This document shows positions 1-64,000 of a stretch of 64,000 nt of DNA, piece by piece; within the stretch, counting starts at the first letter, position 1, and the number at the start of each line of letters is the position of its first letter. Source of the DNA: an uncultured Acidobacteriota bacterium (GTDB lineage: Bacteria; Acidobacteriota; Thermoanaerobaculia; Multivoradales; SZUA-115); contig CAWDVR010000005.1 of assembly GCA_963805975.1 (NCBI GenBank), forward strand, positions 544,001-608,000, in the 5' to 3' direction. The notes under the pieces are model-generated. The model worked only from the letters and a program-made list of their open reading frames with translations. It made no database searches and was not told the origin of the DNA. A program made the position numbers and the translations under genes.

Positions 1-186
1 ACGCTCTATGTGTTCCTGATGGACGAGCGGGGGATGCACATCTTCGATCGCCGGATCGTGCCCGGCGCCTTCGAGGTGGCGACCGACGGCTATCGGTTGG
101 GTCTCGTCGAGACGCCGCACCTCTGGCACCTGGACGACGGGCTGGCCGCGCCGGCGGCCCCGGTCTTCGCCGCCGCTTCCCGATAG
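1..186 (+). CDS. 3' end of a probable Wzt-like polysaccharide ABC transporter ATP-binding protein (partial)
   Basis: Frame 1 is open from base 1 to TAG at 184-186 (TLYVFLMDERGMHIFDRRIV...GLVETPHLW...). It resembles a Wzt C-terminal domain and precedes a glycosyltransferase cluster. The identity is tentative. Confidence 0.5.
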   Translation, partial: TLYVFLMDERGMHIFDRRIVPGAFEVATDGYRLGLVETPHLWHLDDGLAAPAAPVFAAASR

Positions 187-196
187 GATAGGGACC

Positions 197-1315
197 GTGC
201 CGGATCTTGCCACCAGCCTCGCCGAGAGCGAGGAGATGACGGTCGGAGAGGCGCAGCCCAGCCCTTATCTCCACACCGGCGCCGACCGGATCTACAACCC
301 GCTCGCCGACCAGACTCTGGCGGCGGGGGATGCCGACTACGATCTCCTCCGCGGACTCCTGGACGGGTCGCTCACCGCCGACCAGCTCGCGCCCACGGCG
401 CGCGAGCGGCTCGCCGCCGCGCACTGGATCGCCGAGCCGGGTGAGGATCTTTCCACCCGCTTCCACCTCCGCTACGTCAGCCTCGAGGCGCACACGGTCT
501 GCAACCAGGCCTGCTACTTCTGCCCGGTGTCGGTGGCGCCGCGCGAGGACTACTTCATGCCCACCGAGGTCTACGAGGGCATCGTGGACCAGCTCGCCGC
601 CTACCGCCACACCATCGAGGCGGTGTCGATGATCAACTACAACGAGCCCACGCTCGACCGCCGCTTCCTCGACCAGGTGCGCTGCCTCAAGGCGGCGGGC
701 CTGCCGCCGGCGGTGCTCACCAACGGTTCGGGGCTGACCCCGGACCGGGCCGATGCCCTGGTCGAGATGGGTGGGATCAAGTACCTGTCGATCAACCTGT
801 CGACGCTGGACCGCGACCGCTACCGCGGCGACCGCGGCGCCGATCACCTGGGCGTGGTGGCGAAGAACCTCGAGCACATGCGCGACCTGGCCGTGGCGCC
901 CACCATGGAGATCGTCGTCCTGGGTACCGGCAACGAGGCCCACAAGCGGGACTTCGCGGAGATCACGGCGCGCTTCGCCGGCAGCCGCTTCGCGGTCAAG
1001 TACTACCAGGTCATGGACCGGGCGGGCTACATGCCGATCGGGCTCGGCCCGGCGGCCAAGCTGCGCAAGCTCTGCGGCTGCGAGAACGTGGGCTCCCGGC
1101 CGTTGCAGCACCTCCACATCACGCCGCACGGCAAGTGCGTGATGTGCTGCGAGGACTACGACGGGTACTACGAGATCGGCGACCTCACCGAGAGCTCGAT
1201 CGACGAGATCCTCACCGGGCCCGAGATCGCGCTCCTGCGGCGCTGGGTCTACGGTGTGGAGGAGGCGCCGCCGGGCTTCATCTGCCGCAAGTGCGTCTTC
1301 GCCCGCACCGAGTAG
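197..1315 (+). CDS. Radical SAM protein with C-terminal SPASM/twitch domain
   Basis: CNQACYFC (CxxxCxxC) motif, NYNEP and LTNG motifs, C-terminal C...HITPHGKCVMCCEDY...CRKC cysteine cluster. Confidence 0.9.
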   Translation: MPDLATSLAESEEMTVGEAQPSPYLHTGADRIYNPLADQTLAAGDADYDLLRGLLDGSLTADQLAPTARERLAAAHWIAEPGEDLSTRFHLRYVSLEAHTVCNQACYFCPVSVAPREDYFMPTEVYEGIVDQLAAYRHTIEAVSMINYNEPTLDRRFLDQVRCLKAAGLPPAVLTNGSGLTPDRADALVEMGGIKYLSINLSTLDRDRYRGDRGADHLGVVAKNLEHMRDLAVAPTMEIVVLGTGNEAHKRDFAEITARFAGSRFAVKYYQVMDRAGYMPIGLGPAAKLRKLCGCENVGSRPLQHLHITPHGKCVMCCEDYDGYYEIGDLTESSIDEILTGPEIALLRRWVYGVEEAPPGFICRKCVFARTE

Positions 1316-1325
1316 CGGCGGCGCC

Positions 1326-2366
1326 ATGCCGCGCGTTTCCCTCCTTCTCGTCACCTACCGCTCGGCACCCCAGGCGGCCGGAGCCATCTCCTCGTTGCGG
1401 CGTGAGGCCGCTGCCGCCGGCGTGAGCGCCGAGGTCGTGATCGTCGATCATTCCGAGTCGCGGGCAGAAGAGCAGCGCCTGTCGGCGCTCGCGCCGGACC
1501 ACCTCCTGCCGCGACCCAACCGCGGTTACGCCGCGGGCCTGAACGCGGGGATCGAGGCCGCCTCGGGCGAGGTGCTGCTGCTCGCCAACCCGGACATCGA
1601 GCTCCTTCCGGGCTCGCTCGCTGCGCTCCTCGCCGCGCTCGCGGCCGGCTGGCGGGTAGTAGGTCCCCAGTTTCAGCTCGGCCCCTTTCTTTTCCCACCG
1701 GCCGACCTCCAGACGCCGGGTGAGGAGCTGCGGCGCTGGCTCGCGGCGCGCTCGGCCTCTGCCTGGAGCCGCCACCTGCGCCGCGAGGTGCGTCGCTGGC
1801 GCCGCGCCTGGCGCGCGCCCGCACCGAGCGCTGTGCCCACCCTCTCCGGCGCGCTGGTGGCCGCCCCGCGCGAGACCTGTGAGCGCCTGGGGCCCTGGGA
1901 CGAAGGCTACTTCCTCTACTTCGAGGAGACCGACTGGCTGCGCCGCGCGCAACGCCTGGGCCTCGGCGTGGGGTTGGTGCCGGCCGCTCGGGTAAGGCAC
2001 CGCTGGGGCCACGCGGCGCGGCCGGACGAGCAGGGCCAGACCTTCGACCTGTCGCGGCAGCGCTACTTCGGGCGCCACTTCGGCCTCGCGGGCCGGCTCG
2101 TCACCCGCCTGCCCTCGCGCGCAGCCCCTGACCCGGCGCCGGTCTTCGCGACGGGAGCCCTACCCACGGCCCCTGGGCTGCTCTGGCTCCTCTCACCCTC
2201 ACCGCTGGGCTATCCCGCCGCGGGCCTCCAAGGTGTCTCCGCCGAAGAGATCCCCGCCGCCCTCGCCGCCTTCACGGCCGAGCGCAGCCACACGGGGCCG
2301 CTGACGCTCTCGGCCTACGACGTGGACCGTGAGGCGGTCGTGGGGCGCTGGAGCGTGAGCGGGTGA
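1326..2366 (+). CDS. Glycosyltransferase family 2
   Basis: ATG at 1326; VIVDH, NRGYAAGLNAG, ANPD, DEGYFLYFEETD motifs. Confidence 0.9.
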   Translation: MPRVSLLLVTYRSAPQAAGAISSLRREAAAAGVSAEVVIVDHSESRAEEQRLSALAPDHLLPRPNRGYAAGLNAGIEAASGEVLLLANPDIELLPGSLAALLAALAAGWRVVGPQFQLGPFLFPPADLQTPGEELRRWLAARSASAWSRHLRREVRRWRRAWRAPAPSAVPTLSGALVAAPRETCERLGPWDEGYFLYFEETDWLRRAQRLGLGVGLVPAARVRHRWGHAARPDEQGQTFDLSRQRYFGRHFGLAGRLVTRLPSRAAPDPAPVFATGALPTAPGLLWLLSPSPLGYPAAGLQGVSAEEIPAALAAFTAERSHTGPLTLSAYDVDREAVVGRWSVSG

Positions 2367-3208
2367 GACTTCCTCGCGTAGGGCCGGGTCCGGGCCTCAC
2401 CGCCCTGTGCCTGAGCGTAGGGCTCATGGCCTGCCAGCCTGGACCGGTTCCTCCGCGTCTCTCGGCGAAAGACCTGTGCTCGCTCGACGGCGTGACACCC
2501 GAAGTGATCCTGGTCGGCGAAGCCGATGCCTCCGAGTGGCACGGCAGGTTCGATCTGCCGGACCTGCCACACCTTTGGCAGCCGGCCGAGCCCGACGAGA
2601 TCATCTCGGACTTCCGCAAGGCCGTTCGAGCGCGGCTTGGCACGGATGTCGACGCGCGCGCGTTGATCGAGCGGCAGCGTGCGATTTTCGCCACGATGCC
2701 GGCAGAGTGGCGCGGCGAGGCCACCAACGCCACGCTGCTCCTGGAGGGTCGGGCCGGTACCATCACCCCCATCGGTTGCCTCGAGGCGATGCTCTGGAAG
2801 TGGCAGGCAGCCCGGTATCCCATGCTCGAGAACCCGACCGAGTTCGGTGCCTTCGTCCTGCGAGGCCAGGGGCGAGTCCGCGTGTACCTGTCGAGCGCCG
2901 ACCTGGTCGGCCAGAGAGTTCGCGACGAGGTCACGGAGCTCGTGCAGGCCGATGCTGTCGCCGGTTTCCAGCTCCTGGCCCACCTCCACAACCATCCGTT
3001 CCTGTTCGACCGTCAGGTGGGGGACCGCATGTGGACGGTGGAGGGCACCCAGGAAGACGTCGCCGGCGCGCTCGCACCAAGCATGACCGACGTCCAGTTC
3101 TACCGGAACCTCCGCGACAGCCACGGTCTCGAGGAAGCGTGGGTGACGAACGGTCTCGAGACCTCGCGCTTCGACGCCGGCGAGCTCGACACGCTGGCGG
3201 CGCGATGA
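2363..3208 (+). CDS. Putative lipoprotein with JAB/MPN+-like metal-binding motif
   Basis: Lipobox-like LMAC near the N-terminus; TEFGAFVL...HLHNHP...PSMTD pattern. Confidence 0.6.
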   Translation: MRLPRVGPGPGLTALCLSVGLMACQPGPVPPRLSAKDLCSLDGVTPEVILVGEADASEWHGRFDLPDLPHLWQPAEPDEIISDFRKAVRARLGTDVDARALIERQRAIFATMPAEWRGEATNATLLLEGRAGTITPIGCLEAMLWKWQAARYPMLENPTEFGAFVLRGQGRVRVYLSSADLVGQRVRDEVTELVQADAVAGFQLLAHLHNHPFLFDRQVGDRMWTVEGTQEDVAGALAPSMTDVQFYRNLRDSHGLEEAWVTNGLETSRFDAGELDTLAAR

Positions 3209-3229
3209 AGCCGGGTTCGAACCGTTCCG

Positions 3230-4384
3230 CTATCGCGGCTCTACGGTTTCCGCTGGCAGGAACATCTCCGCCACGGCATACGCCTGTTCGGAAAAGGCAG
3301 TGAAGGGCTGGAAGGTGAGGTTGCCCTGGATCGAGACCACCAGGCCGGCTTCGGGCAGGAGCACGAAGAAGGACATCGCACCGTTGGCGACGCCGCCGTG
3401 GTGGACGACGCGTAGCTCGCGCCCGCTCGCGGAGATCTTCCGCCGCCCGCTGCGCCAACCCATGGCGTAGCCCTCGCCATTGTCCGTGCCGTCCGCGAGC
3501 TTCTGGGGCGTCGTCAGGAGGTGGAAGGTCTCCGGCTTGACCACTCTCCCGGCGAGCACGGCATTGCCCAGCCGCACCATCTCGGTGGGTGTCGAAACGA
3601 AGCCACCCGCTGCCCACTTGTTGCTCACATCGGTCGCCGGCGCCTTCATCGGCGCCCCGATGAACCCCGCGATGTAGCTGGTGACGAGCCCGGGCGCCGG
3701 GGCCGCCTGCCGATTCGGTCCGGTGTGATCGAGACCCAGCGGCACAACGATCCGCTCGTTCACGAACGAGAGGAAGTCGCGCCCGGAGGCGCCCTCGATG
3801 GCCGCCGAGAGCAGCACGAAGTTGTAGGCCGAGTAGGCGTACTTCGTGCCGGGCTCGAAGCGCAGCGGATCGTCCCGGAAGACCCCGACCGCCTCCTGGA
3901 TCGAGCGAAACTCCCGCGTGTTCGTGTACTCGCCCGCCGCCATGTCGTAGTCCCGCAGGCCCGCCAGGTGCCCGGCGAGGAGGCGCGCGGTGAGCGCGTG
4001 GCCCTTGGCAGGGAAGTACGGCACGTAGGTCTGGATCGGTGCGTCGAGATCGAGCTTGCCCTCTTCGACGAGCTTGCCGAGCGCGAGCGAGGTCAAGACC
4101 TTCGACGTGCTGCCGAGCGGGAAGACGGACTCCGCCGTCACCGGCGTCGCGGCCTCCAGGTCGGACACACCGAAGGCCTGGGCCCACACCAGCCGGTCGT
4201 GTTGTCCGACCGCGATCGAGAGGCCAGGAATGCGCCGCTCCGCCATGAACGCGCGGAGCTGGTCCGCGGCACGCTGGGTGACAAGGGTTGTGGGCGGCGG
4301 CGTGACCGGCGGCGCCGCAGTCTGGGCGAGGACGGGCAGGGAGCAGAAAACGAGGAGCAGCGGAGCCATCCATGAAACGCGCAT
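3230..4384 (-). CDS. Serine hydrolase, beta-lactamase/class C-like family
   Basis: Signal peptide, GSTSK (SxxK), LAGHLAG, FEPGTKYAYSAYNF, HHGG motifs. Confidence 0.9.
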   Translation of the reverse strand: MRVSWMAPLLLVFCSLPVLAQTAAPPVTPPPTTLVTQRAADQLRAFMAERRIPGLSIAVGQHDRLVWAQAFGVSDLEAATPVTAESVFPLGSTSKVLTSLALGKLVEEGKLDLDAPIQTYVPYFPAKGHALTARLLAGHLAGLRDYDMAAGEYTNTREFRSIQEAVGVFRDDPLRFEPGTKYAYSAYNFVLLSAAIEGASGRDFLSFVNERIVVPLGLDHTGPNRQAAPAPGLVTSYIAGFIGAPMKAPATDVSNKWAAGGFVSTPTEMVRLGNAVLAGRVVKPETFHLLTTPQKLADGTDNGEGYAMGWRSGRRKISASGRELRVVHHGGVANGAMSFFVLLPEAGLVVSIQGNLTFQPFTAFSEQAYAVAEMFLPAETVEPR

Positions 4385-4389
4385 GGCCC

Positions 4390-5391
4390 CTACAACCCCT
4401 CCGCCCCAAACGCCGCCTCCACCCGGTCCAGCACCCGGTCGCGGCTGAACTCCTTGACGCAAGCAAAGCCGGCCTCTGCCAGGGCTCGCCGGCGCTCGGG
4501 GTCGGCCAGCGCAGCGACAATGGGCACCAGGGCCTCGGGCTCGCCGGGTGGGAAGCGGAGAAGGGCGTCGTCGGGGAGGACTTCGAGCGGGCGGATGCGC
4601 GAGGCCGCCACGGGCACGCCGCAGGCCATGGCTTCGAGGACCGGCAGCGAGAAGCCCTCTTCGTCGTAGGGCGGGTTGATGAGGGCGTCGAGGCGGTGGT
4701 AGAAGGCCGGCATCTCGGCGGTCGGCAGGTGGTGCCAGAAGTGGTCGGTGACGCCCAGGGCGCGCTCCTCGTCGGAGAACGGATCGGTCGAGGCGCGGTG
4801 TACCGCGAGCTCGTATCCGGCCTGCCGCGCCAGTGCCAGGCCCCGGAGCGCCTCGGGCACGCCCTTGGAGCGGACGCCGAAGGAGCCGACGATCCCCAGC
4901 GCCAGAGTCTGGCTCTCGCCGCGAGCCGGCCCGGGCACGAAGAGATCCTGGTCCACGAACTCGCCGATGAAGTGGCAGCGGCAGTCGTAGCGCTCGGCGA
5001 GGAGCGCTTCGAGATGCCGCGACACGAGGAGCTTGGGCACCGGCAGCCGGTAGACGGCGTCGATGGCCGGCAGCCTCTCCTCGTACTCGCGGTGCACCCC
5101 TTCCCAGCCCTGACAGAGGTGGAACACGCGCCGGGCGCCGGAGGCGAGAGCCGGTTGCAGGGTCGGGTAGAAGGTGCCGATGGCCACGTCGGCGCGCGGG
5201 ATGGCGCCGGGCTCGAAGATGGGCACCTGCTCGCAGGGCACCCGCACCGGGTGCCAGGCGGGCGGCGGCTCGGGGCTCACCACGCGCACGCCGTAGCCGC
5301 GGCCCTGAAGGCCCTCGGCGAGCTCGAAGACGATGCGGTTGCCGCCGTGGAGCGAGGTGGCGGGCAGCACGAAGACGACGCTCGGTCGCAT
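4390..5391 (-). CDS. Glycosyltransferase family 4
   Basis: HGGNRI N-terminus and EGFSLPVLEAMACGVPV signature. Confidence 0.9.
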   Translation of the reverse strand: MRPSVVFVLPATSLHGGNRIVFELAEGLQGRGYGVRVVSPEPPPAWHPVRVPCEQVPIFEPGAIPRADVAIGTFYPTLQPALASGARRVFHLCQGWEGVHREYEERLPAIDAVYRLPVPKLLVSRHLEALLAERYDCRCHFIGEFVDQDLFVPGPARGESQTLALGIVGSFGVRSKGVPEALRGLALARQAGYELAVHRASTDPFSDEERALGVTDHFWHHLPTAEMPAFYHRLDALINPPYDEEGFSLPVLEAMACGVPVAASRIRPLEVLPDDALLRFPPGEPEALVPIVAALADPERRRALAEAGFACVKEFSRDRVLDRVEAAFGAEGL

Positions 5392-5413
5392 CGAGACGCT
5401 CGGCGGGCCGGCC

Positions 5414-6112
5414 CTACCAGTCCCCGTCGTGCCGCTTCAGGAACACGGTGTCGTGCGGCGCCGACTTCTCTTCTTCCGGCCGGCCGTTCGTGTAGTAGTA
5501 GAACGAGACCGACTTGCGGCTCGTGCCGGCAGGGCAGGAGAGCGGCGTGGGATGGCCGTGGTACGAGCGGTCGGTGGTGCTGAACACCACCGTGCGGTTG
5601 AACAGCGGCAGGATCTTGCGCACGGCACCCTGCATCGCTTCGTCCCACAGCTCTAGGTGGCCGCCGTACTCCTCGCGCCAGTCGCGGTTCAGGTACACCA
5701 GCACGTTGAGCCGCCGGTCGAGGCGCAGCTTGGGATGCCAGTTGAAGTCGGCGTGCATCTTCAGGAAACCGCCGGGCAGGATCTGGTGCGGCCCGCCGCC
5801 GCCGAAGTAGGGGTCCGGGATCAGGCCGTCGATGCCGGTCAGCTCCTCGAGGAAGGCGAGCACCGGCGGCGAGCTCATCGCCTGCATGAAGGCCATCACC
5901 CGGGGGCCCACCGGGTTGCCGTGCCGGTAGCCCAGCTTCTTCTCCTGCGGGTTGTCGAACACCGCCCAGTCGACCGCGTCGGGACGCGGGAACTCGGCCA
6001 GCACGACGTCGAGATCGGCGTCGGCGAACAGGCCGTCGATGGCGATGTGGGGGAAGGGCTCGGCGCCGGCGTACTCGGCGGAGAGGGTCTTGGGGTCCGC
6101 GTTGAGATTCAT
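5414..6112 (-). CDS. 2OG-Fe(II) oxygenase family protein
   Basis: PFPH, HADFN (HxD), LNVLVYLN, GGHLELW, SYHG and RKS motifs. Confidence 0.9.
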   Translation of the reverse strand: MNLNADPKTLSAEYAGAEPFPHIAIDGLFADADLDVVLAEFPRPDAVDWAVFDNPQEKKLGYRHGNPVGPRVMAFMQAMSSPPVLAFLEELTGIDGLIPDPYFGGGGPHQILPGGFLKMHADFNWHPKLRLDRRLNVLVYLNRDWREEYGGHLELWDEAMQGAVRKILPLFNRTVVFSTTDRSYHGHPTPLSCPAGTSRKSVSFYYYTNGRPEEEKSAPHDTVFLKRHDGDW

Positions 6113-6211
6113 AGTGGAGAGGACCGCCGGGGGAGAGGTGAGCGAGGCGGACGGGCGAGTCTAGCCCCGCGCCGCGAGAGGGGTCAACCGCGGTAGGTAC
6201 AATACCGCCCC

Positions 6212-6928
6212 GTGGTCCCAGCACTGTCCGTGGTGATCCCCGCGTATCGGGAAGAGCATCGCCTGCCGGCGACGCTCGACCGCGTGCTCGCCTATCTCGA
6301 GGCGCGGGGCCTTCCTTTCGAGATCCTGGTGGTCGACGACGGCTCGCCGGACCGAACGGCGGAGATCGCCCGCTCGTATGAAGCGCGAGGCGTGACCCTT
6401 CTCTCGCAGCCCCAGAACCGCGGCAAGGGAGCGGCCGTCAAGCGCGGCGTCCTCGCCTCGCGTGGCGTCCTCGTGCTGCTCACGGACGCCGACCTCTCGA
6501 CGCCGATCGAGGACGTGGAGCGCCTTGAGCGCGAGGTGGGGGAGGCACCGCTGGTGCTCGGCAGCCGCGCCCTCGAGAGCTCGGAGATCACGCACCGCCA
6601 GCCGTTCTACCGCGAGGCCATGGGCAAGACCTTCAACTGGATCCTGCGCCGCCTCGGCCTGGTGCACATGCGCGACACGCAGTGCGGCTTCAAGCTCCTG
6701 GCTGGCGACGAGGCGCGCCGGCTGTTCTCGGAGCTCACCATCGACCGCTTCGCCTACGACGTGGAGCTGGTGCTGCTCGCCCAGGAGCACGGCCTCGCCG
6801 TGCGCGAGGTGGGCGTGCGCTGGGCCGACTCGTCGGCCTCGCGCGTCGACCCTGTCGCCGACTCGGCGCGCATGCTGTGGGACGTGCTGCGCCTCGCCCG
6901 CCGGCGCCGGGAGATGAAGCGCAGATGA
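6212..6928 (+). CDS. Polyprenyl/dolichyl-phosphate beta-glucosyltransferase-like GT2
   Basis: VVIPAY, VVDDGS, NRGKGAAV, TDADL, DTQCGFK, FAYDVE motifs. Confidence 0.9.
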   Translation: MVPALSVVIPAYREEHRLPATLDRVLAYLEARGLPFEILVVDDGSPDRTAEIARSYEARGVTLLSQPQNRGKGAAVKRGVLASRGVLVLLTDADLSTPIEDVERLEREVGEAPLVLGSRALESSEITHRQPFYREAMGKTFNWILRRLGLVHMRDTQCGFKLLAGDEARRLFSELTIDRFAYDVELVLLAQEHGLAVREVGVRWADSSASRVDPVADSARMLWDVLRLARRRREMKRR

Positions 6929-7872
6929 GCCAGCTCCGCCCCACCGAGGAGGGCGATCTCGCCCGGCTCTCCGACCTCTACAAGGAGCGCTTCGGCCATC
7001 CGCTGACCGCGGAGGAATGGCGCTGGAAATACCGCGCCCTGCCGGGAGAGGCCGAGAGCGTCGTGGCGGTGGACGACGCCGGCCGCGTGGTGGCCCATGC
7101 CGGCGCCCTGAAGCTGCCGGCGCGCTGGGCCGGGGGCGAGGGCGGGATCTGGCAGTTGACGGACTTTCTCGGCTCGACCCGCGGCGCGGGCCTGAAGGCG
7201 CCGCTGGTCAGCCTCGGGCGCTCCCTGCTGGAACGGCTGGGAGAGGCCAGCCAGGCGCCGTGGATCTTCGGCTTTCCCAGCGAGCGCCACTTCCAGCTCG
7301 GCGAGCGGGTGTTCGGCTACGGCCCGCTGGCCGAGGTCACGGAGCTCGCCGGGGACGTGTACCAGGCGGCGGCGCTGGCCGGGCGGGCGGAGGTGGCGCT
7401 CGAGGTCGGCGACCGCGGCGGGGACTGGGTGGAGGAGATCTGGGAAGCCTGCGGCCCGCCCGGGGCGGCCCCGCTGGGGGTGCGGCGCAGCGCGGCCTTC
7501 CTCGACTGGCGCTACTGGGCCCGGCCGGGGCGCTACTACCGCTTCTACCGCGTGCGCGGCGAGGGCGGCGACGGCCTGGCGGTGTTCGCCTTCGTGGGCT
7601 CGGAGGCGCTGGCCGCCGAGCTGTGGCTGCCCGCCGGCCGGGGCCTGGCCTCCGCGCTGCCGGCGATCGCCGGCGACCTGGTGGCGACCGGGCTCGAGCG
7701 CTGGCGCTTCTGGCCGCCGCCCCCGGGCGGCGAGCCGGGAGCTCTGGACGGCCTCGGGCTGGCGCCCCGCGCCCAGGTGTTCATCGGCTGCCGGGGTCGC
7801 GAGGGCGCTGGCAGCCCGGCGCCCTCTGCGGAGGGCTTCTTCTTCGCCATGGGCGACCATGACATCACCTAG
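6925..7872 (+). CDS. GNAT family N-acetyltransferase
   Basis: ATG at 6925 overlaps the upstream stop; WRWKY, VVAH, IFGFP, RSAAFLDWRY pattern typical of GNATs in glycan loci. Confidence 0.75.
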   Translation: MSQLRPTEEGDLARLSDLYKERFGHPLTAEEWRWKYRALPGEAESVVAVDDAGRVVAHAGALKLPARWAGGEGGIWQLTDFLGSTRGAGLKAPLVSLGRSLLERLGEASQAPWIFGFPSERHFQLGERVFGYGPLAEVTELAGDVYQAAALAGRAEVALEVGDRGGDWVEEIWEACGPPGAAPLGVRRSAAFLDWRYWARPGRYYRFYRVRGEGGDGLAVFAFVGSEALAAELWLPAGRGLASALPAIAGDLVATGLERWRFWPPPPGGEPGALDGLGLAPRAQVFIGCRGREGAGSPAPSAEGFFFAMGDHDIT

Positions 7873-10102
7873 GGCCGCTCGGGCCGGGATGCTCGCCGCC
7901 CTCCTCGCCGCCTGCTCCGACCCCGAGGCCGGGCACGGCTTCCGGTTGGACGAGGCGCTCGCCTCGGGCCTCGCGGAAGCCGGGGTCACGATCGCGGCCG
8001 GGGCCGAGCGCGCCGAGGTCGAGACGGCGGACGAGCGGCGCCCGGCGGTGGTGACGGACCTCGCGCCCTGGAGCTGGGAGGGCATCGTGCCGCGCCATGG
8101 CGCCTTCCACCTCGGCGCGCAGCTCGTGCCGGTGCCGGGAGCCGACACCGGGCGCTTCGAGGTGCGGGCGGAGCTGGCAGTGGGCCTCGGGCGCGAGGTG
8201 CTGGACGTGGGCGCGAGCCAGGAGGGCCGCTGGGTGGACCTGGCCGCGGACGTCTCCCGCTACGCCGGCCGGAAGGCGCGCCTCACCGTGACGCCATCGG
8301 CCACGGGCGACAGCGCCTCCGGCCACAAGGTCGCATGGACCTGGGCCGGGATCGAGCCGGCCGCGGCGGCCTCCCAGGAGCCAGCCCGACCGAACGTGCT
8401 CTTCATCCTCGTGGACACCCTGCGTGCCGACCACCTGACCCCGTACGGCTATGCGAGGGATACCTCGCCGCGCATCGCGCGCCTCCTGGCCGACCGCGGC
8501 GTGGTGGTCGAGACCGCCTACTCGCAGGCTCCGTGGACCGTGCCGTCCGCCGTCTCCTACATGACCAGCCGCTACCCCGGCGACCTCCTGCACGGCCCGA
8601 TGGAGAGCTACGCCATCCCCGAGGGCGTCGAGACCCTGGCCGAGCACTTCGCCGGCAAGGGCTACGAGACGGCGGCCTTCTACGGCAACTTCGTGCTGCG
8701 CGATGCCAACGGCTTCGGCCGCGGCTTCGCCACCCGCTACACGCCGCCGGCAGGGCCGGAGTCGAACCTGCTGCACGCGGACTCGGTCAACGCCCGCGCG
8801 CTTCCCTGGATCCGCAGCCACCAGCGCCGGCCGTTCTTCCTCTACGTCCACTACATGGACCCGCACGACCCCTACGACAACTCGGAGGTGGTGGACGGCC
8901 GCTCGCCCTTCTACCCGCAGTACCGGGGCAAGCTCTCGGGGCAGTGGGTGCACGGCGTCTACACCGGGGGCCTGCCGCTCGACGACCCGGCCGAGGACGT
9001 GGCCCACCTGACCGCGCTCTACGACACCGAGATCCACTACGTGGACCGGGCGATCGGAGACCTGCTCTCGGCGCTCGATCCGGAGGTGCTGGCCGACACG
9101 CTGGTGGTGCTCACCGCCGACCACGGCGAGGAGCTCTACGACCACGGTGGCTGGAAGCACGGCCAGACCCTCTACCAGGAGCAGATCCGCGTGCCCCTGC
9201 TCTTCCGCTGGGACCGGCGGCTGCCGGCGGGCCGGCGCCTGGCCGGCACCGTGCAGCTCCTCGATCTGCTGCCGACCCTCGCCGCGGCGGCGGGCAGCGA
9301 GCCCTCCGCGGCCTGGCAGGGCAGGAGCCTGCTGCCGGCGCTGGCGGGCGAGGCGCCGCTCGAGCGCCGGCCGGCCTTCGCCCAGCACCTGGCGAGCGGC
9401 CCGCTCCGTGCGGCGGCGATCGCCGGCCACAAGAAGCTCCTCTTCTTCAACCGCGAGGAGCCGTTCACGGCCACCAACGGCCTGATCGAGCACCTCTGGC
9501 GCCTGGACCTCGGGCGGCTCGCCCGCCGCGAGCTCTACGACCTCGAGGCCGATCCGGGCGAGAAGAGCAACCGGGTGAGCGCCGAGCCCACGGTCGCCGC
9601 GGCCCTCGAGCCGGTGATCGCCGAGCACCTCGACCGCGCCCTGCCGGGCCTCAAGATCCTCGCTTCCGGCCTCCCGGCGGGCTCGCGGCTGAGTGGTAGG
9701 ATCGTGCTCCAAGACCCCGCGGCAGAGTGGCATCCCTACTTCCTGGCACCCGCGGATCGAGTGACGGTTTCGGGCTCCGAGGTCGGCTTCGAGCTGGTGG
9801 GTGAGGCGGCCGAGGACGGGCCGCTCGAAAAGGGCCTCTGGTTCCCCGGCGAGGTGGCGGGGCTGGCACGGATCGAGGCGCGGCTTTCCGAGGGCGCCGT
9901 CGAGATCCTGGTCGGAGAGTCCGCCGCCTACCGTGGAGGCGCGGTCGCCGCCGCCGAGCTGCGTGCGGCGGGCAGGCCCGCCCGGCCTCCCGAGCGGCAC
10001 CCTGCTCTGCGGCTCTGGAGCCGGGCCCCCGCGGTGGGACCGCCGCGGCCGTCCGACGCCGAGGTGGAAAAGGGCCTGCGGGCCCTCGGCTACATCGAAT
10101 GA
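7859..10102 (+). CDS. Sulfatase-like hydrolase/transferase (alkaline phosphatase superfamily)
   Basis: PNVLFILVDTLRADHL, APWTVPS, HYMDPHDPY, YDTEIHYVD, TADHGEE, KHG and ELYDLEADPGE motifs. The start may instead be the ATG at 7888. Confidence 0.88.
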   Translation: MTSPRAARAGMLAALLAACSDPEAGHGFRLDEALASGLAEAGVTIAAGAERAEVETADERRPAVVTDLAPWSWEGIVPRHGAFHLGAQLVPVPGADTGRFEVRAELAVGLGREVLDVGASQEGRWVDLAADVSRYAGRKARLTVTPSATGDSASGHKVAWTWAGIEPAAAASQEPARPNVLFILVDTLRADHLTPYGYARDTSPRIARLLADRGVVVETAYSQAPWTVPSAVSYMTSRYPGDLLHGPMESYAIPEGVETLAEHFAGKGYETAAFYGNFVLRDANGFGRGFATRYTPPAGPESNLLHADSVNARALPWIRSHQRRPFFLYVHYMDPHDPYDNSEVVDGRSPFYPQYRGKLSGQWVHGVYTGGLPLDDPAEDVAHLTALYDTEIHYVDRAIGDLLSALDPEVLADTLVVLTADHGEELYDHGGWKHGQTLYQEQIRVPLLFRWDRRLPAGRRLAGTVQLLDLLPTLAAAAGSEPSAAWQGRSLLPALAGEAPLERRPAFAQHLASGPLRAAAIAGHKKLLFFNREEPFTATNGLIEHLWRLDLGRLARRELYDLEADPGEKSNRVSAEPTVAAALEPVIAEHLDRALPGLKILASGLPAGSRLSGRIVLQDPAAEWHPYFLAPADRVTVSGSEVGFELVGEAAEDGPLEKGLWFPGEVAGLARIEARLSEGAVEILVGESAAYRGGAVAAAELRAAGRPARPPERHPALRLWSRAPAVGPPRPSDAEVEKGLRALGYIE

Positions 10103-12030
10103 CCTCCCTCCTGCCACCAGGCGAACCCGAACGCGTGGACGCGGCGAGCGCGCTCGTCCTCGCACCGCACTACGACGACGAGGTGCTGGGCTGCGGCGGG
10201 CTGGTGGCACGGCTCGCGGCCTCCGGTGCCGAGGTCGGCGTTCTCTTCCTGACCGACGGTACGGCGAGCACAGACGAGGGTGAGGATCCTCTCCAGCACG
10301 CGGCCCAGCGCCGCCGGGAGGCGGAGGCCGCCGGCGCGGTGCTCGGCATCCGTTGGAGCGAGCACCTCGGGCTCCCCGACGGCCGGCTGGAGCACCAGGT
10401 CGAGGCGGCGGCAGAAGGAATCGCGCGCCTCCTGGCCCAACGCCGGCCCCGGCTGCTCCTCGTGCCTTCGCCGCTCGAGGTGACGGCGGACCACCGCGCG
10501 GCCTTCGCGGCCCTGCACCGGGCACTGTCACCGCTCCGCGAAGCGGCGGGAGCTTCGACCCCCGAGGAGACCGCCCTGCTCGCCGCGACGGCGGAGCTCG
10601 AGGTCCTCGCCTACGAGGTCAACCGGCCTCTCTTCCCCAACCTGTTGGTGGACGTGAGCGCCGAGATCCCCAAGCTCGAAGCGGCCATGGCCTGCTACGC
10701 CAGCCAGCAGCGGCGGCACGACTACCTCCGGGCGCGCCTGGGTCTGTCGCGCTATCGCACGCTGACCCTCCCGGCCGGTGTGGAGGCGGCCGAGGCCTAC
10801 GTCCGCCTCGCGCCGGCAGACTTCGTCACCCGCAGTCACGCACAGCTCGTGGCGCACCTGGGGGGCGAGCCGCGGCGGCTCGAGGTGCGCGAGGGGCCGC
10901 GGATCTCGGTGGTGGTGCGCACCAAGGACCGCCCGGCCCTCCTCGCCGAGGCGCTGGCGAGCCTCGCCGCGGGTTTCTACCGCCGGGCCGAGGTGGTGCT
11001 GGTCAACGACGGCGGCCGGCCGCCGGAGGTCCCGGCCGACTTCCCGCTGCCGGTGCTGCGCATCGACCTGCCGCAGAACCTGGGCCGCGCCGCTGCGGCC
11101 CAGGCCGGGGTCGAGGCGGCGACCGGCGACTACGTCGCCTTCCTCGACGACGACGACATTGCCGCCCCCGAGCACCTCGCCACCTTGGCCGGGCTGGTCT
11201 CCACCGCCGGCCTGCGCGTGGCCTACACGGACGCCGCGGTCGGCGTCTACGAGCTCGACGCCCGAGAGGGCTGGCGCCTCGCCGAGCGTCGCCTGCCCTA
11301 CAGCCGCGACTTCGACCCCGATCTCCTGGCGGTCGACAACTACATCCCCTTCAACACCGTGCTCGTGGAGCGCGCGCTCTTCGCCGAGGTGGGGCCGTTC
11401 GACGAGTCCCTGCCCTTCTTCGAGGACTGGGACTACCTGATCCGACTCGCCGCCAGGGCGCCGTTCCATCACTTGCGGCAGGTGACCTGCGAGTACCGGC
11501 ACTTCCGCGGCGCCGGCCATCACGTGCTGGGAGAGACACCGAAGAACCGCGCCGACTTCCTGGCGATGAAGGAGCAGGTGCTGGCCAAGCACGCGACCCA
11601 CCTCACGCCGGCACGCCTGGCCGCCGTGGTCGATCGCCTGCGGGCCGAGATCGTGGACCTGGCCGAGGCTCGGGGCACGGCGCGGCGCGAGGCCCGGGAG
11701 CGGGCGGCCGCGGTCGCCCGTCTCGAGGCCCAGCGCGGCGAGGCCGAGGACCGCTTTCACCGCCTGCACGGCGAGCTGGTCTCGGTCCAGGGCGACCACG
11801 CGCGTCTGCTCTCGGAGATCGAGGGCCACGCCGGCGAGATCCGCCGCCTGCACGGCGAGGAACGGCGCCTGAACGACGACAACCAGCGCCTGGAGCGGGA
11901 CCTCACCGTGCAGACCGACCTCGTGGCCCGCCTCTACGCCGAGCTCGAGCGCCTGACGAAGCGCATCGAGGCCATGGAGTCGACCCGCGCCTGGCGTGCC
12001 CATCAATGGTGGCAGCGCAGGGTGCGATGA
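10099..12030 (+). CDS. PIG-L deacetylase - GT2 - coiled-coil fusion protein
   Basis: APHYDDE and ADH (PIG-L); VVVRTKDR, VNDGG, FLDDDD, FEDWD (GT2); heptad-rich C-terminus. Confidence 0.88.
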   Translation: MTSLLPPGEPERVDAASALVLAPHYDDEVLGCGGLVARLAASGAEVGVLFLTDGTASTDEGEDPLQHAAQRRREAEAAGAVLGIRWSEHLGLPDGRLEHQVEAAAEGIARLLAQRRPRLLLVPSPLEVTADHRAAFAALHRALSPLREAAGASTPEETALLAATAELEVLAYEVNRPLFPNLLVDVSAEIPKLEAAMACYASQQRRHDYLRARLGLSRYRTLTLPAGVEAAEAYVRLAPADFVTRSHAQLVAHLGGEPRRLEVREGPRISVVVRTKDRPALLAEALASLAAGFYRRAEVVLVNDGGRPPEVPADFPLPVLRIDLPQNLGRAAAAQAGVEAATGDYVAFLDDDDIAAPEHLATLAGLVSTAGLRVAYTDAAVGVYELDAREGWRLAERRLPYSRDFDPDLLAVDNYIPFNTVLVERALFAEVGPFDESLPFFEDWDYLIRLAARAPFHHLRQVTCEYRHFRGAGHHVLGETPKNRADFLAMKEQVLAKHATHLTPARLAAVVDRLRAEIVDLAEARGTARREARERAAAVARLEAQRGEAEDRFHRLHGELVSVQGDHARLLSEIEGHAGEIRRLHGEERRLNDDNQRLERDLTVQTDLVARLYAELERLTKRIEAMESTRAWRAHQWWQRRVR

Positions 12031-13313
12031 CGCGCATCGCGCTCCTGCCGAGCGAGCCGCTTCGCGCCCGCATGGCGGGCATCGGTCTGCGCTACCTGGA
12101 GCTGGCGCGGCGCCTGCCGCGGTCGGGTCTCGAGGTCGTGGTGCTGACGCCCGGCGAGCCGGAGGAGGTGCCGGCGCTGGTCCGCGGCCAGGGGGCGTCG
12201 GCGGAGGTCCGGCGCTTCGCGCGCGGCGGCCTCGCGCGCCTCCTCGCGGACTGCGACGGCGCCGTGGCGCAGGGCCAGCTCGCCAACGATCTGCTGCTCG
12301 AGTGCCCGGCGTTGCCGGTGGCGATCGACCTCTACGACCCGTGGCTGATCGAGAACCTGCACTACACCGCGACCCTGGGGCTCGATCCCTACCGCAACGA
12401 CCACGCCACGTGGGTGCTCCAGATGTCCCGCGGCGACTTCTTCCTCTGCTCGTCCGAGGAACAGCGCCGCTTCTACCTCGGCTTCCTGGCCGCGCTCGGC
12501 CGGCTCAACCCGCGGCGCGTCGAGACCGATCCCACCCTCGGCGGCCTGATCGCCACCGTGCCGTTCGGTCTGCCCGAGGAGCTGCCGCCGCACCAGCCCG
12601 TGCTCCCCGCGCGGCACGAGGGCGGCCGGCGCCTGCTCTTCGGCGGCCTCTACGACTGGTACGACCCGTGGACCCTGCTCGACGCCCTGGCGCGGCTCGA
12701 AGCCCTGCCCTGGACGCTGCTCCTGGTCGAGAACCCCAACCCGACCTCGACACCGCAGCGCCTCTTCGCGGAGGTGCGCGCCTGGTGCGAGGCGCGGGGC
12801 TGGTGGGGCAGCCCCAACCGCCGTGCCAGAGTCGAGGCGATCCCCTGGGTGCCGTTCGAGCGGCGCTACGACCTGCTGCGTGACGTGGATGCGCTGGTGG
12901 CCACCCACCGGCCATCGATCGAGACCGAGCTGGCGCTCAGGACCCGGTTTCTCGATGCTTTCGCGGCCGGCTGCCCGGCGGTGGCGAGCGACGGCGGCAC
13001 CGTGGCGCGGCTGATGCGCGAGGAGGGTGCCGGCTGGGTGGCGCCGCCGGGCGACGCGGCGGCGCTGGCGGCCTGCCTGGAAGAGGTCCTCGCCGGCGGC
13101 GAGCCGGTGGCGGCCCGGCGGCGGGCGGGCCTCGCGCTGGCGCGACGGTTCTCGTGGGACGCGGTGCTGGCGCCGCTCGTCGCCTGGTGCCGGGAGCCGC
13201 AGAGCGATCCCACGAAGGACGACTTCGCCTTCCGGCCGCCCACCGTGGCGCCTCCGGACACGTTCTCCTTCCGCCTGCGCCGGCGCCTCGCCACGCTCCA
13301 GGGAGAGCGATGA
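12027..13313 (+). CDS. Glycosyltransferase family 4
   Basis: ATG at 12027; MAGIGLRY, DLYDP, GGLYDWYDP, RTRFLD, GCPAVAS motifs. Confidence 0.85.
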   Translation: MTRIALLPSEPLRARMAGIGLRYLELARRLPRSGLEVVVLTPGEPEEVPALVRGQGASAEVRRFARGGLARLLADCDGAVAQGQLANDLLLECPALPVAIDLYDPWLIENLHYTATLGLDPYRNDHATWVLQMSRGDFFLCSSEEQRRFYLGFLAALGRLNPRRVETDPTLGGLIATVPFGLPEELPPHQPVLPARHEGGRRLLFGGLYDWYDPWTLLDALARLEALPWTLLLVENPNPTSTPQRLFAEVRAWCEARGWWGSPNRRARVEAIPWVPFERRYDLLRDVDALVATHRPSIETELALRTRFLDAFAAGCPAVASDGGTVARLMREEGAGWVAPPGDAAALAACLEEVLAGGEPVAARRRAGLALARRFSWDAVLAPLVAWCREPQSDPTKDDFAFRPPTVAPPDTFSFRLRRRLATLQGER

Positions 13314-14671
13314 GCGTGCCGCGCAAGGTCTCGGTCGCCATCCTGTCGTGGAACGGCCGCCACCACCTCGCGACCTGCCTCGCGGCGCTCGCCGAGCAGC
13401 ACGACCCGGGGGTGCCGTGGGAGATCCTGGTGCTCGACAACGGCTCGCGCGACGGCACCGCGGACTGGCTCGCGGCGCGCCACCCGGAAGTGCGGGTGAT
13501 CGCGAGCCCGGTGAACCTCGGCTTCTGCGCCGGCAACAACCGGCTGGTGGAGGAGGCGACCGGCGACGCCGTGGCGCTGCTCAACAACGACACCCGGCCG
13601 CGGCCGGAGTGGCTCGCGGCCCTGGTCGATGCGCTGGCCGCGGCGCCGCCGGACGTGGCGGCGGTCTCCGGCCTGATCCTCGACTGGGAAGGGCGGCGGC
13701 TCGACTTCGCGCGCGGCGCCATGACCTTCGACGGCCACGCCTTCCAGCTCGGCTTTCGCCGGCCGCTCGCGGCAGTGGAAATGCCGGCTGCCGGCACCGA
13801 GCTGCCCTTCGCCTGCGGCGGCAACCTGCTGGTGCGGCGCGAGTCGTTCCTGGCGGCCGGCGGCTTCGACGCCGACTACTTCGCCTACCTCGAGGACGTG
13901 GACCTCGGCTGGCGGCTGTGGTCGGGCGGCGAGCGGGTGCTGTTCGCACCCGAGGCCGTGGTGCACCACCGGTCGAGCGCCACGAGCGACCTCCTCGGCC
14001 TCTTCAATCGCGGGTTTCTGTTCGAGCGGAACGCCTTCCTCACCGCCTACAAGAACTACGAGGAAGGGCTGTGGCAGAAGATGATGCCGGCGGTTCTGCT
14101 GACGCTCCTCCACCGCACGCAGGTGCTTCTCGAGCGCAACAACCCCGGTGGCCACGAGCTGGCTATCGACCCCTACGCCGGTCATATCGCGGACACGGCG
14201 CCCGGCGCCGCAAGGCAGCCCAGTGGTGCGCCGCCCGCGATCGCCGAGCCCGCTGCCTGGAGCGGCGACCGGCTGCTGGCCGGGCTGCGCGAGAGGTGGC
14301 AGCGCCACGGTCCGCGGGAGTTCCTGCGCCGCGGCATCGTGTCGGCGGCCAACCGCCTGCTGGGCACCTCCGCGACCGGGCCGGTCGGGCGCCCGGATCC
14401 GCCGTGCCTGACCGACGAGCGCTCCATCGCCCAGCTCAGGGCGCTCTCCTATCTCGGCGGCCACCTGGGCGCCGCCGCAGCCAAGCGCCGCTCCATCCAG
14501 ACCCGCCGGCGGCGCTCCGACGCCGAGTACTTCGAGCGCTTCCCGCTCTACGTCGTGCCCACCTATCCAGGAGACGAGGAGCTCTTCGCGAGCGCGGGGT
14601 TCGAGAGCTGGCTACCGGAAGGCGTGCCGCTGGTGCGGAGCACGCTGGGTGAGGTGATGGAGGTGGGGTAG
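13310..14671 (+). CDS. Glycosyltransferase family 2
   Basis: ATG at 13310; LDNGSRDG, NLGFCAGNN, LLNND, FAYLEDVDLGWR motifs. Confidence 0.9.
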   Translation: MSVPRKVSVAILSWNGRHHLATCLAALAEQHDPGVPWEILVLDNGSRDGTADWLAARHPEVRVIASPVNLGFCAGNNRLVEEATGDAVALLNNDTRPRPEWLAALVDALAAAPPDVAAVSGLILDWEGRRLDFARGAMTFDGHAFQLGFRRPLAAVEMPAAGTELPFACGGNLLVRRESFLAAGGFDADYFAYLEDVDLGWRLWSGGERVLFAPEAVVHHRSSATSDLLGLFNRGFLFERNAFLTAYKNYEEGLWQKMMPAVLLTLLHRTQVLLERNNPGGHELAIDPYAGHIADTAPGAARQPSGAPPAIAEPAAWSGDRLLAGLRERWQRHGPREFLRRGIVSAANRLLGTSATGPVGRPDPPCLTDERSIAQLRALSYLGGHLGAAAAKRRSIQTRRRRSDAEYFERFPLYVVPTYPGDEELFASAGFESWLPEGVPLVRSTLGEVMEVG

Positions 14672-14679
14672 GGGTTGAT

Positions 14680-14907
14680 ATGCTGGCCGCGATGCCCCGG
14701 CTTCCCACCAGTGGCCCCGAGCACCACGACGCGGGCGCAGCCGCCGAAGACGCCTTCTCCGGCCAGCCGTTCACGGACTTCTCGCCAGAGGGTGTGGACC
14801 GGAACCTCATCCGATCCATGCTCGAGCTGACGCCTACGGGGAGGCTCCAGATGCTGCAAGGGGCCGCAAGCAGCGTGTGGGCTCTACGGCGTGCAGCACG
14901 AACCTAG
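14680..14907 (+). CDS. Small protein, putative antitoxin partner of the downstream nucleotidyltransferase
   Basis: 75 aa, GVDRNLIRSMLELTPTGRL; overlaps the next gene in a two-gene module. Confidence 0.55.
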   Translation: MLAAMPRLPTSGPEHHDAGAAAEDAFSGQPFTDFSPEGVDRNLIRSMLELTPTGRLQMLQGAASSVWALRRAART

Positions 14908-15376
14908 GTTCCTCGATCTCCTGGCAGTGCTCGACCGGCACGGTGTCGAGCACGTCGTGGTCGGTGGCGTAGCTGCTGCCTTCGCTGGCGCTCCGATTAT
15001 CACGCTGGACCTTGACGTCGTTTTCCGCCGGACGGCAGAGAACGCTGTGCGGATGGATGCTGCTCTACGGGAGGTCGACGCGATCTATCGCGACCCGGCC
15101 GGCCGCCACATAGTGCCGGATGTCGAGCGTCTGCTCGCAGGCAAGATCCACCTACTGGAGACGCGATCGGGCTACCTTGACGTGCTCACTGCGATCGGCG
15201 CTGGCCTGACTTTCGAGGATCTCGAGCCGCGCTCGATCTCGATGGAGGTAGCCGGTCTCACGGTCAAGGTGCTGGATCTCGCGGTCGTGATCGAGACCAA
15301 AGAGCATGCCAACCGGCCGAAGGACCGAGCCGTTCTGTACGAGCTTCGCGAGACGCTACGGCTCCGGAGCTCGTAG
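14891..15376 (+). CDS. Nucleotidyltransferase-fold protein (putative TA component)
   Basis: VVVGGVAA...TLDLD nucleotidyltransferase motif and C-terminal K...RPKD. Confidence 0.75.
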   Translation: MQHEPRFLDLLAVLDRHGVEHVVVGGVAAAFAGAPIITLDLDVVFRRTAENAVRMDAALREVDAIYRDPAGRHIVPDVERLLAGKIHLLETRSGYLDVLTAIGAGLTFEDLEPRSISMEVAGLTVKVLDLAVVIETKEHANRPKDRAVLYELRETLRLRSS

Positions 15377-15433
15377 GTCGCTCTGCTACCATCTCCGCCT
15401 TCGCTCATCTCTCACCGCTGGAGGCCCTGTCCC

Positions 15434-17524
15434 ATGCTCTTGCGCCGTGTCCTGTCCCTGCTCGCTCTCGCCTCGTTTTTTTCCGACTCGCTCTGCGCCG
15501 CCGAATCGATCTCGCCTCCCACCCGCCGCCCGATGACGGCCGAGGACCTTTGGGCCATGGAGCGGGTGGGTGATCCGGCCGTGTCGCCGGACGGCCGCTG
15601 GGTGGTGTTCACCGTCACCCGCTACTCGGTCGAGAAGAACCGGGGCAACGGCGACCTCTGGCTGGTGCCGGCGGACGGCAGCGCAGCGCCCCGGCGGCTG
15701 ACCTGGAACGAGGGCGCGGACGGCTCGCCGGTCTGGAGCCCCGACGGCAAGCGCCTGGCCTTCATCTCCAAACGCGGGGACACGCCTTCGCAGCTCTACG
15801 TGCTGCCGCTGGAAGGCGGCGAGGCCGAGCCGGTGACTGAGCTGCCCATGGCTCCGGACTCGCCGAAGTGGTTTCCCGACGGGCGCCGCATCGGTTTCCT
15901 CGCCCTGACCTGGCCGGAGCTGAACGACGACCTGCCGGCGGTCAAGAAGCGGCTCGACGCCGCCAAGGACGACAAGACGCAGGCCCGGATCAGCGAGGGC
16001 CGGCTGCTGCGCTTCTGGGACGAGTACAAGACCGACGGCCGTGTGGCGCACGTCTTCGCCGTCGACCTCGACTCGCGCCAGGTGACCGACCTCACGCCCG
16101 GCTCGAAGCGCCTCCTGGGGCTCCAGGAGGTGGGTGACTGGGACCTGGCGCCGGACGGCCGCGAATTCGCCTTCTCCGCCAACTCGACCGCGCCGCCGTA
16201 CACCACGCTCAACTACGACGTCTTCACCGTGCCGCTCGCCGAGGACGGGAAGCCGGGTGAGGCGAAGAACCTGACGGCGGCCAACCCGGCGGACGACTCG
16301 TCGCCCGTCTACTCGGAGGACGGCCGCTACCTCCTGTACGGCCGCGGCCGCCGGCCGGAGAACGACGCGGACTTCACCAAGCTCGCGCGCTACGACCGGC
16401 GCTCCGGCGAGGTCCGCGGCCTGATGGAGGATTGGGATGTCGCGCCTGCGGACTGGTCGACGTCGCGCGACGGCGCGATGATCTACTTCCAGGCCGAGGA
16501 ACGCGGCCGGGTCCACGCCTATCGCGCGGCCATCGACGGCGGCGCGCCGCAGCGGCTGGCCGAGGGCGGCTCGATCTCGGGCGTGGCGCTCGCGAGCTCG
16601 GGAACAGACGGCGCCAACCCGCGGATCGTCTTCCGCCGTGAGTCGATGCTCGCGCCCGCGCAGATCTTCGCCCAGGAGGTCGAGGGCTCGGCGCGGGCCC
16701 TCACCAACTTCAACGCCGCGCGCCTGGCCGAGCTGGACCTCGGTTCGATGGGGGAGCGCACGGTGCGGGGCGCCGGCGGCGACGAGGTCCACGTGATCCT
16801 CGCCTTTCCGCCGGGCTTCGACCGCACGAAGAAGTGGCCGCTCCTCCATGCCGTGCACGGCGGCCCGCACGGCGCTTTCTTCGATCAGTTCCACTTCCGC
16901 TGGAACGCGGCCCTCTTCGCCGCCCGCGGCTACGTGGTGGCGATGGTCAACTTCCACGGCTCGACCGGCTACGGCCAGGCCTTCGCCGAGTCGATCGTGG
17001 GCGCGCACGGTGACAAGCCCTTCGCCGACGTGATGGCGGCGACGGACGCGCTCCTGGCCGAGGGCTTCATCGACGAGAAGCGGATGGCGGCGGCGGGGGG
17101 CTCGTACGGCGGCTATCTCGTGTCCTGGATCCTGGGCCACACGGACCGCTTCGCGGCGCTGGTGGACCACGCCGGCGTCTACGACCTGATGGGCCAGTTC
17201 GCCTCGGACGCGACCTGGGGCCGCTCGCTCAACTACGGCGCCTCGCCGTGGACCGATCCGGCGCGGGTGGATCTCTACTCGCCGAGCCGCTTCGCCAAGG
17301 AGTTCGCGACGCCGACGCTGATCCTCCACGGGGAGAAGGACTACCGCGTGCCCTACACCCAGGGCGTGAACCTCTACGGCGTGCTCCAGGGCAAGGGCGT
17401 GCCGTCGCGGATCGTGATCTTCCCCGAGGAGAACCACTGGGTGCTCAAGCCCCAGGCCGCGCTCCTGTGGTGGAAAGAGGTCTTCGCCTGGCTGGATCGC
17501 TTCGCGCCGGGCGGGGGACGGTAG
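15434..17524 (+). CDS. S9 family peptidase (dipeptidyl peptidase/acylaminoacyl peptidase-like)
   Basis: Signal peptide, PD40-like SPDG repeats, HGGPH, GGSYGG, D in EKDYRV, H in ENHW. Confidence 0.95.
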   Translation: MLLRRVLSLLALASFFSDSLCAAESISPPTRRPMTAEDLWAMERVGDPAVSPDGRWVVFTVTRYSVEKNRGNGDLWLVPADGSAAPRRLTWNEGADGSPVWSPDGKRLAFISKRGDTPSQLYVLPLEGGEAEPVTELPMAPDSPKWFPDGRRIGFLALTWPELNDDLPAVKKRLDAAKDDKTQARISEGRLLRFWDEYKTDGRVAHVFAVDLDSRQVTDLTPGSKRLLGLQEVGDWDLAPDGREFAFSANSTAPPYTTLNYDVFTVPLAEDGKPGEAKNLTAANPADDSSPVYSEDGRYLLYGRGRRPENDADFTKLARYDRRSGEVRGLMEDWDVAPADWSTSRDGAMIYFQAEERGRVHAYRAAIDGGAPQRLAEGGSISGVALASSGTDGANPRIVFRRESMLAPAQIFAQEVEGSARALTNFNAARLAELDLGSMGERTVRGAGGDEVHVILAFPPGFDRTKKWPLLHAVHGGPHGAFFDQFHFRWNAALFAARGYVVAMVNFHGSTGYGQAFAESIVGAHGDKPFADVMAATDALLAEGFIDEKRMAAAGGSYGGYLVSWILGHTDRFAALVDHAGVYDLMGQFASDATWGRSLNYGASPWTDPARVDLYSPSRFAKEFATPTLILHGEKDYRVPYTQGVNLYGVLQGKGVPSRIVIFPEENHWVLKPQAALLWWKEVFAWLDRFAPGGGR

Positions 17525-17528
17525 GCCG

Positions 17529-17849
17529 CTACTCCTCTTCCACCACCACCGCCGTGCCGTAGGCCAGGAGCTCGGCGGCGCCGCGGGCCACCTCGGAGGT
17601 GGCGAAGCGCAGGGTGATGACGGCGTTGGCGCCCAGCTCGCGGGCCTCCTCGACCAGGCGGTCCAGGGCCTGCTCGCGCGACTCGGCCACCAGCTTGGTG
17701 TACTCGGCGATCTCGCCGCCGACCAGGCCCCTGAGCCGGGCTATGAAATCGCGCCCCAGGTGCCGGCCGCGGGTGGTGTTGCCCCGCACCAGGCCCAGGG
17801 TGCGGACGATGCGCATGCCGGCGATCGACTCGCTGGTGGTGACGATCAC
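17529..17849 (-). CDS. YbjQ/UPF0145 family protein
   Basis: MIVTT...LGLVRG...GGEI...GANAV...AYGTAV signature. Confidence 0.92.
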   Translation of the reverse strand: MIVTTSESIAGMRIVRTLGLVRGNTTRGRHLGRDFIARLRGLVGGEIAEYTKLVAESREQALDRLVEEARELGANAVITLRFATSEVARGAAELLAYGTAVVVEEE

Positions 17850-18310
17850 TTCTCAACCCTCCCGTAGCGATCGGTGGCGGCCGCCCGCAGGCGATCGGCG
17901 AGCACCGAGACGAAGAGCGATCCCAGCCCGAAGAGAGTGCCGAAGGCGATCACTTTGGCGAAGGTGGCGAAAGGCCCCACGGCGAGCTGCCAGGCGCCGA
18001 AGCCGAGCACCGAGGCGCCCGAGGCCACGAGGGCCAGCCAGCCCAGGCGGCGCAGCACGGCGCTCGCCGGGCCGCGGGGCCGCTCGTCCCATTGGGTGTC
18101 GGGAGGCACCTGGAAGCGCGTGCCGCGGGTCGCCTGCCGGAGACGGTGGATGTCCGCCACCAGGTCACGTGCCGCGGCGTGGTCCTCGAGGTAGAGGCGT
18201 ACCTTCTGCGCCTCGGCCTGGGTCAGCTCGCCGTCCACGTAGCCCGAGAGCAGCGCCTCGTCGAAGACTGGTGGGTTCATCTCGTGCGGCTGTGCGGTGG
18301 TATCGCTCAA
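17846..18310 (-). CDS. Membrane-bound anti-sigma factor (zf-HC2-like N-terminus)
   Basis: LLSGYVDGELT motif, two C-terminal transmembrane helices, directly downstream of an ECF sigma factor. Start is TTG 18310 or ATG 18280. Confidence 0.8.
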   Translation of the reverse strand: MSDTTAQPHEMNPPVFDEALLSGYVDGELTQAEAQKVRLYLEDHAAARDLVADIHRLRQATRGTRFQVPPDTQWDERPRGPASAVLRRLGWLALVASGASVLGFGAWQLAVGPFATFAKVIAFGTLFGLGSLFVSVLADRLRAAATDRYGRVEK

Positions 18311-18927
18311 GGCTGGCTCCTTCCCGCGTCTTCCCGGCCCTGGCTCGTCAGCAGGATCTGGCGCAGGGTGGCGCGGGCGCGGTGGAGGCGCGACATCACC
18401 GTGCCGATGGGGACCTGGAGGACGCTCGCGATCTCGGAGTAGGAGAGATCCTGGTAGTCGCGCAGCACCAGGATCTCGCGATGGCTCGCGGGCAGAGCTG
18501 CCAGGGCCTGCCAGACCTGGCGCTTGAGCTCGCGTTGCTCGAAGTCGGCGGCCGGGTCGGCGTCTTCGTCGATCAGGTCGGGCCGGAAGGGCTCGCCGTC
18601 TGCGGGCAGCGGCTCGGCCCGGCGCACCTTCTTGCGGCGCATCAGGTCGTGCGAGCGGTTCCTGACGATGGCGAGGAGCCACGGTTTCACCGGCCGCTCG
18701 GCTTCGAAGCGGTGCAGCTTGGTGAAGAAGGAGAGCAGCGAATCCTGGGCGACGTCCAGCGCGTCGTCCGGGTTGCCCAGGAGCTGCAGGGCGAGCAGAA
18801 AGCAAGGGCGGCGGAAGCGCTCCAGGAGCTCGTTGCCGGCGGTGCGGTCGCCACGCCGCGCGGCAAGCACGAGGTCGCGCTCCGAGAGCGTCGGAGCCGG
18901 GGGCGCCAGCGAAGCGGGGAAGGCCAT
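18307..18927 (-). CDS. ECF RNA polymerase sigma-70 factor
   Basis: DALDVAQD, WLLAIVRN, LSYSEIA...GTVMSRLHRAR motifs. Confidence 0.93.
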   Translation of the reverse strand: MAFPASLAPPAPTLSERDLVLAARRGDRTAGNELLERFRRPCFLLALQLLGNPDDALDVAQDSLLSFFTKLHRFEAERPVKPWLLAIVRNRSHDLMRRKKVRRAEPLPADGEPFRPDLIDEDADPAADFEQRELKRQVWQALAALPASHREILVLRDYQDLSYSEIASVLQVPIGTVMSRLHRARATLRQILLTSQGREDAGRSQP

Positions 18928-19024
18928 CTCTGCGTTCACGACTAGTGTATACGCGATCCGAGGGCGGCCTATTCGCGCCGGCACGCCTTGGGGGCCGGGC
19001 CGCTTTCGGGTATGGTTTTCCGCT

Positions 19025-19966
19025 ATGTCCCCTGCCGCGGCCCCGGAGATCTCGGTCGTCATCCCGACGCACGACCGCCGTGCCGTGCTCGCCGAGGTGC
19101 TCACGGCCCTCGAGCGGCAGCAGGGGGCGCCGCCGTTCGAGGTGGTGGTGGTCGACGACGGCTCGACGGACGGCACGGACGAGCTGTTCAGCCGGCTCGC
19201 GACCGCGCTCGAGCTCAAGTACATCCGCCAGGAGAACCGCGGGCCGGCCGCGGCCAGGAACCGCGGGGTGCTCGAGGCGAGGGCGCCGCGGGTGGCCTTT
19301 CTGGGGGACGACACCGTCCCGCGGGCCGGCTGGCTGGCGGCGCACCAAGCCGCGCACCGGAGGTTGGGCGACGATCCGTGCCGTGCGGTGCTCGGCTACA
19401 CCGCCTGGCACCGCCGGATGCGGCCCACGCGGTTCCTCTCTTACATCAACGAGCACGGGCTCCAGTTCGGCTATGCGCTGATCCGCGAGGCGGACGACGT
19501 GCCGTTCAACTTTTTCTATACCTCCAACGTCTCGCTCGCCAAGCGCCTGCTGCTCGCCGAGCCCTTCGACCTGCGTTTCCCCTACGCGGCATGGGAAGAC
19601 ATCGAGGCGAGCTACCGCATGTCGAAGGCCGGGATGAAGCTCGCGTACGCCGCCGAGGCGGTGGTCGAGCACGACCATCCCACGGACCTCGCGCGTTTCG
19701 CCGAGCGGCAGGAAAAGGCGGGCTATTCGGCGGTAGTCTTCTACCGTTTGCACGCCGAGCTGGGATCGTTCCTGGGCCTAGGCCCCGACGGCCCGCCGCC
19801 GCTTCCGCGGGGCGGGCGCCAGCGCCGGTTGGAGGGCCTGGTCCGTGCTTTGCAATATCTGCCCGTGAGCCTTCCGCGCATCTGGGAGGAGGTCTTGCGG
19901 TACCACTACGTGCGAGGCCTTCACCGTGGATGGAACGAACGCGCGGGGCTCGGAAAGGAGCATTAG
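19025..19966 (+). CDS. Glycosyltransferase family 2
   Basis: ATG at 19025; VVIPT, VVDDGSTDGT, GPAAARN, LGDD, WEDIE motifs. Confidence 0.9.
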   Translation: MSPAAAPEISVVIPTHDRRAVLAEVLTALERQQGAPPFEVVVVDDGSTDGTDELFSRLATALELKYIRQENRGPAAARNRGVLEARAPRVAFLGDDTVPRAGWLAAHQAAHRRLGDDPCRAVLGYTAWHRRMRPTRFLSYINEHGLQFGYALIREADDVPFNFFYTSNVSLAKRLLLAEPFDLRFPYAAWEDIEASYRMSKAGMKLAYAAEAVVEHDHPTDLARFAERQEKAGYSAVVFYRLHAELGSFLGLGPDGPPPLPRGGRQRRLEGLVRALQYLPVSLPRIWEEVLRYHYVRGLHRGWNERAGLGKEH

Positions 19967-21103
19967 ATGACTTCGGAAGGTTCGGTGGCTCTTCGCACCA
20001 CCCGCTTCGGCGGGCTGGCGGCGCTAGTCTTCTTGATCACCGCGGCTGGCCCGGCAGCGGCTGACCGCACGCGCCAGGATGCGCGTCCCACCCAGGACTC
20101 CGGCCCCACGGTCCGCGTGGAGGCTGGCTCGCGCTCCTCGGACAGCCGCCCCTCGTCGAGGCCCGACTCCGGGAGCGATTCCGGATCGGTCTCGTCCGGC
20201 AATGACAGCCGACCCCACAACGTGGGCCCGCGGCACAACGGCGACGGCCGCATCCGCGTCGACCGGCGGCGGCCGGGCCACTCGTCCTGGCAGGGTCATC
20301 ACGGCCACCACTCTCGCCCCTACTACCCGTACTACCGTTACGGTTGGTATCGTGACCCCTACTACTACTGGCCGTGGTGGTGGGGCGGCGGCCCCTACTA
20401 CAGCTATCCGCACTACTACGAGCCCGGTTATCGCTACGGCTCCGGTGACGGCTACGACGGCGACTCGGGAGCCCTCGATTTCGACGTCAGCCCGGAGCGC
20501 GCCGAGATCTTCGTCGACGGCCAGCGGGTGGGCCGGGCGGACGACTTCGACGGCTTCCCGAATTTCCTCTGGCTGCCCAAGGGCACCTACGACGTGGTGG
20601 TCTATCTGCCCGGCTTCGAGACCATCTCCCGCCAGTACTCGGTCTATCCCGGCGTGGTGATCGACGTCGAGGACCAGATGCAGCGCGGCGACGCCAAGCG
20701 GCCCGAGGAGCTGATGTCCAAGTCGACCGTGAACCGCGACGAGCGGTTGCGGCGCGACCAGGAGCTCGAGGAAGAGGTGGAGGGCCGCGAGCGGGGTGGT
20801 GACGGCCGGCGGCCCGAGATGCGTCGCGAAGCTTCCCCTCGCGAGGCCTACGACGTGCGCGGCGAGCCGGGCAGGCTGGCGTTGTCGCTCGAGCCGAGCG
20901 ACGCCTCGGTCTATCTCGACGGCCGGCTCCTGGGCTCGGCCAGGGATCTCGCCCGCCTGCATTCGGGGCTGATCCTCGACCCGGGCAAGCACCAGCTCGA
21001 GGTGGTGCGGCCGGGCTACGAGAGCAAGACCGTGGAGTTCGAGGTCGAGCCGGGAGAGGAAGCGCGGATCTCGGTGGAGCTCGACAAGCTGGACGAGACT
21101 TGA
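19967..21103 (+). CDS. Exported PEGA-domain protein with Tyr/Trp-rich low-complexity region
   Basis: Signal peptide; two PEGA-like repeats (AEIFVDG...LPKGTYDV; ASVYLDG...LDPGKHQL). Confidence 0.8.
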   Translation: MTSEGSVALRTTRFGGLAALVFLITAAGPAAADRTRQDARPTQDSGPTVRVEAGSRSSDSRPSSRPDSGSDSGSVSSGNDSRPHNVGPRHNGDGRIRVDRRRPGHSSWQGHHGHHSRPYYPYYRYGWYRDPYYYWPWWWGGGPYYSYPHYYEPGYRYGSGDGYDGDSGALDFDVSPERAEIFVDGQRVGRADDFDGFPNFLWLPKGTYDVVVYLPGFETISRQYSVYPGVVIDVEDQMQRGDAKRPEELMSKSTVNRDERLRRDQELEEEVEGRERGGDGRRPEMRREASPREAYDVRGEPGRLALSLEPSDASVYLDGRLLGSARDLARLHSGLILDPGKHQLEVVRPGYESKTVEFEVEPGEEARISVELDKLDET

Positions 21104-21148
21104 GGTTCCGAGGCCGGCTCCGGTCGGCCTCGAGCGACAGCCCCTGCA

Positions 21149-21179
21149 ACGGCCGGCCCCTGTGCCGGCCGTTTCTTTC
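21149..21179 (+). terminator. Rho-independent terminator
   Basis: ACGGCCGGC-ccctgt-GCCGGCCGT hairpin followed by TTCTTTC, between convergent genes. Confidence 0.7.
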
Positions 21180-21190
21180 AGATCACTTCC

Positions 21191-21817
21191 TCAGATCACG
21201 CCGGCCTTGACCGCCTCTTTCTCCATCGTCAGCAGCCAGCGCTTGCGCTCGCGGCCGCCGATGTAGCTGCCGATGCCGGACTTGTTGGTCACCACCCGGT
21301 GGCAGGGGATGAGGATGGGGATCGGGTTCAGGGCCAGGGTGGCGAGCACCAGCCGGTAGGCGTCCGGCTTGCCGGCGGCCGCCGCGATCTTGCGGTAGGT
21401 GCGGTGCTTGCCGTAGGGGATCTTCGCCGTCTCCTTGAGCACCCGCTTGGCGAAAGGCGTCAGGTCCGAGGTACCCAGGTCCCATTCGAGCTCGGTCGAG
21501 GGGCGGGCGCCGGCGAAGTACTCCGACAGGTGCCCGAACACCTCGTCCAGGAACTCGGAGTCGTCGATCTCCTCGAACGGCTGGTAGCGGCGCTTCTCTT
21601 TGCGCTTGGGCGCGATGCGGACGCTGGTGACGACGTTGCCGTGGAGGGTCATGCCGAGGTCGCCGATCGGCGACGGGAAGAGCACCATCAGCGGTGGCTC
21701 CTCCAGCACGGCGCGCGCGATCGGCTCTTCGGTCGGTTCCGGCGGAGCCACTCGGCCGCGCGGCAAGTCAAACATGGACCGGTAGATTACCACGGCCTCC
21801 GAGCCCTGCCAGGCCAC
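21191..21817 (-). CDS. ogt: Methylated-DNA--protein-cysteine methyltransferase
   Basis: IPYG...TY, NPIPILIPCHRVV active site, GSYIGG. Start codon uncertain. Confidence 0.9.
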   Translation of the reverse strand: MAWQGSEAVVIYRSMFDLPRGRVAPPEPTEEPIARAVLEEPPLMVLFPSPIGDLGMTLHGNVVTSVRIAPKRKEKRRYQPFEEIDDSEFLDEVFGHLSEYFAGARPSTELEWDLGTSDLTPFAKRVLKETAKIPYGKHRTYRKIAAAAGKPDAYRLVLATLALNPIPILIPCHRVVTNKSGIGSYIGGRERKRWLLTMEKEAVKAGVI

Positions 21818-21849
21818 CGTTGGCGACCGCCGACCGATAGAATCGCGTC

Positions 21850-22588
21850 ATGTCCGCCACCCTGGGGCGCCTGCGCAACCTGTTGATCCGCTTGCGGCAT
21901 GGCCTGCCCTCGCCCGGCAAGGCGGTTTCGCCGCTTATCGACAACGATCTATTCCAAGCCCATCTCGCGCTCTACCTCTTCGCCGCCGCCCGCGCCGCCG
22001 GCCGCCGCTGCCTGGACCTGGGCTGCGGTACGGGGTACGGCACCGCCCGGCTGGCGGAGGCGGGGGCCGAGGAGGCGATCGGCAGTCGATCTCGATTCCA
22101 AGTGCATCGCCTTTGCCCGGCGGCGTTTCGGCACTGCGCGCATCCGCTTCGTGGTCCAGGATGCAGCGAGCGAGGACGGTGCCGGGATCGATGGCCGTTT
22201 CGGCCTGGTGGTCGCTGCGAACCTGCTGGTGCACGTGACGGATGCCAGGGCCGTGCTGCAGCGCGCCGCGGGCCTGCTCGAGCCCGAGGGCGTCCTCGTC
22301 GCCTCGGTGCCGCCGATCCTCGACGGCCAGACCATGGACCTCCATCGCACTCTCCCCAGCCATCTCTCCAATCTCTATCTCTGGGACTGGGAGGACTTGC
22401 TGCGAGCTTCGTTTGGCAAGCTTCGGCTCTTCCGGCAGTCGCCTCCTCCTGGCCGCCACCCCGACCTCGCGGGCTCCGGCCCGCCGCGTGTCGAGGCCGC
22501 AGAGTTCAGCTTCGAGGAGATCGCGCTGGCGGATCTCTACGACGCCGGCACGATGGCCGCCGTCTTCGTCTGCAGTGAGCCCAAGTGA
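21850..22588 (+). CDS. Class I SAM-dependent methyltransferase (frameshift near 22084)
   Basis: [10 protein letters not shown] in one frame, VDLD...[13 protein letters not shown]...LLEPEG in the next. Removing one extra base restores IGVDLD. Confidence 0.8.
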
Positions 22589-24069
22589 GCTTTCTCACCT
22601 CTCTATACCGGCCGCCGCTCGGGCTGCTGACCGACCTCTACGAGCTGGCAATGGCCTACGGCTATTGGAAGGAAGGCCTGCGGGACACCGACGCCTGCTT
22701 CCATCTGTTCTTCCGCCGTCCGCCGTTCCAGGGCGGTTTCACGGTGGCTTGCGGCCTGGCGCAGGCTGTCGAGCTGATCGCGGATTTCCGCTTCGCTGCC
22801 GACGATCTCGACTATCTGGCCTCCCTGACCGGCACGGACGGCAAGCCGCTCTTCGAGCGCGCCTTCCTCGAGCACCTGCGGCACCTCGAGCTCGCCTGCG
22901 ACATCGACGCCGTGCCCGAGGGCACGGTGGTCTTCCCCCAGGAGCCGCTGGTGCGGGTCTGCGGGCCGATCCTCCAGGCGCAGCTCCTCGAATCGGCGCT
23001 GCTCACGCTGGTCAACTTCCAGACCCTGATCGCCACCAAGGCCGCCCGCATCGTGGTGGCGGCCGGCGGCGAGCCGGTGCTCGAGTTCGGCCTGCGCCGG
23101 GCGCAGGGCGTGGACGGTGCGCTCTCCGCGGCGCGCGCGGCCTACGTGGGCGGCTGCGCGGCGACCTCGAACGTGCTCGCCGGCAAGCTCTTCGGCATCC
23201 CGGTCAAGGGCACCCACGCGCACAGTTGGGTGATGTCCTTCGCCACCGAGACCGAGGCTTTCGACGCCTGGGCCGATGCCATGCCCAACAACGCGGTCTT
23301 CCTGGTGGACACCTACGACACGCTGGACGGCGTGCGGCGGGCCGTGGACGTGGGCCGCCGGCTCCGGGAGCGCGGGCACTCGCTGGTGGGCGTGCGGCTG
23401 GACTCGGGCGACCTTGCCTATCTCTCGATCGAGGCGCGGCGCATTCTCGACGAGGGCGGCTTTCCGGAGGCCGAGATCTTCGCCTCGAACGACCTCGACG
23501 AGCACATCATCTCGAGCCTCAAGCAGCAGGGCGCGCGGATCGGCGTCTGGGGGGTGGGCACCAAGCTGGTGACCGGCCACAGCGATGCCGCCCTGGGGGG
23601 CGTCTACAAGCTGGCCGCCATCCGGCCGCCGGGCGCGGCCTGGCAGCAGAAGGTGAAGCTCTCCGAGCAGGCGATCAAGACCTCGACCCCCGGCATCCAG
23701 CAGGTGCGCCGCTACTTTTCGCGCGAGGAGTTCGTGGCCGACGCGATCTACGATCTCGAGCTGGGGATCGGCCCCACGCCGACCCTGATCGACGCCATGG
23801 ACTTGACGCGCCGCAAGCACGTCACGAAAGACCTCGAGCACGAAGACCTGCTGGTGCCCGTCTTCCGCGGCGGCCGGCAGGTCCTGGAGCTGCCCTCTCT
23901 CGAAGCGGCGCGGGAGCGCGCGGCCACGCAGCTCGCCCGCTTCCATGCCGGGATCAAGCGCTTCGTCTACCCGCACCAGTACCCGGTGGGCCTGGAGGAG
24001 AACCTGTTCGAGCTCAAGACCCGGCTGGTCCTCGCGGCCCGCGGCGAGAGCGAAGCGGTGGTGGGCTGA
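22585..24069 (+). CDS. pncB: Nicotinate phosphoribosyltransferase
   Basis: [54 protein letters not shown] motifs. Confidence 0.95.
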
Positions 24070-24093
24070 GCCGGCCCCAGGAAGGAGAGCACC

Positions 24094-26247
<2,154 letters not shown>

Positions 26248-27015
26248 GTGCCCGTCCTCCGCGCCGCCGATCTCACCTGGCCCGAGATCGAAGCCCTGGA
26301 CCGCGCCCGCCTGGTGGCGATCCTGCCCGTCGGCGCCGTCGAGGCCCACGGCCCCCACCTGCCGCTCGCGACCGACGTGGTGATCGCCGAGGCCATGGCC
26401 GAGGCCGGTGGCGAGCGGCTCGCGGCGGCCGGCTGGGTACCTCTCGTCCTGCCGCCCATCTCCTACACGGCGGCGCCTTTCGCTGCCGGCTTCGCCGGCA
26501 CGATCTCGGTGCGGCCGGAGACCGTGACGGCCCTGGTGGTGGACGTCGCCCGCTCCTTGAGCGCGCTCGCGGGCCGGGCCCTGGTGCTCGCCAACGCCCA
26601 CCTCGACCCTACGCACCGCGCCTCGCTCGCCGCGGCCGTGGCGGTGGCGGAGAGCGAGGGTCTGCTGCCGATCGTCTTTCCGGACGTGACGCGCAGGCCG
26701 TGGGCGTCGCGGCTCGGCGAAGAGTTCCAGAGCGGCGCCTGCCACGCCGGCCGCTACGAGGGCTCGATCGTGCTCGCGGCGCGGCCCGACCTGGTGCGGG
26801 AGGAGCTGGCCCGTTCCCTCGCCCCCCACCCGGCTTCGCTCTCGGTAGCGATCCGCGCGGGCAGGCGCTCTTTCGAGGAGGCCGGCGGGCATCAGGCGTA
26901 CTTCGGAGATCCCGCCGCGGCCTCCCGCGAAGAGGGGGAGGCCACGATCGAGACCCTGGGAGAGATCCTGGCCGAGGCGGTGGCCGCGGCCCTGGGCGAA
27001 CCCGGCCGAGCCTAG
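26248..27015 (+). CDS. Creatininase family amidohydrolase
   Basis: PVGAVEAHGPHLPLATD, NAH and CHAGRYE motifs. Confidence 0.9.
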   Translation: MPVLRAADLTWPEIEALDRARLVAILPVGAVEAHGPHLPLATDVVIAEAMAEAGGERLAAAGWVPLVLPPISYTAAPFAAGFAGTISVRPETVTALVVDVARSLSALAGRALVLANAHLDPTHRASLAAAVAVAESEGLLPIVFPDVTRRPWASRLGEEFQSGACHAGRYEGSIVLAARPDLVREELARSLAPHPASLSVAIRAGRRSFEEAGGHQAYFGDPAAASREEGEATIETLGEILAEAVAAALGEPGRA

Positions 27016-27051
27016 CCGGCCGCCTCTTCGCGAAAACCCGTCCTCAGAACG

Positions 27052-30000
27052 CTACTGGAGCACCCCGATCGTGCCGCCGGGGTCGAGTGGGCACTCGTTC
27101 GGCAGGCACTGCACGCCGTCGGCGAACAGGCTGCCCGGCGGGGCCGAGGTGGCGCGCTTGAAGTCCACGCCCTGGTACCAATTGTTCTTCACCCACAGGT
27201 ACTGGGCCTTGGCCGTGGCCCGCTGCGCCGCGGTGATGTTGGGGTTGGTGATCTGGGCGCGGAACGTGTCGCCCATCAGCCGAAAGCGGATGAGGATGCT
27301 GATGAAGTAGTGCTCCGGGTCCCGGCAGTCGTAGAAACCGTTGCCGAAGACGTCCAGGATCGAGCCCGCGCTGCTGCAGCCCGGCATGCTCCCGGCGCCC
27401 ACGCCTCCCTGCGCCGTCGACAGATTGAAGATCGCGTTGTGGATGTTGAAGGGGTCCGCAGTCGAGCGCAGGCAGACCGCGAACAACGAGTGCCCGAATT
27501 CCTCCACCACGTGGCCCTCGCGCGCCTCGACGTGCACCGAGGACATGGTGATGCCCCCGGTGGCCGCGCCGGAGCGGCCGAGCATCGCGAAGCGGTGGAT
27601 GGGCAACATGCAGTGGTTGGGGCCGCCGTAGATCCATTCGGGATACATCGCCAGGCCCACCCACTTCTCGAGGCTCATCTTGTAGCGCTCCCAGGGCGCT
27701 CCCCAGGGGCTGGGGAAGTAGCGCGCCGGGATGGTGAACAGGATGTTGTTGTTGCTCGAGTCGAAGGCGAGGATCTCGGGCATGAAGCGCTTCTCGTGCA
27801 CCGGGTTGAGGGTGAAGTCCCTGAGTTTCATCCCCTGGATGTGGGCGACCGCCGGGCTGCGCACGATCCTGGCGCTGTCGATGCGCACCTGGTGGTTCTT
27901 GGCGAAGTCCTGCATCATGAGGGCCGGCGCGAGGAAGCGGTTGCCGGCCGAGGCGGCGGCGGAGGAGCGGAACTCGTTGCCGGCGCCTCCCTGGCCGTGC
28001 AGGAAGCTCATCACGTCGTCCCGGCCGTCGAAGTCGATGTCGCCCACCAGCGGCACCTCGCCGGCGCGGGAGAAGTCCGTCGCCCACACGGTCGAGGTCG
28101 CAAACGACGAGCCGGTCGAGAGCGACACCCACACCGGCGCCTGGCCCAGGAGCGAGCCGTCGGCGAAGTGCTGGGGCTGCTGGGTGAAGGTCACGATGTC
28201 CGTGCGCCCGTCGCCGTTGAAGTCGCCGACCTGCGGCAGCTCGCCGGCGAGCGAGAAGAAGGGGTGCCAGATCGAAGAGCCGCCGAAGCTCGAGCCGGTC
28301 GACAGCGCCACCCACACCGGCGCGTTGCCCAGGAGGTTGCCGGCCGCGTCGTGCTGCGGCTGCTGCGTGAAGGTGGCGATGTCGGCCCTGGTGTCGCCGT
28401 CGAAGTCGCCCACCGCCGGGATCTCGCCCTGGAGCGAGAAGAACGTGTGCCAGGGCTGGGCCGTGTCGAAGCCGTCGCCGTTCGACAGCGCCACCCACAC
28501 CGGGGCGTTGCCAACTCCGCTCTGGCTCTTCTGGACGAACGTCACGAGGTCATCCATGCCGTCGCCGTTGACGTCGCCGGCCAGCGGCACCTCGCCCGCC
28601 GGCGCGAAGTCAGGGATCCAGAGCTCGTTGCCGCCGAAGCGCATCGAAGGCGCGATGGCGCCGCGGGACACGAACACCGGGGACGAGGAGGACTGCGAGC
28701 GCGGGAGCTGGGTGAGCTGGGCGAGGTCGGTCTTGCCGTCACCGTCGAAGTCGCCCAGCACCTTGGTCCCCGTTTGCGGGGTGACGGCGACCGTCGAGAT
28801 GAAGTCGCCGTCGGGCTCGCCGTGGGTCAGGCGCATGCCCCACTTCTGCGTCGCCAGCCGCTTCATCACCGAGCGGCTGAAGTTCATCAGGTGCGGGTAG
28901 CCGGCGGTGAAGCCCTGCGGCAGCCGGTTGGCCGCGAGATAGATGTCGCCGTTGAACGACAGCACCGCCGGGTCACCGTACACCGAGCCGGCGCGGTCGT
29001 CGGCGGGCCAGCCGGCCTCCAGCCAGCGGTCGTCGTTCGCGCCGCCGGTCAGGTTGTTGCCCCGCTTGTTGGGGTCCTTGCGCGCAAAGCGGGGCTTGCC
29101 GTCGAAGCCGTTGGCGACCACGTAGAGCTGGTCGTAGACGGTGGCCACCCGCGGCCCGCTCCGGGCGTTGAAGCCGGTGTAGGAGGGCTGGGCCCAGTTC
29201 GAGCGCTGGCCGAACGGCGTGTAGGCGGTGGTGTAGTACACCGGGTTGAAGCTCGGGTCCGCGGCTCCCAACAGGTAGGCCAGGTGAAAGCGGCCGTTGA
29301 ACAGCTCGACGTGGTACTGGCCGTTGGCGAGCGCGAAGCCGTTCGTCACTTGCACCTGCTCGCGGAACATCAGGGGAGCGCTGCTGGTCGAGAAGAGGTG
29401 CTGCACCTGACCGCCTTGCACGAAGAAGCCGTTGAGCGCCGTGCCGTCCCAGACCAGCTGCGGCGAGGAGGCCACGTTGGCCATCGCGATGGCCGGGCTC
29501 CACAGCTGCGTCGCGGGGTTGAAGAGCCTCACCTCGTAGCCGAAGAGCGGCTTGCCGCGGAAGGTAGCGAGCGCCAGCTGCTGGCCGAAGGCCCGCGAGG
29601 CGGCGATGGGCGAGGTGCTGGTGATGCCGAGCGGGACCCAGCCCTCGAACCAGGACGGCGTGCCGCCGAAGAACGCCAGCTTGCTCATGTGGACGGCATT
29701 GTTCTCGGCGCGAGCCAGCACGTAGAAGGTGTTGCCGGTGCCGTCCGGCACCACCACCACGGTGGGCTTCTCGATCTTGAAGCGGGGGCCGGGCAAAGAG
29801 CCGACGCGCATCCATCCGGCGGTGAGCACGGCGGCGTTCTCGGCCACGCTGCCGCTGCGCCGGCTGGGCAGGTGCTTGAAGTAGACCTGGCCGTCCTCGG
29901 AGCGCACGCGGAAGACCCACAGCGAGTTGTTGCGGTGCCCGTAGTCGGCGATGAAGGGCTTACCCGCAGGGGTCGTGGCATAGAGGCTCGCGAAGTCTTC

Positions 30001-30336
30001 CAGCGCCCCGGCCAGCACCAGGTCGGAGCCCATGTCGAGGTGTGCCAGCTGCAGGTTGATGTGCGGCAGGTTGATGCGGAAGTCCCAGCCGTCGAGGTTG
30101 GGCTGGATCTCGGGATAGCTCAGGGTCTCGGGGAGCTGGTCACCGGCCGCGGTGTTCCAGCAGCCGAAGATGATCTGCCCGTTCTTGACGCAGTGGCCGG
30201 CGCCGCGGTCGAGCCCTTGGGCTTGGGCCCGGCCGGCGGCCAGCGCCAGCAGGCAGAGGGCGGCGAGAGCGGCCCGACGCTTCGCGCCGCGGTGAGAGCT
30301 GCTTTCGACAGTGGAGCGTAGGCAACGTCCGAACAT
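27052..30336 (-). CDS. Large secreted FG-GAP/VCBS-repeat protein with C-terminal zincin-like segment
   Basis: Signal peptide ending AQA; five GD(F/V/I)xxDxxxD repeats; VVEEFGHSL...PEHYF near the C-terminus. Confidence 0.75.
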   Translation of the reverse strand: MFGRCLRSTVESSSHRGAKRRAALAALCLLALAAGRAQAQGLDRGAGHCVKNGQIIFGCWNTAAGDQLPETLSYPEIQPNLDGWDFRINLPHINLQLAHLDMGSDLVLAGALEDFASLYATTPAGKPFIADYGHRNNSLWVFRVRSEDGQVYFKHLPSRRSGSVAENAAVLTAGWMRVGSLPGPRFKIEKPTVVVVPDGTGNTFYVLARAENNAVHMSKLAFFGGTPSWFEGWVPLGITSTSPIAASRAFGQQLALATFRGKPLFGYEVRLFNPATQLWSPAIAMANVASSPQLVWDGTALNGFFVQGGQVQHLFSTSSAPLMFREQVQVTNGFALANGQYHVELFNGRFHLAYLLGAADPSFNPVYYTTAYTPFGQRSNWAQPSYTGFNARSGPRVATVYDQLYVVANGFDGKPRFARKDPNKRGNNLTGGANDDRWLEAGWPADDRAGSVYGDPAVLSFNGDIYLAANRLPQGFTAGYPHLMNFSRSVMKRLATQKWGMRLTHGEPDGDFISTVAVTPQTGTKVLGDFDGDGKTDLAQLTQLPRSQSSSSPVFVSRGAIAPSMRFGGNELWIPDFAPAGEVPLAGDVNGDGMDDLVTFVQKSQSGVGNAPVWVALSNGDGFDTAQPWHTFFSLQGEIPAVGDFDGDTRADIATFTQQPQHDAAGNLLGNAPVWVALSTGSSFGGSSIWHPFFSLAGELPQVGDFNGDGRTDIVTFTQQPQHFADGSLLGQAPVWVSLSTGSSFATSTVWATDFSRAGEVPLVGDIDFDGRDDVMSFLHGQGGAGNEFRSSAAASAGNRFLAPALMMQDFAKNHQVRIDSARIVRSPAVAHIQGMKLRDFTLNPVHEKRFMPEILAFDSSNNNILFTIPARYFPSPWGAPWERYKMSLEKWVGLAMYPEWIYGGPNHCMLPIHRFAMLGRSGAATGGITMSSVHVEAREGHVVEEFGHSLFAVCLRSTADPFNIHNAIFNLSTAQGGVGAGSMPGCSSAGSILDVFGNGFYDCRDPEHYFISILIRFRLMGDTFRAQITNPNITAAQRATAKAQYLWVKNNWYQGVDFKRATSAPPGSLFADGVQCLPNECPLDPGGTIGVLQ

Positions 30337-30451
30337 GGGGTTCCTCCTGAAGTTGGGTTGGGCTCACCTCGCTTTCTGAAACGGGGTCGGAGGCCGAATC
30401 CCGCCACCTTGACCTCGCGCCGCGGTCCGCACTAGGGTCCGGGCCAGCGAG

Positions 30452-31234
30452 GTGACGATGAGTCTCGAAGGCAAGACGGCGGTGGTCACGGGCGGAGGCC
30501 GCGGCATCGGCGCGGCGGTAGTGCGCGAGCTGGCCGCGGCTGGTGCGGCAGTGGTAGCCGCCGCCCGCACGCTGAGCGAGGTCGAGAGCCTGGCCGCGGA
30601 GCTCTCCGCCGCCGGGCATCGCGCCTGGGGCCTCGCCTGCGACGTGACGAGCGAGGCGAGCGTCGCCCTCCTGGCGCGCCGCGCGGGGGAGCACCTGGGA
30701 CAGGTGGATATCCTGGTGAACAACGCCGGCATCGCCACCTCGGCGCCGCTCAAGTCCGTGACGCCCGAGGAGTGGGAACGGGTGTTCGCCGTCAACGTCA
30801 CCGGCACCTTTCTCGCGACGCGGGCCTTCCTGCCCGGCATGCTCGAGCGCGGTTGGGGCCGGGTGGTCAACGTGGCCTCGATCGCCGGGCTCACCGGCGC
30901 CGCCTACATCTCGACCTACGCCGCCTCGAAGCACGCGGTGATCGGCTTCACGCGCTCGCTGGCCGCCGAGGTGGCGGCCAAGGGCGTGACCGTCAACGCC
31001 GTCTGCCCCGGCTACGTGGACACGCCGATGACCGAGCAGTCGATCGCCCGTATCGTGGCCAAGGCCGGCCTCACCGAGGAGGCGGCGCTCGAGGGCCTGA
31101 AGCGCATGAGCCCGCAGCACCGGCTGTTCGAGCCCGAGGAGGTTTCCTACCTGGTCGCCACCCTCTGCGACCCGCGCGCCCGCGGGGTCAACGGCCAGGC
31201 GATCGTCCTCGACGGCGGGGCGCTCCTCAAGTGA
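30452..31234 (+). CDS. SDR family oxidoreductase
   Basis: TGGGRGIG, NNAG, YAASK, VCPG motifs. Confidence 0.93.
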   Translation: MTMSLEGKTAVVTGGGRGIGAAVVRELAAAGAAVVAAARTLSEVESLAAELSAAGHRAWGLACDVTSEASVALLARRAGEHLGQVDILVNNAGIATSAPLKSVTPEEWERVFAVNVTGTFLATRAFLPGMLERGWGRVVNVASIAGLTGAAYISTYAASKHAVIGFTRSLAAEVAAKGVTVNAVCPGYVDTPMTEQSIARIVAKAGLTEEAALEGLKRMSPQHRLFEPEEVSYLVATLCDPRARGVNGQAIVLDGGALLK

Positions 31235-31641
31235 GCCGGCTGGTTCCCATCAACCCCGTGGACCTCGGCGCGCCGCGCGGCTACTCGAACGGCGTGCTGG
31301 CGCCGGCCGACGGGCGGCTCCTGTTCGTCGCCGGGCAGATCGCCTGGGACGAGGAGCAGCGCCTGATCGGCACCACCTTCCCGGAGCAGTTCCGCCGCGC
31401 GCTCGCCAACGTGCTCACCGTGGTGCGCGAGGCCGGGGGCGCGCCGCAGGACGTGGCGCGCCTCACCGTCTACGTGACCGACCGCGAGGAGTACCTCGCG
31501 GCGCGACGGGAAGTGGGCGAGGTCTACCGCGCGCTCATGGGCAAGCATTTTCCTGCCATGGCCCTGGTCGAGGTCGCGGCGCTCCTCGAGCCGCGAGCCA
31601 AGGTGGAGATCGAGGCCACGGCAGTGGTGCCGCCGCCGTAG
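31231..31641 (+). CDS. RidA/YjgF family enamine/imine deaminase
   Basis: PRGYSNG, LFVAGQI, FPAMALVEV...VEIEATA motifs; GTG overlaps the SDR stop. Confidence 0.9.
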   Translation: MSRLVPINPVDLGAPRGYSNGVLAPADGRLLFVAGQIAWDEEQRLIGTTFPEQFRRALANVLTVVREAGGAPQDVARLTVYVTDREEYLAARREVGEVYRALMGKHFPAMALVEVAALLEPRAKVEIEATAVVPPP

Positions 31642-31718
31642 CGGCCTGTGCCAGCCGACGCAAACGAACGTAGCGGCCGGACCTGTGCCGGCCGTCTGAA
31701 ATCCAGGAGAACCCGGCC

Positions 31719-32519
31719 GTGCCGATTGCGCCGCAGAGCTTCCTCTACCAACACGACGCCTCCTCCGGCGTCGCGACCCTCACCCTCGACCGGCCGGAGC
31801 GCCTCAACGCCCTGACCTTCGAGGTCTACCGCGAGCTGCGGGAGACCTTCGTCGCCCTCGACCGTGAGCCGGGTGTGCGCGCCATCGTCCTCACCGGCTC
31901 CGGCCGCGCGTTCTGCTCGGGCGGCGACGTCGAGGACATCATCGGCGCCCTCTTCGAGCGCGACTACCAGGGCCTCCTCGACTTCACGCGCGACACCGGC
32001 GCCCTGATCCTCGCCATGCTGCGCTGCCGGCGGCCGATCGTCGGCGCGCTGAACGGCACCGTGGCCGGCGCCGGCGCGGTGATCGCCGCGGCCTGCGACG
32101 TGCGGATCGCTGCCGAGAACGCCAAGATCGCCTTCCTCTTCACCAAGGTCGGCCTCTCCGGCGCGGACATGGGCGCCTCCTGGCTCCTGCCGCGCATCGT
32201 GGGCCTCGGGAGGGCGAGCGAGCTGCTCATGACCGGCGACTTCATCGCCGCCGCCGAGGCCCATCGCATCGGGCTCTACAACCGCGTGGTGCCGGAGGGC
32301 GAGGCCCTGGCCACCGCCCGGCAATGGGCCGAGAAGCTGGCGCGCGGCCCCTCGTTCGGCCTCGAGGTGACGAAGAAGATGCTGCTCCGCGAGGCGTCGA
32401 TGGACGTCGAGAGCGCCCTCGCGGCAGAGGTCGAGATCCAGGCCGCCTGCATGGAAGACCCCAACTTCCGCGAGGCTCACGCGGCATTCGTGGCGCGGCG
32501 CCCGCCGGTGTTCCGGTGA
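31719..32519 (+). CDS. Enoyl-CoA hydratase/crotonase family protein
   Basis: RPERLNAL, AFCSGGD, NGTVAGAG, VGLSGADMG motifs. Confidence 0.93.
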   Translation: MPIAPQSFLYQHDASSGVATLTLDRPERLNALTFEVYRELRETFVALDREPGVRAIVLTGSGRAFCSGGDVEDIIGALFERDYQGLLDFTRDTGALILAMLRCRRPIVGALNGTVAGAGAVIAAACDVRIAAENAKIAFLFTKVGLSGADMGASWLLPRIVGLGRASELLMTGDFIAAAEAHRIGLYNRVVPEGEALATARQWAEKLARGPSFGLEVTKKMLLREASMDVESALAAEVEIQAACMEDPNFREAHAAFVARRPPVFR

Positions 32520-33706
32520 GCGCGACCGCTCCTCGCCGCCCCTGGCTCGACACCGCCACCGTGGCGCCCTTCCTCGAAGACCGTCACCGGAAGCTGGCGG
32601 CGGAGGTCGAGGCCTTCGCCCGCCGGGCCCTGGCACCGCTGCCCGAGCCCGCGGACGACGCGGCGGCGCGTACGCAAGCCCGCGAGATCGTCGAGCTCCT
32701 GGGCGACGGCAGCTGGCTCGGCTGGGCGGTGCCGGAGGCCCACGGCGGCCGGCCGGGAGCGCCGGACCTCCGGGCCTGCTGCCTGATCCGCGAGGCCCTG
32801 GCCGCGGCCTCGCCGCTCGCCGACTCGGTGTTCGCCCTCCAGGCGTTGGGCTCCATGCCGATCACGCTTGCTGATTCGCCCTTGGCGGGGAAGTGGCTCC
32901 CGGCCGTGGCCCGGGGCGAGGCCATGGCCGCCTTCGCCATGACCGAGCGCGAGGCGGGCTCGGACGTCGCGGCCCTCTCCACCGCGGCGCGCCGCGACGG
33001 CGACACCTGGGTGCTGGACGGCGGCAAGGCCTTCATCTCGAATGCCGGCCTCGCTGAGTTCTACTGCGTGTTCGCGCAGACCGACCGCGAAGCCGGCACC
33101 CGCGGCATCGCATGCCTCCTGGTCGAGGCCGGTACGCCTGGCCTGCGCTTCGTGGGGCCGCAGGTGCTCTCCTCCCCTCACCCGCTGGGGGAGATCGCTT
33201 TCGAGGGCTGCCGCGTGCCGGCAGCCAACCTGCTCGCGCCCGCGGGCGAGGGCTTCAAGCTCGGCATGCGCACCCTCGACCGGCTGCGGTCCACCGTGGC
33301 CGCGGCGGCCTGCGGCATGGCGGCGCGGGCGCTCGACGAGGCCCTGGCCCACTCGCAGGAGCGTCGCCAGTTCGGCCAGCCGCTGGCCGAGCTCCAGCTC
33401 ATCCAGCAGAAGCTGGCGCGGATGGCGACCGAGCTCGCGGCCTCGCGCCTCCTCACCTACCGCGCGGCCTTCGAAGGCGATCAGGGCGCCGGCCGCATCA
33501 CCCTCGGCGCCGCCATGGCCAAGCTCTACGCCACCGAGGCGGCCCAGCGCGCCGTGGACGACGCGGTGCAGGTGCTGGGCGGCCGTGGCGCCCTGGCCGA
33601 GCACCCGGTGGATCGGCTGTACCGCTCCGTGCGCGCGCTCCGCATCTACGAGGGCACCAGCGAGATCCAGCACCTGGTGATCGCGCGGGAGTTGCTCAGG
33701 GGCTAG
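32516..33706 (+). CDS. Acyl-CoA dehydrogenase
   Basis: FAMTEREAGSD, GKAFISNA, RRQFG, RIYEGTSEIQ motifs; GTG at 32516. Confidence 0.93.
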   Translation: MSATAPRRPWLDTATVAPFLEDRHRKLAAEVEAFARRALAPLPEPADDAAARTQAREIVELLGDGSWLGWAVPEAHGGRPGAPDLRACCLIREALAAASPLADSVFALQALGSMPITLADSPLAGKWLPAVARGEAMAAFAMTEREAGSDVAALSTAARRDGDTWVLDGGKAFISNAGLAEFYCVFAQTDREAGTRGIACLLVEAGTPGLRFVGPQVLSSPHPLGEIAFEGCRVPAANLLAPAGEGFKLGMRTLDRLRSTVAAAACGMAARALDEALAHSQERRQFGQPLAELQLIQQKLARMATELAASRLLTYRAAFEGDQGAGRITLGAAMAKLYATEAAQRAVDDAVQVLGGRGALAEHPVDRLYRSVRALRIYEGTSEIQHLVIARELLRG

Positions 33707-33896
33707 GCTTTGCTGAAGAAGCTGTAGTTACCTCAGTAAACCACCGCTCTGTCTTGCTGCTCGGCGGCGTCAAAGCACTGAGCTCGGCGACGGGTTCTCC
33801 GCGAACAGTGATGCGCAGAGTTTCTCCTTGTCGCACCAGGCTCATGTAACTTCCGTAGCGCTTCCGGAACTCGCTCACTGCCACGGTGTTGGGCAT
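33696..33896 (-). CDS. Orphan Phd/YefM-family antitoxin (possibly truncated)
   Basis: MPNTVAVSEFRKRYGSYMSLVRQGETLRITVRGEPVAEL matches the Phd N-terminal pattern; no toxin follows. Confidence 0.65.
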   Translation of the reverse strand: MPNTVAVSEFRKRYGSYMSLVRQGETLRITVRGEPVAELSALTPPSSKTERWFTEVTTASSAKPSP

Positions 33897-33981
33897 AGCA
33901 GGATTGTGGCCAGTGCCAGCATAGGCGTCAAGAGGCCGATGCCGCGTCGCGCTCTGCCCCCCGGCTATACTGCCTTTTCCG

Positions 33982-35445
33982 ATGTGGAAGCCTCCCCAGC
34001 GCATCAAGCACGAGCCGCCGCCGGGCGGGTGGCCGAGCCCGGAGGAGGCCGCGCAGTCGCGCTGGTTCTCGCCCTTGCGCGTGGGCGCGGTGGAGCTCGA
34101 GCAGCGCACCTGGGTGCCGGCCATGGTGCCCTGGCGGTCGACGGAGGAGGGCTTCGTCACCGACGACGTGCTCGAGTGGTACGAGCGCTTCGCCCGCGGC
34201 CGGCCGGGAGCGCTGGTGGTCGAGGCGACCGGCATCCGCGACATTCCGAGCGGGCCGCTGCTGCGCATCGGCCACGACCGCTTTCTTCCCGGCCTCACGA
34301 AGCTGGTCGAGACCGTGCGGCGGGCGAGCGGCGGCCACACGCGGCTCTTCATCCAGATCATCGATTTTCTCGCCATTCGCCGGCGGCCGGAGCCCGAGAA
34401 GTACTTCGCCCGTTTTCTCGAGATCACCGACCGCCATCGCGACCGGTTCGCCGGGCAGACCGACGCCGAGATCCGCGCCGCCCTGGCGGGCCTGCCGCGT
34501 GAGGAGCTGGAAGCGGTGCTCTCGCAGCGGGAGCTGGAGGCGCTCGATCAGGGCCACCGCGAGCGGGTGACGGACACCCATCTGCCGCACATCGCCGATC
34601 TGCCGCGGGTGCTGCCGGACCTCTTCGCCGGGGCTGCCTCGCGAGCCCAGCAGGCCGGGTTCGACGGCGTCGAGCTGCACTATGCCCACGCCTACACCAT
34701 GGCCTCCTTCCTCTCGGCGCGAAACACCCGCGAGGACGGCTACGGCGGCCCGCGCGAGCAGCGCGTGCGGCTGCCGCTCGAGGCCTTCGCCCGCGTGCGG
34801 GAAGCGGTGGGCGCCGGCTACACGGTGGGCTGCCGCTTCCTCTCCGAGGACTGCATCGCGGGCGGCAGCACGGTCGAGGACGCGGCCTTCTTCGCGGTGG
34901 AGCTCGCCCGCGCCGGGATGGATTTCCTGGCCCTCTCGCGAGGGGGCAAGTTCGAGGACGCCAAGCAGCCGCAGGTGGGTTGGGCGGCCTACCCGTACAC
35001 CGGCCCTTCCGGCTACGAGTGCATGCCCACGGCGATGTCCGACGAGCGCGGGCCCTTCGGCCGCAACGTGGAGCCGGCGGCGGCCATCCGCCGTGCGGTG
35101 CGTGCGGCCGGCCACGAGACCCCGGTGGTGGTGGTGGGCGGCATCTGCAGCTTCGAGCAGGCCGAGGGCATCCTCGAGCGCGGCGAGGCAGACATCGTGG
35201 GCGCCGCCCGCCAGAGCCTCGCCGACCCCGACTGGTTCCTGAAGACGCGGCTGGGACTGGGCACCGAGGTACGGCGCTGCGTGTACTCGAACTACTGCGA
35301 GGGCCTCGACCAGAAGCACAAGCAGGTCACCTGTCAGCTCTGGGAGCGCCTCGACCGCGACCAACCGGGTGTCAAGCTCACCGCCGACGGCCGCCGGCGG
35401 CTGGTGGCGCCGCCCTGGGCGCCGCCGGAGGGGCTGGAAGGCTGA
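33982..35445 (+). CDS. NADH:flavin oxidoreductase (Old Yellow Enzyme family)
   Basis: VVEATG, AGFDGVELHYAHAY, NTREDGYGG, ARQSLADPDW motifs. Confidence 0.9.
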   Translation: MWKPPQRIKHEPPPGGWPSPEEAAQSRWFSPLRVGAVELEQRTWVPAMVPWRSTEEGFVTDDVLEWYERFARGRPGALVVEATGIRDIPSGPLLRIGHDRFLPGLTKLVETVRRASGGHTRLFIQIIDFLAIRRRPEPEKYFARFLEITDRHRDRFAGQTDAEIRAALAGLPREELEAVLSQRELEALDQGHRERVTDTHLPHIADLPRVLPDLFAGAASRAQQAGFDGVELHYAHAYTMASFLSARNTREDGYGGPREQRVRLPLEAFARVREAVGAGYTVGCRFLSEDCIAGGSTVEDAAFFAVELARAGMDFLALSRGGKFEDAKQPQVGWAAYPYTGPSGYECMPTAMSDERGPFGRNVEPAAAIRRAVRAAGHETPVVVVGGICSFEQAEGILERGEADIVGAARQSLADPDWFLKTRLGLGTEVRRCVYSNYCEGLDQKHKQVTCQLWERLDRDQPGVKLTADGRRRLVAPPWAPPEGLEG

Positions 35446-35499
35446 GTCTGATCGGGTTCTAAGTTTGCGCAGAGTGCGTAGTCTGTGTAAAGTCTGCTC

Positions 35500-35910
35500 A
35501 TGGCGACTGCGACTCTCCCGTCCCGAACCATCAGCCGCACCGATCTGGCCAGGAGCACTCGGGAGATCCTCGAGAGCGTCAGCCGAGGCCAGCCCGCGGT
35601 CGTCGAAAGCTATGGCCGCGAACAGGCCGTGATACTCGATCTCTTCGACTATCGGTTGCTGTGTGCCTTGGCGGGCCGCCGGCTGGAGCGCCCCAACGAA
35701 GAGGCGCCCTCCTCGGTGCCGTGGGTGATGGATCGATATCTCCAGGGCGAGATCAACCTCGGCAAAGCCGCCGAGCTGCTCGGCAGATCGCGCTTCGACA
35801 TCGCGGAACGGTTCGAGCGGTTGGGAGTGCCGCTACGGATCGGCTCGGCGACCTCGGAGGAGGCCGAGCACGAGATCCAAACCGCGCTTGCCCACTGCTC
35901 CAAGCCATGA
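35500..35910 (+). CDS. Antitoxin: Phd-like N-terminus plus UPF0175-like HTH
   Basis: ISRTDLARSTREILESV...PAVVE (Phd-like); YLQGEINLGKAAELLGRSR (UPF0175-like). Confidence 0.7.
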   Translation: MATATLPSRTISRTDLARSTREILESVSRGQPAVVESYGREQAVILDLFDYRLLCALAGRRLERPNEEAPSSVPWVMDRYLQGEINLGKAAELLGRSRFDIAERFERLGVPLRIGSATSEEAEHEIQTALAHCSKP

Positions 35911-36383
35911 GCCTGGCGGTGGTCGACACCACCGTCCTCAGCAACTTTGCACGCCTTCGATGCGCCGAGCTGGTGCAGCGTGCTTTCCCGCAGCTTGAGG
36001 CAACCGAAGGAGTACGCGCCGAGATTCTGGAAGGCCAGCGTCTGGGCTACCTGGCGGAGTCGGATTGGAGTTGGCTGCCGATTCGCGCGCTGACCGCATC
36101 GCAGCGGCTCGACGCCGAGTTGCTCGGGCAGCGCTTTGGCCGAGGAGAGGCCGAGTGCTTGGTGATTGCAGTGGAAGCTCGGGCGCTTCTTCTGACAGAC
36201 GACCGTGCCGCCAGGCAGGAGGCCGCGCGGTTGGGCCTCTCCGTTTCGGGGACGCTCGGCGTTCTGGCACGCCTGCACAAGAGCTGCGGAATATCCCTCG
36301 ACGAAGCGGAGAGTCTGTTGAGCCAGATGATCGCCGCTGGATACCGGAGCCCGGTGGGCTCATTGGGCGTGCTGCTTCTCTAG
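35907..36383 (+). CDS. PIN-domain toxin, DUF3368-like
   Basis: VVDTTVLSNF, GRGEAECL, LTDDRAAR, GTLGVL motifs; ATG overlaps the antitoxin stop. Confidence 0.85.
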   Translation: MSLAVVDTTVLSNFARLRCAELVQRAFPQLEATEGVRAEILEGQRLGYLAESDWSWLPIRALTASQRLDAELLGQRFGRGEAECLVIAVEARALLLTDDRAARQEAARLGLSVSGTLGVLARLHKSCGISLDEAESLLSQMIAAGYRSPVGSLGVLLL

Positions 36384-36509
36384 GGAACTTCTGCCCACCC
36401 ACCGAAGGGCCCACTGAGCCGTGCCCTTCAGGCAGTCGAGGACCGCGGGACACAAAGCCCGGCTCGTTTTTCGATCTCATGCACCAACTCTCGGTACTAT
36501 TCGCCCACC

Positions 36510-37688
36510 ATGCGCATCGTCATCCTCGGTGGTGGTCCCGCGGGCCTCTACTTCGCCCTGCTCATGAAGCGCCAGAGCCCGGCGCACGAGATCACGGTTT
36601 TCGAGCGCAACCCGCGTGGCGCGACGTTCGGCTGGGGAGTGGTCTTCTCCGAGCAGACGCTCGCCTACCTCTCGCAGCCCGATCCGGTGACCTTCGAGGC
36701 GATCGACGCCCGGCTCGCCCGCTGGGAGAACGTGGACGTGATCCACCGCGGCGAGCGGGTCACCATCCGCGGCAACCGCTTCTCCGGCATCGCGCGCCTC
36801 GACCTGCTGGGCCTCCTGCAGCAGCGCTGCCTGGGCCTGGGCGTCGAGCTGCGTTTCGAGCATGCCGTCGACCGGCTGGAGGATCTGCCGGCCGCCGACG
36901 TCCTGGTGGGGGCCGACGGCGTGCGCAGCCTGGTGCGCGAGAGCTTCCGCGAGGCCTTCGAGCCGAGCCTCGACGTGCGCCCCAACCGCTACGCCTGGTA
37001 CGGCACGCCGCGGCTCTTCCACGCGCTCACCCTGAGCTTCCGGCAGAGCAGGGAGGGCCTGTTCATCGCCCACGCCTACGAGTTCAGTCCCGAGATGAGC
37101 ACCTTCGTGGTGGAGTGCGACGAGGCGAGCTTCCTCGCCGCGGGCCTGGATCGGACGTCCGAGGAGGAGGCCCGGCGATACCTCGAGCGGGTCTTCGCGG
37201 ACGACCTCGAAGGCCGGCCTCTCTTGTCCAACCAATCCCGCTGGGCGCAGTTCGCGACGGTCCGCAACCGCCGCTGGAGCCACGGCAACGCCGTGCTCCT
37301 GGGGGACGCGGCCCACACCGCCCACTTCTCGATCGGTTCGGGGACCAAGCTGGCGCTCGAGGACTCGATCGCCCTCGCCGCCGCCTTCGCCGAGCACGGC
37401 GCGGACGTGCCGGCGGCGCTCGCCGCCTACGAGTCGGCGCGCCGGCCGGCGGTCGAGCGCTACCAGCGGGCGGCGCAGGCGAGCCTGGAGTGGTTCGAGT
37501 CGGCGCGCCAGGACCTGCACCTCGATCCGCTGGCCTTCGCCTTCAAGGCCATGACCCGGAGCGAGCGCGTGGACCTCGAGAGCCTGCGCCGGCGGGACCC
37601 GGAGTTCGCGGCGCGGGTGGAGGCGGCGCAGGCAAAGAGCGATGCTGCTGCAGCGCTCAGCCCGCCCTTCCCTCGATTGACTGCTTGA
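36510..37688 (+). CDS. FAD-dependent monooxygenase, anthraniloyl-CoA/salicylyl-CoA monooxygenase N-terminal-like
   Basis: GGGPAGLY, TFGWGVVFS, GADG, GDAAHTAHFSIGSGTKLALED, SLEWFE motifs. Confidence 0.9.
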   Translation: MRIVILGGGPAGLYFALLMKRQSPAHEITVFERNPRGATFGWGVVFSEQTLAYLSQPDPVTFEAIDARLARWENVDVIHRGERVTIRGNRFSGIARLDLLGLLQQRCLGLGVELRFEHAVDRLEDLPAADVLVGADGVRSLVRESFREAFEPSLDVRPNRYAWYGTPRLFHALTLSFRQSREGLFIAHAYEFSPEMSTFVVECDEASFLAAGLDRTSEEEARRYLERVFADDLEGRPLLSNQSRWAQFATVRNRRWSHGNAVLLGDAAHTAHFSIGSGTKLALEDSIALAAAFAEHGADVPAALAAYESARRPAVERYQRAAQASLEWFESARQDLHLDPLAFAFKAMTRSERVDLESLRRRDPEFAARVEAAQAKSDAAAALSPPFPRLTA

Positions 37689-38115
37689 GGTCCGCCAGGT
37701 CCTGGGCGCAGAGCTTGGCGATGGACTTCATCATCGGCTTCATGAGGACCGACATCACCTTGGCGAAGAAGGTCAGCGGCTCGCCACGGAAGTTCATCAC
37801 CACCTCGGTGCCCGCGCCTGCGGGCTCGAAGCACAGCTCGCTCCTGTAGCGGGAGCCGTGGCTCTCGGCCACCAGCACATAGCGCCGCGGCGGCTCGAGC
37901 TCGGCGACCGTCATCTCCTCGCTGGCCTCCTTACCGAACATCTTGCGGGTCTCGCGGAAGCGCGTTCCGACTCCGACTGGCCCAGAGGTCAGCATCTCGA
38001 CTCGGACGATGCCCTTGATCGCCTTCGGGACGTTGGCGAAGTCCGAGGCCACCGCGAACACCTGTTCGGGCGGCGCCGCGATCTGTTCTCGAATCGTCAC
38101 TTCGTAGATACCCAT
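37657..38115 (-). CDS. SRPBCC family protein
   Basis: IAAPPEQVF, GVGTRFRETR, C-terminal DLADLK helix. Confidence 0.85.
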   Translation of the reverse strand: MGIYEVTIREQIAAPPEQVFAVASDFANVPKAIKGIVRVEMLTSGPVGVGTRFRETRKMFGKEASEEMTVAELEPPRRYVLVAESHGSRYRSELCFEPAGAGTEVVMNFRGEPLTFFAKVMSVLMKPMMKSIAKLCAQDLADLKQSIEGRAG

Positions 38116-38119
38116 CGAC

Positions 38120-38719
38120 TCAAGCCCCCTTGTGCCGGCGGTAGCGGACCTCGAAGACCTGCGTGTTGTTCTCGCCGATCGGCAGGTCGTGGATCTCGAG
38201 CTTCATCTCGTCGTCCGAGACGAAGCGAAACACGGACTTGACCATCTTGTCGTGCTCACCGGTCAGGTACTCGTCGAGCGTGCCGTACATCAGAAGCGCC
38301 TTGCCCGAGGGATCGAGATCGCCCTCGGAGTAGATCATCGAGGTGTCGAAGCTGTTGATCGCCGCCGACACGTAGCTCATCTTGAAGTTGTTGTAGCCGA
38401 GGATGAACCCGGTCTTCATCGGCATCCCCATCATCTGGCCCGAGGCCTCGCACTGCAGCCAGCGGTTCTCCATCAGCCAGCGGCAGGTCGAGGTGCCCTT
38501 CTCGGGAGGGGGGGCACCCGGCATGTTCAACACGGTCTCCGTGTCCCAGGTGCCGAGGAAGCGGTTGAGCAGCTTGTGGGCGTCGCCGGGCTGGGTCCAC
38601 TTCTTGGCCTGCGCCATCATGGCGGCCATGTCGACCTGTTTTTCCTGGGCGACGGACGCGGGGGCCGTCGATACGGCCAAGGCGAGCAACGAAACGGCGG
38701 GTAGCCAAAGAGACCTCAT
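38120..38719 (-). CDS. Exported DUF1579-like protein
   Basis: Signal peptide; PGDAHKLL...LGTW, GYNN, FEVRYRR pattern. Confidence 0.75.
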   Translation of the reverse strand: MRSLWLPAVSLLALAVSTAPASVAQEKQVDMAAMMAQAKKWTQPGDAHKLLNRFLGTWDTETVLNMPGAPPPEKGTSTCRWLMENRWLQCEASGQMMGMPMKTGFILGYNNFKMSYVSAAINSFDTSMIYSEGDLDPSGKALLMYGTLDEYLTGEHDKMVKSVFRFVSDDEMKLEIHDLPIGENNTQVFEVRYRRHKGA

Positions 38720-39795
38720 GGTTCCTCCGGGGAAGCGGGGGTTTGACGGCGCTGCTCCTCGGCCAGGCGGCCGAGGACGAGAAAACGAAGCTGAAAGCAG
38801 CCGGGGGGACGGGTGATGAGCTCCGCCACCGCGGCGGCACGGTGCTCGGCGGCCGGCGCCAGCGGCAGCGCGCAGGCGAGGGCCAGGGAGGCCACGGCCA
38901 GCGTGAGGCCCCGCCGCAGCCAGGGCCGGTCCCGCTCGATGCTCTCGAGCGCCCGCAAGCGGGCCAGCAGGCTGGAGCCGCCGGTCAAGGGAAGCGCGGC
39001 GAGCACCTCGCGGTGGCGCCGGGCGGCGAAGCTCAGCAGGGTGCGGCGGTACTGGGTGGTCGCGGCTCCCAGCCGCCGCGCCACGCTGCGGTCGCAGCAG
39101 ATCTCCCGCAGGTTGGCGAGCCGCCCGGCGGCGGCGTGGACGAACGGATGGAACCAGTACAGGGCCCGAACCAGGCCCACCAGGCCGGCTAGAACCAAGT
39201 CCCCCCGGCGCACGTGCGCCAGCTCGTGGAGAAGAGCGTGCTCCGCCTCCTCGGCGCGGATCTCCGCGGGCAGGAGGATCTTGGGCGCGATCGCTCCGAA
39301 GACGAAGGGCGTCTCGATCTCGGCCAGGAGCCGCACCGGCGGCACCCGCTTCAATCCCAGCCGGCCGGCCGCGGCCTGGCAGGCTTCCAGGATCTCGGCC
39401 GGTGCCGGCTCGGCCCGGCGCCACTGTCGCCGGAGCCGCCGCACGGCGACGGCGATCAAGACCAAACCGAGGAGAACGCCCGCCAGCCACACCCAGCCGG
39501 CCGCGATCGCCCACCACCGCAGCGTTTCGGAGTCAGCCACGGCCGGGCTCGCGCCCATCGTGCCGGTCCAGGCGGCGAGCGGATGGGTCCACGGGATCGG
39601 CGAGGCGAGGCGGGGAGGGAGCATCAGCTTCAGGAGGAGGACCGTGCCCGCGGCCAGGCGCAGCTCGGGCCAGACGTTCGCCGGCAGCAACCGATCGGCG
39701 ATCGCCGCGGCAGCCAGGAGGATCAGGCCCTGGAGGGCCAGCGGCACGATCCAGCTCCAGAAGAAAGCCGGGACGGCAGCCGTCGCGAGGTCCAT
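38716..39795 (-). CDS. M56 family metallopeptidase (BlaR1-like signal transducer)
   Basis: Transmembrane N-terminus, TPFVFG...P, HELAHVRRGD, YWFHP, REICCD motifs. Confidence 0.9.
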   Translation of the reverse strand: MDLATAAVPAFFWSWIVPLALQGLILLAAAAIADRLLPANVWPELRLAAGTVLLLKLMLPPRLASPIPWTHPLAAWTGTMGASPAVADSETLRWWAIAAGWVWLAGVLLGLVLIAVAVRRLRRQWRRAEPAPAEILEACQAAAGRLGLKRVPPVRLLAEIETPFVFGAIAPKILLPAEIRAEEAEHALLHELAHVRRGDLVLAGLVGLVRALYWFHPFVHAAAGRLANLREICCDRSVARRLGAATTQYRRTLLSFAARRHREVLAALPLTGGSSLLARLRALESIERDRPWLRRGLTLAVASLALACALPLAPAAEHRAAAVAELITRPPGCFQLRFLVLGRLAEEQRRQTPASPEEP

Positions 39796-40190
39796 CAGCC
39801 CTGCTCCTTGCGCTCGGGCGCCGGCTTCGGAGCCTGCTCCGCGGCGAGCAGGGCGCGAAGCTCCTCGACCTCGGGCTGGGAGAGCTTCTCCTCGGCGACC
39901 AGGTGATGGAGGAGCGAGCCCAGCGTGCCGTCGAAGGCGCGGTCGAGAAGCGAGCGCAGGGCCGAGCGCTGGGCGTCGCGCTCGTTCACCGTCGCGGTGT
40001 AGCGGTAGAGGTTGGCGTCCTTCTCGAGCCGCAGAGCGCCTTTCTCGACGAGGCGCCCGAGCATGGTCTTGACGGTGGAGTAGGACCACCCGGTCTCACC
40101 CGCGAGGTCGGCGGCAGCCTCCCGCACGGCCAACCCCGGCCGCCGCCAGACCACCCGCATGACCTTCCACTCTGCCTCGGAGAAGCGCAC
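39795..40190 (-). CDS. BlaI/MecI/CopY family repressor
   Basis: SEAEWKVMRVVW, WSYSTVKTMLGRLVEKG, FDG motifs; GTG at 40190. Confidence 0.92.
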   Translation of the reverse strand: MRFSEAEWKVMRVVWRRPGLAVREAAADLAGETGWSYSTVKTMLGRLVEKGALRLEKDANLYRYTATVNERDAQRSALRSLLDRAFDGTLGSLLHHLVAEEKLSQPEVEELRALLAAEQAPKPAPERKEQG

Positions 40191-40214
40191 TCCACCTCCG
40201 TCTCGGGCTTGACT

Positions 40215-40249
40215 GCTACATTTGTGGCTGATCCTGCTACAGATGTAGC
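40215..40249. promoter_or_regulatory. Tandem BlaI/CopY-type operator boxes
   Basis: GCTACAttTGTgGC (40215-40228) and perfect GCTACAgaTGTAGC (40236-40249) match the TACAnnTGTA consensus upstream of the blaI-like gene. Confidence 0.85.
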
Positions 40250-40303
40250 CTGGCGTCAAGAGGGCGGGTGGTGCTCCTGAGCCGCGAGGGAGGGCCGTCG
40301 CCG

Positions 40304-40669
40304 TCAGCCGCCGGCGTTTCGCGTGTAGCGCGGCTGGTAGAGCTGCAGGGTAAAGCCGCCCGGCACCCGGAAGTGCGTCGCCAGGCCGTAGCCGACGTCG
40401 GTCACCTCGTCCGTGAACTCGACGCCGCGCCCCCTGAGCTCGGCCACGGTCTGCTGAATGTCGTCGCAGTAGAACGAGATGTTGTGCGTGCCCGACGGCA
40501 CGCCCTGCTCCTCGTCGGCCGGATGGCAGCCCATCTCCGCCTCGGGGAGGTCGAAGATCAGCCAGCCGCCGCCCACGTCCGTGGCCGGAAAGCCCAGCTT
40601 GTCGCGCAGAAAGGTGCGCAGCTCCTCGGCCTCCGAGGAGTACAACATGGTGTGAACGCCGGTGATCAT
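40304..40669 (-). CDS. VOC/glyoxalase family protein
   Basis: MITGVH, GCHP, ISFYCDDI, DVGYG, LYQPRY motifs. Confidence 0.85.
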   Translation of the reverse strand: MITGVHTMLYSSEAEELRTFLRDKLGFPATDVGGGWLIFDLPEAEMGCHPADEEQGVPSGTHNISFYCDDIQQTVAELRGRGVEFTDEVTDVGYGLATHFRVPGGFTLQLYQPRYTRNAGG

Positions 40670-40711
40670 GACTGGCTCTCCTCTCGAGCCCGTAGCCTAC
40701 TCCCGATCCCC

Positions 40712-41983
40712 CTACCCCACCACTCCCGTCTCCCCTTCCGGCGCAGGCACGGCCGGGATGTGGGGCTCCACCGGGAGGCGGATGCGGAGGGTGTGGAGGA
40801 AGACGCCGAACATCAGGGCGCCGGAGATCACGAACGGCGCCACCATGCCCACGCTCTGGAACACGGCCGTGGACCACACCGGCCCTACCAGGCGTGCCAC
40901 GCCGCCGAAGGCTTGTTGCACGCCCATCGCCTGGCCCGTCTCCTCGGTCTTGAAGCGCTGCGAGAGGAGCGAGGTGGTCACCGGGAAGAGGAGCGCGGTG
41001 CCGATGGGCATGAACGCCGCCGTGAGGGCGAGGCCCACGTAGCCGCTCGCGAGCGGCAGAGTGAGCAGCCCGAGGGCGATGGCGAGCGCCCCGGTGCGCA
41101 TCGTCCACAGCTCGCCGAAGCGGCGCACGATCGGCCCCAGGAGCAGTGCCCGCATGACGAGCGTGATGCTCGCCACGTAGGCGAAGAAGAAGCCGATCGT
41201 CTCCTGGTCGATCTCGAACACCCGGAAGAGGTAGAGCGCCATCACCGGGCCGGAGAGCGACATGAAGGCCAGCATGCCGAAGGCGTAGGTCCAGATCAAC
41301 GAGGCGACCGGCGTGCCCGGCTCGGCGATCACGTCGAGGATGGCGCGGCGGATCGAGGGCCGGGCTCTCGCCGGCCCGTTCGTCTTCTCCTTGGGGAAGG
41401 ACTCGGGCAGCCAGCGCCAGGCGAAGGCGATGTTCACCACGCAGAGGCCGAGCGCCACCAGCCCCGGCGCCGCCGGCCCCAGCCGCACCGAGAGCGATCC
41501 CAGGGCCGGGCCGATCACCACCCCGGCCGAGGTCGCGGCGGTCACCCAGCCCAGCACCTTGGAGCGGTCCTTGGGGTCACTCGAGTCGCTGACGTAGGCC
41601 TGCACCACGCCGATCGTGCCGCCGCCCGCGCCCTGCGCCAGGCGGCAGAAGAAGAGCAGCCAGAGCGCGCCCTGGGTGCCGAAGAGCGCCACCGCCTGCG
41701 GCGTCGCGGAGAGCGCGAAGAGCAGGAAGCCGGCGGCCGAGGCGAAGAGCCCGGCGAGGATCACGGGGCGGCGGCCGTAGCGGTCGGAGGAGCGCCCCCA
41801 GAGCGGGGCGGTGGCGAGCTGCGCGGCGGCGAAGGTGGCGGTGAGCCAGCCGATCAGGGTCGGGCTGGCGCCGTAGTTCTCGGCATAGTAGGGGAGCTGC
41901 GAGAAGAGGATCGAGAAGCCCATCATGTCGACGAATGCCGTCACCATGAGGACCGAGAGGCGCTTCAGGGACTCGCGGGCCAT
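40712..41983 (-). CDS. MFS transporter (TetA/DHA1-like)
   Basis: VDMMGFSI, GRSSDRYGRRP (motif A), GPALG; about 12 transmembrane segments. Confidence 0.92.
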   Translation of the reverse strand: MARESLKRLSVLMVTAFVDMMGFSILFSQLPYYAENYGASPTLIGWLTATFAAAQLATAPLWGRSSDRYGRRPVILAGLFASAAGFLLFALSATPQAVALFGTQGALWLLFFCRLAQGAGGGTIGVVQAYVSDSSDPKDRSKVLGWVTAATSAGVVIGPALGSLSVRLGPAAPGLVALGLCVVNIAFAWRWLPESFPKEKTNGPARARPSIRRAILDVIAEPGTPVASLIWTYAFGMLAFMSLSGPVMALYLFRVFEIDQETIGFFFAYVASITLVMRALLLGPIVRRFGELWTMRTGALAIALGLLTLPLASGYVGLALTAAFMPIGTALLFPVTTSLLSQRFKTEETGQAMGVQQAFGGVARLVGPVWSTAVFQSVGMVAPFVISGALMFGVFLHTLRIRLPVEPHIPAVPAPEGETGVVG

Positions 41984-43650
41984 CAGACCGACTCCTGCCG
42001 GCCGCCCCAGGCGAGGAAGGCCAAGGTGGACGCCACCATCAACAGGACGCCGTAGACGGCGGCGAGGCCCAGCTCGTCGCGGCGCAGGATGGCGTCGATC
42101 GCCATCGAGATGGGGCGGTTGTCCAGGGTGTAGAGAACGATCGAGGCCACGAAGTCGCCCAGCGAGGTGATGAAAGCGAGGCCGGCCCCCGCCACCAGCG
42201 CCGGCCGCAGGATGGGGAGCGTCACCCGGAAGAGGCGCTTGACCCGGCCGGCGCCGAGCGAGGCCGCGGCTTCCTCGAGCGCCGGGTCGAGGGAGCGCAA
42301 GCCGGCCATCGCCGCGCGGCCGGTGAGCGGCAGGCTCCGCACCAGGTAGGCGAGCGGCAGCAGCCAGGGTGTACCTATCAGCACCAGGCGGCCGAGCCAG
42401 GGCGCGTCGACGCTGAAGGTGGTGGCGAGCGACAGCGCGAAGACCGTGGCAGGGAGCGCCCAGGGCAGGGCGATCAACCAGTCGAGCGAGCGGGCGAGCG
42501 GCCCCTGCCGGCCCGCCGAGCCGCGTGCCGCGGCGTAGCCCAGGACCAGGGCGGCGAGCGTCGCCACCGCCGCCATCCAGAACGAGTTGAGGATCGGCCG
42601 CAGGCCCTCGGGCCCGCCCGCCAGGTTGGCGTAGTTGGCGAGCGACAGCACGGGCGGGAAGGGCTCGATGGTCCAGGTGCCGCGGGGAACGAAGGAGACC
42701 AGCAGCAGGGTCGCGTGCGGTAGCAGCAGGAAGGCGGCGAGGGCGCAGGTCGCCACGGTGGCCCCGATTCGACCGGCCCGCGAGGCGATCGGCCGCGGGC
42801 GGGGTGCCACGCCGCGCACCGAGCCGGTGAGGCGCTGCCGCGCATCGAGCTGCTGCGAGAGGTAGAGCGCCGCGAGCGCCAGGAGCCCCAGGGCCACGGA
42901 CTCCACGTGGGCGATCCCCAGGTCGCCGTTCATCTTGGAGGCCAGGATCTGCGTGGTCATCACCCGGAAGCTGCCGCCGAAGAGGTAGGGCGCCGAGAAC
43001 GAGCCCAGCGCGGTCATGAACGTGAGGAGCGCGGCCCCGGCGAGCGCCGGCTTCAAGAGCGGCAGCGTCACCTGCCGGAGGGTGCGCCAGCGCCCGGCGC
43101 CGAGCGCCGCCGCGGCCTCGGGCAGCGACGGGTCGAGCCGGGCGAGCCCGGCGCGGGTGAAGAGGTAGAAGTACACGTACATCGAGTAGGCGTGGACGAG
43201 GAGGATCGCCCCCGGGCCGGAGAGCCGCCAGGGAGGAGCTTCGAGGCCCAGCAGCCACTGGACCGCCCGCGAGGCGAAACCGCTCTCGCCGTAGAGGAAG
43301 AGGAAGGCGATCACGCCCACCAGCGGCGGCAAGGCCACCGGCAGGGCCACCAGCGCCCTCACCAGCCGGCGGCCGGGGAAGTCCACGCGCTCGAAGAGGA
43401 AGGCGAGAGGCACACCGATCGCCGCCGCCAGCGCCACCGAAGCGAGTGAGATCCAGAGGCTGCGCCAGAGTGCCTGCCACTCGGTGGCACGGCTCGCGAA
43501 CTCCAGGACGTAGCCGAGCCCGGGGCTGGTCCAGCCGCCGAAGGCCTCGCCCACGGCGATCAGCAGCGGGTAGCCCACCAGCCAGGCGAGGAGCGCCGCG
43601 GTCGCGAGGCGTGGCCCCTGATTCAGACCCAAGAGGGCCGGGCGCTTCAC
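41983..43650 (-). CDS. Fe(III)/polyamine-type ABC transporter permease (FbpB-like)
   Basis: Two EAA motifs (LPEAAAALGA, LEEAAASLGA); GTG at 43650. Confidence 0.9.
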   Translation of the reverse strand: MKRPALLGLNQGPRLATAALLAWLVGYPLLIAVGEAFGGWTSPGLGYVLEFASRATEWQALWRSLWISLASVALAAAIGVPLAFLFERVDFPGRRLVRALVALPVALPPLVGVIAFLFLYGESGFASRAVQWLLGLEAPPWRLSGPGAILLVHAYSMYVYFYLFTRAGLARLDPSLPEAAAALGAGRWRTLRQVTLPLLKPALAGAALLTFMTALGSFSAPYLFGGSFRVMTTQILASKMNGDLGIAHVESVALGLLALAALYLSQQLDARQRLTGSVRGVAPRPRPIASRAGRIGATVATCALAAFLLLPHATLLLVSFVPRGTWTIEPFPPVLSLANYANLAGGPEGLRPILNSFWMAAVATLAALVLGYAAARGSAGRQGPLARSLDWLIALPWALPATVFALSLATTFSVDAPWLGRLVLIGTPWLLPLAYLVRSLPLTGRAAMAGLRSLDPALEEAAASLGAGRVKRLFRVTLPILRPALVAGAGLAFITSLGDFVASIVLYTLDNRPISMAIDAILRRDELGLAAVYGVLLMVASTLAFLAWGGRQESV

Positions 43651-44738
43651 CGGGCCGCCCGCGGGAAGATGCGCGGCAGGGGCCCGGTTCCCGAAGCCGC
43701 CACCCACACCCGGTCGCCGGGGCGGCAGGCGGCGGCGCCGGGGGTCAGCACCTCGATCTCGACGCCGGTCGGGAGCGCCACCGTGGTGTAGGTCAGGGGC
43801 CCGGCATAGCGGCGGTCGGCGACGGTGCCCTCGACCGCGCCGGCTCTCCCGGCCTCCACCAGGGCCAGGGCCTCCGGCCGCACCGCGAGCTCCACGGCGG
43901 CGCCGGCAGAAAGCTCGCCGGCGAGCTCTCCGCGCCATGCGACCGGCGCACCCGCGGCGTCCAGCAAACCGTCGAGCGCCACGGCCGCACTGCCGCCCGC
44001 GTGGGTCAGCGTCCCGGGCAGGAAGCTCGCCCTGCCGATGAAGCCGGCCACGAAGCGGTTCGCCGGCCGCTGGTAGAGCTCCTCGGGCGTCCCCACCTGC
44101 TGCAGGCGGCCCTGGTGGAGCACGCCCACGCGGTCGCCCAGCTCGAAGGCTTCCTCCTGCTCGTGGGTCACCAGCACGGTGGTGATCCCCACCTGCCGCA
44201 CCAGCTTGGCGAGGGCGCGGCGGGTGCGCTCGCGGAGCGTGGGGTCCAGGTTCGAGAGCGGCTCGTCGAGCAGCAGCACGCGGGGCTCGGGGGCGAGCGC
44301 CCGCGCCACGGCCACGCGCTGCTGCTGGCCGCCGGAGATCGCGGTCACCGGCCGATCCTCGAAGCCGCCCATCTCGACGCGCTCCAGAGCGGTGCGTACG
44401 CGGGAGGCCACGCTTGCCTTGTCGCCGGTGAGGCCGAAGGCGACGTTGCCGCCGACCGAGAGGTGGGGGAAGAGGGCGTAGTGCTGGAAGACCATGCCGA
44501 AGCGACGCTGGGCCGGGGGCAGGCGCGTCACCTCCTCGCCGGCCACCCGGATACGCCCGGCGTCGGGGGTCTCGAAGCCGGCCAGCAGGCGCAGCGCCGT
44601 CGTCTTGCCGCTGCCGCTCGGGCCCAGGAGGGCGAAGATCTCGCCTTTTTCGATGCCGATGGAAAGGTCGGTGAGCACGCTCGCGGCCCCGAAGCTCTTG
44701 CTGAGGCCCTCCAGCAGCAGGTACGCCGCGCCGCTCAC
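43647..44738 (-). CDS. ABC transporter ATP-binding protein (FbpC/PotA-like)
   Basis: GPSGSGKT, ISGGQQQR, LLDEP, C-terminal TOBE-like region. Confidence 0.93.
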   Translation of the reverse strand: MSGAAYLLLEGLSKSFGAASVLTDLSIGIEKGEIFALLGPSGSGKTTALRLLAGFETPDAGRIRVAGEEVTRLPPAQRRFGMVFQHYALFPHLSVGGNVAFGLTGDKASVASRVRTALERVEMGGFEDRPVTAISGGQQQRVAVARALAPEPRVLLLDEPLSNLDPTLRERTRRALAKLVRQVGITTVLVTHEQEEAFELGDRVGVLHQGRLQQVGTPEELYQRPANRFVAGFIGRASFLPGTLTHAGGSAAVALDGLLDAAGAPVAWRGELAGELSAGAAVELAVRPEALALVEAGRAGAVEGTVADRRYAGPLTYTTVALPTGVEIEVLTPGAAACRPGDRVWVAASGTGPLPRIFPRAAR

Positions 44739-44796
44739 CTAGTTGCACCTTCCGCCGACGTTTGTAGGAGAGGCCGTTTGGTAGGAGAGGTCGGGA

Positions 44797-45837
44797 TCAA
44801 GATCCCGACCTGCCGCGGACCGTGCGGTCCCAGGTGGCCATCCACTCCTTCTCCTTCTGTGCCACCAGCGCGCGGTCGACCTGCGCCGGCACCATCTCGT
44901 CGAGCACGCTCCGCGCCCAGTCCGGCAGGCTCTCGCGCGGCAGGTCGGTGCGGGCGGGCAGGCGGAAGGCCGTCTCGGCGGCGAAGCGCTGGCCGTCGAC
45001 GCTTCCCACCCACTCGATGAAGGCTTTGGCGGTCTCGGGGTGCGGCGCGCCCTTCACCAGGCCCATCGAGTCCTCGATCACCGGTGTTCCCGAGACCGGG
45101 AACTTGTAGGCGAGCGGCCGGCCCCGGTACTGCTGCCAGAGCATGTCGGTCAGCTCCCATACGGTGACGATGCCCTCGCGCCGGGTCAGCTTCTCGAGCA
45201 TCAGGGCCGGGGTCGAGACGTACTCCTTGGTCTGGGCGTCGAAGCGCCGCAGCCACTGCCAGCCGCGCTCCTCGCTCCCGGTCTCGGCGAGCGAGCGGGC
45301 GAGGACCAGGGCGAAGAGGGTGCGCATGGTGCCGGAAGCGAGCGGGTCGCGGATCAGGATCTTGCCGCTGAAGCGGGGATCGAGGAGGTCGTCCCAATCG
45401 TCCGGGGCCTGGTCCGCCGGCAGCGCGTCCTTGTTGTAGGCGAGGACGGGGGCCGTGCGATAGGTGGCGAAGTAGAGGTCCTTCGGACCGCGGCCGTCGG
45501 CGGCGATCGACTCCGCCCAGCTCGGCCGGTAAGGCTCGAGGAGGCCCTCCTCCGCGCCGCGCGCCAGGATGGTCGAAGGGCCGCCGAACCACACGTCGGC
45601 CTGCGGGTTGGGACCCTCGGCGCGCACCCGGTCGTAGACCTCCTGCGAGCCCATGAAGAGCCACACGAGATCGACCTCGGGATGCAGACGCTCGTACTCC
45701 TTCTCGACCGGTTCCAGGAGCTCCGGCCCGTGCGGCGAGTAGACGACGAGCCGCGGCTGTGCCTCGCCGCCGCAGCCGGCGAGAGCGAGGCCGGAAAGCA
45801 ATAGAAAGGCGTGGCGGGACAGACGATGAGGTCTCAT
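44797..45837 (-). CDS. ABC transporter substrate-binding lipoprotein
   Basis: LAGC lipobox, LVVYSPH, PQADVWFGG, DPLASGT motifs. Confidence 0.9.
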   Translation of the reverse strand: MRPHRLSRHAFLLLSGLALAGCGGEAQPRLVVYSPHGPELLEPVEKEYERLHPEVDLVWLFMGSQEVYDRVRAEGPNPQADVWFGGPSTILARGAEEGLLEPYRPSWAESIAADGRGPKDLYFATYRTAPVLAYNKDALPADQAPDDWDDLLDPRFSGKILIRDPLASGTMRTLFALVLARSLAETGSEERGWQWLRRFDAQTKEYVSTPALMLEKLTRREGIVTVWELTDMLWQQYRGRPLAYKFPVSGTPVIEDSMGLVKGAPHPETAKAFIEWVGSVDGQRFAAETAFRLPARTDLPRESLPDWARSVLDEMVPAQVDRALVAQKEKEWMATWDRTVRGRSGS

Positions 45838-45908
45838 GGTGTGGGCCCGGCGGGCGGCTGCCGAGTCTACCCCGTGGCGCCTGGAACCGCGATATTCTCG
45901 GCCGCGCC

Positions 45909-48398
45909 ATGGAGAGCACCCAAGTCGCAGCGCCGCCCGCCGAAATCGCATCCTCCGAACGCGAGGTCTTCGAGGTCTTCCGCCGCTGGGGCTATCTGCG
46001 CGCCCAGCTCGATCCCTTCGGCCGGCTCGAGCCGGCGCCTCATCCGGAGCTCGACGCCTTCTCCGGCGAGGCGGCGGAGCGGGCGCGGCGCATCTACTGC
46101 GGCTCGATCGGCATCGAGCTCGCGCACATCCCCGATCCCGAGCGGCGCCGCTACCTGGCTGAGCGCATGGAGGCCGAGCCGCCCGCCTTCGACCGCCGGC
46201 GGATGCTCGAGAGATTGCTCGAGGCCGAGCTCTTCGAGCAGGTGCTCCAGCAGCGCTACCTGGGGAGCAAGCGCTTCTCGCTCGAGGGGGTGACGGCGCT
46301 GGTGCCGCTCCTCGACGAGATGGTGCTCGGTCTGATCGCGCACGGCGGGCAGCAGACGGTGATGGCGATGAGCCACCGCGGGCGCCTCAACGTGATGGCG
46401 CACGTGGTGGGCCTGCCGGCGGCGGACCTCTTCGCCGGTTTCGAGGACGTGGACCCGAAGAGCGTGCTGGGCAGCGGCGACGTCAAGTATCACCTGGGCG
46501 CCACCGGACACCATCCGCTCGATGCGGAGCGGCGGCTGCGCATCCACCTGGTCTCGAACCCCTCGCACCTCGAGGCCGTGCACCCGGTGGCGCTCGGCCG
46601 GGTCAAGGCCAAGCAGCAGCGCATCGGCGGCGACGGCTGGGCGCGGGTGGTGCCGATCGTGATGCACGGCGACGCGGCCTTCGCCGGCCAGGGGATCATG
46701 GCCGAGGCCCTCAACCTGGCGCACCTCCCGGGCTACGACGTCGGCGGCACCCTGCACGTGATCGTCAACAACCTGATCGGCTTCACCACCGAGCCGGCGG
46801 AGCTGCACAGCACGCGCTTCGCCTCGGACGTGGCCAAGCGGTTGCCGGTGCCCATCCTGCACGTCAACGGCGAAGACCTGGGCGCGGTGGTCAAGGCGGC
46901 GCGGATCGCCGTCGACTACCGCTACGCCTTCCGCGACGACGTGGTGATCGATCTCGTCGGCTACCGGCGCCACGGCCACAGCGAGGTGGACGACCCCACC
47001 ATCACCCAGCCGCGGCTCTACCGGCGGATCAAGGACCACCCCGAGCTGTGGCGGCTCTTCGCCCGCGAGCTGGGCGTCGCCGACGCGGAGGTCGACCAGA
47101 TGGTGGCGGCGGTGCGCGCCAAGTTGGGCGAGGCGCAGGCGCAGGCTGCGCGCATGGAGAAAAAGCCGAGCCTCCGCCAGCTCCCCTCCTACTGGGAGGG
47201 CTTCGTGGGCGGCTTCCACGACCCCGCGCTCGAGGTGGCGACGGGCCTTCCCGCGGCGGAGATCGAGAGCCTGGCCGGGGCGCTGACGGCGGTGCCCGAG
47301 GGCTTCCACCTGCACCCCAAGATCGCGCGGCTCCTGAAGGAACGCGCCGAGATGGGCGCCGGCAACAAGGCGGTCGACTTCGGCATGGCCGAGGCGCTGG
47401 CTTTTGGTTCGCTGGTGAAGCAGGGCGTGCCCGTGCGCCTGACCGGGCAGGACACCGTGCGCGCCACCTTCAGCCAGCGCCAGAGCGTGCTGATCGACAT
47501 CGAGACCGAAAGCGAGCACTGCCCGCTGTCGCACGTCGCTCCCGGCCAGGCGCTGTTCGAGGTCTACAACTCGATGCTCTCCGAGGCCGCGGTGATGGGA
47601 TTCGAGTACGGCTACAGCCGCGACTACCCGGAGGCGCTGATCCTCTGGGAGGCGCAGTTCGGCGACTTCGTCAACGGCGCGCAGATCGTGATCGATCAGT
47701 TCCTGGCCGCCGCCGAGGACAAGTGGCAGCTCCTCTCCGGGCTGGTGCTGCTCCTGCCGCACGGCTACGAGGGGCAGGGGCCGGAGCACTCGAGCTGCCG
47801 GATCGAGCGCTTCCTGCAGCTCGCCGGCGAGGACAACATCCAGGTCTGCCAGCCGGCGACCGCGGCCCAGTACTTCCACCTGCTGCGACGCCAGGCGCTG
47901 CGCAAATGGAGGAAGCCGCTGGTGGTGGCGACGCCCAAGAGCATGCTGCGCCACGCGGCGGCGGCCTCGCCGCGCGAGGCCTTCGCCGCGGAGCGCTTCG
48001 CCAACGTGCTGCCGGACCGCGAGGTGCGGGAGGGCGCGCGACGGGTGCTCCTCTGCAGCGGCAAGATCCGCCACGAGCTGGCCGAGGAGCGCCAGCGGCG
48101 GGGCGTGCGCGACACGGCGATCCTGTCGCTAGACCAGCTCTACCCGTTCCCGAAGGCGGACCTCGAGCGCGAGCTGGCCCAGCATCCGGCGGCGGTCGAG
48201 GTGGTCTGGGTGCAGGAGGAGCCGGCCAACATGGGCCCGCTCTTCTTCGTCCTGCCGCGCATCGAGGACGTGGTGCGCAAGGCGTCGGTGCGCTCCATCA
48301 AGCGGTCGGCCTCCGCCAGCCCCGCCACCGGCTCCGCCAAGGCCCACCAGATGGAGCAGAAGAGCCTGCTGACGCTGGCGTTTACGACGCGGGAGTAG
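45909..48398 (+). CDS. sucA: 2-oxoglutarate dehydrogenase E1 component
   Basis: KRFSLEG, HRGRLN, GDVKYHLG, NPSHLE, HGDAAF, WEAQFGDF, PHGYEGQGPEHSS, QEEPANMG motifs. Confidence 0.95.
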   Translation: MESTQVAAPPAEIASSEREVFEVFRRWGYLRAQLDPFGRLEPAPHPELDAFSGEAAERARRIYCGSIGIELAHIPDPERRRYLAERMEAEPPAFDRRRMLERLLEAELFEQVLQQRYLGSKRFSLEGVTALVPLLDEMVLGLIAHGGQQTVMAMSHRGRLNVMAHVVGLPAADLFAGFEDVDPKSVLGSGDVKYHLGATGHHPLDAERRLRIHLVSNPSHLEAVHPVALGRVKAKQQRIGGDGWARVVPIVMHGDAAFAGQGIMAEALNLAHLPGYDVGGTLHVIVNNLIGFTTEPAELHSTRFASDVAKRLPVPILHVNGEDLGAVVKAARIAVDYRYAFRDDVVIDLVGYRRHGHSEVDDPTITQPRLYRRIKDHPELWRLFARELGVADAEVDQMVAAVRAKLGEAQAQAARMEKKPSLRQLPSYWEGFVGGFHDPALEVATGLPAAEIESLAGALTAVPEGFHLHPKIARLLKERAEMGAGNKAVDFGMAEALAFGSLVKQGVPVRLTGQDTVRATFSQRQSVLIDIETESEHCPLSHVAPGQALFEVYNSMLSEAAVMGFEYGYSRDYPEALILWEAQFGDFVNGAQIVIDQFLAAAEDKWQLLSGLVLLLPHGYEGQGPEHSSCRIERFLQLAGEDNIQVCQPATAAQYFHLLRRQALRKWRKPLVVATPKSMLRHAAAASPREAFAAERFANVLPDREVREGARRVLLCSGKIRHELAEERQRRGVRDTAILSLDQLYPFPKADLERELAQHPAAVEVVWVQEEPANMGPLFFVLPRIEDVVRKASVRSIKRSASASPATGSAKAHQMEQKSLLTLAFTTRE

Positions 48399-48921
48399 GC
48401 GGCAGGCCTTTGAGCACGTCGCGCTTGTCGCGCACTTCCATGCGCGCGGCCACGTAGTCGGCGTGGGAGAAGCCGAGCTCGTTGGCGATCTGGCGCACCT
48501 GGTTCTCTTCGGCGCCGGAGACCGAGTCGTCGGCCGCCGAGACCGCGAACAGGCAGGAGAGGAGACGGCGCCGTTCCTCCGCGGTGGCCACTTCTTTGAA
48601 CTCGCGGGTGACGAGGAAGTTCTCGGTGCCGCCGAAGAGGCGGCTCTGGCTCTTGGCGATTTCCACCACCAGCACCGCCTGCGCCTCGGGCAAGCCGCCC
48701 ACCTCTGTCACCAGCCGCTCCATGATGCGGGTCTCCGGGTCGCTGATCTCGAGGTCGGCGTGCGCCACGCGCGAGAGGAGATAAGCGAAAGCCGCGAGAT
48801 ACCTCGCCCTCTCCGCCGGCAGTGCGTCGAGCTGGCGGACGATCTTGCGCACCGACTCGGTCTCGGCCGTGCCCGTGGTCTCCGCCTCGCGGCCCAGTCC
48901 TAGGAATTTGAGGATCGACAT
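48382..48921 (-). CDS. TerB family protein
   Basis: ATG at 48921 (MSILKFLGL); VAHADLEIS...E and VSAADDSVSGAEE TerB-type motifs. Confidence 0.8.
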   Translation of the reverse strand: MSILKFLGLGREAETTGTAETESVRKIVRQLDALPAERARYLAAFAYLLSRVAHADLEISDPETRIMERLVTEVGGLPEAQAVLVVEIAKSQSRLFGGTENFLVTREFKEVATAEERRRLLSCLFAVSAADDSVSGAEENQVRQIANELGFSHADYVAARMEVRDKRDVLKGLPPTPAS

Positions 48922-49036
48922 CGCTGTTGCCTGGGAGGAATCGAGTATGGCACAGCTCCCCGGCACTCTCCGCCCCACCGTTCGCAGCGCCGCGCGCCAA
49001 CTTTCCGGCTCCGGGGATCTGCGATACCGTCGCGAC

Positions 49037-50890
<1,854 letters not shown>

Positions 50891-50925
50891 TCGGCAGAAA
50901 ACCCATTCGACGGGAGGCTCCCGCC

Positions 50926-51357
50926 ATGTCGCACGACGTTCTTCGGAGGACCCTTCAACTGGCCGCGGTCGCGGCCACCCTCTGGTCTCTCGGGATCTCC
51001 CTCTTCATCGCCTTCGCTCCCAGGGTCCGGGTCGGCTACGAAGCCACGGAGAGCGGTGTCCTGAACGAAGCGGATGCCCTCTACCACGTCGAGACGTATC
51101 GAGAGCGGGGCGCAGGAGACCTCATCGCGCCGGCGATCCCCTTCCTGATGGCCGTCGGGGCCTGCCTCGCTCTCTACCGCGGCCGTCCGGGAGTGGCACT
51201 GGCGAGCTCGATGGCACTGCTGTTGTTCTCGTTTCTTACCGGCTTCTCGATCGGCTCGCGCCTCATCCCTGCGGCGCTCCTGCTCGTCGTGGTCTCACTG
51301 GTCGCTGGCGTCGCTGCCTCACATCGAGAGGTAGCCGTCGTTGACCATGGTCCTTGA
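50926..51357 (+). CDS. Hypothetical membrane protein
   Basis: GGGAGG ribosome-binding site; about four hydrophobic segments. Confidence 0.6.
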   Translation: MSHDVLRRTLQLAAVAATLWSLGISLFIAFAPRVRVGYEATESGVLNEADALYHVETYRERGAGDLIAPAIPFLMAVGACLALYRGRPGVALASSMALLLFSFLTGFSIGSRLIPAALLLVVVSLVAGVAASHREVAVVDHGP

Positions 51358-51365
51358 CCATGGTA
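51341..51365. promoter_or_regulatory. Tandem palindromic operator upstream of vapBC
   Basis: TTGACCATGGT occurs twice with a 13-bp period; the core ACCATGGT is palindromic and ends about 10 nt before the antitoxin start. Confidence 0.7.
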
Positions 51366-51375
51366 CGTTTCTGAC

Positions 51376-51615
51376 GTGGAAAGCCTGGCGATCTCGAAGT
51401 TCAAGGCCACCTGCCTCGCCGTGCTGGAGCGGGTACAGAAGACGGGCCAGCCCGTCCTGGTCACCAAGCGTGGTGTCCCGGTCGCGCAGGTCGTGCCGCC
51501 TCCCACGCCCGCAGTCTCCAAGAACAGCGCTTTTGGAGCCCTTGCGGGAACCGCATGGGAGATCGAGGACATTCTGGAACCCCTTCCGGCGGAAGACTGG
51601 GAAGCGCTGCGTTGA
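51376..51615 (+). CDS. Phd/YefM family antitoxin
   Basis: ISKFKATCLAVLERV...VTKRGVPVAQVVP and FGAL.G...DI.EP...W pattern. Confidence 0.9.
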   Translation: MESLAISKFKATCLAVLERVQKTGQPVLVTKRGVPVAQVVPPPTPAVSKNSAFGALAGTAWEIEDILEPLPAEDWEALR

Positions 51616-52007
51616 CCGGGTATCTGCTGGATACCCACATCTGGTTCTGGTACTTGACCGGCTCGCAGCGGCTTCCGGCCGAGCTCCGGGAGGTCGTTGG
51701 CTCGAGCAGCGACCGATGCTGGCTTTCTCCCATCTCGGTTTGGGAGCTGGGTCTTCTGGCAAGTCGACGGCGAGTGGGAATTGCTGGTGACTATCGAGAC
51801 TGGCTCGATCGAGCCCACCTGGTGCTGCCACTCAAAGAAGCTCATCTCAGCCGAGAGATCGCTTTGAAGAGCATCGAGTTGAACTTGCCTCACCGTGACC
51901 CGGCGGACCACTTCCTCGCCGCAACAGCCCTGGTGTTCGATCTCACCCTGCTGACCGTGGACGACAACCTCACCTCGGCAGCGTGGCTGCCGACGATGTC
52001 CGGTTGA
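51612..52007 (+). CDS. vapC: VapC PIN-domain toxin
   Basis: YLLDTHIW, SPISVWE, HRDPAD, LTVD motifs; TTG overlaps the antitoxin stop. Confidence 0.9.
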   Translation: MTGYLLDTHIWFWYLTGSQRLPAELREVVGSSSDRCWLSPISVWELGLLASRRRVGIAGDYRDWLDRAHLVLPLKEAHLSREIALKSIELNLPHRDPADHFLAATALVFDLTLLTVDDNLTSAAWLPTMSG

Positions 52008-52206
52008 GCTCGCTCTCGCCTTGCGGGTCGCCAGCCCGTGCTCCAGAAGAGCTGAAACACCGCCGTGATATCATCGCTGTGAGCCTCGTCAGGATCTCCG
52101 GCTCACGTCTTCCGCAGATGCTTCGATCCTTCCTCTTCTCTCACGACTTCAGGCAACGAAGTTGCCATCCGCCACGGATCTCACGTTCCACGGCGCAAGA
52201 GCCTGC

Positions 52207-54117
52207 ATGACCTCATACCTCCTCGACACTCGCGTTTGGTTCCTCTACCTCACCAACCCCTCCAAGCTGCCGGCGCAGCTCAAACAAGTCGTCGACGACT
52301 ACCGCGATCGATGCTGGCTGTCGCCGGCGTCGGTGCTGGAGCTCGCGGCGCAGATCGAGCGCGGCCGAGTCCGGCTCGACTCCGATCTCGGCTCCTGGCT
52401 CAAGGCCACGCGCCGGCGCCTGGCGCTCAAGGAGGCCGCGCTGACCACGGAGATCGCGGTGCGCAGCGGCAAGCTGGAGATCGCCGGCGGCGACTCGGTG
52501 GACCGCCTGCTCGCCGCCACCGCGATCGAGCTCGGACTGACTCTGGTGACGCTCGATCGCCACCTGATGACCGTCGCGGGGCTGGCGACGCTCGTCCTCT
52601 CGGAGAGGCCGGTGGAGGCCGTGCCCGAGCCGCCGGAGGCCTTGAATTTGCCGGCCGAATCGCCCGTGCAGCCGGTGTCGGTTGCCGCTCCGGTGGCCAT
52701 CGAGCCACCGCCGGTGGAGCTGGCACCGCCGACTCCCGAGCCCGCGAAGGCCCCGGAGTTTCCCCGCGCCGTGCCGCCTCTCCGGCTGGCCCGGCCGCCG
52801 CGCGAAGTCGACACTCCGCCCGAGCCCACACCGATTCGGCTCCCTGAGCCGGAACGCACGCCGGAGGAGGAAGCGGCCCACACCGCGGCGGACCTGCGAA
52901 GTGTGATCCGCGCCATCCCGCAGCATCCGGTCGCGACCACGCATGAAGATTTCTCTTCCTTGGGGCTCTCGGAGCCCATCCTGCGCTCGGTGGCGCGCAT
53001 CGGCTTCACCCACCCGACGCCGATCCAGGCGGCGGTGATCCCGGCGGCCCTGACCGGCCGCGACATCATCGGCCTCGCGCAGACGGGCTCCGGCAAGACG
53101 GCGGCCTTCTGCCTGCCGCTCGCCGAGCGCCTCACCCACGGCCGCGGAGTGCGCGGCCTGATCCTGTCGCCGACGCGCGAGATCGCGCTCCAGACCCAGG
53201 CCTTTCTCGAGGTCTTCGGCAAGGACCACGACCTCGAGACCGTGTGTCTGATCGGTGGCGTCGCCATGGGGCCGCAGATCCAGGGCCTGCGCGGCGAGCC
53301 GGACATCGTGGTGGCGACCCCCGGGCGCCTGCTCGACCACTTGCGCCGGCGCAACGTGAAGCTCGACCGCCTCGAGGAGCTGGTCTTCGACGAGGCCGAC
53401 CACATGCTGGACCTGGGCTTCATGCCCCAGATCCAGGAGATCCTCGAGTTCCTGCCGCCCAAGCGCCGGACGATGATGTTCTCGGCCACCATGCCCGAGG
53501 CGATCGAGCGGCTGGCCCGCCGCCTGATGGCCGACCCGGTGCGGGTGGACATCCTGCCCCAGGGCCGCGCGGCCGAGGGCATCAGCCACCGGCTCTACCT
53601 GGTGTCGCCGGACGACAAGAAGGCCTGCCTGCTCGCCCTCCTGCACCAGGAGCTGGGCTCGACGCTGGTCTTCATCCGCCGCAAGGTGGACGCCGAGTGG
53701 CTCTGCAAGATCCTCGGCAACGAGGGCCACCCGGTGGAGCGCATCCACTCGGACCTGTCGCAGGGCCAGCGCACGGACGCGTTGCAAGGTTTCCGCGAGG
53801 GCGAGCACCGCATCCTGGTGGCGACCGACATCGCGGCCCGCGGCCTCGACATCCCCCGCATCCAGCACATCGTCAACTTCGACCTGCCCGAGACCGTGGA
53901 GGACTACATCCACCGCGCCGGGCGCACCGCCCGCGGCACGCTGCGCGGCACGGTCTCCTCGATCGCTATCTGGCAGGACAAGGTGATGATCCGGGACATC
54001 GAGGACGCGCTGGGCAAGGAGATCCCGCGCTGCACGCTGCCGGGGGTCGAGCCCTGGCAGGAGATGAAGACCCGCCCCCGCGGCCGGCACCGGCTGCCCA
54101 TGCGCCGCCGGGTCTGA
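52207..54117 (+). CDS. VapC-like PIN domain fused to a DEAD-box RNA helicase
   Basis: N-terminal YLLDT...SVLE...DSVDR...TLD; Pro-rich linker; Q motif (GFTHPTPIQ), AQTGSGKT, PTRE, TPGRL, DEAD, SAT, ARGLD, HRAGRTAR. Confidence 0.88.
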   Translation: MTSYLLDTRVWFLYLTNPSKLPAQLKQVVDDYRDRCWLSPASVLELAAQIERGRVRLDSDLGSWLKATRRRLALKEAALTTEIAVRSGKLEIAGGDSVDRLLAATAIELGLTLVTLDRHLMTVAGLATLVLSERPVEAVPEPPEALNLPAESPVQPVSVAAPVAIEPPPVELAPPTPEPAKAPEFPRAVPPLRLARPPREVDTPPEPTPIRLPEPERTPEEEAAHTAADLRSVIRAIPQHPVATTHEDFSSLGLSEPILRSVARIGFTHPTPIQAAVIPAALTGRDIIGLAQTGSGKTAAFCLPLAERLTHGRGVRGLILSPTREIALQTQAFLEVFGKDHDLETVCLIGGVAMGPQIQGLRGEPDIVVATPGRLLDHLRRRNVKLDRLEELVFDEADHMLDLGFMPQIQEILEFLPPKRRTMMFSATMPEAIERLARRLMADPVRVDILPQGRAAEGISHRLYLVSPDDKKACLLALLHQELGSTLVFIRRKVDAEWLCKILGNEGHPVERIHSDLSQGQRTDALQGFREGEHRILVATDIAARGLDIPRIQHIVNFDLPETVEDYIHRAGRTARGTLRGTVSSIAIWQDKVMIRDIEDALGKEIPRCTLPGVEPWQEMKTRPRGRHRLPMRRRV

Positions 54118-54130
54118 GGCGCGAGGAACC

Positions 54131-54310
54131 ATGCTCGAGCCGGTCGAGGTGGCCTGCCCCTACTGCGGGGAGATCGTCGAGATCACGCTCGAGCCCGGCG
54201 AGGAAGGCTCGTTCGTCCAGGACTGCGAGGTCTGCTGCAATCCCTGGCAGGTCACCGCCCGCCGCGACCGGGACGGCGACTTGGACGTCCGGGTCGAGCG
54301 GGCCCAGTAG
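54131..54310 (+). CDS. CPXCG-motif cysteine-rich small protein (59 aa, absent from the ORF track)
   Basis: GAGG ribosome-binding site; MLEPVEVACPYCGE...QDCEVCCNPW...VERAQ. Confidence 0.85.
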   Translation: MLEPVEVACPYCGEIVEITLEPGEEGSFVQDCEVCCNPWQVTARRDRDGDLDVRVERAQ

Positions 54311-54317
54311 AAATCTT

Positions 54318-54433
54318 CCCCTCACCCTAGCCCTCTCCCCGCGAGCGGGGAGAGGGCTAGGGTGCGGTAGCCTCCGCGGGCGGGTGGTGGCGCCCTCGCC
54401 CCGCGTGAGCGGGGAGAGGGTCGGGGTGAGGGG
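54318..54433. repeat. Pair of inverted REP-like palindromic elements
   Basis: CCCTCACCCTAGCCCTCTCCCCGCgaGCGGGGAGAGGG followed by an inverted copy ending GGGGAGAGGGTCGGGGTGAGGGG, between convergent genes. Confidence 0.8.
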
Positions 54434-55072
54434 CTACCCCCGCAGCCGCACGCCCTTCAGCATCGCCAGGAACTTCTCCCGTTCGGCGCCGAGCGTGGCG
54501 TCCGGCCCCATCACCTTGAAGAACCAGGGCCCCCCCGGCCCTTCCACCACGGCGCCGAACAGGCGTCCGCCCGGCTGCGGCGCGGTCGGCCCCATTCCCA
54601 TCCCCGAAGGCTTGAGGGTGCCGGCGACGTCGACCCAGGTCACCGGAAGGCCATTGGCCTCGAAGCTCTCGCGTTGCGGCGGCGCCGCGGGCTCCACCTG
54701 ACCGATCCAGCGGTCGAGATTGGCTTCCACGCCACCGCCCTGGCCGGGGCCGAAGAAGAACACCGCGAACTCGGCCGTGCCGCCGGTCCCCTGGATCTCG
54801 CCCTGGGCGATCCGCATGCTCGAGGAGACCGGCGTCTCCTGCCAGCCGGCCGGCAGGGTGTAGACGAGCCCGGCCGAGTTGCGATCCGCGGCCGCCATGG
54901 GCGCCGGCTGGCCGTGCGACGAGAGCGGTGCCAGCTCGCCGCCGGGTCCGGGCGCGGCCGAGGGGGCTGCCGTGGCGGCTGGCGCGGCGCCGTGGTCGGG
55001 AGCCTTGCCACCGCACGCGGCGAGCGGGAGGGCGAGAAGGGCGGCGGCAAGAGCGAAGGCGAAGCGAGTCAT
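54434..55072 (-). CDS. Hypothetical lipoprotein
   Basis: LAAC lipobox; PAGW, GGGVEANLDRW..Q, GPWFFK motifs. Confidence 0.75.
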   Translation of the reverse strand: MTRFAFALAAALLALPLAACGGKAPDHGAAPAATAAPSAAPGPGGELAPLSSHGQPAPMAAADRNSAGLVYTLPAGWQETPVSSSMRIAQGEIQGTGGTAEFAVFFFGPGQGGGVEANLDRWIGQVEPAAPPQRESFEANGLPVTWVDVAGTLKPSGMGMGPTAPQPGGRLFGAVVEGPGGPWFFKVMGPDATLGAEREKFLAMLKGVRLRG

Positions 55073-55166
55073 TCGGGTCTCCTTGGGCTGGGATGGGCGG
55101 CCACAGGGTATCGAACCCCTGGCAAGGGTTCAATGCTCCTAGCTCTTGTACGGAGAGCCGCCTGCC

Positions 55167-55282
55167 GGATGGATTCCCGCTTTCGCGGGAATGACCCAGA
55201 TGTAAAACGGCACACTCAAACTCTCCGGCCCGTCTCGCGGTCGCCGTACTTTCGTCATTCCCGCGAAAGCGGGAATCCATCC
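55167..55282. repeat. Inverted pair of ATTCCC-N8-GGGAAT palindromic repeats
   Basis: GGATGGATTCCCGCTTTCGCGGGAATGAC (55167-55195) and its exact reverse complement GTCATTCCCGCGAAAGCGGGAATCCATCC (55254-55282). Confidence 0.85.
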
Positions 55283-55287
55283 AAGGC

Positions 55288-55354
55288 TTGACATCTCTCG
55301 CCGCACATGGATAATGACTGACTGTTCAGTCAACTGAACGCCCATTCAGTCATT
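55288..55354 (+). promoter_or_regulatory. Sigma-70 promoter overlapped by putative TetR operators
   Basis: TTGACA (55288) - 16 nt - GATAAT (55310); palindrome TGACTGA-ctgt-TCAGTCA and a second ACTGAA-N6-TTCAGT. Confidence 0.75.
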
Positions 55355-55393
55355 CCATCCTCATTCATCTATAGCACCGCAAGAGGCAGTTGC

Positions 55394-56002
55394 ATGAAGA
55401 CCAAAGACGAAGTCCTCCAGGAGTTCCGCATCCAGGCCATCCGCGAGGCGGCGGGCCGAGTGGTGGCCGAGAAAGGCATCGAAGCCACCACCATGGAGGC
55501 GATCGCCGAGGCCGCCGGCATCGCCAAGGGCACCATCTACCTCTACTTCAAGAACCGCGAGGATCTGCTGGAGAAAACGGCCGAGCACGCGCTCGGCGGC
55601 CTGGTGAGCGAGATGGAGTCCACCGTCGGCGACGGCGGGCCGTTCCGCCAGCAGTTCGAAGCCTTCATCCGGCGCACGCTGCAGTTCTTCGACACCCAGC
55701 GCGATTTCTTCCGCCTCTACCGTGCTGTGGTGGAGCACGCCGGCCGTTGCGAGGTGCGGCATCAGCACCCCCTCTACCAGCGCTACCTGCGGGACCTCAC
55801 CGGCTGGCTCGCCGCCGCTACTTCGCGCGGCGACATCGCGGCCGGTGACCCGCAACGCGTCGCGCTGGTGTTGGCGGAGGCCATCCACGCCGTGCTCATG
55901 CAGCGCGCGCGGGAAGAGGAGCGACGGCCGATCGAGGAGGAGGCCGCATGGCTCTCGGCCCTGCTGCTCGACGGCATCGCCCCCCAGGGAGGCCGGTCAT
56001 GA
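55394..56002 (+). CDS. TetR/AcrR family regulator
   Basis: TTMEAIAEAAGIAKGTIYLYFKNREDL helix-turn-helix. Confidence 0.95.
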   Translation: MKTKDEVLQEFRIQAIREAAGRVVAEKGIEATTMEAIAEAAGIAKGTIYLYFKNREDLLEKTAEHALGGLVSEMESTVGDGGPFRQQFEAFIRRTLQFFDTQRDFFRLYRAVVEHAGRCEVRHQHPLYQRYLRDLTGWLAAATSRGDIAAGDPQRVALVLAEAIHAVLMQRAREEERRPIEEEAAWLSALLLDGIAPQGGRS

Positions 56003-57321
56003 GGCCCTCGTGCAGGACGACCGCCGTGCTGCTCGGCGCCTGGTTGGCCGCGGCACCCGCGGCCCGTGCCCAGGAGCCCGTGGCCCGCCTCACGTTGCAA
56101 GAAGCTTTCGCGCGGGCGCTCGCGGCCAATGCCGACGTCCTCAGCTCGCGCCTCGAGCAGGTGCGTGCAGAGGAGCGCGTGCGCTACTACCGCTCGTTCA
56201 TCTTCCCGCGCGTCAACTTGACCGGCGCCTACACTCTGAACAAGGACGAGGTCTCCTTCGGCAGCGGCGCCGACCGCCGCGTCATCCAGCCCAAGGCCGA
56301 TTGGAGCGCCACCCTCGGCTTCCGCCAGCCGATCTATGCTGGGGCCCGCGAGTGGCGGGCCTATGCGCAGTCCAAGCTCGAGGTGGAGCAGGCCCAGTCG
56401 CTGGTCGCGGACTCCGAGAACCAGGTGCTGCTCGGGGTCGGCGCCGACTTCATGACTGCGGTCGAGAGCCAGGCGCTGGTCGACGTGGAGCAGAAGAACG
56501 TCGAGCTTTCCCGCCGGCGGATCGAGCAGGCACGCGCCTTCTACGAGGTCGGCGAGGTGACCCAGGTCGACGTGCTGCGGGCCGAGGCGGCGATCAAGGC
56601 TGCCGAGCGCCTGCTCGTCTCGGCCCTGGGAGAGCGCGACAAGGCCGAGGGCAGGCTGCGGGTGGCGCTCGCCGTCGAGGGCGACCTCGAGGTCGTGCCG
56701 CCCGGGGACTTCCTGCCGCCGATGCCGGCCGAGGCGGTCCTGGTGGCGCAGGCGGCCGACGCCTTCCCCGCGCTGCACGATGCCGAGCTCGAGGTCGAGA
56801 TCGCGGCCCTCGAGGTCAAGAAGCAGAAGGGCGCGGCACTGCCGGTGCTCTACGCCGACGGCGGCTGGACGCAGCAGAAGCGCGAGTTCCCCTCCTCGGA
56901 CAACGCCTCGCTGAGCCTCAACCTGCAGGTGCCGCTGTTCACCGCCGGCGAGGTCAGAGCGCAGGTCGAGGAAGCCAGGAGCAAGGAGCACCTGGCGCGC
57001 CTGCGACTCGAAGAGCTGCAGCGCCGCCTGCGCGAGGAGGTCCACGCGGCCCTCCTCGACGTCGAGACCGCCCGCAAGGTGCGTGAGCTGGCCGCGGAAG
57101 AGCTCGAGACCGCCGAGCTCGAGCACTCGCAGGCCTTCGATCTCTACCGGGCCCAGGAGTCGACCGCCCTCGACCTCGAGGCCGCCGAGCTCTCACTCGC
57201 CGGCGCGCGCCGCATCGCCGTCACCGCCGACATCGACGCCAAGATCGCCGAGCTCCGTGCCTGGTACTTCGCCGGAGCCTTGAAACAGGCTTTCGCTTCC
57301 CCAGAAGGAACCACACCATGA
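55999..57321 (+). CDS. TolC family outer membrane efflux protein
   Basis: Signal peptide, LTLQEA..RALAAN, duplicated OEP pattern (FPRVNL / LPVLY; QPIY.G / VPLF..G). Confidence 0.88.
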   Translation: MRPSCRTTAVLLGAWLAAAPAARAQEPVARLTLQEAFARALAANADVLSSRLEQVRAEERVRYYRSFIFPRVNLTGAYTLNKDEVSFGSGADRRVIQPKADWSATLGFRQPIYAGAREWRAYAQSKLEVEQAQSLVADSENQVLLGVGADFMTAVESQALVDVEQKNVELSRRRIEQARAFYEVGEVTQVDVLRAEAAIKAAERLLVSALGERDKAEGRLRVALAVEGDLEVVPPGDFLPPMPAEAVLVAQAADAFPALHDAELEVEIAALEVKKQKGAALPVLYADGGWTQQKREFPSSDNASLSLNLQVPLFTAGEVRAQVEEARSKEHLARLRLEELQRRLREEVHAALLDVETARKVRELAAEELETAELEHSQAFDLYRAQESTALDLEAAELSLAGARRIAVTADIDAKIAELRAWYFAGALKQAFASPEGTTP

Positions 57322-58283
57322 TCGCGCTCCGCCGTAGCTTCCTGCTCTCGGCTCTCCTGGCGGGAGCCTGCCTCGCACTCTCCGGCTGCGGCTCGAAGCC
57401 CGCGGCCACCGCCGACGTGCCGGCGGCCCCGGCCGAGCTGCCGGCCGACGTCGCCGGCGTGGCCTCGGAGCTCGAAAAGGCCTCGGCACCGGCAACGCCT
57501 GCGACCGACCCCGGCACCGCCGCTCCGGCGAAGGCGACCTCGGGCCCCATTACCGCAACTGGAGAGTTCGTCTCGCCCGTGCGCTCCGAGCTGGTGGTGC
57601 GGACCCCCGGCCGGGTGGCCGTGATCCACGCCGACGAGGGCGACCGCGTGCGCCGCGGCCAGGCGCTCCTCGCGCTCGAGACCCAGTACCTGAAGCCGGA
57701 GCTCGAGGGCGCCGAGGCGGACCTCTCCCGCGCCCGGGCGGCGCTCAACGAGGCGAAGAGCGACTTCGAGCGCAAGGAGCAGCTCCTGGCGCGAAACGCC
57801 ATCCCGCAGTCCCTCCACGACCGCTCGCGCGGCGCCTACGAGCAGGCCGGGGCCGCCGTCGCCGCGGCCGAGGCGGCGGCGGGGCTCGCCCGCCAGAAGC
57901 TCGCGGATGCCGTGCTCACCTCGCCCATCGACGGCGTGGTGGCCGAGCGCCGCGCCGACGTGGGCGAGCGCCTGGGGGACAACACCGTGGCCTACGTGCT
58001 GGTGCAGCTCTCGCCCTTGAAGCTCCGCTTCGAGCTGCCCGAGCGCTACCTGTCGCAGGTCAGGAAGGGCTCGAACGTGGTGGCGCAGGTCGATCCGTTC
58101 CCCGGCGAGGTGTTCAGCGGCCGGGTGGCGATGGTGGGGAGCGTGGTCAACGCCGAGAGCCGGGCGTTCCCGGTGGAGGCCGAGTTCGCCAACCGCGACG
58201 CCCGCCTGCGGCCGGGCCTCTTCGCCCGGATCGAGCTCGACGCCGGCGCCGGTCGACGGCCGGCAAGAGGAGACCAGCCATGA
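57318..58283 (+). CDS. RND efflux periplasmic adaptor (MFP) lipoprotein
   Basis: LSGC lipobox, [22 protein letters not shown] motifs. Confidence 0.92.
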
Positions 58284-61200
58284 ACAAGCTGGCCGAGATC
58301 TGCGTCCGGCGGCCCGTCTTCGCCACGGTGCTGATCCTGTCGCTGGTGGTGGTGGGCATCTTCTCCTACGCCCAGCTCGGAGTGGACCGCTTCCCCAACG
58401 TCGACTTCCCGCTGGTCAACGTCACGACCGTCCTGGTGGGCGCCGCGCCCGAGGAGATCGAGACCGAGATCACGGACAAGATCGAGGAGGCGGTCAACAC
58501 CATCAGCGGCATCGACCAGCTGTTCTCGGTCTCCTCCGAGGGCATCTCGGTGGTCACCGTCCGCTTCGACCTGGAGAAGGACGGCGACGTCGGCGCGCAG
58601 GAAGTGCGCGACAAGGTCAACGGCATCCTGCGCGACCTGCCGGACGATGCCGAGCCGCCGGTGATCGAGAAGATCGACACCGACGCGACGCCGGTCCTGT
58701 CGATCGCGCTCTCGGGCGCGGCGCCGGTCCGCGATCTCTACGAGTTCGCCGACAAGAACCTGCGCCGCCAGATCGAGAGCATCCTGGGCGTCGGCCAGGT
58801 CGCTGATCGTCGGCGGCCGCGCGCGGCAGATCAACGTCGTCCTGGACACCGCCAAGCTCGCCGCCGTCGACCTCACCTCGGCCGACGTGGTGCGGGCGCT
58901 GCAGAGCCAGAACGTGCAGATCCCCGGCGGCAAGGTCGAGCAGGGCGTGCGCGACCTGACGCTGCGCACCTACGGCCGCGTGACGAGGCCGCAGGAGTTC
59001 GCCGACCTCGCCGTCGCCACGCGCGGCGACTACACCGTGCGGGTGCGGGACGTGGCACGCATCGAGGACAGCCAGGCGGAGGTCGAATCGATCGCCTCGG
59101 TCAACGGCGAGCCCGCCGTGGTGCTCTTGGTGCGCAAGCAGTCCGGCACCAACACCATCGCGGTGGTCGATCGCGTCAAGGAGCGGCTCGGGACCCTCGG
59201 CCAGCAGCTTCCGCCTGGCTGGAAGATGCAGCTCACGCGCGACCAGTCGGACTACATCCTGGCCGCGGTCGAGAACGTGCAGGAGCACCTGATCCTGGGC
59301 TCGCTCTTCGCCTCGGCCGTGGTCTGGCTCTTCCTGCGCAAGCTGCGGCCGACGGTGATCGCGGCGGTGGCCATCCCGGCCTCGCTCATCGCCACCTTCG
59401 GCGCCATGGAGTACATGGGCTTCACGCTCAACGTCATCACGCTCCTCGCCCTGACGCTCGCTGTGGGCATCGTGATCGACGACGCGGTGGTAGTGCTCGA
59501 GAACATCTTCCGCTTCATGGAGGAGAAGCAGCAGCCCCCCAGGCAGGCCGCGGTCGAGGGCACGCGCGAGATCGCGCTCGCCGTGCTGGCCACCAGCCTG
59601 TCGCTGATCGCGGTCTTCCTGCCGGTCGCCTTCATGGGCGGCATCGTCGGCCGCTTCATGAACTCCTTCGGCGTCACCATGGCGTTCGCCATCGCGGTGT
59701 CGCTCCTGGTCTCGTTCACGCTGACGCCGATGATGGCCTCGCGCTGGCTGAAGCGCGAGGATCTGTCGGCTGGAGGGGCACACGGCGGGAGCTCGCGCGA
59801 GATCGGATTCTACGCCTGGATCGAGCGCCGCTACCTGAAACTCCTCGACTGGTCGCATGGCCCACCGCTGGGTGGTGGTGACGGTGATGGTGCTGGTGTT
59901 CCTTTCGACCATCCCGCTCTTCAGCGCAGCGAACAAGAACTTCCTGCCCAACGACGACGAGTCGCAGTTCTCGGTCTCGGTGCGGGCGCCGGAAGGCTCG
60001 AGCGTCACCGCGACCGAGACCATCCTGGAGTCGATCGCCACCCGCATCCGCCAGCTCCCGGGCGTCGAGGCCACCGTCATCACCATCGGCGACGACCCGC
60101 AGAAGACCCAGAACCTGGGCTCGGTCTTCGTCGATCTGCTGGCGGTGGGTGAGCGCGACCGGTCGCAGTTCGCGATCATGGACGAGGTACGCAAAGAGGT
60201 CCTGCCGCTCTACGCCAAGCTCGACCTGCGCACGCAGGTGTCGCAGATCTCGGCCATCGGCGGCGGCAACAACGCCGAGATCCAGTTCTGGATCGGCGGC
60301 CCGGACCTCGCCAAGCTCGCCGAGTACTCCGAGGTGCTGCTCGCCAAGCTCAGGGCCATTCCGGGAGCCGCCGACCCGGACAGCAACCTGGTGGTGGGCA
60401 AGCCCGAGCTCTCGGTGCGGATCGACCGCGACAAGGCGGCGGACCTCGGCGTGCGCGTGCAGGACATCGCCCTCACGCTTGAACGTCGCTGGTGGGCGGC
60501 CAGGAGGTGACCGACTTCTACGAGGGTGGCGAGCAGTACGAGGTGCACGTGCGCGCCGCCGAAGAGGACCGGGCGAGCGCCGCTTCCATCCGGCGCGCCG
60601 AGGTGCCCTCGGCCAACCTCGGCACCGTGAAGCTCGAGGACGTGGTCTCGCTCACCGAGAGCGAGGGGCCGTCGCTGGTGAACCGCATCTCCCGCCGCCG
60701 GCAGGTGCTGATCTACGCGAACATGCTGCCCGGCTACTCGTCCCAGACCATCATCGACGCGCTCCACGACGGCGCTCGGCAGCTCAAGATGCCGGCGGGC
60801 TACGCCTACGGCCTCACCGGCCGCTCCCGCGAGCAGGGCAAGGCCGCGGCGAGCTTCGCCATCGCCTTCCTGCTGTCGATCATCTTCATGTACCTGATGC
60901 TGGCGGCGCAGTTCGAGAGCTGGATCCACCCGGTGACGATCCTGCTGGCGCTGCCGATGACGGTGCCGTTCGCGCTGCTCGCGATCGTGGTGCTGGACCA
61001 GAGCGTCAACATCTTCTCGGCCCTGGGGATCCTGGTGCTGTTCGGCATCGTCAAGAAGAACGGCATCCTGCAGATCGACCACATGAACGGCTTGCGCGCC
61101 GAGGGCCATGCCGCGGCACGAGGCGATCCTCCTCGGCAACCGCGACCGGCTGCGGCCGATCCTGATGACCACGCTCGCCTTCGTGGCCGGCATGATCCCG

Positions 61201-61458
61201 CTGGTGTTCTCGAGCGGCACGGGCGCGGGCACCAACCGTGCGATCGGCGCGGTCATCATCGGCGGCCAGACGCTGTCCCTGCTCCTCACCCTCCTCGCGA
61301 CACCGGTGATGTACTCGATCTTCGACGACTGGTCGCAAGCCCGCATCCTGTCGCGGATCTTCCGCCGGAAGAAGCAGGAGCCGATCGAGCCGGGCGGCGG
61401 GTTGCCCGACCGCCAGCCGGAGATCGAGGTGCCGGAGCCGGAGCTCGCGGCACGCTAG
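58280..61458 (+). CDS. AcrB/AcrD/AcrF family RND permease, broken by several frameshifts in this sequence
   Basis: [35 protein letters not shown] and RLRPILMTT motifs are spread over consecutive frames, with shifts near 58801, 59857, 60480 and 61107. Confidence 0.88.
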
Positions 61459-61468
61459 AATGAGCGAC

Positions 61469-61568
61469 GGAAGCGCTCGGGGGCTGGTGCCTTCTGCGGT
61501 CTTCAAAACCGTTGTCCCGTGCCGGTTCCGGCATGGGGGGTGGGTTCGATTCCCATGCGCTTCCGCCA
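61469..61568 (+). tRNA. selC: tRNA-Sec (anticodon UCA)
   Basis: 8-bp acceptor stem GGAAGCGC/GCGCTTCC, 6-bp D stem with TGGT loop, CTTCAAA anticodon loop (TCA at 61503-61505), long variable arm, GGTTCGATTCC T arm, G discriminator and encoded CCA. Confidence 0.95.
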
Positions 61569-61586
61569 ATTCCTAGGAGAGAACCC

Positions 61587-62150
61587 ATGGCCTCAGCTTC
61601 CGCCTTCCTCGCGCTCTGCCTGTTGTCCGCACCTCTTGCAGCGCAGGAGATCGGAACGGCGGGTGGTCGGGGCACGATCACTCGCCAGATCGGATGGAAC
61701 GACGAGACCAAGGAAGCGGTGGTCGAGCAGGTCGGCTTCTCGCCTCGATTTTCCTACGCCTACACCGAGGGCACGGGGGCGGACCGTTTCCAATGGATCG
61801 TCCTCACCGAGAAGGAGCCACCCCTCAAGAGCTGGGCGGGGACCAAGGATCACGCCGAGGCCCGCCGGCTCTGGTGCGAGAAGGAACAGGCCTCGTTCGT
61901 CGCGGTGAAGCTGGATGCCCAGGGCGCGGTCGACCTCTACTTCCTCTGCCCGGCAAACGGCCAGGTCAACACCGAAATGTTGAGCTCCTGGAACGGGCTC
62001 GACAGCGTCGTCATCACCCTCGAAGGCAAAGACCCGAAGCGGATCCAGGGCACTCTGCGCGGCGGTGAGGGATCCTGCCCGGATGCAGAGGGCAGGCAGG
62101 CGTACTGCACCCCACAGGATGACTACACCTTCGACGCTCCCCGTCGCTAG
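61587..62150 (+). CDS. Hypothetical exported protein
   Basis: AGGAGA ribosome-binding site, signal peptide ending LAA-Q, four Cys in the mature part. Confidence 0.65.
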   Translation: MASASAFLALCLLSAPLAAQEIGTAGGRGTITRQIGWNDETKEAVVEQVGFSPRFSYAYTEGTGADRFQWIVLTEKEPPLKSWAGTKDHAEARRLWCEKEQASFVAVKLDAQGAVDLYFLCPANGQVNTEMLSSWNGLDSVVITLEGKDPKRIQGTLRGGEGSCPDAEGRQAYCTPQDDYTFDAPRR

Positions 62151-62160
62151 ATTGCGCGGC

Positions 62161-62985
62161 ATGTTGGGGCTGCGAGGCGTCCGGAGGGTCTTTCTGGGTG
62201 GTTGTCTCCTCGTAGTGCCCTACTTCCCGGCGACCGCCGCGGAGCCGCCGGACACTGGTCATCGGCGAGACCTTCACCATCACCTCTGAGATCTTGGGCG
62301 AGACCCGGCGCATCAATGTCTACCTGCCGCCGGGCTATGCGGAGTCTCCTGATGCACGGGTTCCCGTGCTCTACATGCCGGACGGTGGCATGGCCGAGGA
62401 CTTCCTGCACGTGGCCGGGCTCGTCCAGGTCTCGGTGGGGAATGGGACGATGCGCCCATTCCTGCTGGTGGGGATCGAGAACACCGAGCGCCGCCGCGAC
62501 ATGACGGGCTCGACGGAGAACGAAGAGGACAAGAAGATCGCGCCACGGGTGGGAGGCTCCGCGGCGTTCCGGCGGTTCCTCCGCGAGGAGCTCATGCCGC
62601 AGGTGAAGGAGCGCTATCGCACGACCGAGGAAACGGCGATCGTGGGCGAGTCCCTGGCCGGGCTGTTCGTGGTGGAGACGTTCCTTCTGGAACCGGACCT
62701 GTTCGACATCTACTGGCGTTCGATCCCAGCCTCTGGTGGAACGACGGGAAGCTGGTCCAGGGAGCCGGAGAGAGGCTGCGGGCACAGCCCACGCTCAAGA
62801 AGACGCTGTATCTGGCGAGCAGCGACGAGAAAGGGCTCGCGGAGGCCGCGCAGCGCTTCGCCGATGTCCTCGCCGGGAACGCGCCCGCCGGCGTCCGCTG
62901 GCACTACGAGAAGATGCCGGAGGAGAAGCACTCCACGATCTATCATCCCGCCGCGCTCAAGGCTTTTCGCGCGATGCTCAAGTAG
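62161..62985 (+). CDS. Alpha/beta-hydrolase esterase (IroE/BesA-like), frameshifted near 62250 and 62714
   Basis: RRINVYLPP, VLYMPDG, GESLAG nucleophile elbow; continues in another frame as DPSLWWN...EKHSTIYHPAALKAFR to TAG at 62985. Confidence 0.82.
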
Positions 62986-63041
62986 AACCTGCCGGGGCGG
63001 CCGCCTGAACGACCGCCCCCACTCATGCGCTTCCGCGAGAC

Positions 63042-63470
63042 CTAGTACGGCATCTGGGTCTCGAAGATCGTGAAGCGGCCGCCCACCCCCGGCTCGGCCG
63101 CGCTGCAGGCGCCGGTCACGGTGCAGCTCTCGGTGTTCCAGTAGAGCGCCGGCCCCGGCCCGGGCAACCCGCGGTCCGCGTTGCAGGTGTAGGTGCAGGT
63201 CGCCGGGCAGCAGATGTAGGCGCCCTCGGCGTTGAAGCCGCAGGCCTGGTCGCTGGAGACGGTCTGTCTCACGCCGGCCATCGGACAGGCCTTGCCCTGG
63301 TCCTTGCCGGCGGCGAGCGGGTCGTAGGCGCCCACGATCATCAGCACGTCCCCGAAGCGGGCGATCTTGCCTTTCGGCACGGCGATCCGGGCCGGCGTGG
63401 CCTGGGCGGCGGTAGCCAGAAGCCCTGCTGCCAGGGCCAGGGAGAGGGCGGAGAGACGGAATCGATGCAT
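63042..63470 (-). CDS. Small secreted cysteine-rich protein
   Basis: GAGGAAG ribosome-binding site, signal peptide ending AQA, eight Cys in the mature part. Confidence 0.65.
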   Translation of the reverse strand: MHRFRLSALSLALAAGLLATAAQATPARIAVPKGKIARFGDVLMIVGAYDPLAAGKDQGKACPMAGVRQTVSSDQACGFNAEGAYICCPATCTYTCNADRGLPGPGPALYWNTESCTVTGACSAAEPGVGGRFTIFETQMPY

Positions 63471-63609
63471 GGTTTCTTCCTCCTGCGGTCGGCGCCACGA
63501 CCATCGCGGCTCGACCTTCACTCACTGACCGCGACACCACGGACGTTTTCTGGACATCCGAGAGCGGGTGCTAGAGTCGCTAAGCCTTGAGCGACTTCTG
63601 GAAGAGCCC

Positions 63610-64000
63610 TTGAGCCAGGACGACGGGACCATCGGAGCCGGGAGCGAAGTCCCCGGAAGCGAAGTCCCCGGAAGCGAGATCACGGTCTGGCTCGAGCGCT
63701 GGCGGGGAGGCGATCGCGGGGCGCTCGCCGAGCTCGTCCCCCTGCTCTATCGCGAGCTCCGAGAGGTGGCCCGCCGCACCCTGCGGCGTGAGCGCACCGG
63801 CCATACCCTCGCCACCACGGCCCTGGTGCACGAGGCCTACCTCCGCCTTCTCGACCAGCGAAAGATCGGGGCCCGCAACCGCGTCGAGTTCCTGGCGGTG
63901 GCGGGTCACACCATGCGCCGCCTGCTGGTGGACTACGCCCGGACTCGCAAGCGGGAGAAGCGGGGCGGCGGCCAGTCCGCCTTGCCGCTCGAAGAGGCCG
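63610..64000 (+). CDS. ECF-type sigma factor, TIGR02999-like (partial, runs off the window)
   Basis: ITVWLERWRGGD, LYRELREVA, HTLATTALVHEAYLRL, MRRLLVDYAR...KRGGG motifs. Confidence 0.9.
   Translation, partial: MSQDDGTIGAGSEVPGSEVPGSEITVWLERWRGGDRGALAELVPLLYRELREVARRTLRRERTGHTLATTALVHEAYLRLLDQRKIGARNRVEFLAVAGHTMRRLLVDYARTRKREKRGGGQSALPLEEA
63644..63677 (+). repeat. 15-bp in-frame tandem repeat
   Basis: GCGAAGTCCCCGGAA occurs twice plus a partial copy, encoding GSEVPGSEVPGSE. Confidence 0.8.

Follow-up and report, generated by a model that had tools for sequence, protein, structure and literature searches.

How did a DEAD-box helicase of an uncultured acidobacterium come to carry a VapC-type PIN domain at its N-terminus, and does that domain serve the helicase or still belong to the toxin-antitoxin pair lying directly upstream? 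The question arises from four genes in the window (the whole stretch of 64,000 nucleotides that was analysed), all on the forward strand, as the sequence-only reading of this DNA had noted: a Phd/YefM antitoxin of 79 aa (51376..51615; PF02604 at 30.4 bits against a cut-off of 29.8, also TIGR01552), a free VapC/PIN protein of 131 aa (vapC, 51612..52007; PF01850), the PIN::DEAD fusion of 636 aa (52207..54117) and a CPXCG cysteine-rich protein of 59 aa (54131..54310; PF14255), each scoring above its own Pfam cut-off. The fusion protein consists of a PIN domain (aa 1-131, 52207..52599; PF01850, 46.7 bits), a linker of variable length with 27% proline that is predicted to be disordered (aa 132-235, 52600..52911) and a helicase core (52912..54117) matching PF00270 and PF00271 far above cut-off. 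Modelled as a single chain, the whole fusion gives a pTM of 0.55 with pLDDT below 50 over aa 118-207, and is informative on linker disorder only. The two upstream genes, which overlap by 4 nt behind a palindromic operator, form an ordinary type II Phd/YefM-VapC pair of the kind that stands alone in G019, G409 and G460; their VapC is an ordinary member of a wide subfamily, with its best 120 free homologues 55-91% identical, and we regard the pair as an accessory cassette.

That the fused domain is a relative of the neighbouring VapC is evident from their alignment, which runs without gaps with 58 of 120 or 61 of 131 positions identical, in line with an earlier hand count of about 59 of 120; six shifted offsets yield 8-14 matches, and BLASTP returns an E value of 2e-33. 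The PIN/VapC fold is intact in the predicted structure (pLDDT 95; TM 0.73 to Shigella VapC, 3tnd), and the PIN alignment, run against the sequences of solved structures, got no better than E 0.066. The active site of VapC/PIN RNases is described as four to five acidic residues plus a Ser/Thr (PMC5499597). When positions are set by family conservation, not by structure superposition, all three fused PINs found in genomes retain the five conserved acidic residues (D7, E45, D96, D99 and D117) together with T8, S39 and T115, even the G004 copy that is 41% identical, so that the fused PIN has the acidic and Ser/Thr residues expected of such an RNase, as judged from its sequence. The changes reported earlier, DTH to DTR and HRDPAD to GGDSVD, are real, and both aspartates of the latter motif survive. 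Four near-invariant residues are gone, namely H9, W13, L49 and P97; these positions are at least 90% conserved, the changes are common to the three fused PINs, and they occur together in none of 111 free homologues, which with the lack of a partner of its own sets the fused PIN apart from type II VapC toxins. Since the five acidic residues are not retained significantly more often than other conserved sites (p 0.37 in G000 and G001, 0.10 in G004), metal or RNA binding without cutting fits equally well, and the four losses could equally mean a dead active site.

The fusion is retained rather than accidental, as had been proposed. It is present in three of the eight genomes of the family (G000, G001 and G004) and in the metagenome proteins P0005 and P0394, and its recurrence in other genomes and sequencing runs rules out an assembly artefact. 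Purifying selection acts on the PIN, at a dN/dS of 0.23 (approximate Fisher p 3e-7), and metagenome contigs join PIN and helicase through linkers of other lengths, the linker differing in G001, G004 and the X4 metagenome contigs. Outside this circle the searches gave little: 38 of 401 genomes in a class-wide sample match the fused PIN at E <= 1e-17, and two long frames beyond the family (G409 and G460) proved to be stand-alone vapBC; scanning metagenome contigs for the pattern of the fused PIN produced 600 matches, none of them confirmed as a relative; and among at least 150 PIN-like proteins listed in a search of 50%-identity representatives none exceeded 245 aa.

Where did the fused PIN come from? 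The sequence-only reading supposed a tandem duplicate of vapC, captured by the helicase in a four-gene operon whose single antitoxin would control both PINs, or in which VapC would pair with the fused PIN. There is something to say for this, given that the two belong to one VapC subfamily, that G000 and G001 share the four-gene order, that mycobacterial PhoAT-PhoH2 offers a precedent, and that the neighbour ranks with the nearest relatives of the fused PIN (47% identity against a median of 42% for 120 free homologues, seven of which are as close). The trees, built with 50 of 93 collected rows and with a bootstrap incompletely settled, divide the evidence: a separate clade unites the three fused PINs (support 95/96) and the best topologies place the neighbouring VapC with free VapCs (99/90), yet forced sisterhood of the two PINs is not rejected (AU p 0.087 and 0.073). 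Codon composition is counted for the reading preferred below, as GC3 of the fused PIN (0.91) is near that of the helicase (0.97), unlike phd (0.77) and vapC (0.73), a contrast that is weaker in G001 (vapBC 0.84, fused PIN 0.89). Between G000 and G001 the vapBC genes have dS values of 0.97 and 1.31, roughly threefold those of the helicase and ABC genes on either side (0.32 and 0.33), which suggests a separate history for the cassette, although codon bias contributes to the difference.

Synteny speaks against a four-gene unit. In G004 the fusion lies 41 nt behind an ABC gene with no vapBC there, and the single related antitoxin of that genome adjoins its own vapC on another contig; in a metagenome contig of run X3 about 740 other letters, matching neither known allele, fill the vapBC slot, and in a contig of run X1 666 other letters are inserted between vapC and the fusion. 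A cognate antitoxin next door, the mark of a type II toxin, is thus not a constant feature of the fused PIN, and neither control by one antitoxin nor a VapC heterodimer is supported as the reason for the fusion. The CPXCG gene, too, follows the helicase whatever its front end, including a PhzF-fused form, and was found behind it in G000-G004 only among 96 loci tested, so we reject it as a partner of the PIN. Nor do the flanking signals establish a single operon that runs from operator to hairpin. The tandem palindromes at 51343-51352 and 51356-51365 (51341..51370, forward strand) exist as claimed and likely mark a leaderless phd-vapC promoter, the -35 and -10 boxes around them being read by eye only because a consensus sigma-70 scan of 50800-54500 found no promoter; a similar element occurs in G001, and it is accessory to the fusion. 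The terminal hairpin pair (54318..54433, between convergent genes) is likewise present, its specificity to the locus being refuted by some 80 clusters of this REP-like repeat across the genome. The 199-nt non-coding gap between vapC and the fusion (52008..52206, forward strand) likely holds a promoter and leader of the fusion's own, to judge from an extended -10-like box at 52066-52074 that G001 also has and a conserved leader in which a small hairpin lies at 52152-52166; upstream of about 52096 it is replaced by other DNA in X1 and X3, and none of seven Rfam matches, all below gathering score, falls within it. Taken with this evidence on both sides, the operon and shared-antitoxin account appears very improbable. 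An anti-phage system was also considered and rejected, as a PADLOC search gave generic helicase-core matches (best E 6e-19), nothing for the other four proteins and no specific component.

The helicase itself belongs to an order-wide subfamily (about 265 of 300 genomes), usually with a length of about 405 aa and separated from the two other DEAD-box genes of the genome with support 100/100 (a match in G038 fell outside the clade, beside the paralogues, and was discarded). Its core, opening with an AIPQHPV motif and closing with a short basic tail, has the motifs of a two-RecA-domain DEAD-box protein, with Q274, GKT 296-298, DEAD 395-398, SAT 426-428 and H-R-x-G-R 569-573 conserved in 40 homologues. 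The NCBIfam equivalogs CshA, RhlE, DbpA, SrmB, CsdA and RhlB all remain below cut-off (CshA best, 365.5 against 646 bits). In having a complete core it resembles CshA, RhlE and DbpA, its best-scoring families, and a disordered extension flanks the core in RhlE also (PMC11260450); unlike in these proteins, the extension here lies at the N-terminus and terminates in a folded domain of foreign origin, which varies from lineage to lineage. In at least 40 genomes an unrelated N-terminal domain is joined to the helicase by a low-complexity linker, and the front ends seen comprise PIN, Phd, RHH-like, ACT, PhzF, glycerate kinase and methyltransferase, plus DinB in one metagenome protein. Besides PIN there are hence seven other unrelated domains, each confined to one lineage, and because several of them have nothing to do with RNA while sharing the same position, any selected benefit should be generic.

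Could the N-terminus simply tolerate whatever is placed there? On this account any front end is accepted, the upstream gene was fixed in frame, after losing its stop codon, for the transcription and translation signals that it brought, and the PIN need only fold harmlessly. Eight unrelated folds at one position, each in a single lineage, agree with it, as do ACT fusions with a remnant of the free helicase's start motif at their end, and linkers whose length varies several-fold; in short helicase forms a -10-like box can be seen by eye a few bases ahead of the ATG, where an insertion upstream could displace it. The dN/dS of 0.60 between G000 and G004 may be added, with dS compressed by high GC and the helicase giving 0.32. 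Against it, one family has the ACT form in 20 of its 20 readable genomes, one genus has the RHH-like form in 10 of 10 genomes with a match, and all seven helicase-bearing members of the present family are fused, to three different domains. Erosion or deletion should be seen more often in a neutral add-on. We consider a mere passenger distinctly unlikely. At the opposite extreme, the N-terminus may be an evolutionary socket that has taken up eight or more unrelated folds, three of which stem from toxin-antitoxin cassettes, and each would rewire the helicase: PIN into a helicase-RNase or mini-degradosome, Phd and RHH into a self-repressing enzyme, ACT into a ligand-sensing one. Phd- and RHH-fused helicases do retain operator-like repeats over their promoters; as a whole we view this picture as a doubtful possibility.

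A third answer is that the add-ons are borrowed for self-association, a non-cutting PIN dimerising and, with its linker, boosting the avidity of a minimal core in place of the dimerisation domain of Hera, CshA or CsdA, which would account for the recurrence of unrelated folds at the same site. Homodimers are common among RHH, Phd, VapC, PhzF and DinB folds; obligate dimerisation is not known for the glycerate kinase and methyltransferase add-ons, which counts against the proposal and weakens the notion that every add-on is a dimer. The core ends about 22 residues past the part matching CshA and Hera (the CshA match stops at 371 of 429), leaving behind it no dimerisation or RNA-binding domain, both of which Hera, CsdA and CshA share as homologous C-terminal domains; as in those dimers, a core with an appended module could give two cores per particle, and monomeric Hera core unwinds 4-fold slower than the dimeric one (PMC11850223). 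In RhlE, disordered extensions boost unwinding strongly (PMC11260450), which favours the proposal as well. Self-association leaves the five retained acidic residues unexplained, however, and the linkers are Pro-rich and acidic instead of basic, while most orthologues have no add-on; on this evidence we think it unlikely.

The reading that we prefer, tentatively and as something a little short of probable, is a DEAD-box helicase that has captured a VapC-type PIN on a disordered tether and become a single-chain unwind-and-cut enzyme, whose nuclease is tamed and does not depend on the antitoxin next door. In its favour, the remaining captured domains appear whole: PhzF can be aligned to a solved homologue over 275 residues, and in G118 and G134 no DUF4147 copy was found besides the one in the glycerate kinase fusion. 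Against it, the short helicase suffices for most genomes of the order. In evolutionary terms, the slot upstream of the helicase would repeatedly receive small cassettes; an earlier vapC in it would have been read through into the helicase once, before the split between the genera of G004 and of G000/G001, and the present phd-vapC would be a separate occupant. A single origin could, though, be a long-branch effect, given that the G004 PIN has a branch length of 2.1 and that its grouping with G000/G001 is an open fork in the helicase tree (SH-aLRT 26). Mechanistically, the core would bind structured RNA and open it locally with ATP, the tether would keep the PIN close to the freed strand, and the PIN would nick that strand using a divalent metal; loss of H9, W13, L49 and P97 may lower free-standing toxicity, so that cutting would rely on RNA delivered by the helicase.

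The closest known parallel is mycobacterial PhoH2, where a PIN RNase is fused to an RNA helicase (PMC7390352; PMC4826407). The likeness lies in an N-terminal PIN joined to an ATP-dependent RNA helicase and in an antitoxin gene upstream, here in G000 and G001; the differences are a motor made of DEAD and Helicase_C domains with no PhoH family match, a disordered tether of 104 aa, and an upstream antitoxin that has its own VapC and is missing in G004. The fused PIN is best read as a domesticated and presumably attenuated RNase tethered to a helicase, PhoH2-like without being a member of that family. The literature searched yielded no VapC-type PIN joined to a DEAD-box core, nor did the entries listed in the PIN superfamily table, among which the DEAD entries, 16 of 16, are NYN or XPG proteins of eukaryotes.

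With one orthologous core, eight alternative front ends and unfused controls from the same order, these helicases constitute a ready comparative panel, on which one could test what appended domains and linkers confer on a DEAD-box core, be it dimerisation, condensation, autoregulation or no effect at all, and how antitoxin DNA-binding domains become co-opted. If the PIN cuts, the fusion would be a compact natural unwind-and-cut enzyme, in which a toxin domain has been domesticated into RNA housekeeping.

The four co-directional genes of the sequence-only reading are borne out at the locus: a Phd antitoxin (51376-51615), a free VapC (51612-52007), a protein of 636 aa in which a VapC-type PIN domain is fused to a DEAD-box helicase (52207-54117), and a CPXCG protein (54131-54310). 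Two palindromes, at 51343 and 51356, precede them, and the terminal hairpins are members of a genome-wide repeat of about 80 clusters. As had been noted, no gaps are needed to align the fused PIN with the adjacent VapC (58/120 and 61/131 identical residues), which itself belongs to an ordinary Phd-VapC cassette. A hydrophobic ORF of 143 aa (50926-51357), with a 3' end overlapping the operator, is missing at the corresponding place in the same-genus genome G001 and found in a contig of metagenome run X1; it has no match in Pfam, NCBIfam or PADLOC. Further along lie a second palindromic repeat family (55151-55345; about 149 BLAST hits genome-wide) and, behind a TetR gene and two efflux-like genes, an RND-efflux-like gene (58280-60510) split over three successive reading frames, which looks like the result of frameshifts or assembly errors.

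The PIN::DEAD fusion is real and has been retained, since it recurs in G001 (85% identical), in G004 of the same family (67%) and in the metagenome proteins P0005 and P0394, while two contigs of run X4 carry a PIN joined to the helicase by linkers of differing length. Between the window's own genome (G000) and G001, dN/dS is 0.23 for the PIN, 0.13 for the helicase and 0.38 for the linker, which is 27% proline and disordered by prediction. The predicted model of the fused PIN has a VapC fold (pLDDT 95; TM 0.73 to 3tnd). The range of the fusion is narrow: it is present in three of the eight genomes of the family, and additional PIN fusions were found neither among the 38 genomes that matched in a class-wide sample of 401, nor among the best 150 cluster representatives, nor by a metagenome pattern scan. 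The metagenome protein P0006, a helicase of 416 aa branching between G004 and G000/G001 in trees, is called without a PIN, reflecting either PIN loss or a late start call.

That the four genes constitute a single module is not supported. The vapBC pair precedes the fusion in two of the three fusion-bearing genomes of the family, but in G004 only 41 nt separate the ABC gene from the fusion start, and the single related antitoxin found adjoins its own vapC elsewhere in the genome. In a contig of run X3, the roughly 740 letters between the ABC gene and the fusion leader match neither vapBC allele; in the X1 contig, 666 other letters separate vapC from the fusion; in the relative G002, archease and rtcB occupy the vapBC slot. 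In G000-G004 the helicase is followed by the CPXCG gene, also in the two of these genomes that carry PhzF rather than PIN fusions; no other genome among the 96 loci tested shows this order. An arrangement in which the antitoxin controls the fused PIN, as first envisaged, is very improbable. Within the gap at 52008-52206, the leader is conserved with G001, and a -10-like box, which a promoter scan did not call, falls in the portion replaced in X1 and X3. A leader motif with a small hairpin (52116-52166), also conserved with G001 and within the aligned parts of the X1 and X3 contigs, has no match in Rfam; it is a possible candidate site of post-transcriptional control.

How did the helicase obtain its PIN? 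Capture of a tandem vapC duplicate had been proposed. The 120 best free homologues of the adjacent VapC are 55-91% identical to it. Against the fused PIN, the median for these homologues is 42% identity, with 7/120 reaching 47% or more. A 50-row mixture-model tree unites all three fused PINs in one clade (support 95/96) and places both adjacent VapCs with two free VapCs (99/90); the two groups arise from an open fork inside one subfamily. Trees constrained to make fused and adjacent PINs sisters are 14-17 log units worse, though not rejected (AU p 0.087 and 0.073). In G000 the fused PIN has a GC3 of 0.91 vs 0.73-0.77 for vapBC, but the values lie closer together in G001 (0.89 vs 0.84). Common membership of a subfamily stands, but the best tree does not join the two PINs, and the evidence leans only slightly against a tandem duplication.

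In 111 free homologues, 27 positions show conservation of at least 90%. The five acidic residues among them (D7, E45, D96, D99 and D117) are all kept in 3/3 fusions, so that the previously noted GGDSVD change, which is present, spares both aspartates. This retention is suggestive, at p values (0.10-0.37) that are not significant. H9, W13, L49 and P97 are lost in 3/3 fusions, and none of the 111 free homologues lacks all four. The DEAD-box core of the helicase is intact and has neither a dimerisation nor an RNA-binding domain at its C-terminal end; on its N-terminal side come a predicted flexible tether and, ahead of that, a predicted folded PIN with its acidic residues. Data on Hera (PMC11850223) and RhlE (PMC11260450) support a PIN serving as a non-cutting module for dimerisation or avidity, a role we nevertheless regard as rather doubtful. 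That the PIN is a tolerated passenger seems to us unlikely. Our tentative preference is for a tethered, tamed enzyme that unwinds and cuts independently of an antitoxin: the core would open structured RNA, the PIN on its tether would nick the freed strand, and the four shared changes would lower free toxicity, so that an antitoxin would not be required. This unwind-and-cut reading is favoured because other captured domains (PhzF, glycerate kinase) appear complete and because PhoH2 (PMC7390352, PMC4826407) shows that PIN-helicase chemistry is workable. The layout resembles that of PhoH2, but the protein is not a member, having a DEAD-box rather than a PhoH helicase and no dedicated antitoxin; it also scores under every cut-off of the named DEAD-box equivalogs.

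The helicase has matches in 265/300 genomes of the order (E up to 1e-62), nearly always in single copy, and stands in a clade of its own, set apart with 100/100 support from the remaining DEAD-box genes of the genome; one low-scoring match, when checked, was placed outside this clade. Short proteins of around 400-420 aa make up about two-thirds of the 120 best database homologues, and short forms are present among close metagenome proteins. The names under which the helicase homologues are filed indicate Thermoanaerobaculia (Acidobacteriota). In short orthologues (L028, L031, L041, L043, L044, L047, L057 and L061) a -10-like box seen by eye about 6-12 nt 5' of the ATG suggests leaderless or nearly leaderless mRNAs. 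The upstream frame was read in 115 genomes, which, having been picked mostly for long open frames, are not a random sample; in 40 a recognisable N-terminal domain is attached by a linker of low complexity, and in another three a contig end truncates the frame. In two genera with about two dozen further long frames, the members read showed no domain. Besides PIN (three genomes), the front ends comprise PhzF (two genomes, Pfam above cut-off), Phd (two, Pfam just under cut-off, with metagenome protein P0013 above it), an ACT_7/A9CJY8-like domain in 20/20 readable genomes of one family (four by Pfam, the remainder by eye), a FitA-like RHH in 10/10 matched genomes of one genus (Pfam below cut-off, some without score), glycerate kinase (two genomes) and a methyltransferase, a weak case because it comes from a single genome that is 73% complete. 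Outside these 40 genomes, one metagenome protein has a DinB front end. On a 47-row tree, fused and unfused states need at least six changes, counted without direction, and 7/7 helicase-bearing genomes of the window's family are fused.

Several of these loci have features of their own. Upstream of Phd::helicase in two related genomes (G007, L025:7450-7520; G005, L026:700-770), a 9-nt direct repeat with 16-nt spacing, just 5' of a -10-like box, resembles by eye an antitoxin operator that has been retained, which hints at autoregulation. In the RHH-bearing genus g86, -35-like and -10-like boxes flank a palindrome of 5 bp around a 4-nt centre, which is intact in 5/10 loci (L082, L083, L084, L088 and L090), altered in two (L045 and L089) and missing in three. 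The archease and rtcB genes of G002 (L024:8500-10349) stand immediately 5' of its PhzF::helicase fusion, a trio recalling RTCB-DDX1-archease, the tRNA ligase set of animals. A tRNA-Sec gene lies just 3' of the helicase in G007 (L025:4867-5681) and G005 (L026:2391-3280), followed in both by a DUF433-DUF5615 toxin-antitoxin-like pair, and about 1.2 kb 3' in G004 (L022:5212-5311).

A literature search, with most subscription papers outside its scope, found no account of a PIN::DEAD fusion or of such a series of add-ons. It is the latter, the exchange of front ends on a single orthologous helicase, that is more surprising, and more testable, than the PIN::DEAD fusion.

What the first reader, a model, noticed from the sequence alone, without database searches (positions are those of the whole stretch)
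52207..54117. PIN ribonuclease fused to an intact DEAD-box RNA helicase
Seen: one uninterrupted 636-codon ORF holds a VapC-type PIN domain (about 52207-52600) that keeps its acidic residues (LLDT, SVLE, DSVD, TLD), a Pro/Glu-rich linker of about 110 aa, and a complete DEAD-box helicase with every canonical motif. Established: bacterial DEAD-box proteins (RhlE, RhlB, CshA, DbpA) normally have short N-termini and recruit nucleases in trans, as in degradosomes, while VapC proteins are stand-alone RNases. I do not know of a described VapC-DEAD fusion. Inference: this could be a self-contained unwind-and-cut RNA enzyme (RNA decay, rRNA/tRNA processing or anti-phage defence), or a helicase whose PIN domain acts as a dimerisation or antitoxin-sensing module.
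Basis: partly seen in the sequence, partly recalled or inferred. Interest (0 to 1): 0.85.

Follow-up and report, generated by a model that had tools for sequence, protein, structure and literature searches.

The report
RNA helicase with swappable front domain
This gene joins a toxin-type ribonuclease domain to an RNA-unwinding enzyme, and in related bacteria five other unrelated domains sit in the same spot, so the front domain likely serves mainly as an interchangeable clamp that pairs two helicases, while its likely RNA-cutting site would be an extra.

Summary
The fusion is real: one 636-codon frame holds a VapC-type PIN, a 104-aa Pro/Glu-rich linker and a DEAD-box helicase with all motifs. 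It recurs in two other genomes (85% and 67% identical) and in independent contigs. Relatives are labelled Thermoanaerobaculia (Acidobacteriota). The PIN keeps five acidic residues and is under purifying selection, so RNase activity is plausible. The larger finding: the same helicase ortholog carries six unrelated front domains in relatives, each on a similar linker: PIN, PhzF, Phd/YefM, DinB_2, tandem ACT and a ribbon-helix-helix-like (RHH) domain. Most orthologs inspected carry none. The tree requires at least three independent origins and six captures. Antitoxin-derived caps keep only their dimer/DNA-binding part, and the RHH ones keep their promoter. Best reading (0.40): a captured self-pairing domain dimerises a helicase that lacks its own dimer domain. 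Rivals: uncoupled promoter/start capture (0.30) and a PhoH2-like unwind-and-cut RNase (0.25). Dimerisation was not tested: the complex predictor was unavailable. The scan held no look-alike of this gene, only notes on other DEAD-box fusions. Ten paper searches showed no description.

The parts
52207..54117 (+). Fused gene, 636 aa: PIN - disordered linker - DEAD-box helicase - basic tail
   Evidence: intact in G001 and G004
52207..52599 (+). VapC-type PIN domain. Keeps D7, E45, D96, D99, D117; lacks H9, W13, L49, P97 typical of stand-alone relatives
   Evidence: Pfam PF01850; AlphaFold2 pLDDT 96 and Foldseek match to Shigella VapC, TM 0.73; conservation against 131 stand-alone proteins
52600..52911 (+). 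Pro/Glu/Ala-rich low-complexity linker, 104 aa, inferred from composition to be disordered
   Evidence: composition; 52% identity to G001
52903..52905 (+). In-frame GTG near where unfused orthologs start; a possible internal start, untested
   Evidence: unfused relatives start 5 residues before IPQ in 53 of 82; here a GTG lies 4 codons before it
52912..52932 (+). Subfamily signature (AIPQHPV) just before the helicase Q motif; marks the N-terminus of unfused orthologs
53017..53511 (+). DEAD domain (RecA1) with motifs I, Ia, Ib, II, III
   Evidence: PF00270, 159.8 bits; motifs
53617..53934 (+). Helicase_C domain (RecA2) with motifs IV, V, VI
   Evidence: PF00271, 102.9 bits
54040..54114 (+). Short basic C-terminal tail (8 Lys/Arg, 2 Asp/Glu in 25 aa); no Pfam domain after Helicase_C
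51376..51615 (+). Phd/YefM antitoxin of an upstream vapBC-type operon (context; present in G000 and G001, absent beside the G004 fusion)
   Evidence: PF02604 32.5 bits and TIGR01552; synteny
51612..52007 (+). Stand-alone VapC, 47% identical to the fused PIN and its closest paralog in the genome (context)
51343..51365 (.). One perfect and one near-perfect 10-base palindrome upstream of phd, a likely operator of the toxin-antitoxin operon
   Evidence: read from the sequence; function inferred
48845..50890 (+). ABC exporter gene, the conserved upstream landmark of the locus
54131..54310 (+). Small CPXCG cysteine-rich protein, the conserved downstream neighbour in G000, G001, G002, G003 and G004
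   Evidence: PF14255

Best explanation
The gene encodes a PIN domain joined by a Pro/Glu-rich linker to a DEAD-box helicase with intact motifs, and the PIN likely works first as a self-pairing cap that would hold two helicase cores together on flexible tethers, a job that five other captured domains likely do in relatives. Inferred steps: (1) a gene lying upstream of the helicase was captured in frame, and the helicase's own start codon was usually lost, making the fusion obligatory; (2) the cap homo-oligomerises as its parent family does; (3) the tethered dimer raises RNA avidity and unwinding, and with the disordered linker and basic tail may promote condensates; (4) in this member the PIN keeps its metal-binding carboxylates and probably some RNase activity, re-tuned and no longer acting as a toxin, which would clip RNA held nearby but is not why the slot exists.
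For: Same ortholog, six unrelated caps: PIN (G000, G001, G004), PhzF (G002, G003), Phd/YefM (G005, G007, P0011, P0056, P0066), DinB_2 (P0009), tandem ACT, and FitA-like RHH. All 7 family genomes that hold the ortholog (7 of 8) are capped. ACT is in 20 of 23 loci of family f6, with the other 3 cut by contig ends. An RHH-like cap is in 10 of 10 listed genomes of genus g86. PIN and PhzF occupy the same syntenic slot between the ABC exporter and the CPXCG gene. All capped rows as one clade is rejected (p-AU 7e-63). Phd and RHH caps keep only the first ~45 residues and lack the tail that the stand-alone antitoxins carry. All 26 linkers measured are low-complexity, Pro- and/or acid-rich, 59-306 aa. 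Positions matching the VapC30 dimer interface (PMC4551927, rough linear mapping) stay hydrophobic in the fused PINs at 41, 43, 44, 79, 84, 85, 98 and 101. [quoted passage not shown]
Against: Dimerisation of this PIN was not tested (complex predictor unavailable). That RHH, Phd, PhzF, DinB_2 and ACT caps are homo-oligomers is recalled, not from a call; the closest ACT structure (1zhv) lists one chain. Homo-oligomers are common among bacterial proteins (recalled), so six of six is only moderately unlikely by chance. Most orthologs inspected have no cap: 35 of the 121 proteins read have a long N-terminus. A pure clamp does not need catalytic residues, yet the PIN keeps all five acids over about 1.3 changes per site and both PhzF caps keep the residues aligned to PhzF's catalytic motifs. 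P97, at an interface-equivalent position, is lost, and position 48 is Arg in G004. For CshA the monomeric core bound RNA better than the dimeric one (PMC11850223). RHH caps also bring a promoter, which explains them without dimerisation.
Confidence: 0.4

Rival explanations
1. Uncoupled capture of expression signals. The helicase tolerates anything on its N-terminus; upstream genes, often mobile toxin-antitoxin parts, fused and now supply promoter, operator and start codon. Each domain does its own job or autoregulates the gene, with no mechanistic link to unwinding.
For: Six of the ten RHH-capped genes read keep a promoter region closely matching that of a stand-alone RHH-VapC operon in G000, with repeats in the spacer, and the other four keep a looser version. 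Phd-capped genes have direct repeats just upstream. Three of six caps derive from toxin-antitoxin modules, and a vapBC pair has inserted at this very spot in G000 and G001. An ATG lies in the last 12 codons before the core in only 3 of 26 capped genes. The PIN and PhzF caps keep catalytic residues.
Against: Caps are fixed across a whole family (20 of 20 readable f6 loci) and genus (10 of 10) with no reversion seen. The other two DEAD-box genes of G000 start right at the core. Long Pro/acid-rich linkers arose in each of at least three independent lineages.
Confidence: 0.3
2. A PhoH2-like unwind-and-cut ribonuclease: the helicase opens a duplex and the tethered PIN cleaves it, and this coupling is what selection keeps in the PIN-bearing lineage, whatever other lineages do.
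For: D7, E45, D96, D99 and D117 are kept in all 3 fused PINs, although G000 and G004 are only 39-40% identical there. dN/dS is 0.24 for the PIN between G000 and G001, and codon use is host-like (GC3 0.91 against 0.73 for the upstream VapC). The same four family-typical residues (H9, W13, L49, P97) are replaced in all three; only 2 of 131 stand-alone relatives lack H9, W13 and P97 together, suggesting a re-tuned site. PhoH2 is a described PIN-RNA-helicase fusion with both activities (PMC7390352).
Against: Sister genera fill the same slot with non-nucleases. The linker varies from 79 to 116 aa among the three and is poorly conserved. The genome already has two RNase E/G genes and RNase Y. G004 has no adjacent antitoxin, so a fully active VapC would need other control. 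The lost residues may equally mean a weakened enzyme. dN/dS against G004 is 0.64-0.69, though synonymous sites are probably saturated. No further PIN-helicase fusion among 400 phylum genomes or among the 150 best 50%-cluster representatives, the longest being 245 aa.
Confidence: 0.25
3. The cell makes mainly a plain helicase from an internal start, or the fusion is an assembly artefact.
For: An in-frame GTG lies at 52903, and G001 has GTG and ATG at the matching place. Databases hold orthologs called from internal starts (P0005; possibly P0004). Own-sample reads were unavailable.
Against: Open frame in three genomes and in further contigs; purifying selection on the PIN; G004 has no start codon in the last 12 codons before the core.
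Confidence: 0.05

Closest known systems
PhoH2 (PIN-PhoH) of mycobacteria and others; PMC7390352, passages read
   Same: An N-terminal PIN RNase domain fused to an ATP-dependent RNA helicase, with a small antitoxin-like gene upstream in some members.
   Different: PhoH is a hexameric ring helicase and the fusion is widespread. Here the motor is a two-RecA DEAD-box core, the linker is long and variable, the PIN version was found in three genomes, and the PIN is replaced by non-nucleases in sister genera.
Dimeric DEAD-box helicases Hera, CsdA, CshA; PMC11850223, passages read
   Same: The inferred working state: two helicase cores held together by an accessory domain.
   Different: They use one homologous C-terminal dimerisation domain plus an RNA-binding domain. 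This ortholog has no C-terminal Pfam domain and falls far below the NCBIfam cut-offs (CshA 365 of 646 bits); its cap is N-terminal, borrowed and variable.
RhlE-like helicases and type II RhlB with disordered extensions; PMC11260450 (passages), bioRxiv 10.64898/2026.03.23.713837 (abstract and outline)
   Same: DEAD-box core with a disordered extension; relatives are annotated RhlE by JGI; such extensions boost unwinding and phase separation.
   Different: No folded cap is described in what I read of these papers; the RhlE model cut-off is not met (354 of 743 bits).
VapBC toxin-antitoxin systems (Shigella VapC 3tnd; VapC30, PMC4551927 passages)
   Same: PIN fold, acidic active-site residues, hydrophobic interface-equivalent positions; a canonical phd-vapC pair lies just upstream in G000 and G001.
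   Different: Fused to a conserved housekeeping-type helicase, family-typical residues changed, no adjacent antitoxin in G004.
G3BP1 stress-granule scaffold (analogy only); PMC13157106 and bioRxiv 10.1101/2023.06.29.546885, passages read
   Same: Order of parts: folded dimer domain, acidic disordered region, RNA-binding module, basic tail.
   Different: Eukaryotic, no homology, RRM instead of a helicase. The linker is strongly acidic in the ACT clade and some others but only mildly so in this protein. That GST can replace the G3BP1 dimer domain is recalled; the paper was not held.

Membership tests
DEAD-box RNA helicases | Two RecA domains with motifs Q, I, Ia, Ib, II (DEAD), III, IV, V, VI | tested here: met
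DEAD-box RNA helicases | RNA-stimulated ATPase and duplex unwinding | not testable with these tools
   needs biochemistry
Named subfamilies CshA, RhlE, DbpA, CsdA, SrmB, RhlB | NCBIfam equivalog cut-off | tested here: not met
   best 365.5 bits against 646 (CshA) and 353.8 against 743 (RhlE)
VapC-like PIN domains | PIN fold | tested here: met
   Pfam 46.7 bits over cut-off 23.6; pLDDT 96 model matches VapC structures, TM 0.71-0.74
VapC-like PIN domains | 4-5 acidic active-site residues with Ser/Thr (PMC5499597) | tested here: met
   D7, T8, S42, E45, D96, D99, T115, D117 in all three fusions; D7, E45 and D99 align with Shigella VapC D7, E42 and D98 (read from the alignments)
VapC-like PIN domains | Homodimer | tested here: inconclusive
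   interface-equivalent positions mostly hydrophobic by rough mapping; complex prediction unavailable
VapBC toxin-antitoxin toxin | Stand-alone toxin of about 130 aa directly behind its antitoxin | tested here: not met
   fused to a helicase; the upstream phd pairs with its own vapC; no antitoxin next to the G004 fusion
PhoH2 | PhoH-type helicase domain | tested here: not met
   Pfam finds DEAD and Helicase_C, no PhoH
PhoH2 (works-like) | Coupled ATP-dependent unwinding and RNase activity | not testable with these tools
   needs assay
Hera/CsdA/CshA dimeric helicases | C-terminal dimerisation domain and RNA-binding domain | tested here: not met
   protein ends 60 residues after Helicase_C with a basic tail; no further Pfam domain
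Known anti-phage systems (PADLOC) | Specific model match and partner genes | tested here: not met
   only weak generic helicase matches (best 65.7 bits); none for four neighbouring proteins

The most novel reading that the evidence does not exclude
One Acidobacteriota DEAD-box lineage has run a natural domain-swap experiment at least six times, bolting unrelated self-pairing domains onto a disordered tether to build a dimeric, G3BP1-like RNA-condensate scaffold with a helicase motor. The PIN-capped version adds a domesticated toxin RNase, giving a one-chain unwind-and-cut enzyme of the DEAD-box class.
Probability: 0.25. Interest if true: 0.85.

Novelty: new variant of a known kind. Interest (0 to 1): 0.63.

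Why it matters
Whether and why DEAD-box helicases gain from working as dimers is unsettled (Hera and CshA data disagree in part), and the usual test is an artificial dimer tag. Here nature supplies matched orthologs, 60-93% identical in the core, with no cap or with six unrelated caps, so valency, disorder and cap chemistry can be separated directly. It also shows toxin-antitoxin parts (toxin, Phd, RHH) being repeatedly domesticated onto one RNA-metabolism gene. If the PIN is active and coupled, it is a DEAD-box counterpart of PhoH2. A 563-genome survey found about 50 residues before the core on average and DbpA-RBD as the only significant C-terminal domain (PMC3093544, section 15), so folded N-terminal caps depart from the described pattern.

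Tried and rejected
Own-sample raw reads and expression: no RNA holder listed and all runs are contigs, so no evidence either way. Full-length AlphaFold2 without an alignment gave pLDDT 38 and was discarded. A metagenome scan with the fused-PIN alignment found no relative among 599 pattern matches. Single-sequence search of the PIN against PDB sequences was blank; the profile search worked. No sigma-70 consensus promoter was found in 50800-54600. The antitoxin was first read in a wrong frame; those rows are void and were redone at 51376. Long open frames of many orthologs outside f1, f6 and g86 proved to be GC-rich read-throughs upstream of a normal start, not caps. Duplication of the adjacent vapC as the source of the cap is neither shown nor rejected (p-AU 0.32); the neighbour has less host-like codons and is absent in G004. 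Compensation for missing decay RNases was rejected. Anti-phage defence was rejected for lack of support. The ESM Atlas with homolog P0003 returned only plain DEAD-box clusters. Two papers were not held. Look-ups of earlier scan findings by sequence and by place were blank.

Full report
Observation. Window 52207-54117 (+) is one frame of 636 codons. Pfam places PIN at residues 4-124, DEAD at 271-435 and Helicase_C at 471-576, all over their cut-offs, and every canonical helicase motif is present. The linker between the PIN and the subfamily signature AIPQHPV is 104 aa, 27% Pro and 17% acidic. The protein ends in a short basic tail with no further domain. The window lies in a 5.36-Mb, six-contig genome; close relatives are labelled Thermoanaerobaculia, Acidobacteriota.

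Is it real? Among 41 genomes searched (own plus 40 relatives), three match along the whole length: G000, G001 (85%) and G004 (67%, another genus), each with an open frame. A Logan protein (P0003) and metagenome contig L096 repeat it. Two X4 contigs bridge PIN and helicase with in-frame length changes in the linker. Between G000 and G001 the PIN has dN/dS 0.24, the helicase 0.13 and the linker 0.39; the fused PIN has host-like codons (GC3 0.91) unlike the upstream stand-alone vapC (0.73). Against G004 the ratios are higher (PIN 0.64-0.69, helicase 0.28-0.32), probably from saturation. Own-sample reads and RNA data were not available. The PIN version is rare: no other long PIN frame among 400 phylum genomes, none among the 150 best 50%-cluster representatives, and a search from the G004 PIN returned only its own truncated call.

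The PIN. With an alignment of 118 sequences it folds confidently (pLDDT 96) and matches VapC structures. Against 131 stand-alone relatives of 120-150 aa (of the 150 returned), 23 columns are at least 80% conserved. All three fused PINs keep D7, E45, D96, D99 and D117, and all three lack H9, W13, L49 and P97; only 2 of 131 stand-alone proteins lack H9, W13 and P97 together, while 119 of 131 keep all five acids. The three form one unstarred clade (88/58) with a path of about 1.3 changes per site between G000 and G004 (31 rows). So the metal site appears to be kept while its surroundings changed once after fusion. Upstream in G000 and G001 lies an ordinary phd-vapC pair; its VapC is 47% identical to the cap. 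G004 has no such pair next to the fusion, and its only other match to that VapC is 36% identical.

The wider pattern. The helicase is a conserved ortholog, almost always single-copy, found at E <= 1e-125 in 260 of 300 genomes of the order and 186 of 401 sampled in the class (that tally includes two unpublished genomes on which nothing else rests). Most inspected members start about five residues before IPQ (53 of 82 short database proteins). But all 7 family members with the gene carry a cap: PIN in 3, PhzF in 2, Phd/YefM in 2. Database proteins add DinB_2 (P0009) and more Phd. In family f6, 20 of 23 loci carry a tandem ACT domain related to Atu0741 and CASTOR1 (9 by Pfam, 11 by a profile built from those 9; 3 cut by contig ends). 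In genus g86, 10 of 10 listed genomes carry an RHH-like cap; 7 of 10 tested sequences hit PF22513, all under its cut-off, and one is 50% identical over 42 aa to a stand-alone protein that precedes a PIN toxin in G000. I fetched 40 regions chosen for long open frames; 111 order matches were not listed and not inspected. PIN and PhzF versions sit in the same slot between an ABC exporter and a CPXCG gene. The other two DEAD-box genes of G000 have no cap.

History. In a 79-row tree of helicase cores, RHH (100), Phd (100), PhzF (98) and ACT with the truncated G022 (99) are starred clades; PIN with the short database protein P0004 has 90, unstarred; uncapped rows lie between them. On 40 of these rows, one clade of all capped proteins is rejected (p-AU 7e-63), but one clade of the family's capped proteins is not (0.43). 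Hence at least three independent origins of capping and six captures; within the family this may be one fusion followed by swaps. An ATG remains in the last 12 codons before the core in 3 of 26 capped genes and any start codon in 12 of 26; the window has a GTG at 52903.

What the caps share. They share no chemistry. Recalled, not from a call: RHH, Phd, PhzF, DinB_2 and CASTOR-type ACT proteins are homo-oligomers; VapC homodimers are documented (PMC4551927, passages). Phd and RHH caps are trimmed to about 45 residues, the dimer and DNA-binding part. Six of ten RHH-capped genes keep a promoter region closely matching that of the stand-alone RHH-VapC operon. The PIN and PhzF caps keep catalytic-looking residues (residue roles for PhzF recalled). 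All 26 linkers are low-complexity, 59-306 aa.

Mechanism. I favour a clamp (0.40): a helicase without a dimer domain gains one on a flexible tether, as Hera gains 4-fold in unwinding from its second core (PMC11850223), possibly with condensate behaviour as for RhlE and type II RhlB extensions. Against it: dimerisation is untested, homo-oligomers are common, most orthologs manage without, catalytic residues are kept, and CshA data point the other way for RNA affinity. Uncoupled promoter and start capture (0.30) explains the RHH promoter, the toxin-antitoxin bias and the intact enzymes, but less well the fixation across whole clades. A PhoH2-like unwind-and-cut RNase (0.25) best explains the kept acids but not the non-nuclease caps; the genome has two RNase E/G genes and RNase Y. 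These readings can overlap.

Literature. Ten full-text searches showed no PIN-DEAD-box fusion and no account of this cap series in their listings; one search returned no paper. Seen: passages of PMC5499597 (no occurrence of 'DEAD'), PMC7390352, PMC11850223, PMC11260450, PMC13157106, PMC4551927 and bioRxiv 10.1101/2023.06.29.546885; passages and section 15 of PMC3093544; abstract and outline of bioRxiv 10.64898/2026.03.23.713837. Supplements were not read; those of PMC3093544 and PMC5499597 list domain architectures and could bear on novelty. Most subscription papers are not in the library. Earlier scan notes hold other DEAD-box fusions (cold-shock domain, zinc ribbon), unchecked here, and no look-alike of this gene.

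Verdict. Observation confirmed; interpretation partly supported. A new variant of known kinds (PIN-RNA-helicase fusion; DEAD-box proteins with accessory domains), made more interesting by the repeated swapping of the cap. Interest 0.63.

Noticed in passing
G002, locus L024:9503-11349: An archease gene and an RtcB RNA ligase gene lie directly upstream of the PhzF-capped helicase, inserted after the ABC exporter; an RNA-repair context seen in only this genome of the five read.
   Followed up: partly
window 52021-52096: A contig of run X1 has 666 other letters in place of 74 between vapC and the fused gene, so this spacer takes insertions.
   Followed up: no
G000 contig C2, about 306700-307420 (-): Stand-alone RHH-VapC operon whose promoter region matches that of RHH-capped helicases in genus g86.
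   Followed up: partly
window 50926-51357 (+): A 143-aa hydrophobic ORF with no Pfam match between the ABC exporter and phd; no such ORF was called at this place in G001.
   Followed up: no
   Followed up: no
G276 (L090, L091): Two RHH-capped copies of the helicase in one genome; contamination is 5%, so one may be foreign.
   Followed up: no
G065, locus L076: The linker of this ACT-capped member is 75% Asp/Glu over 105 aa, the most acidic of 26.
   Followed up: no
protein P0035: An ortholog with a basic, Arg/Gly-rich N-terminal extension and no folded cap, nested in the window's clade.
   Followed up: no
window 54131-54310 (+): The CPXCG cysteine-rich gene follows the helicase in five family genomes regardless of cap and may be a functional partner.
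   Followed up: partly
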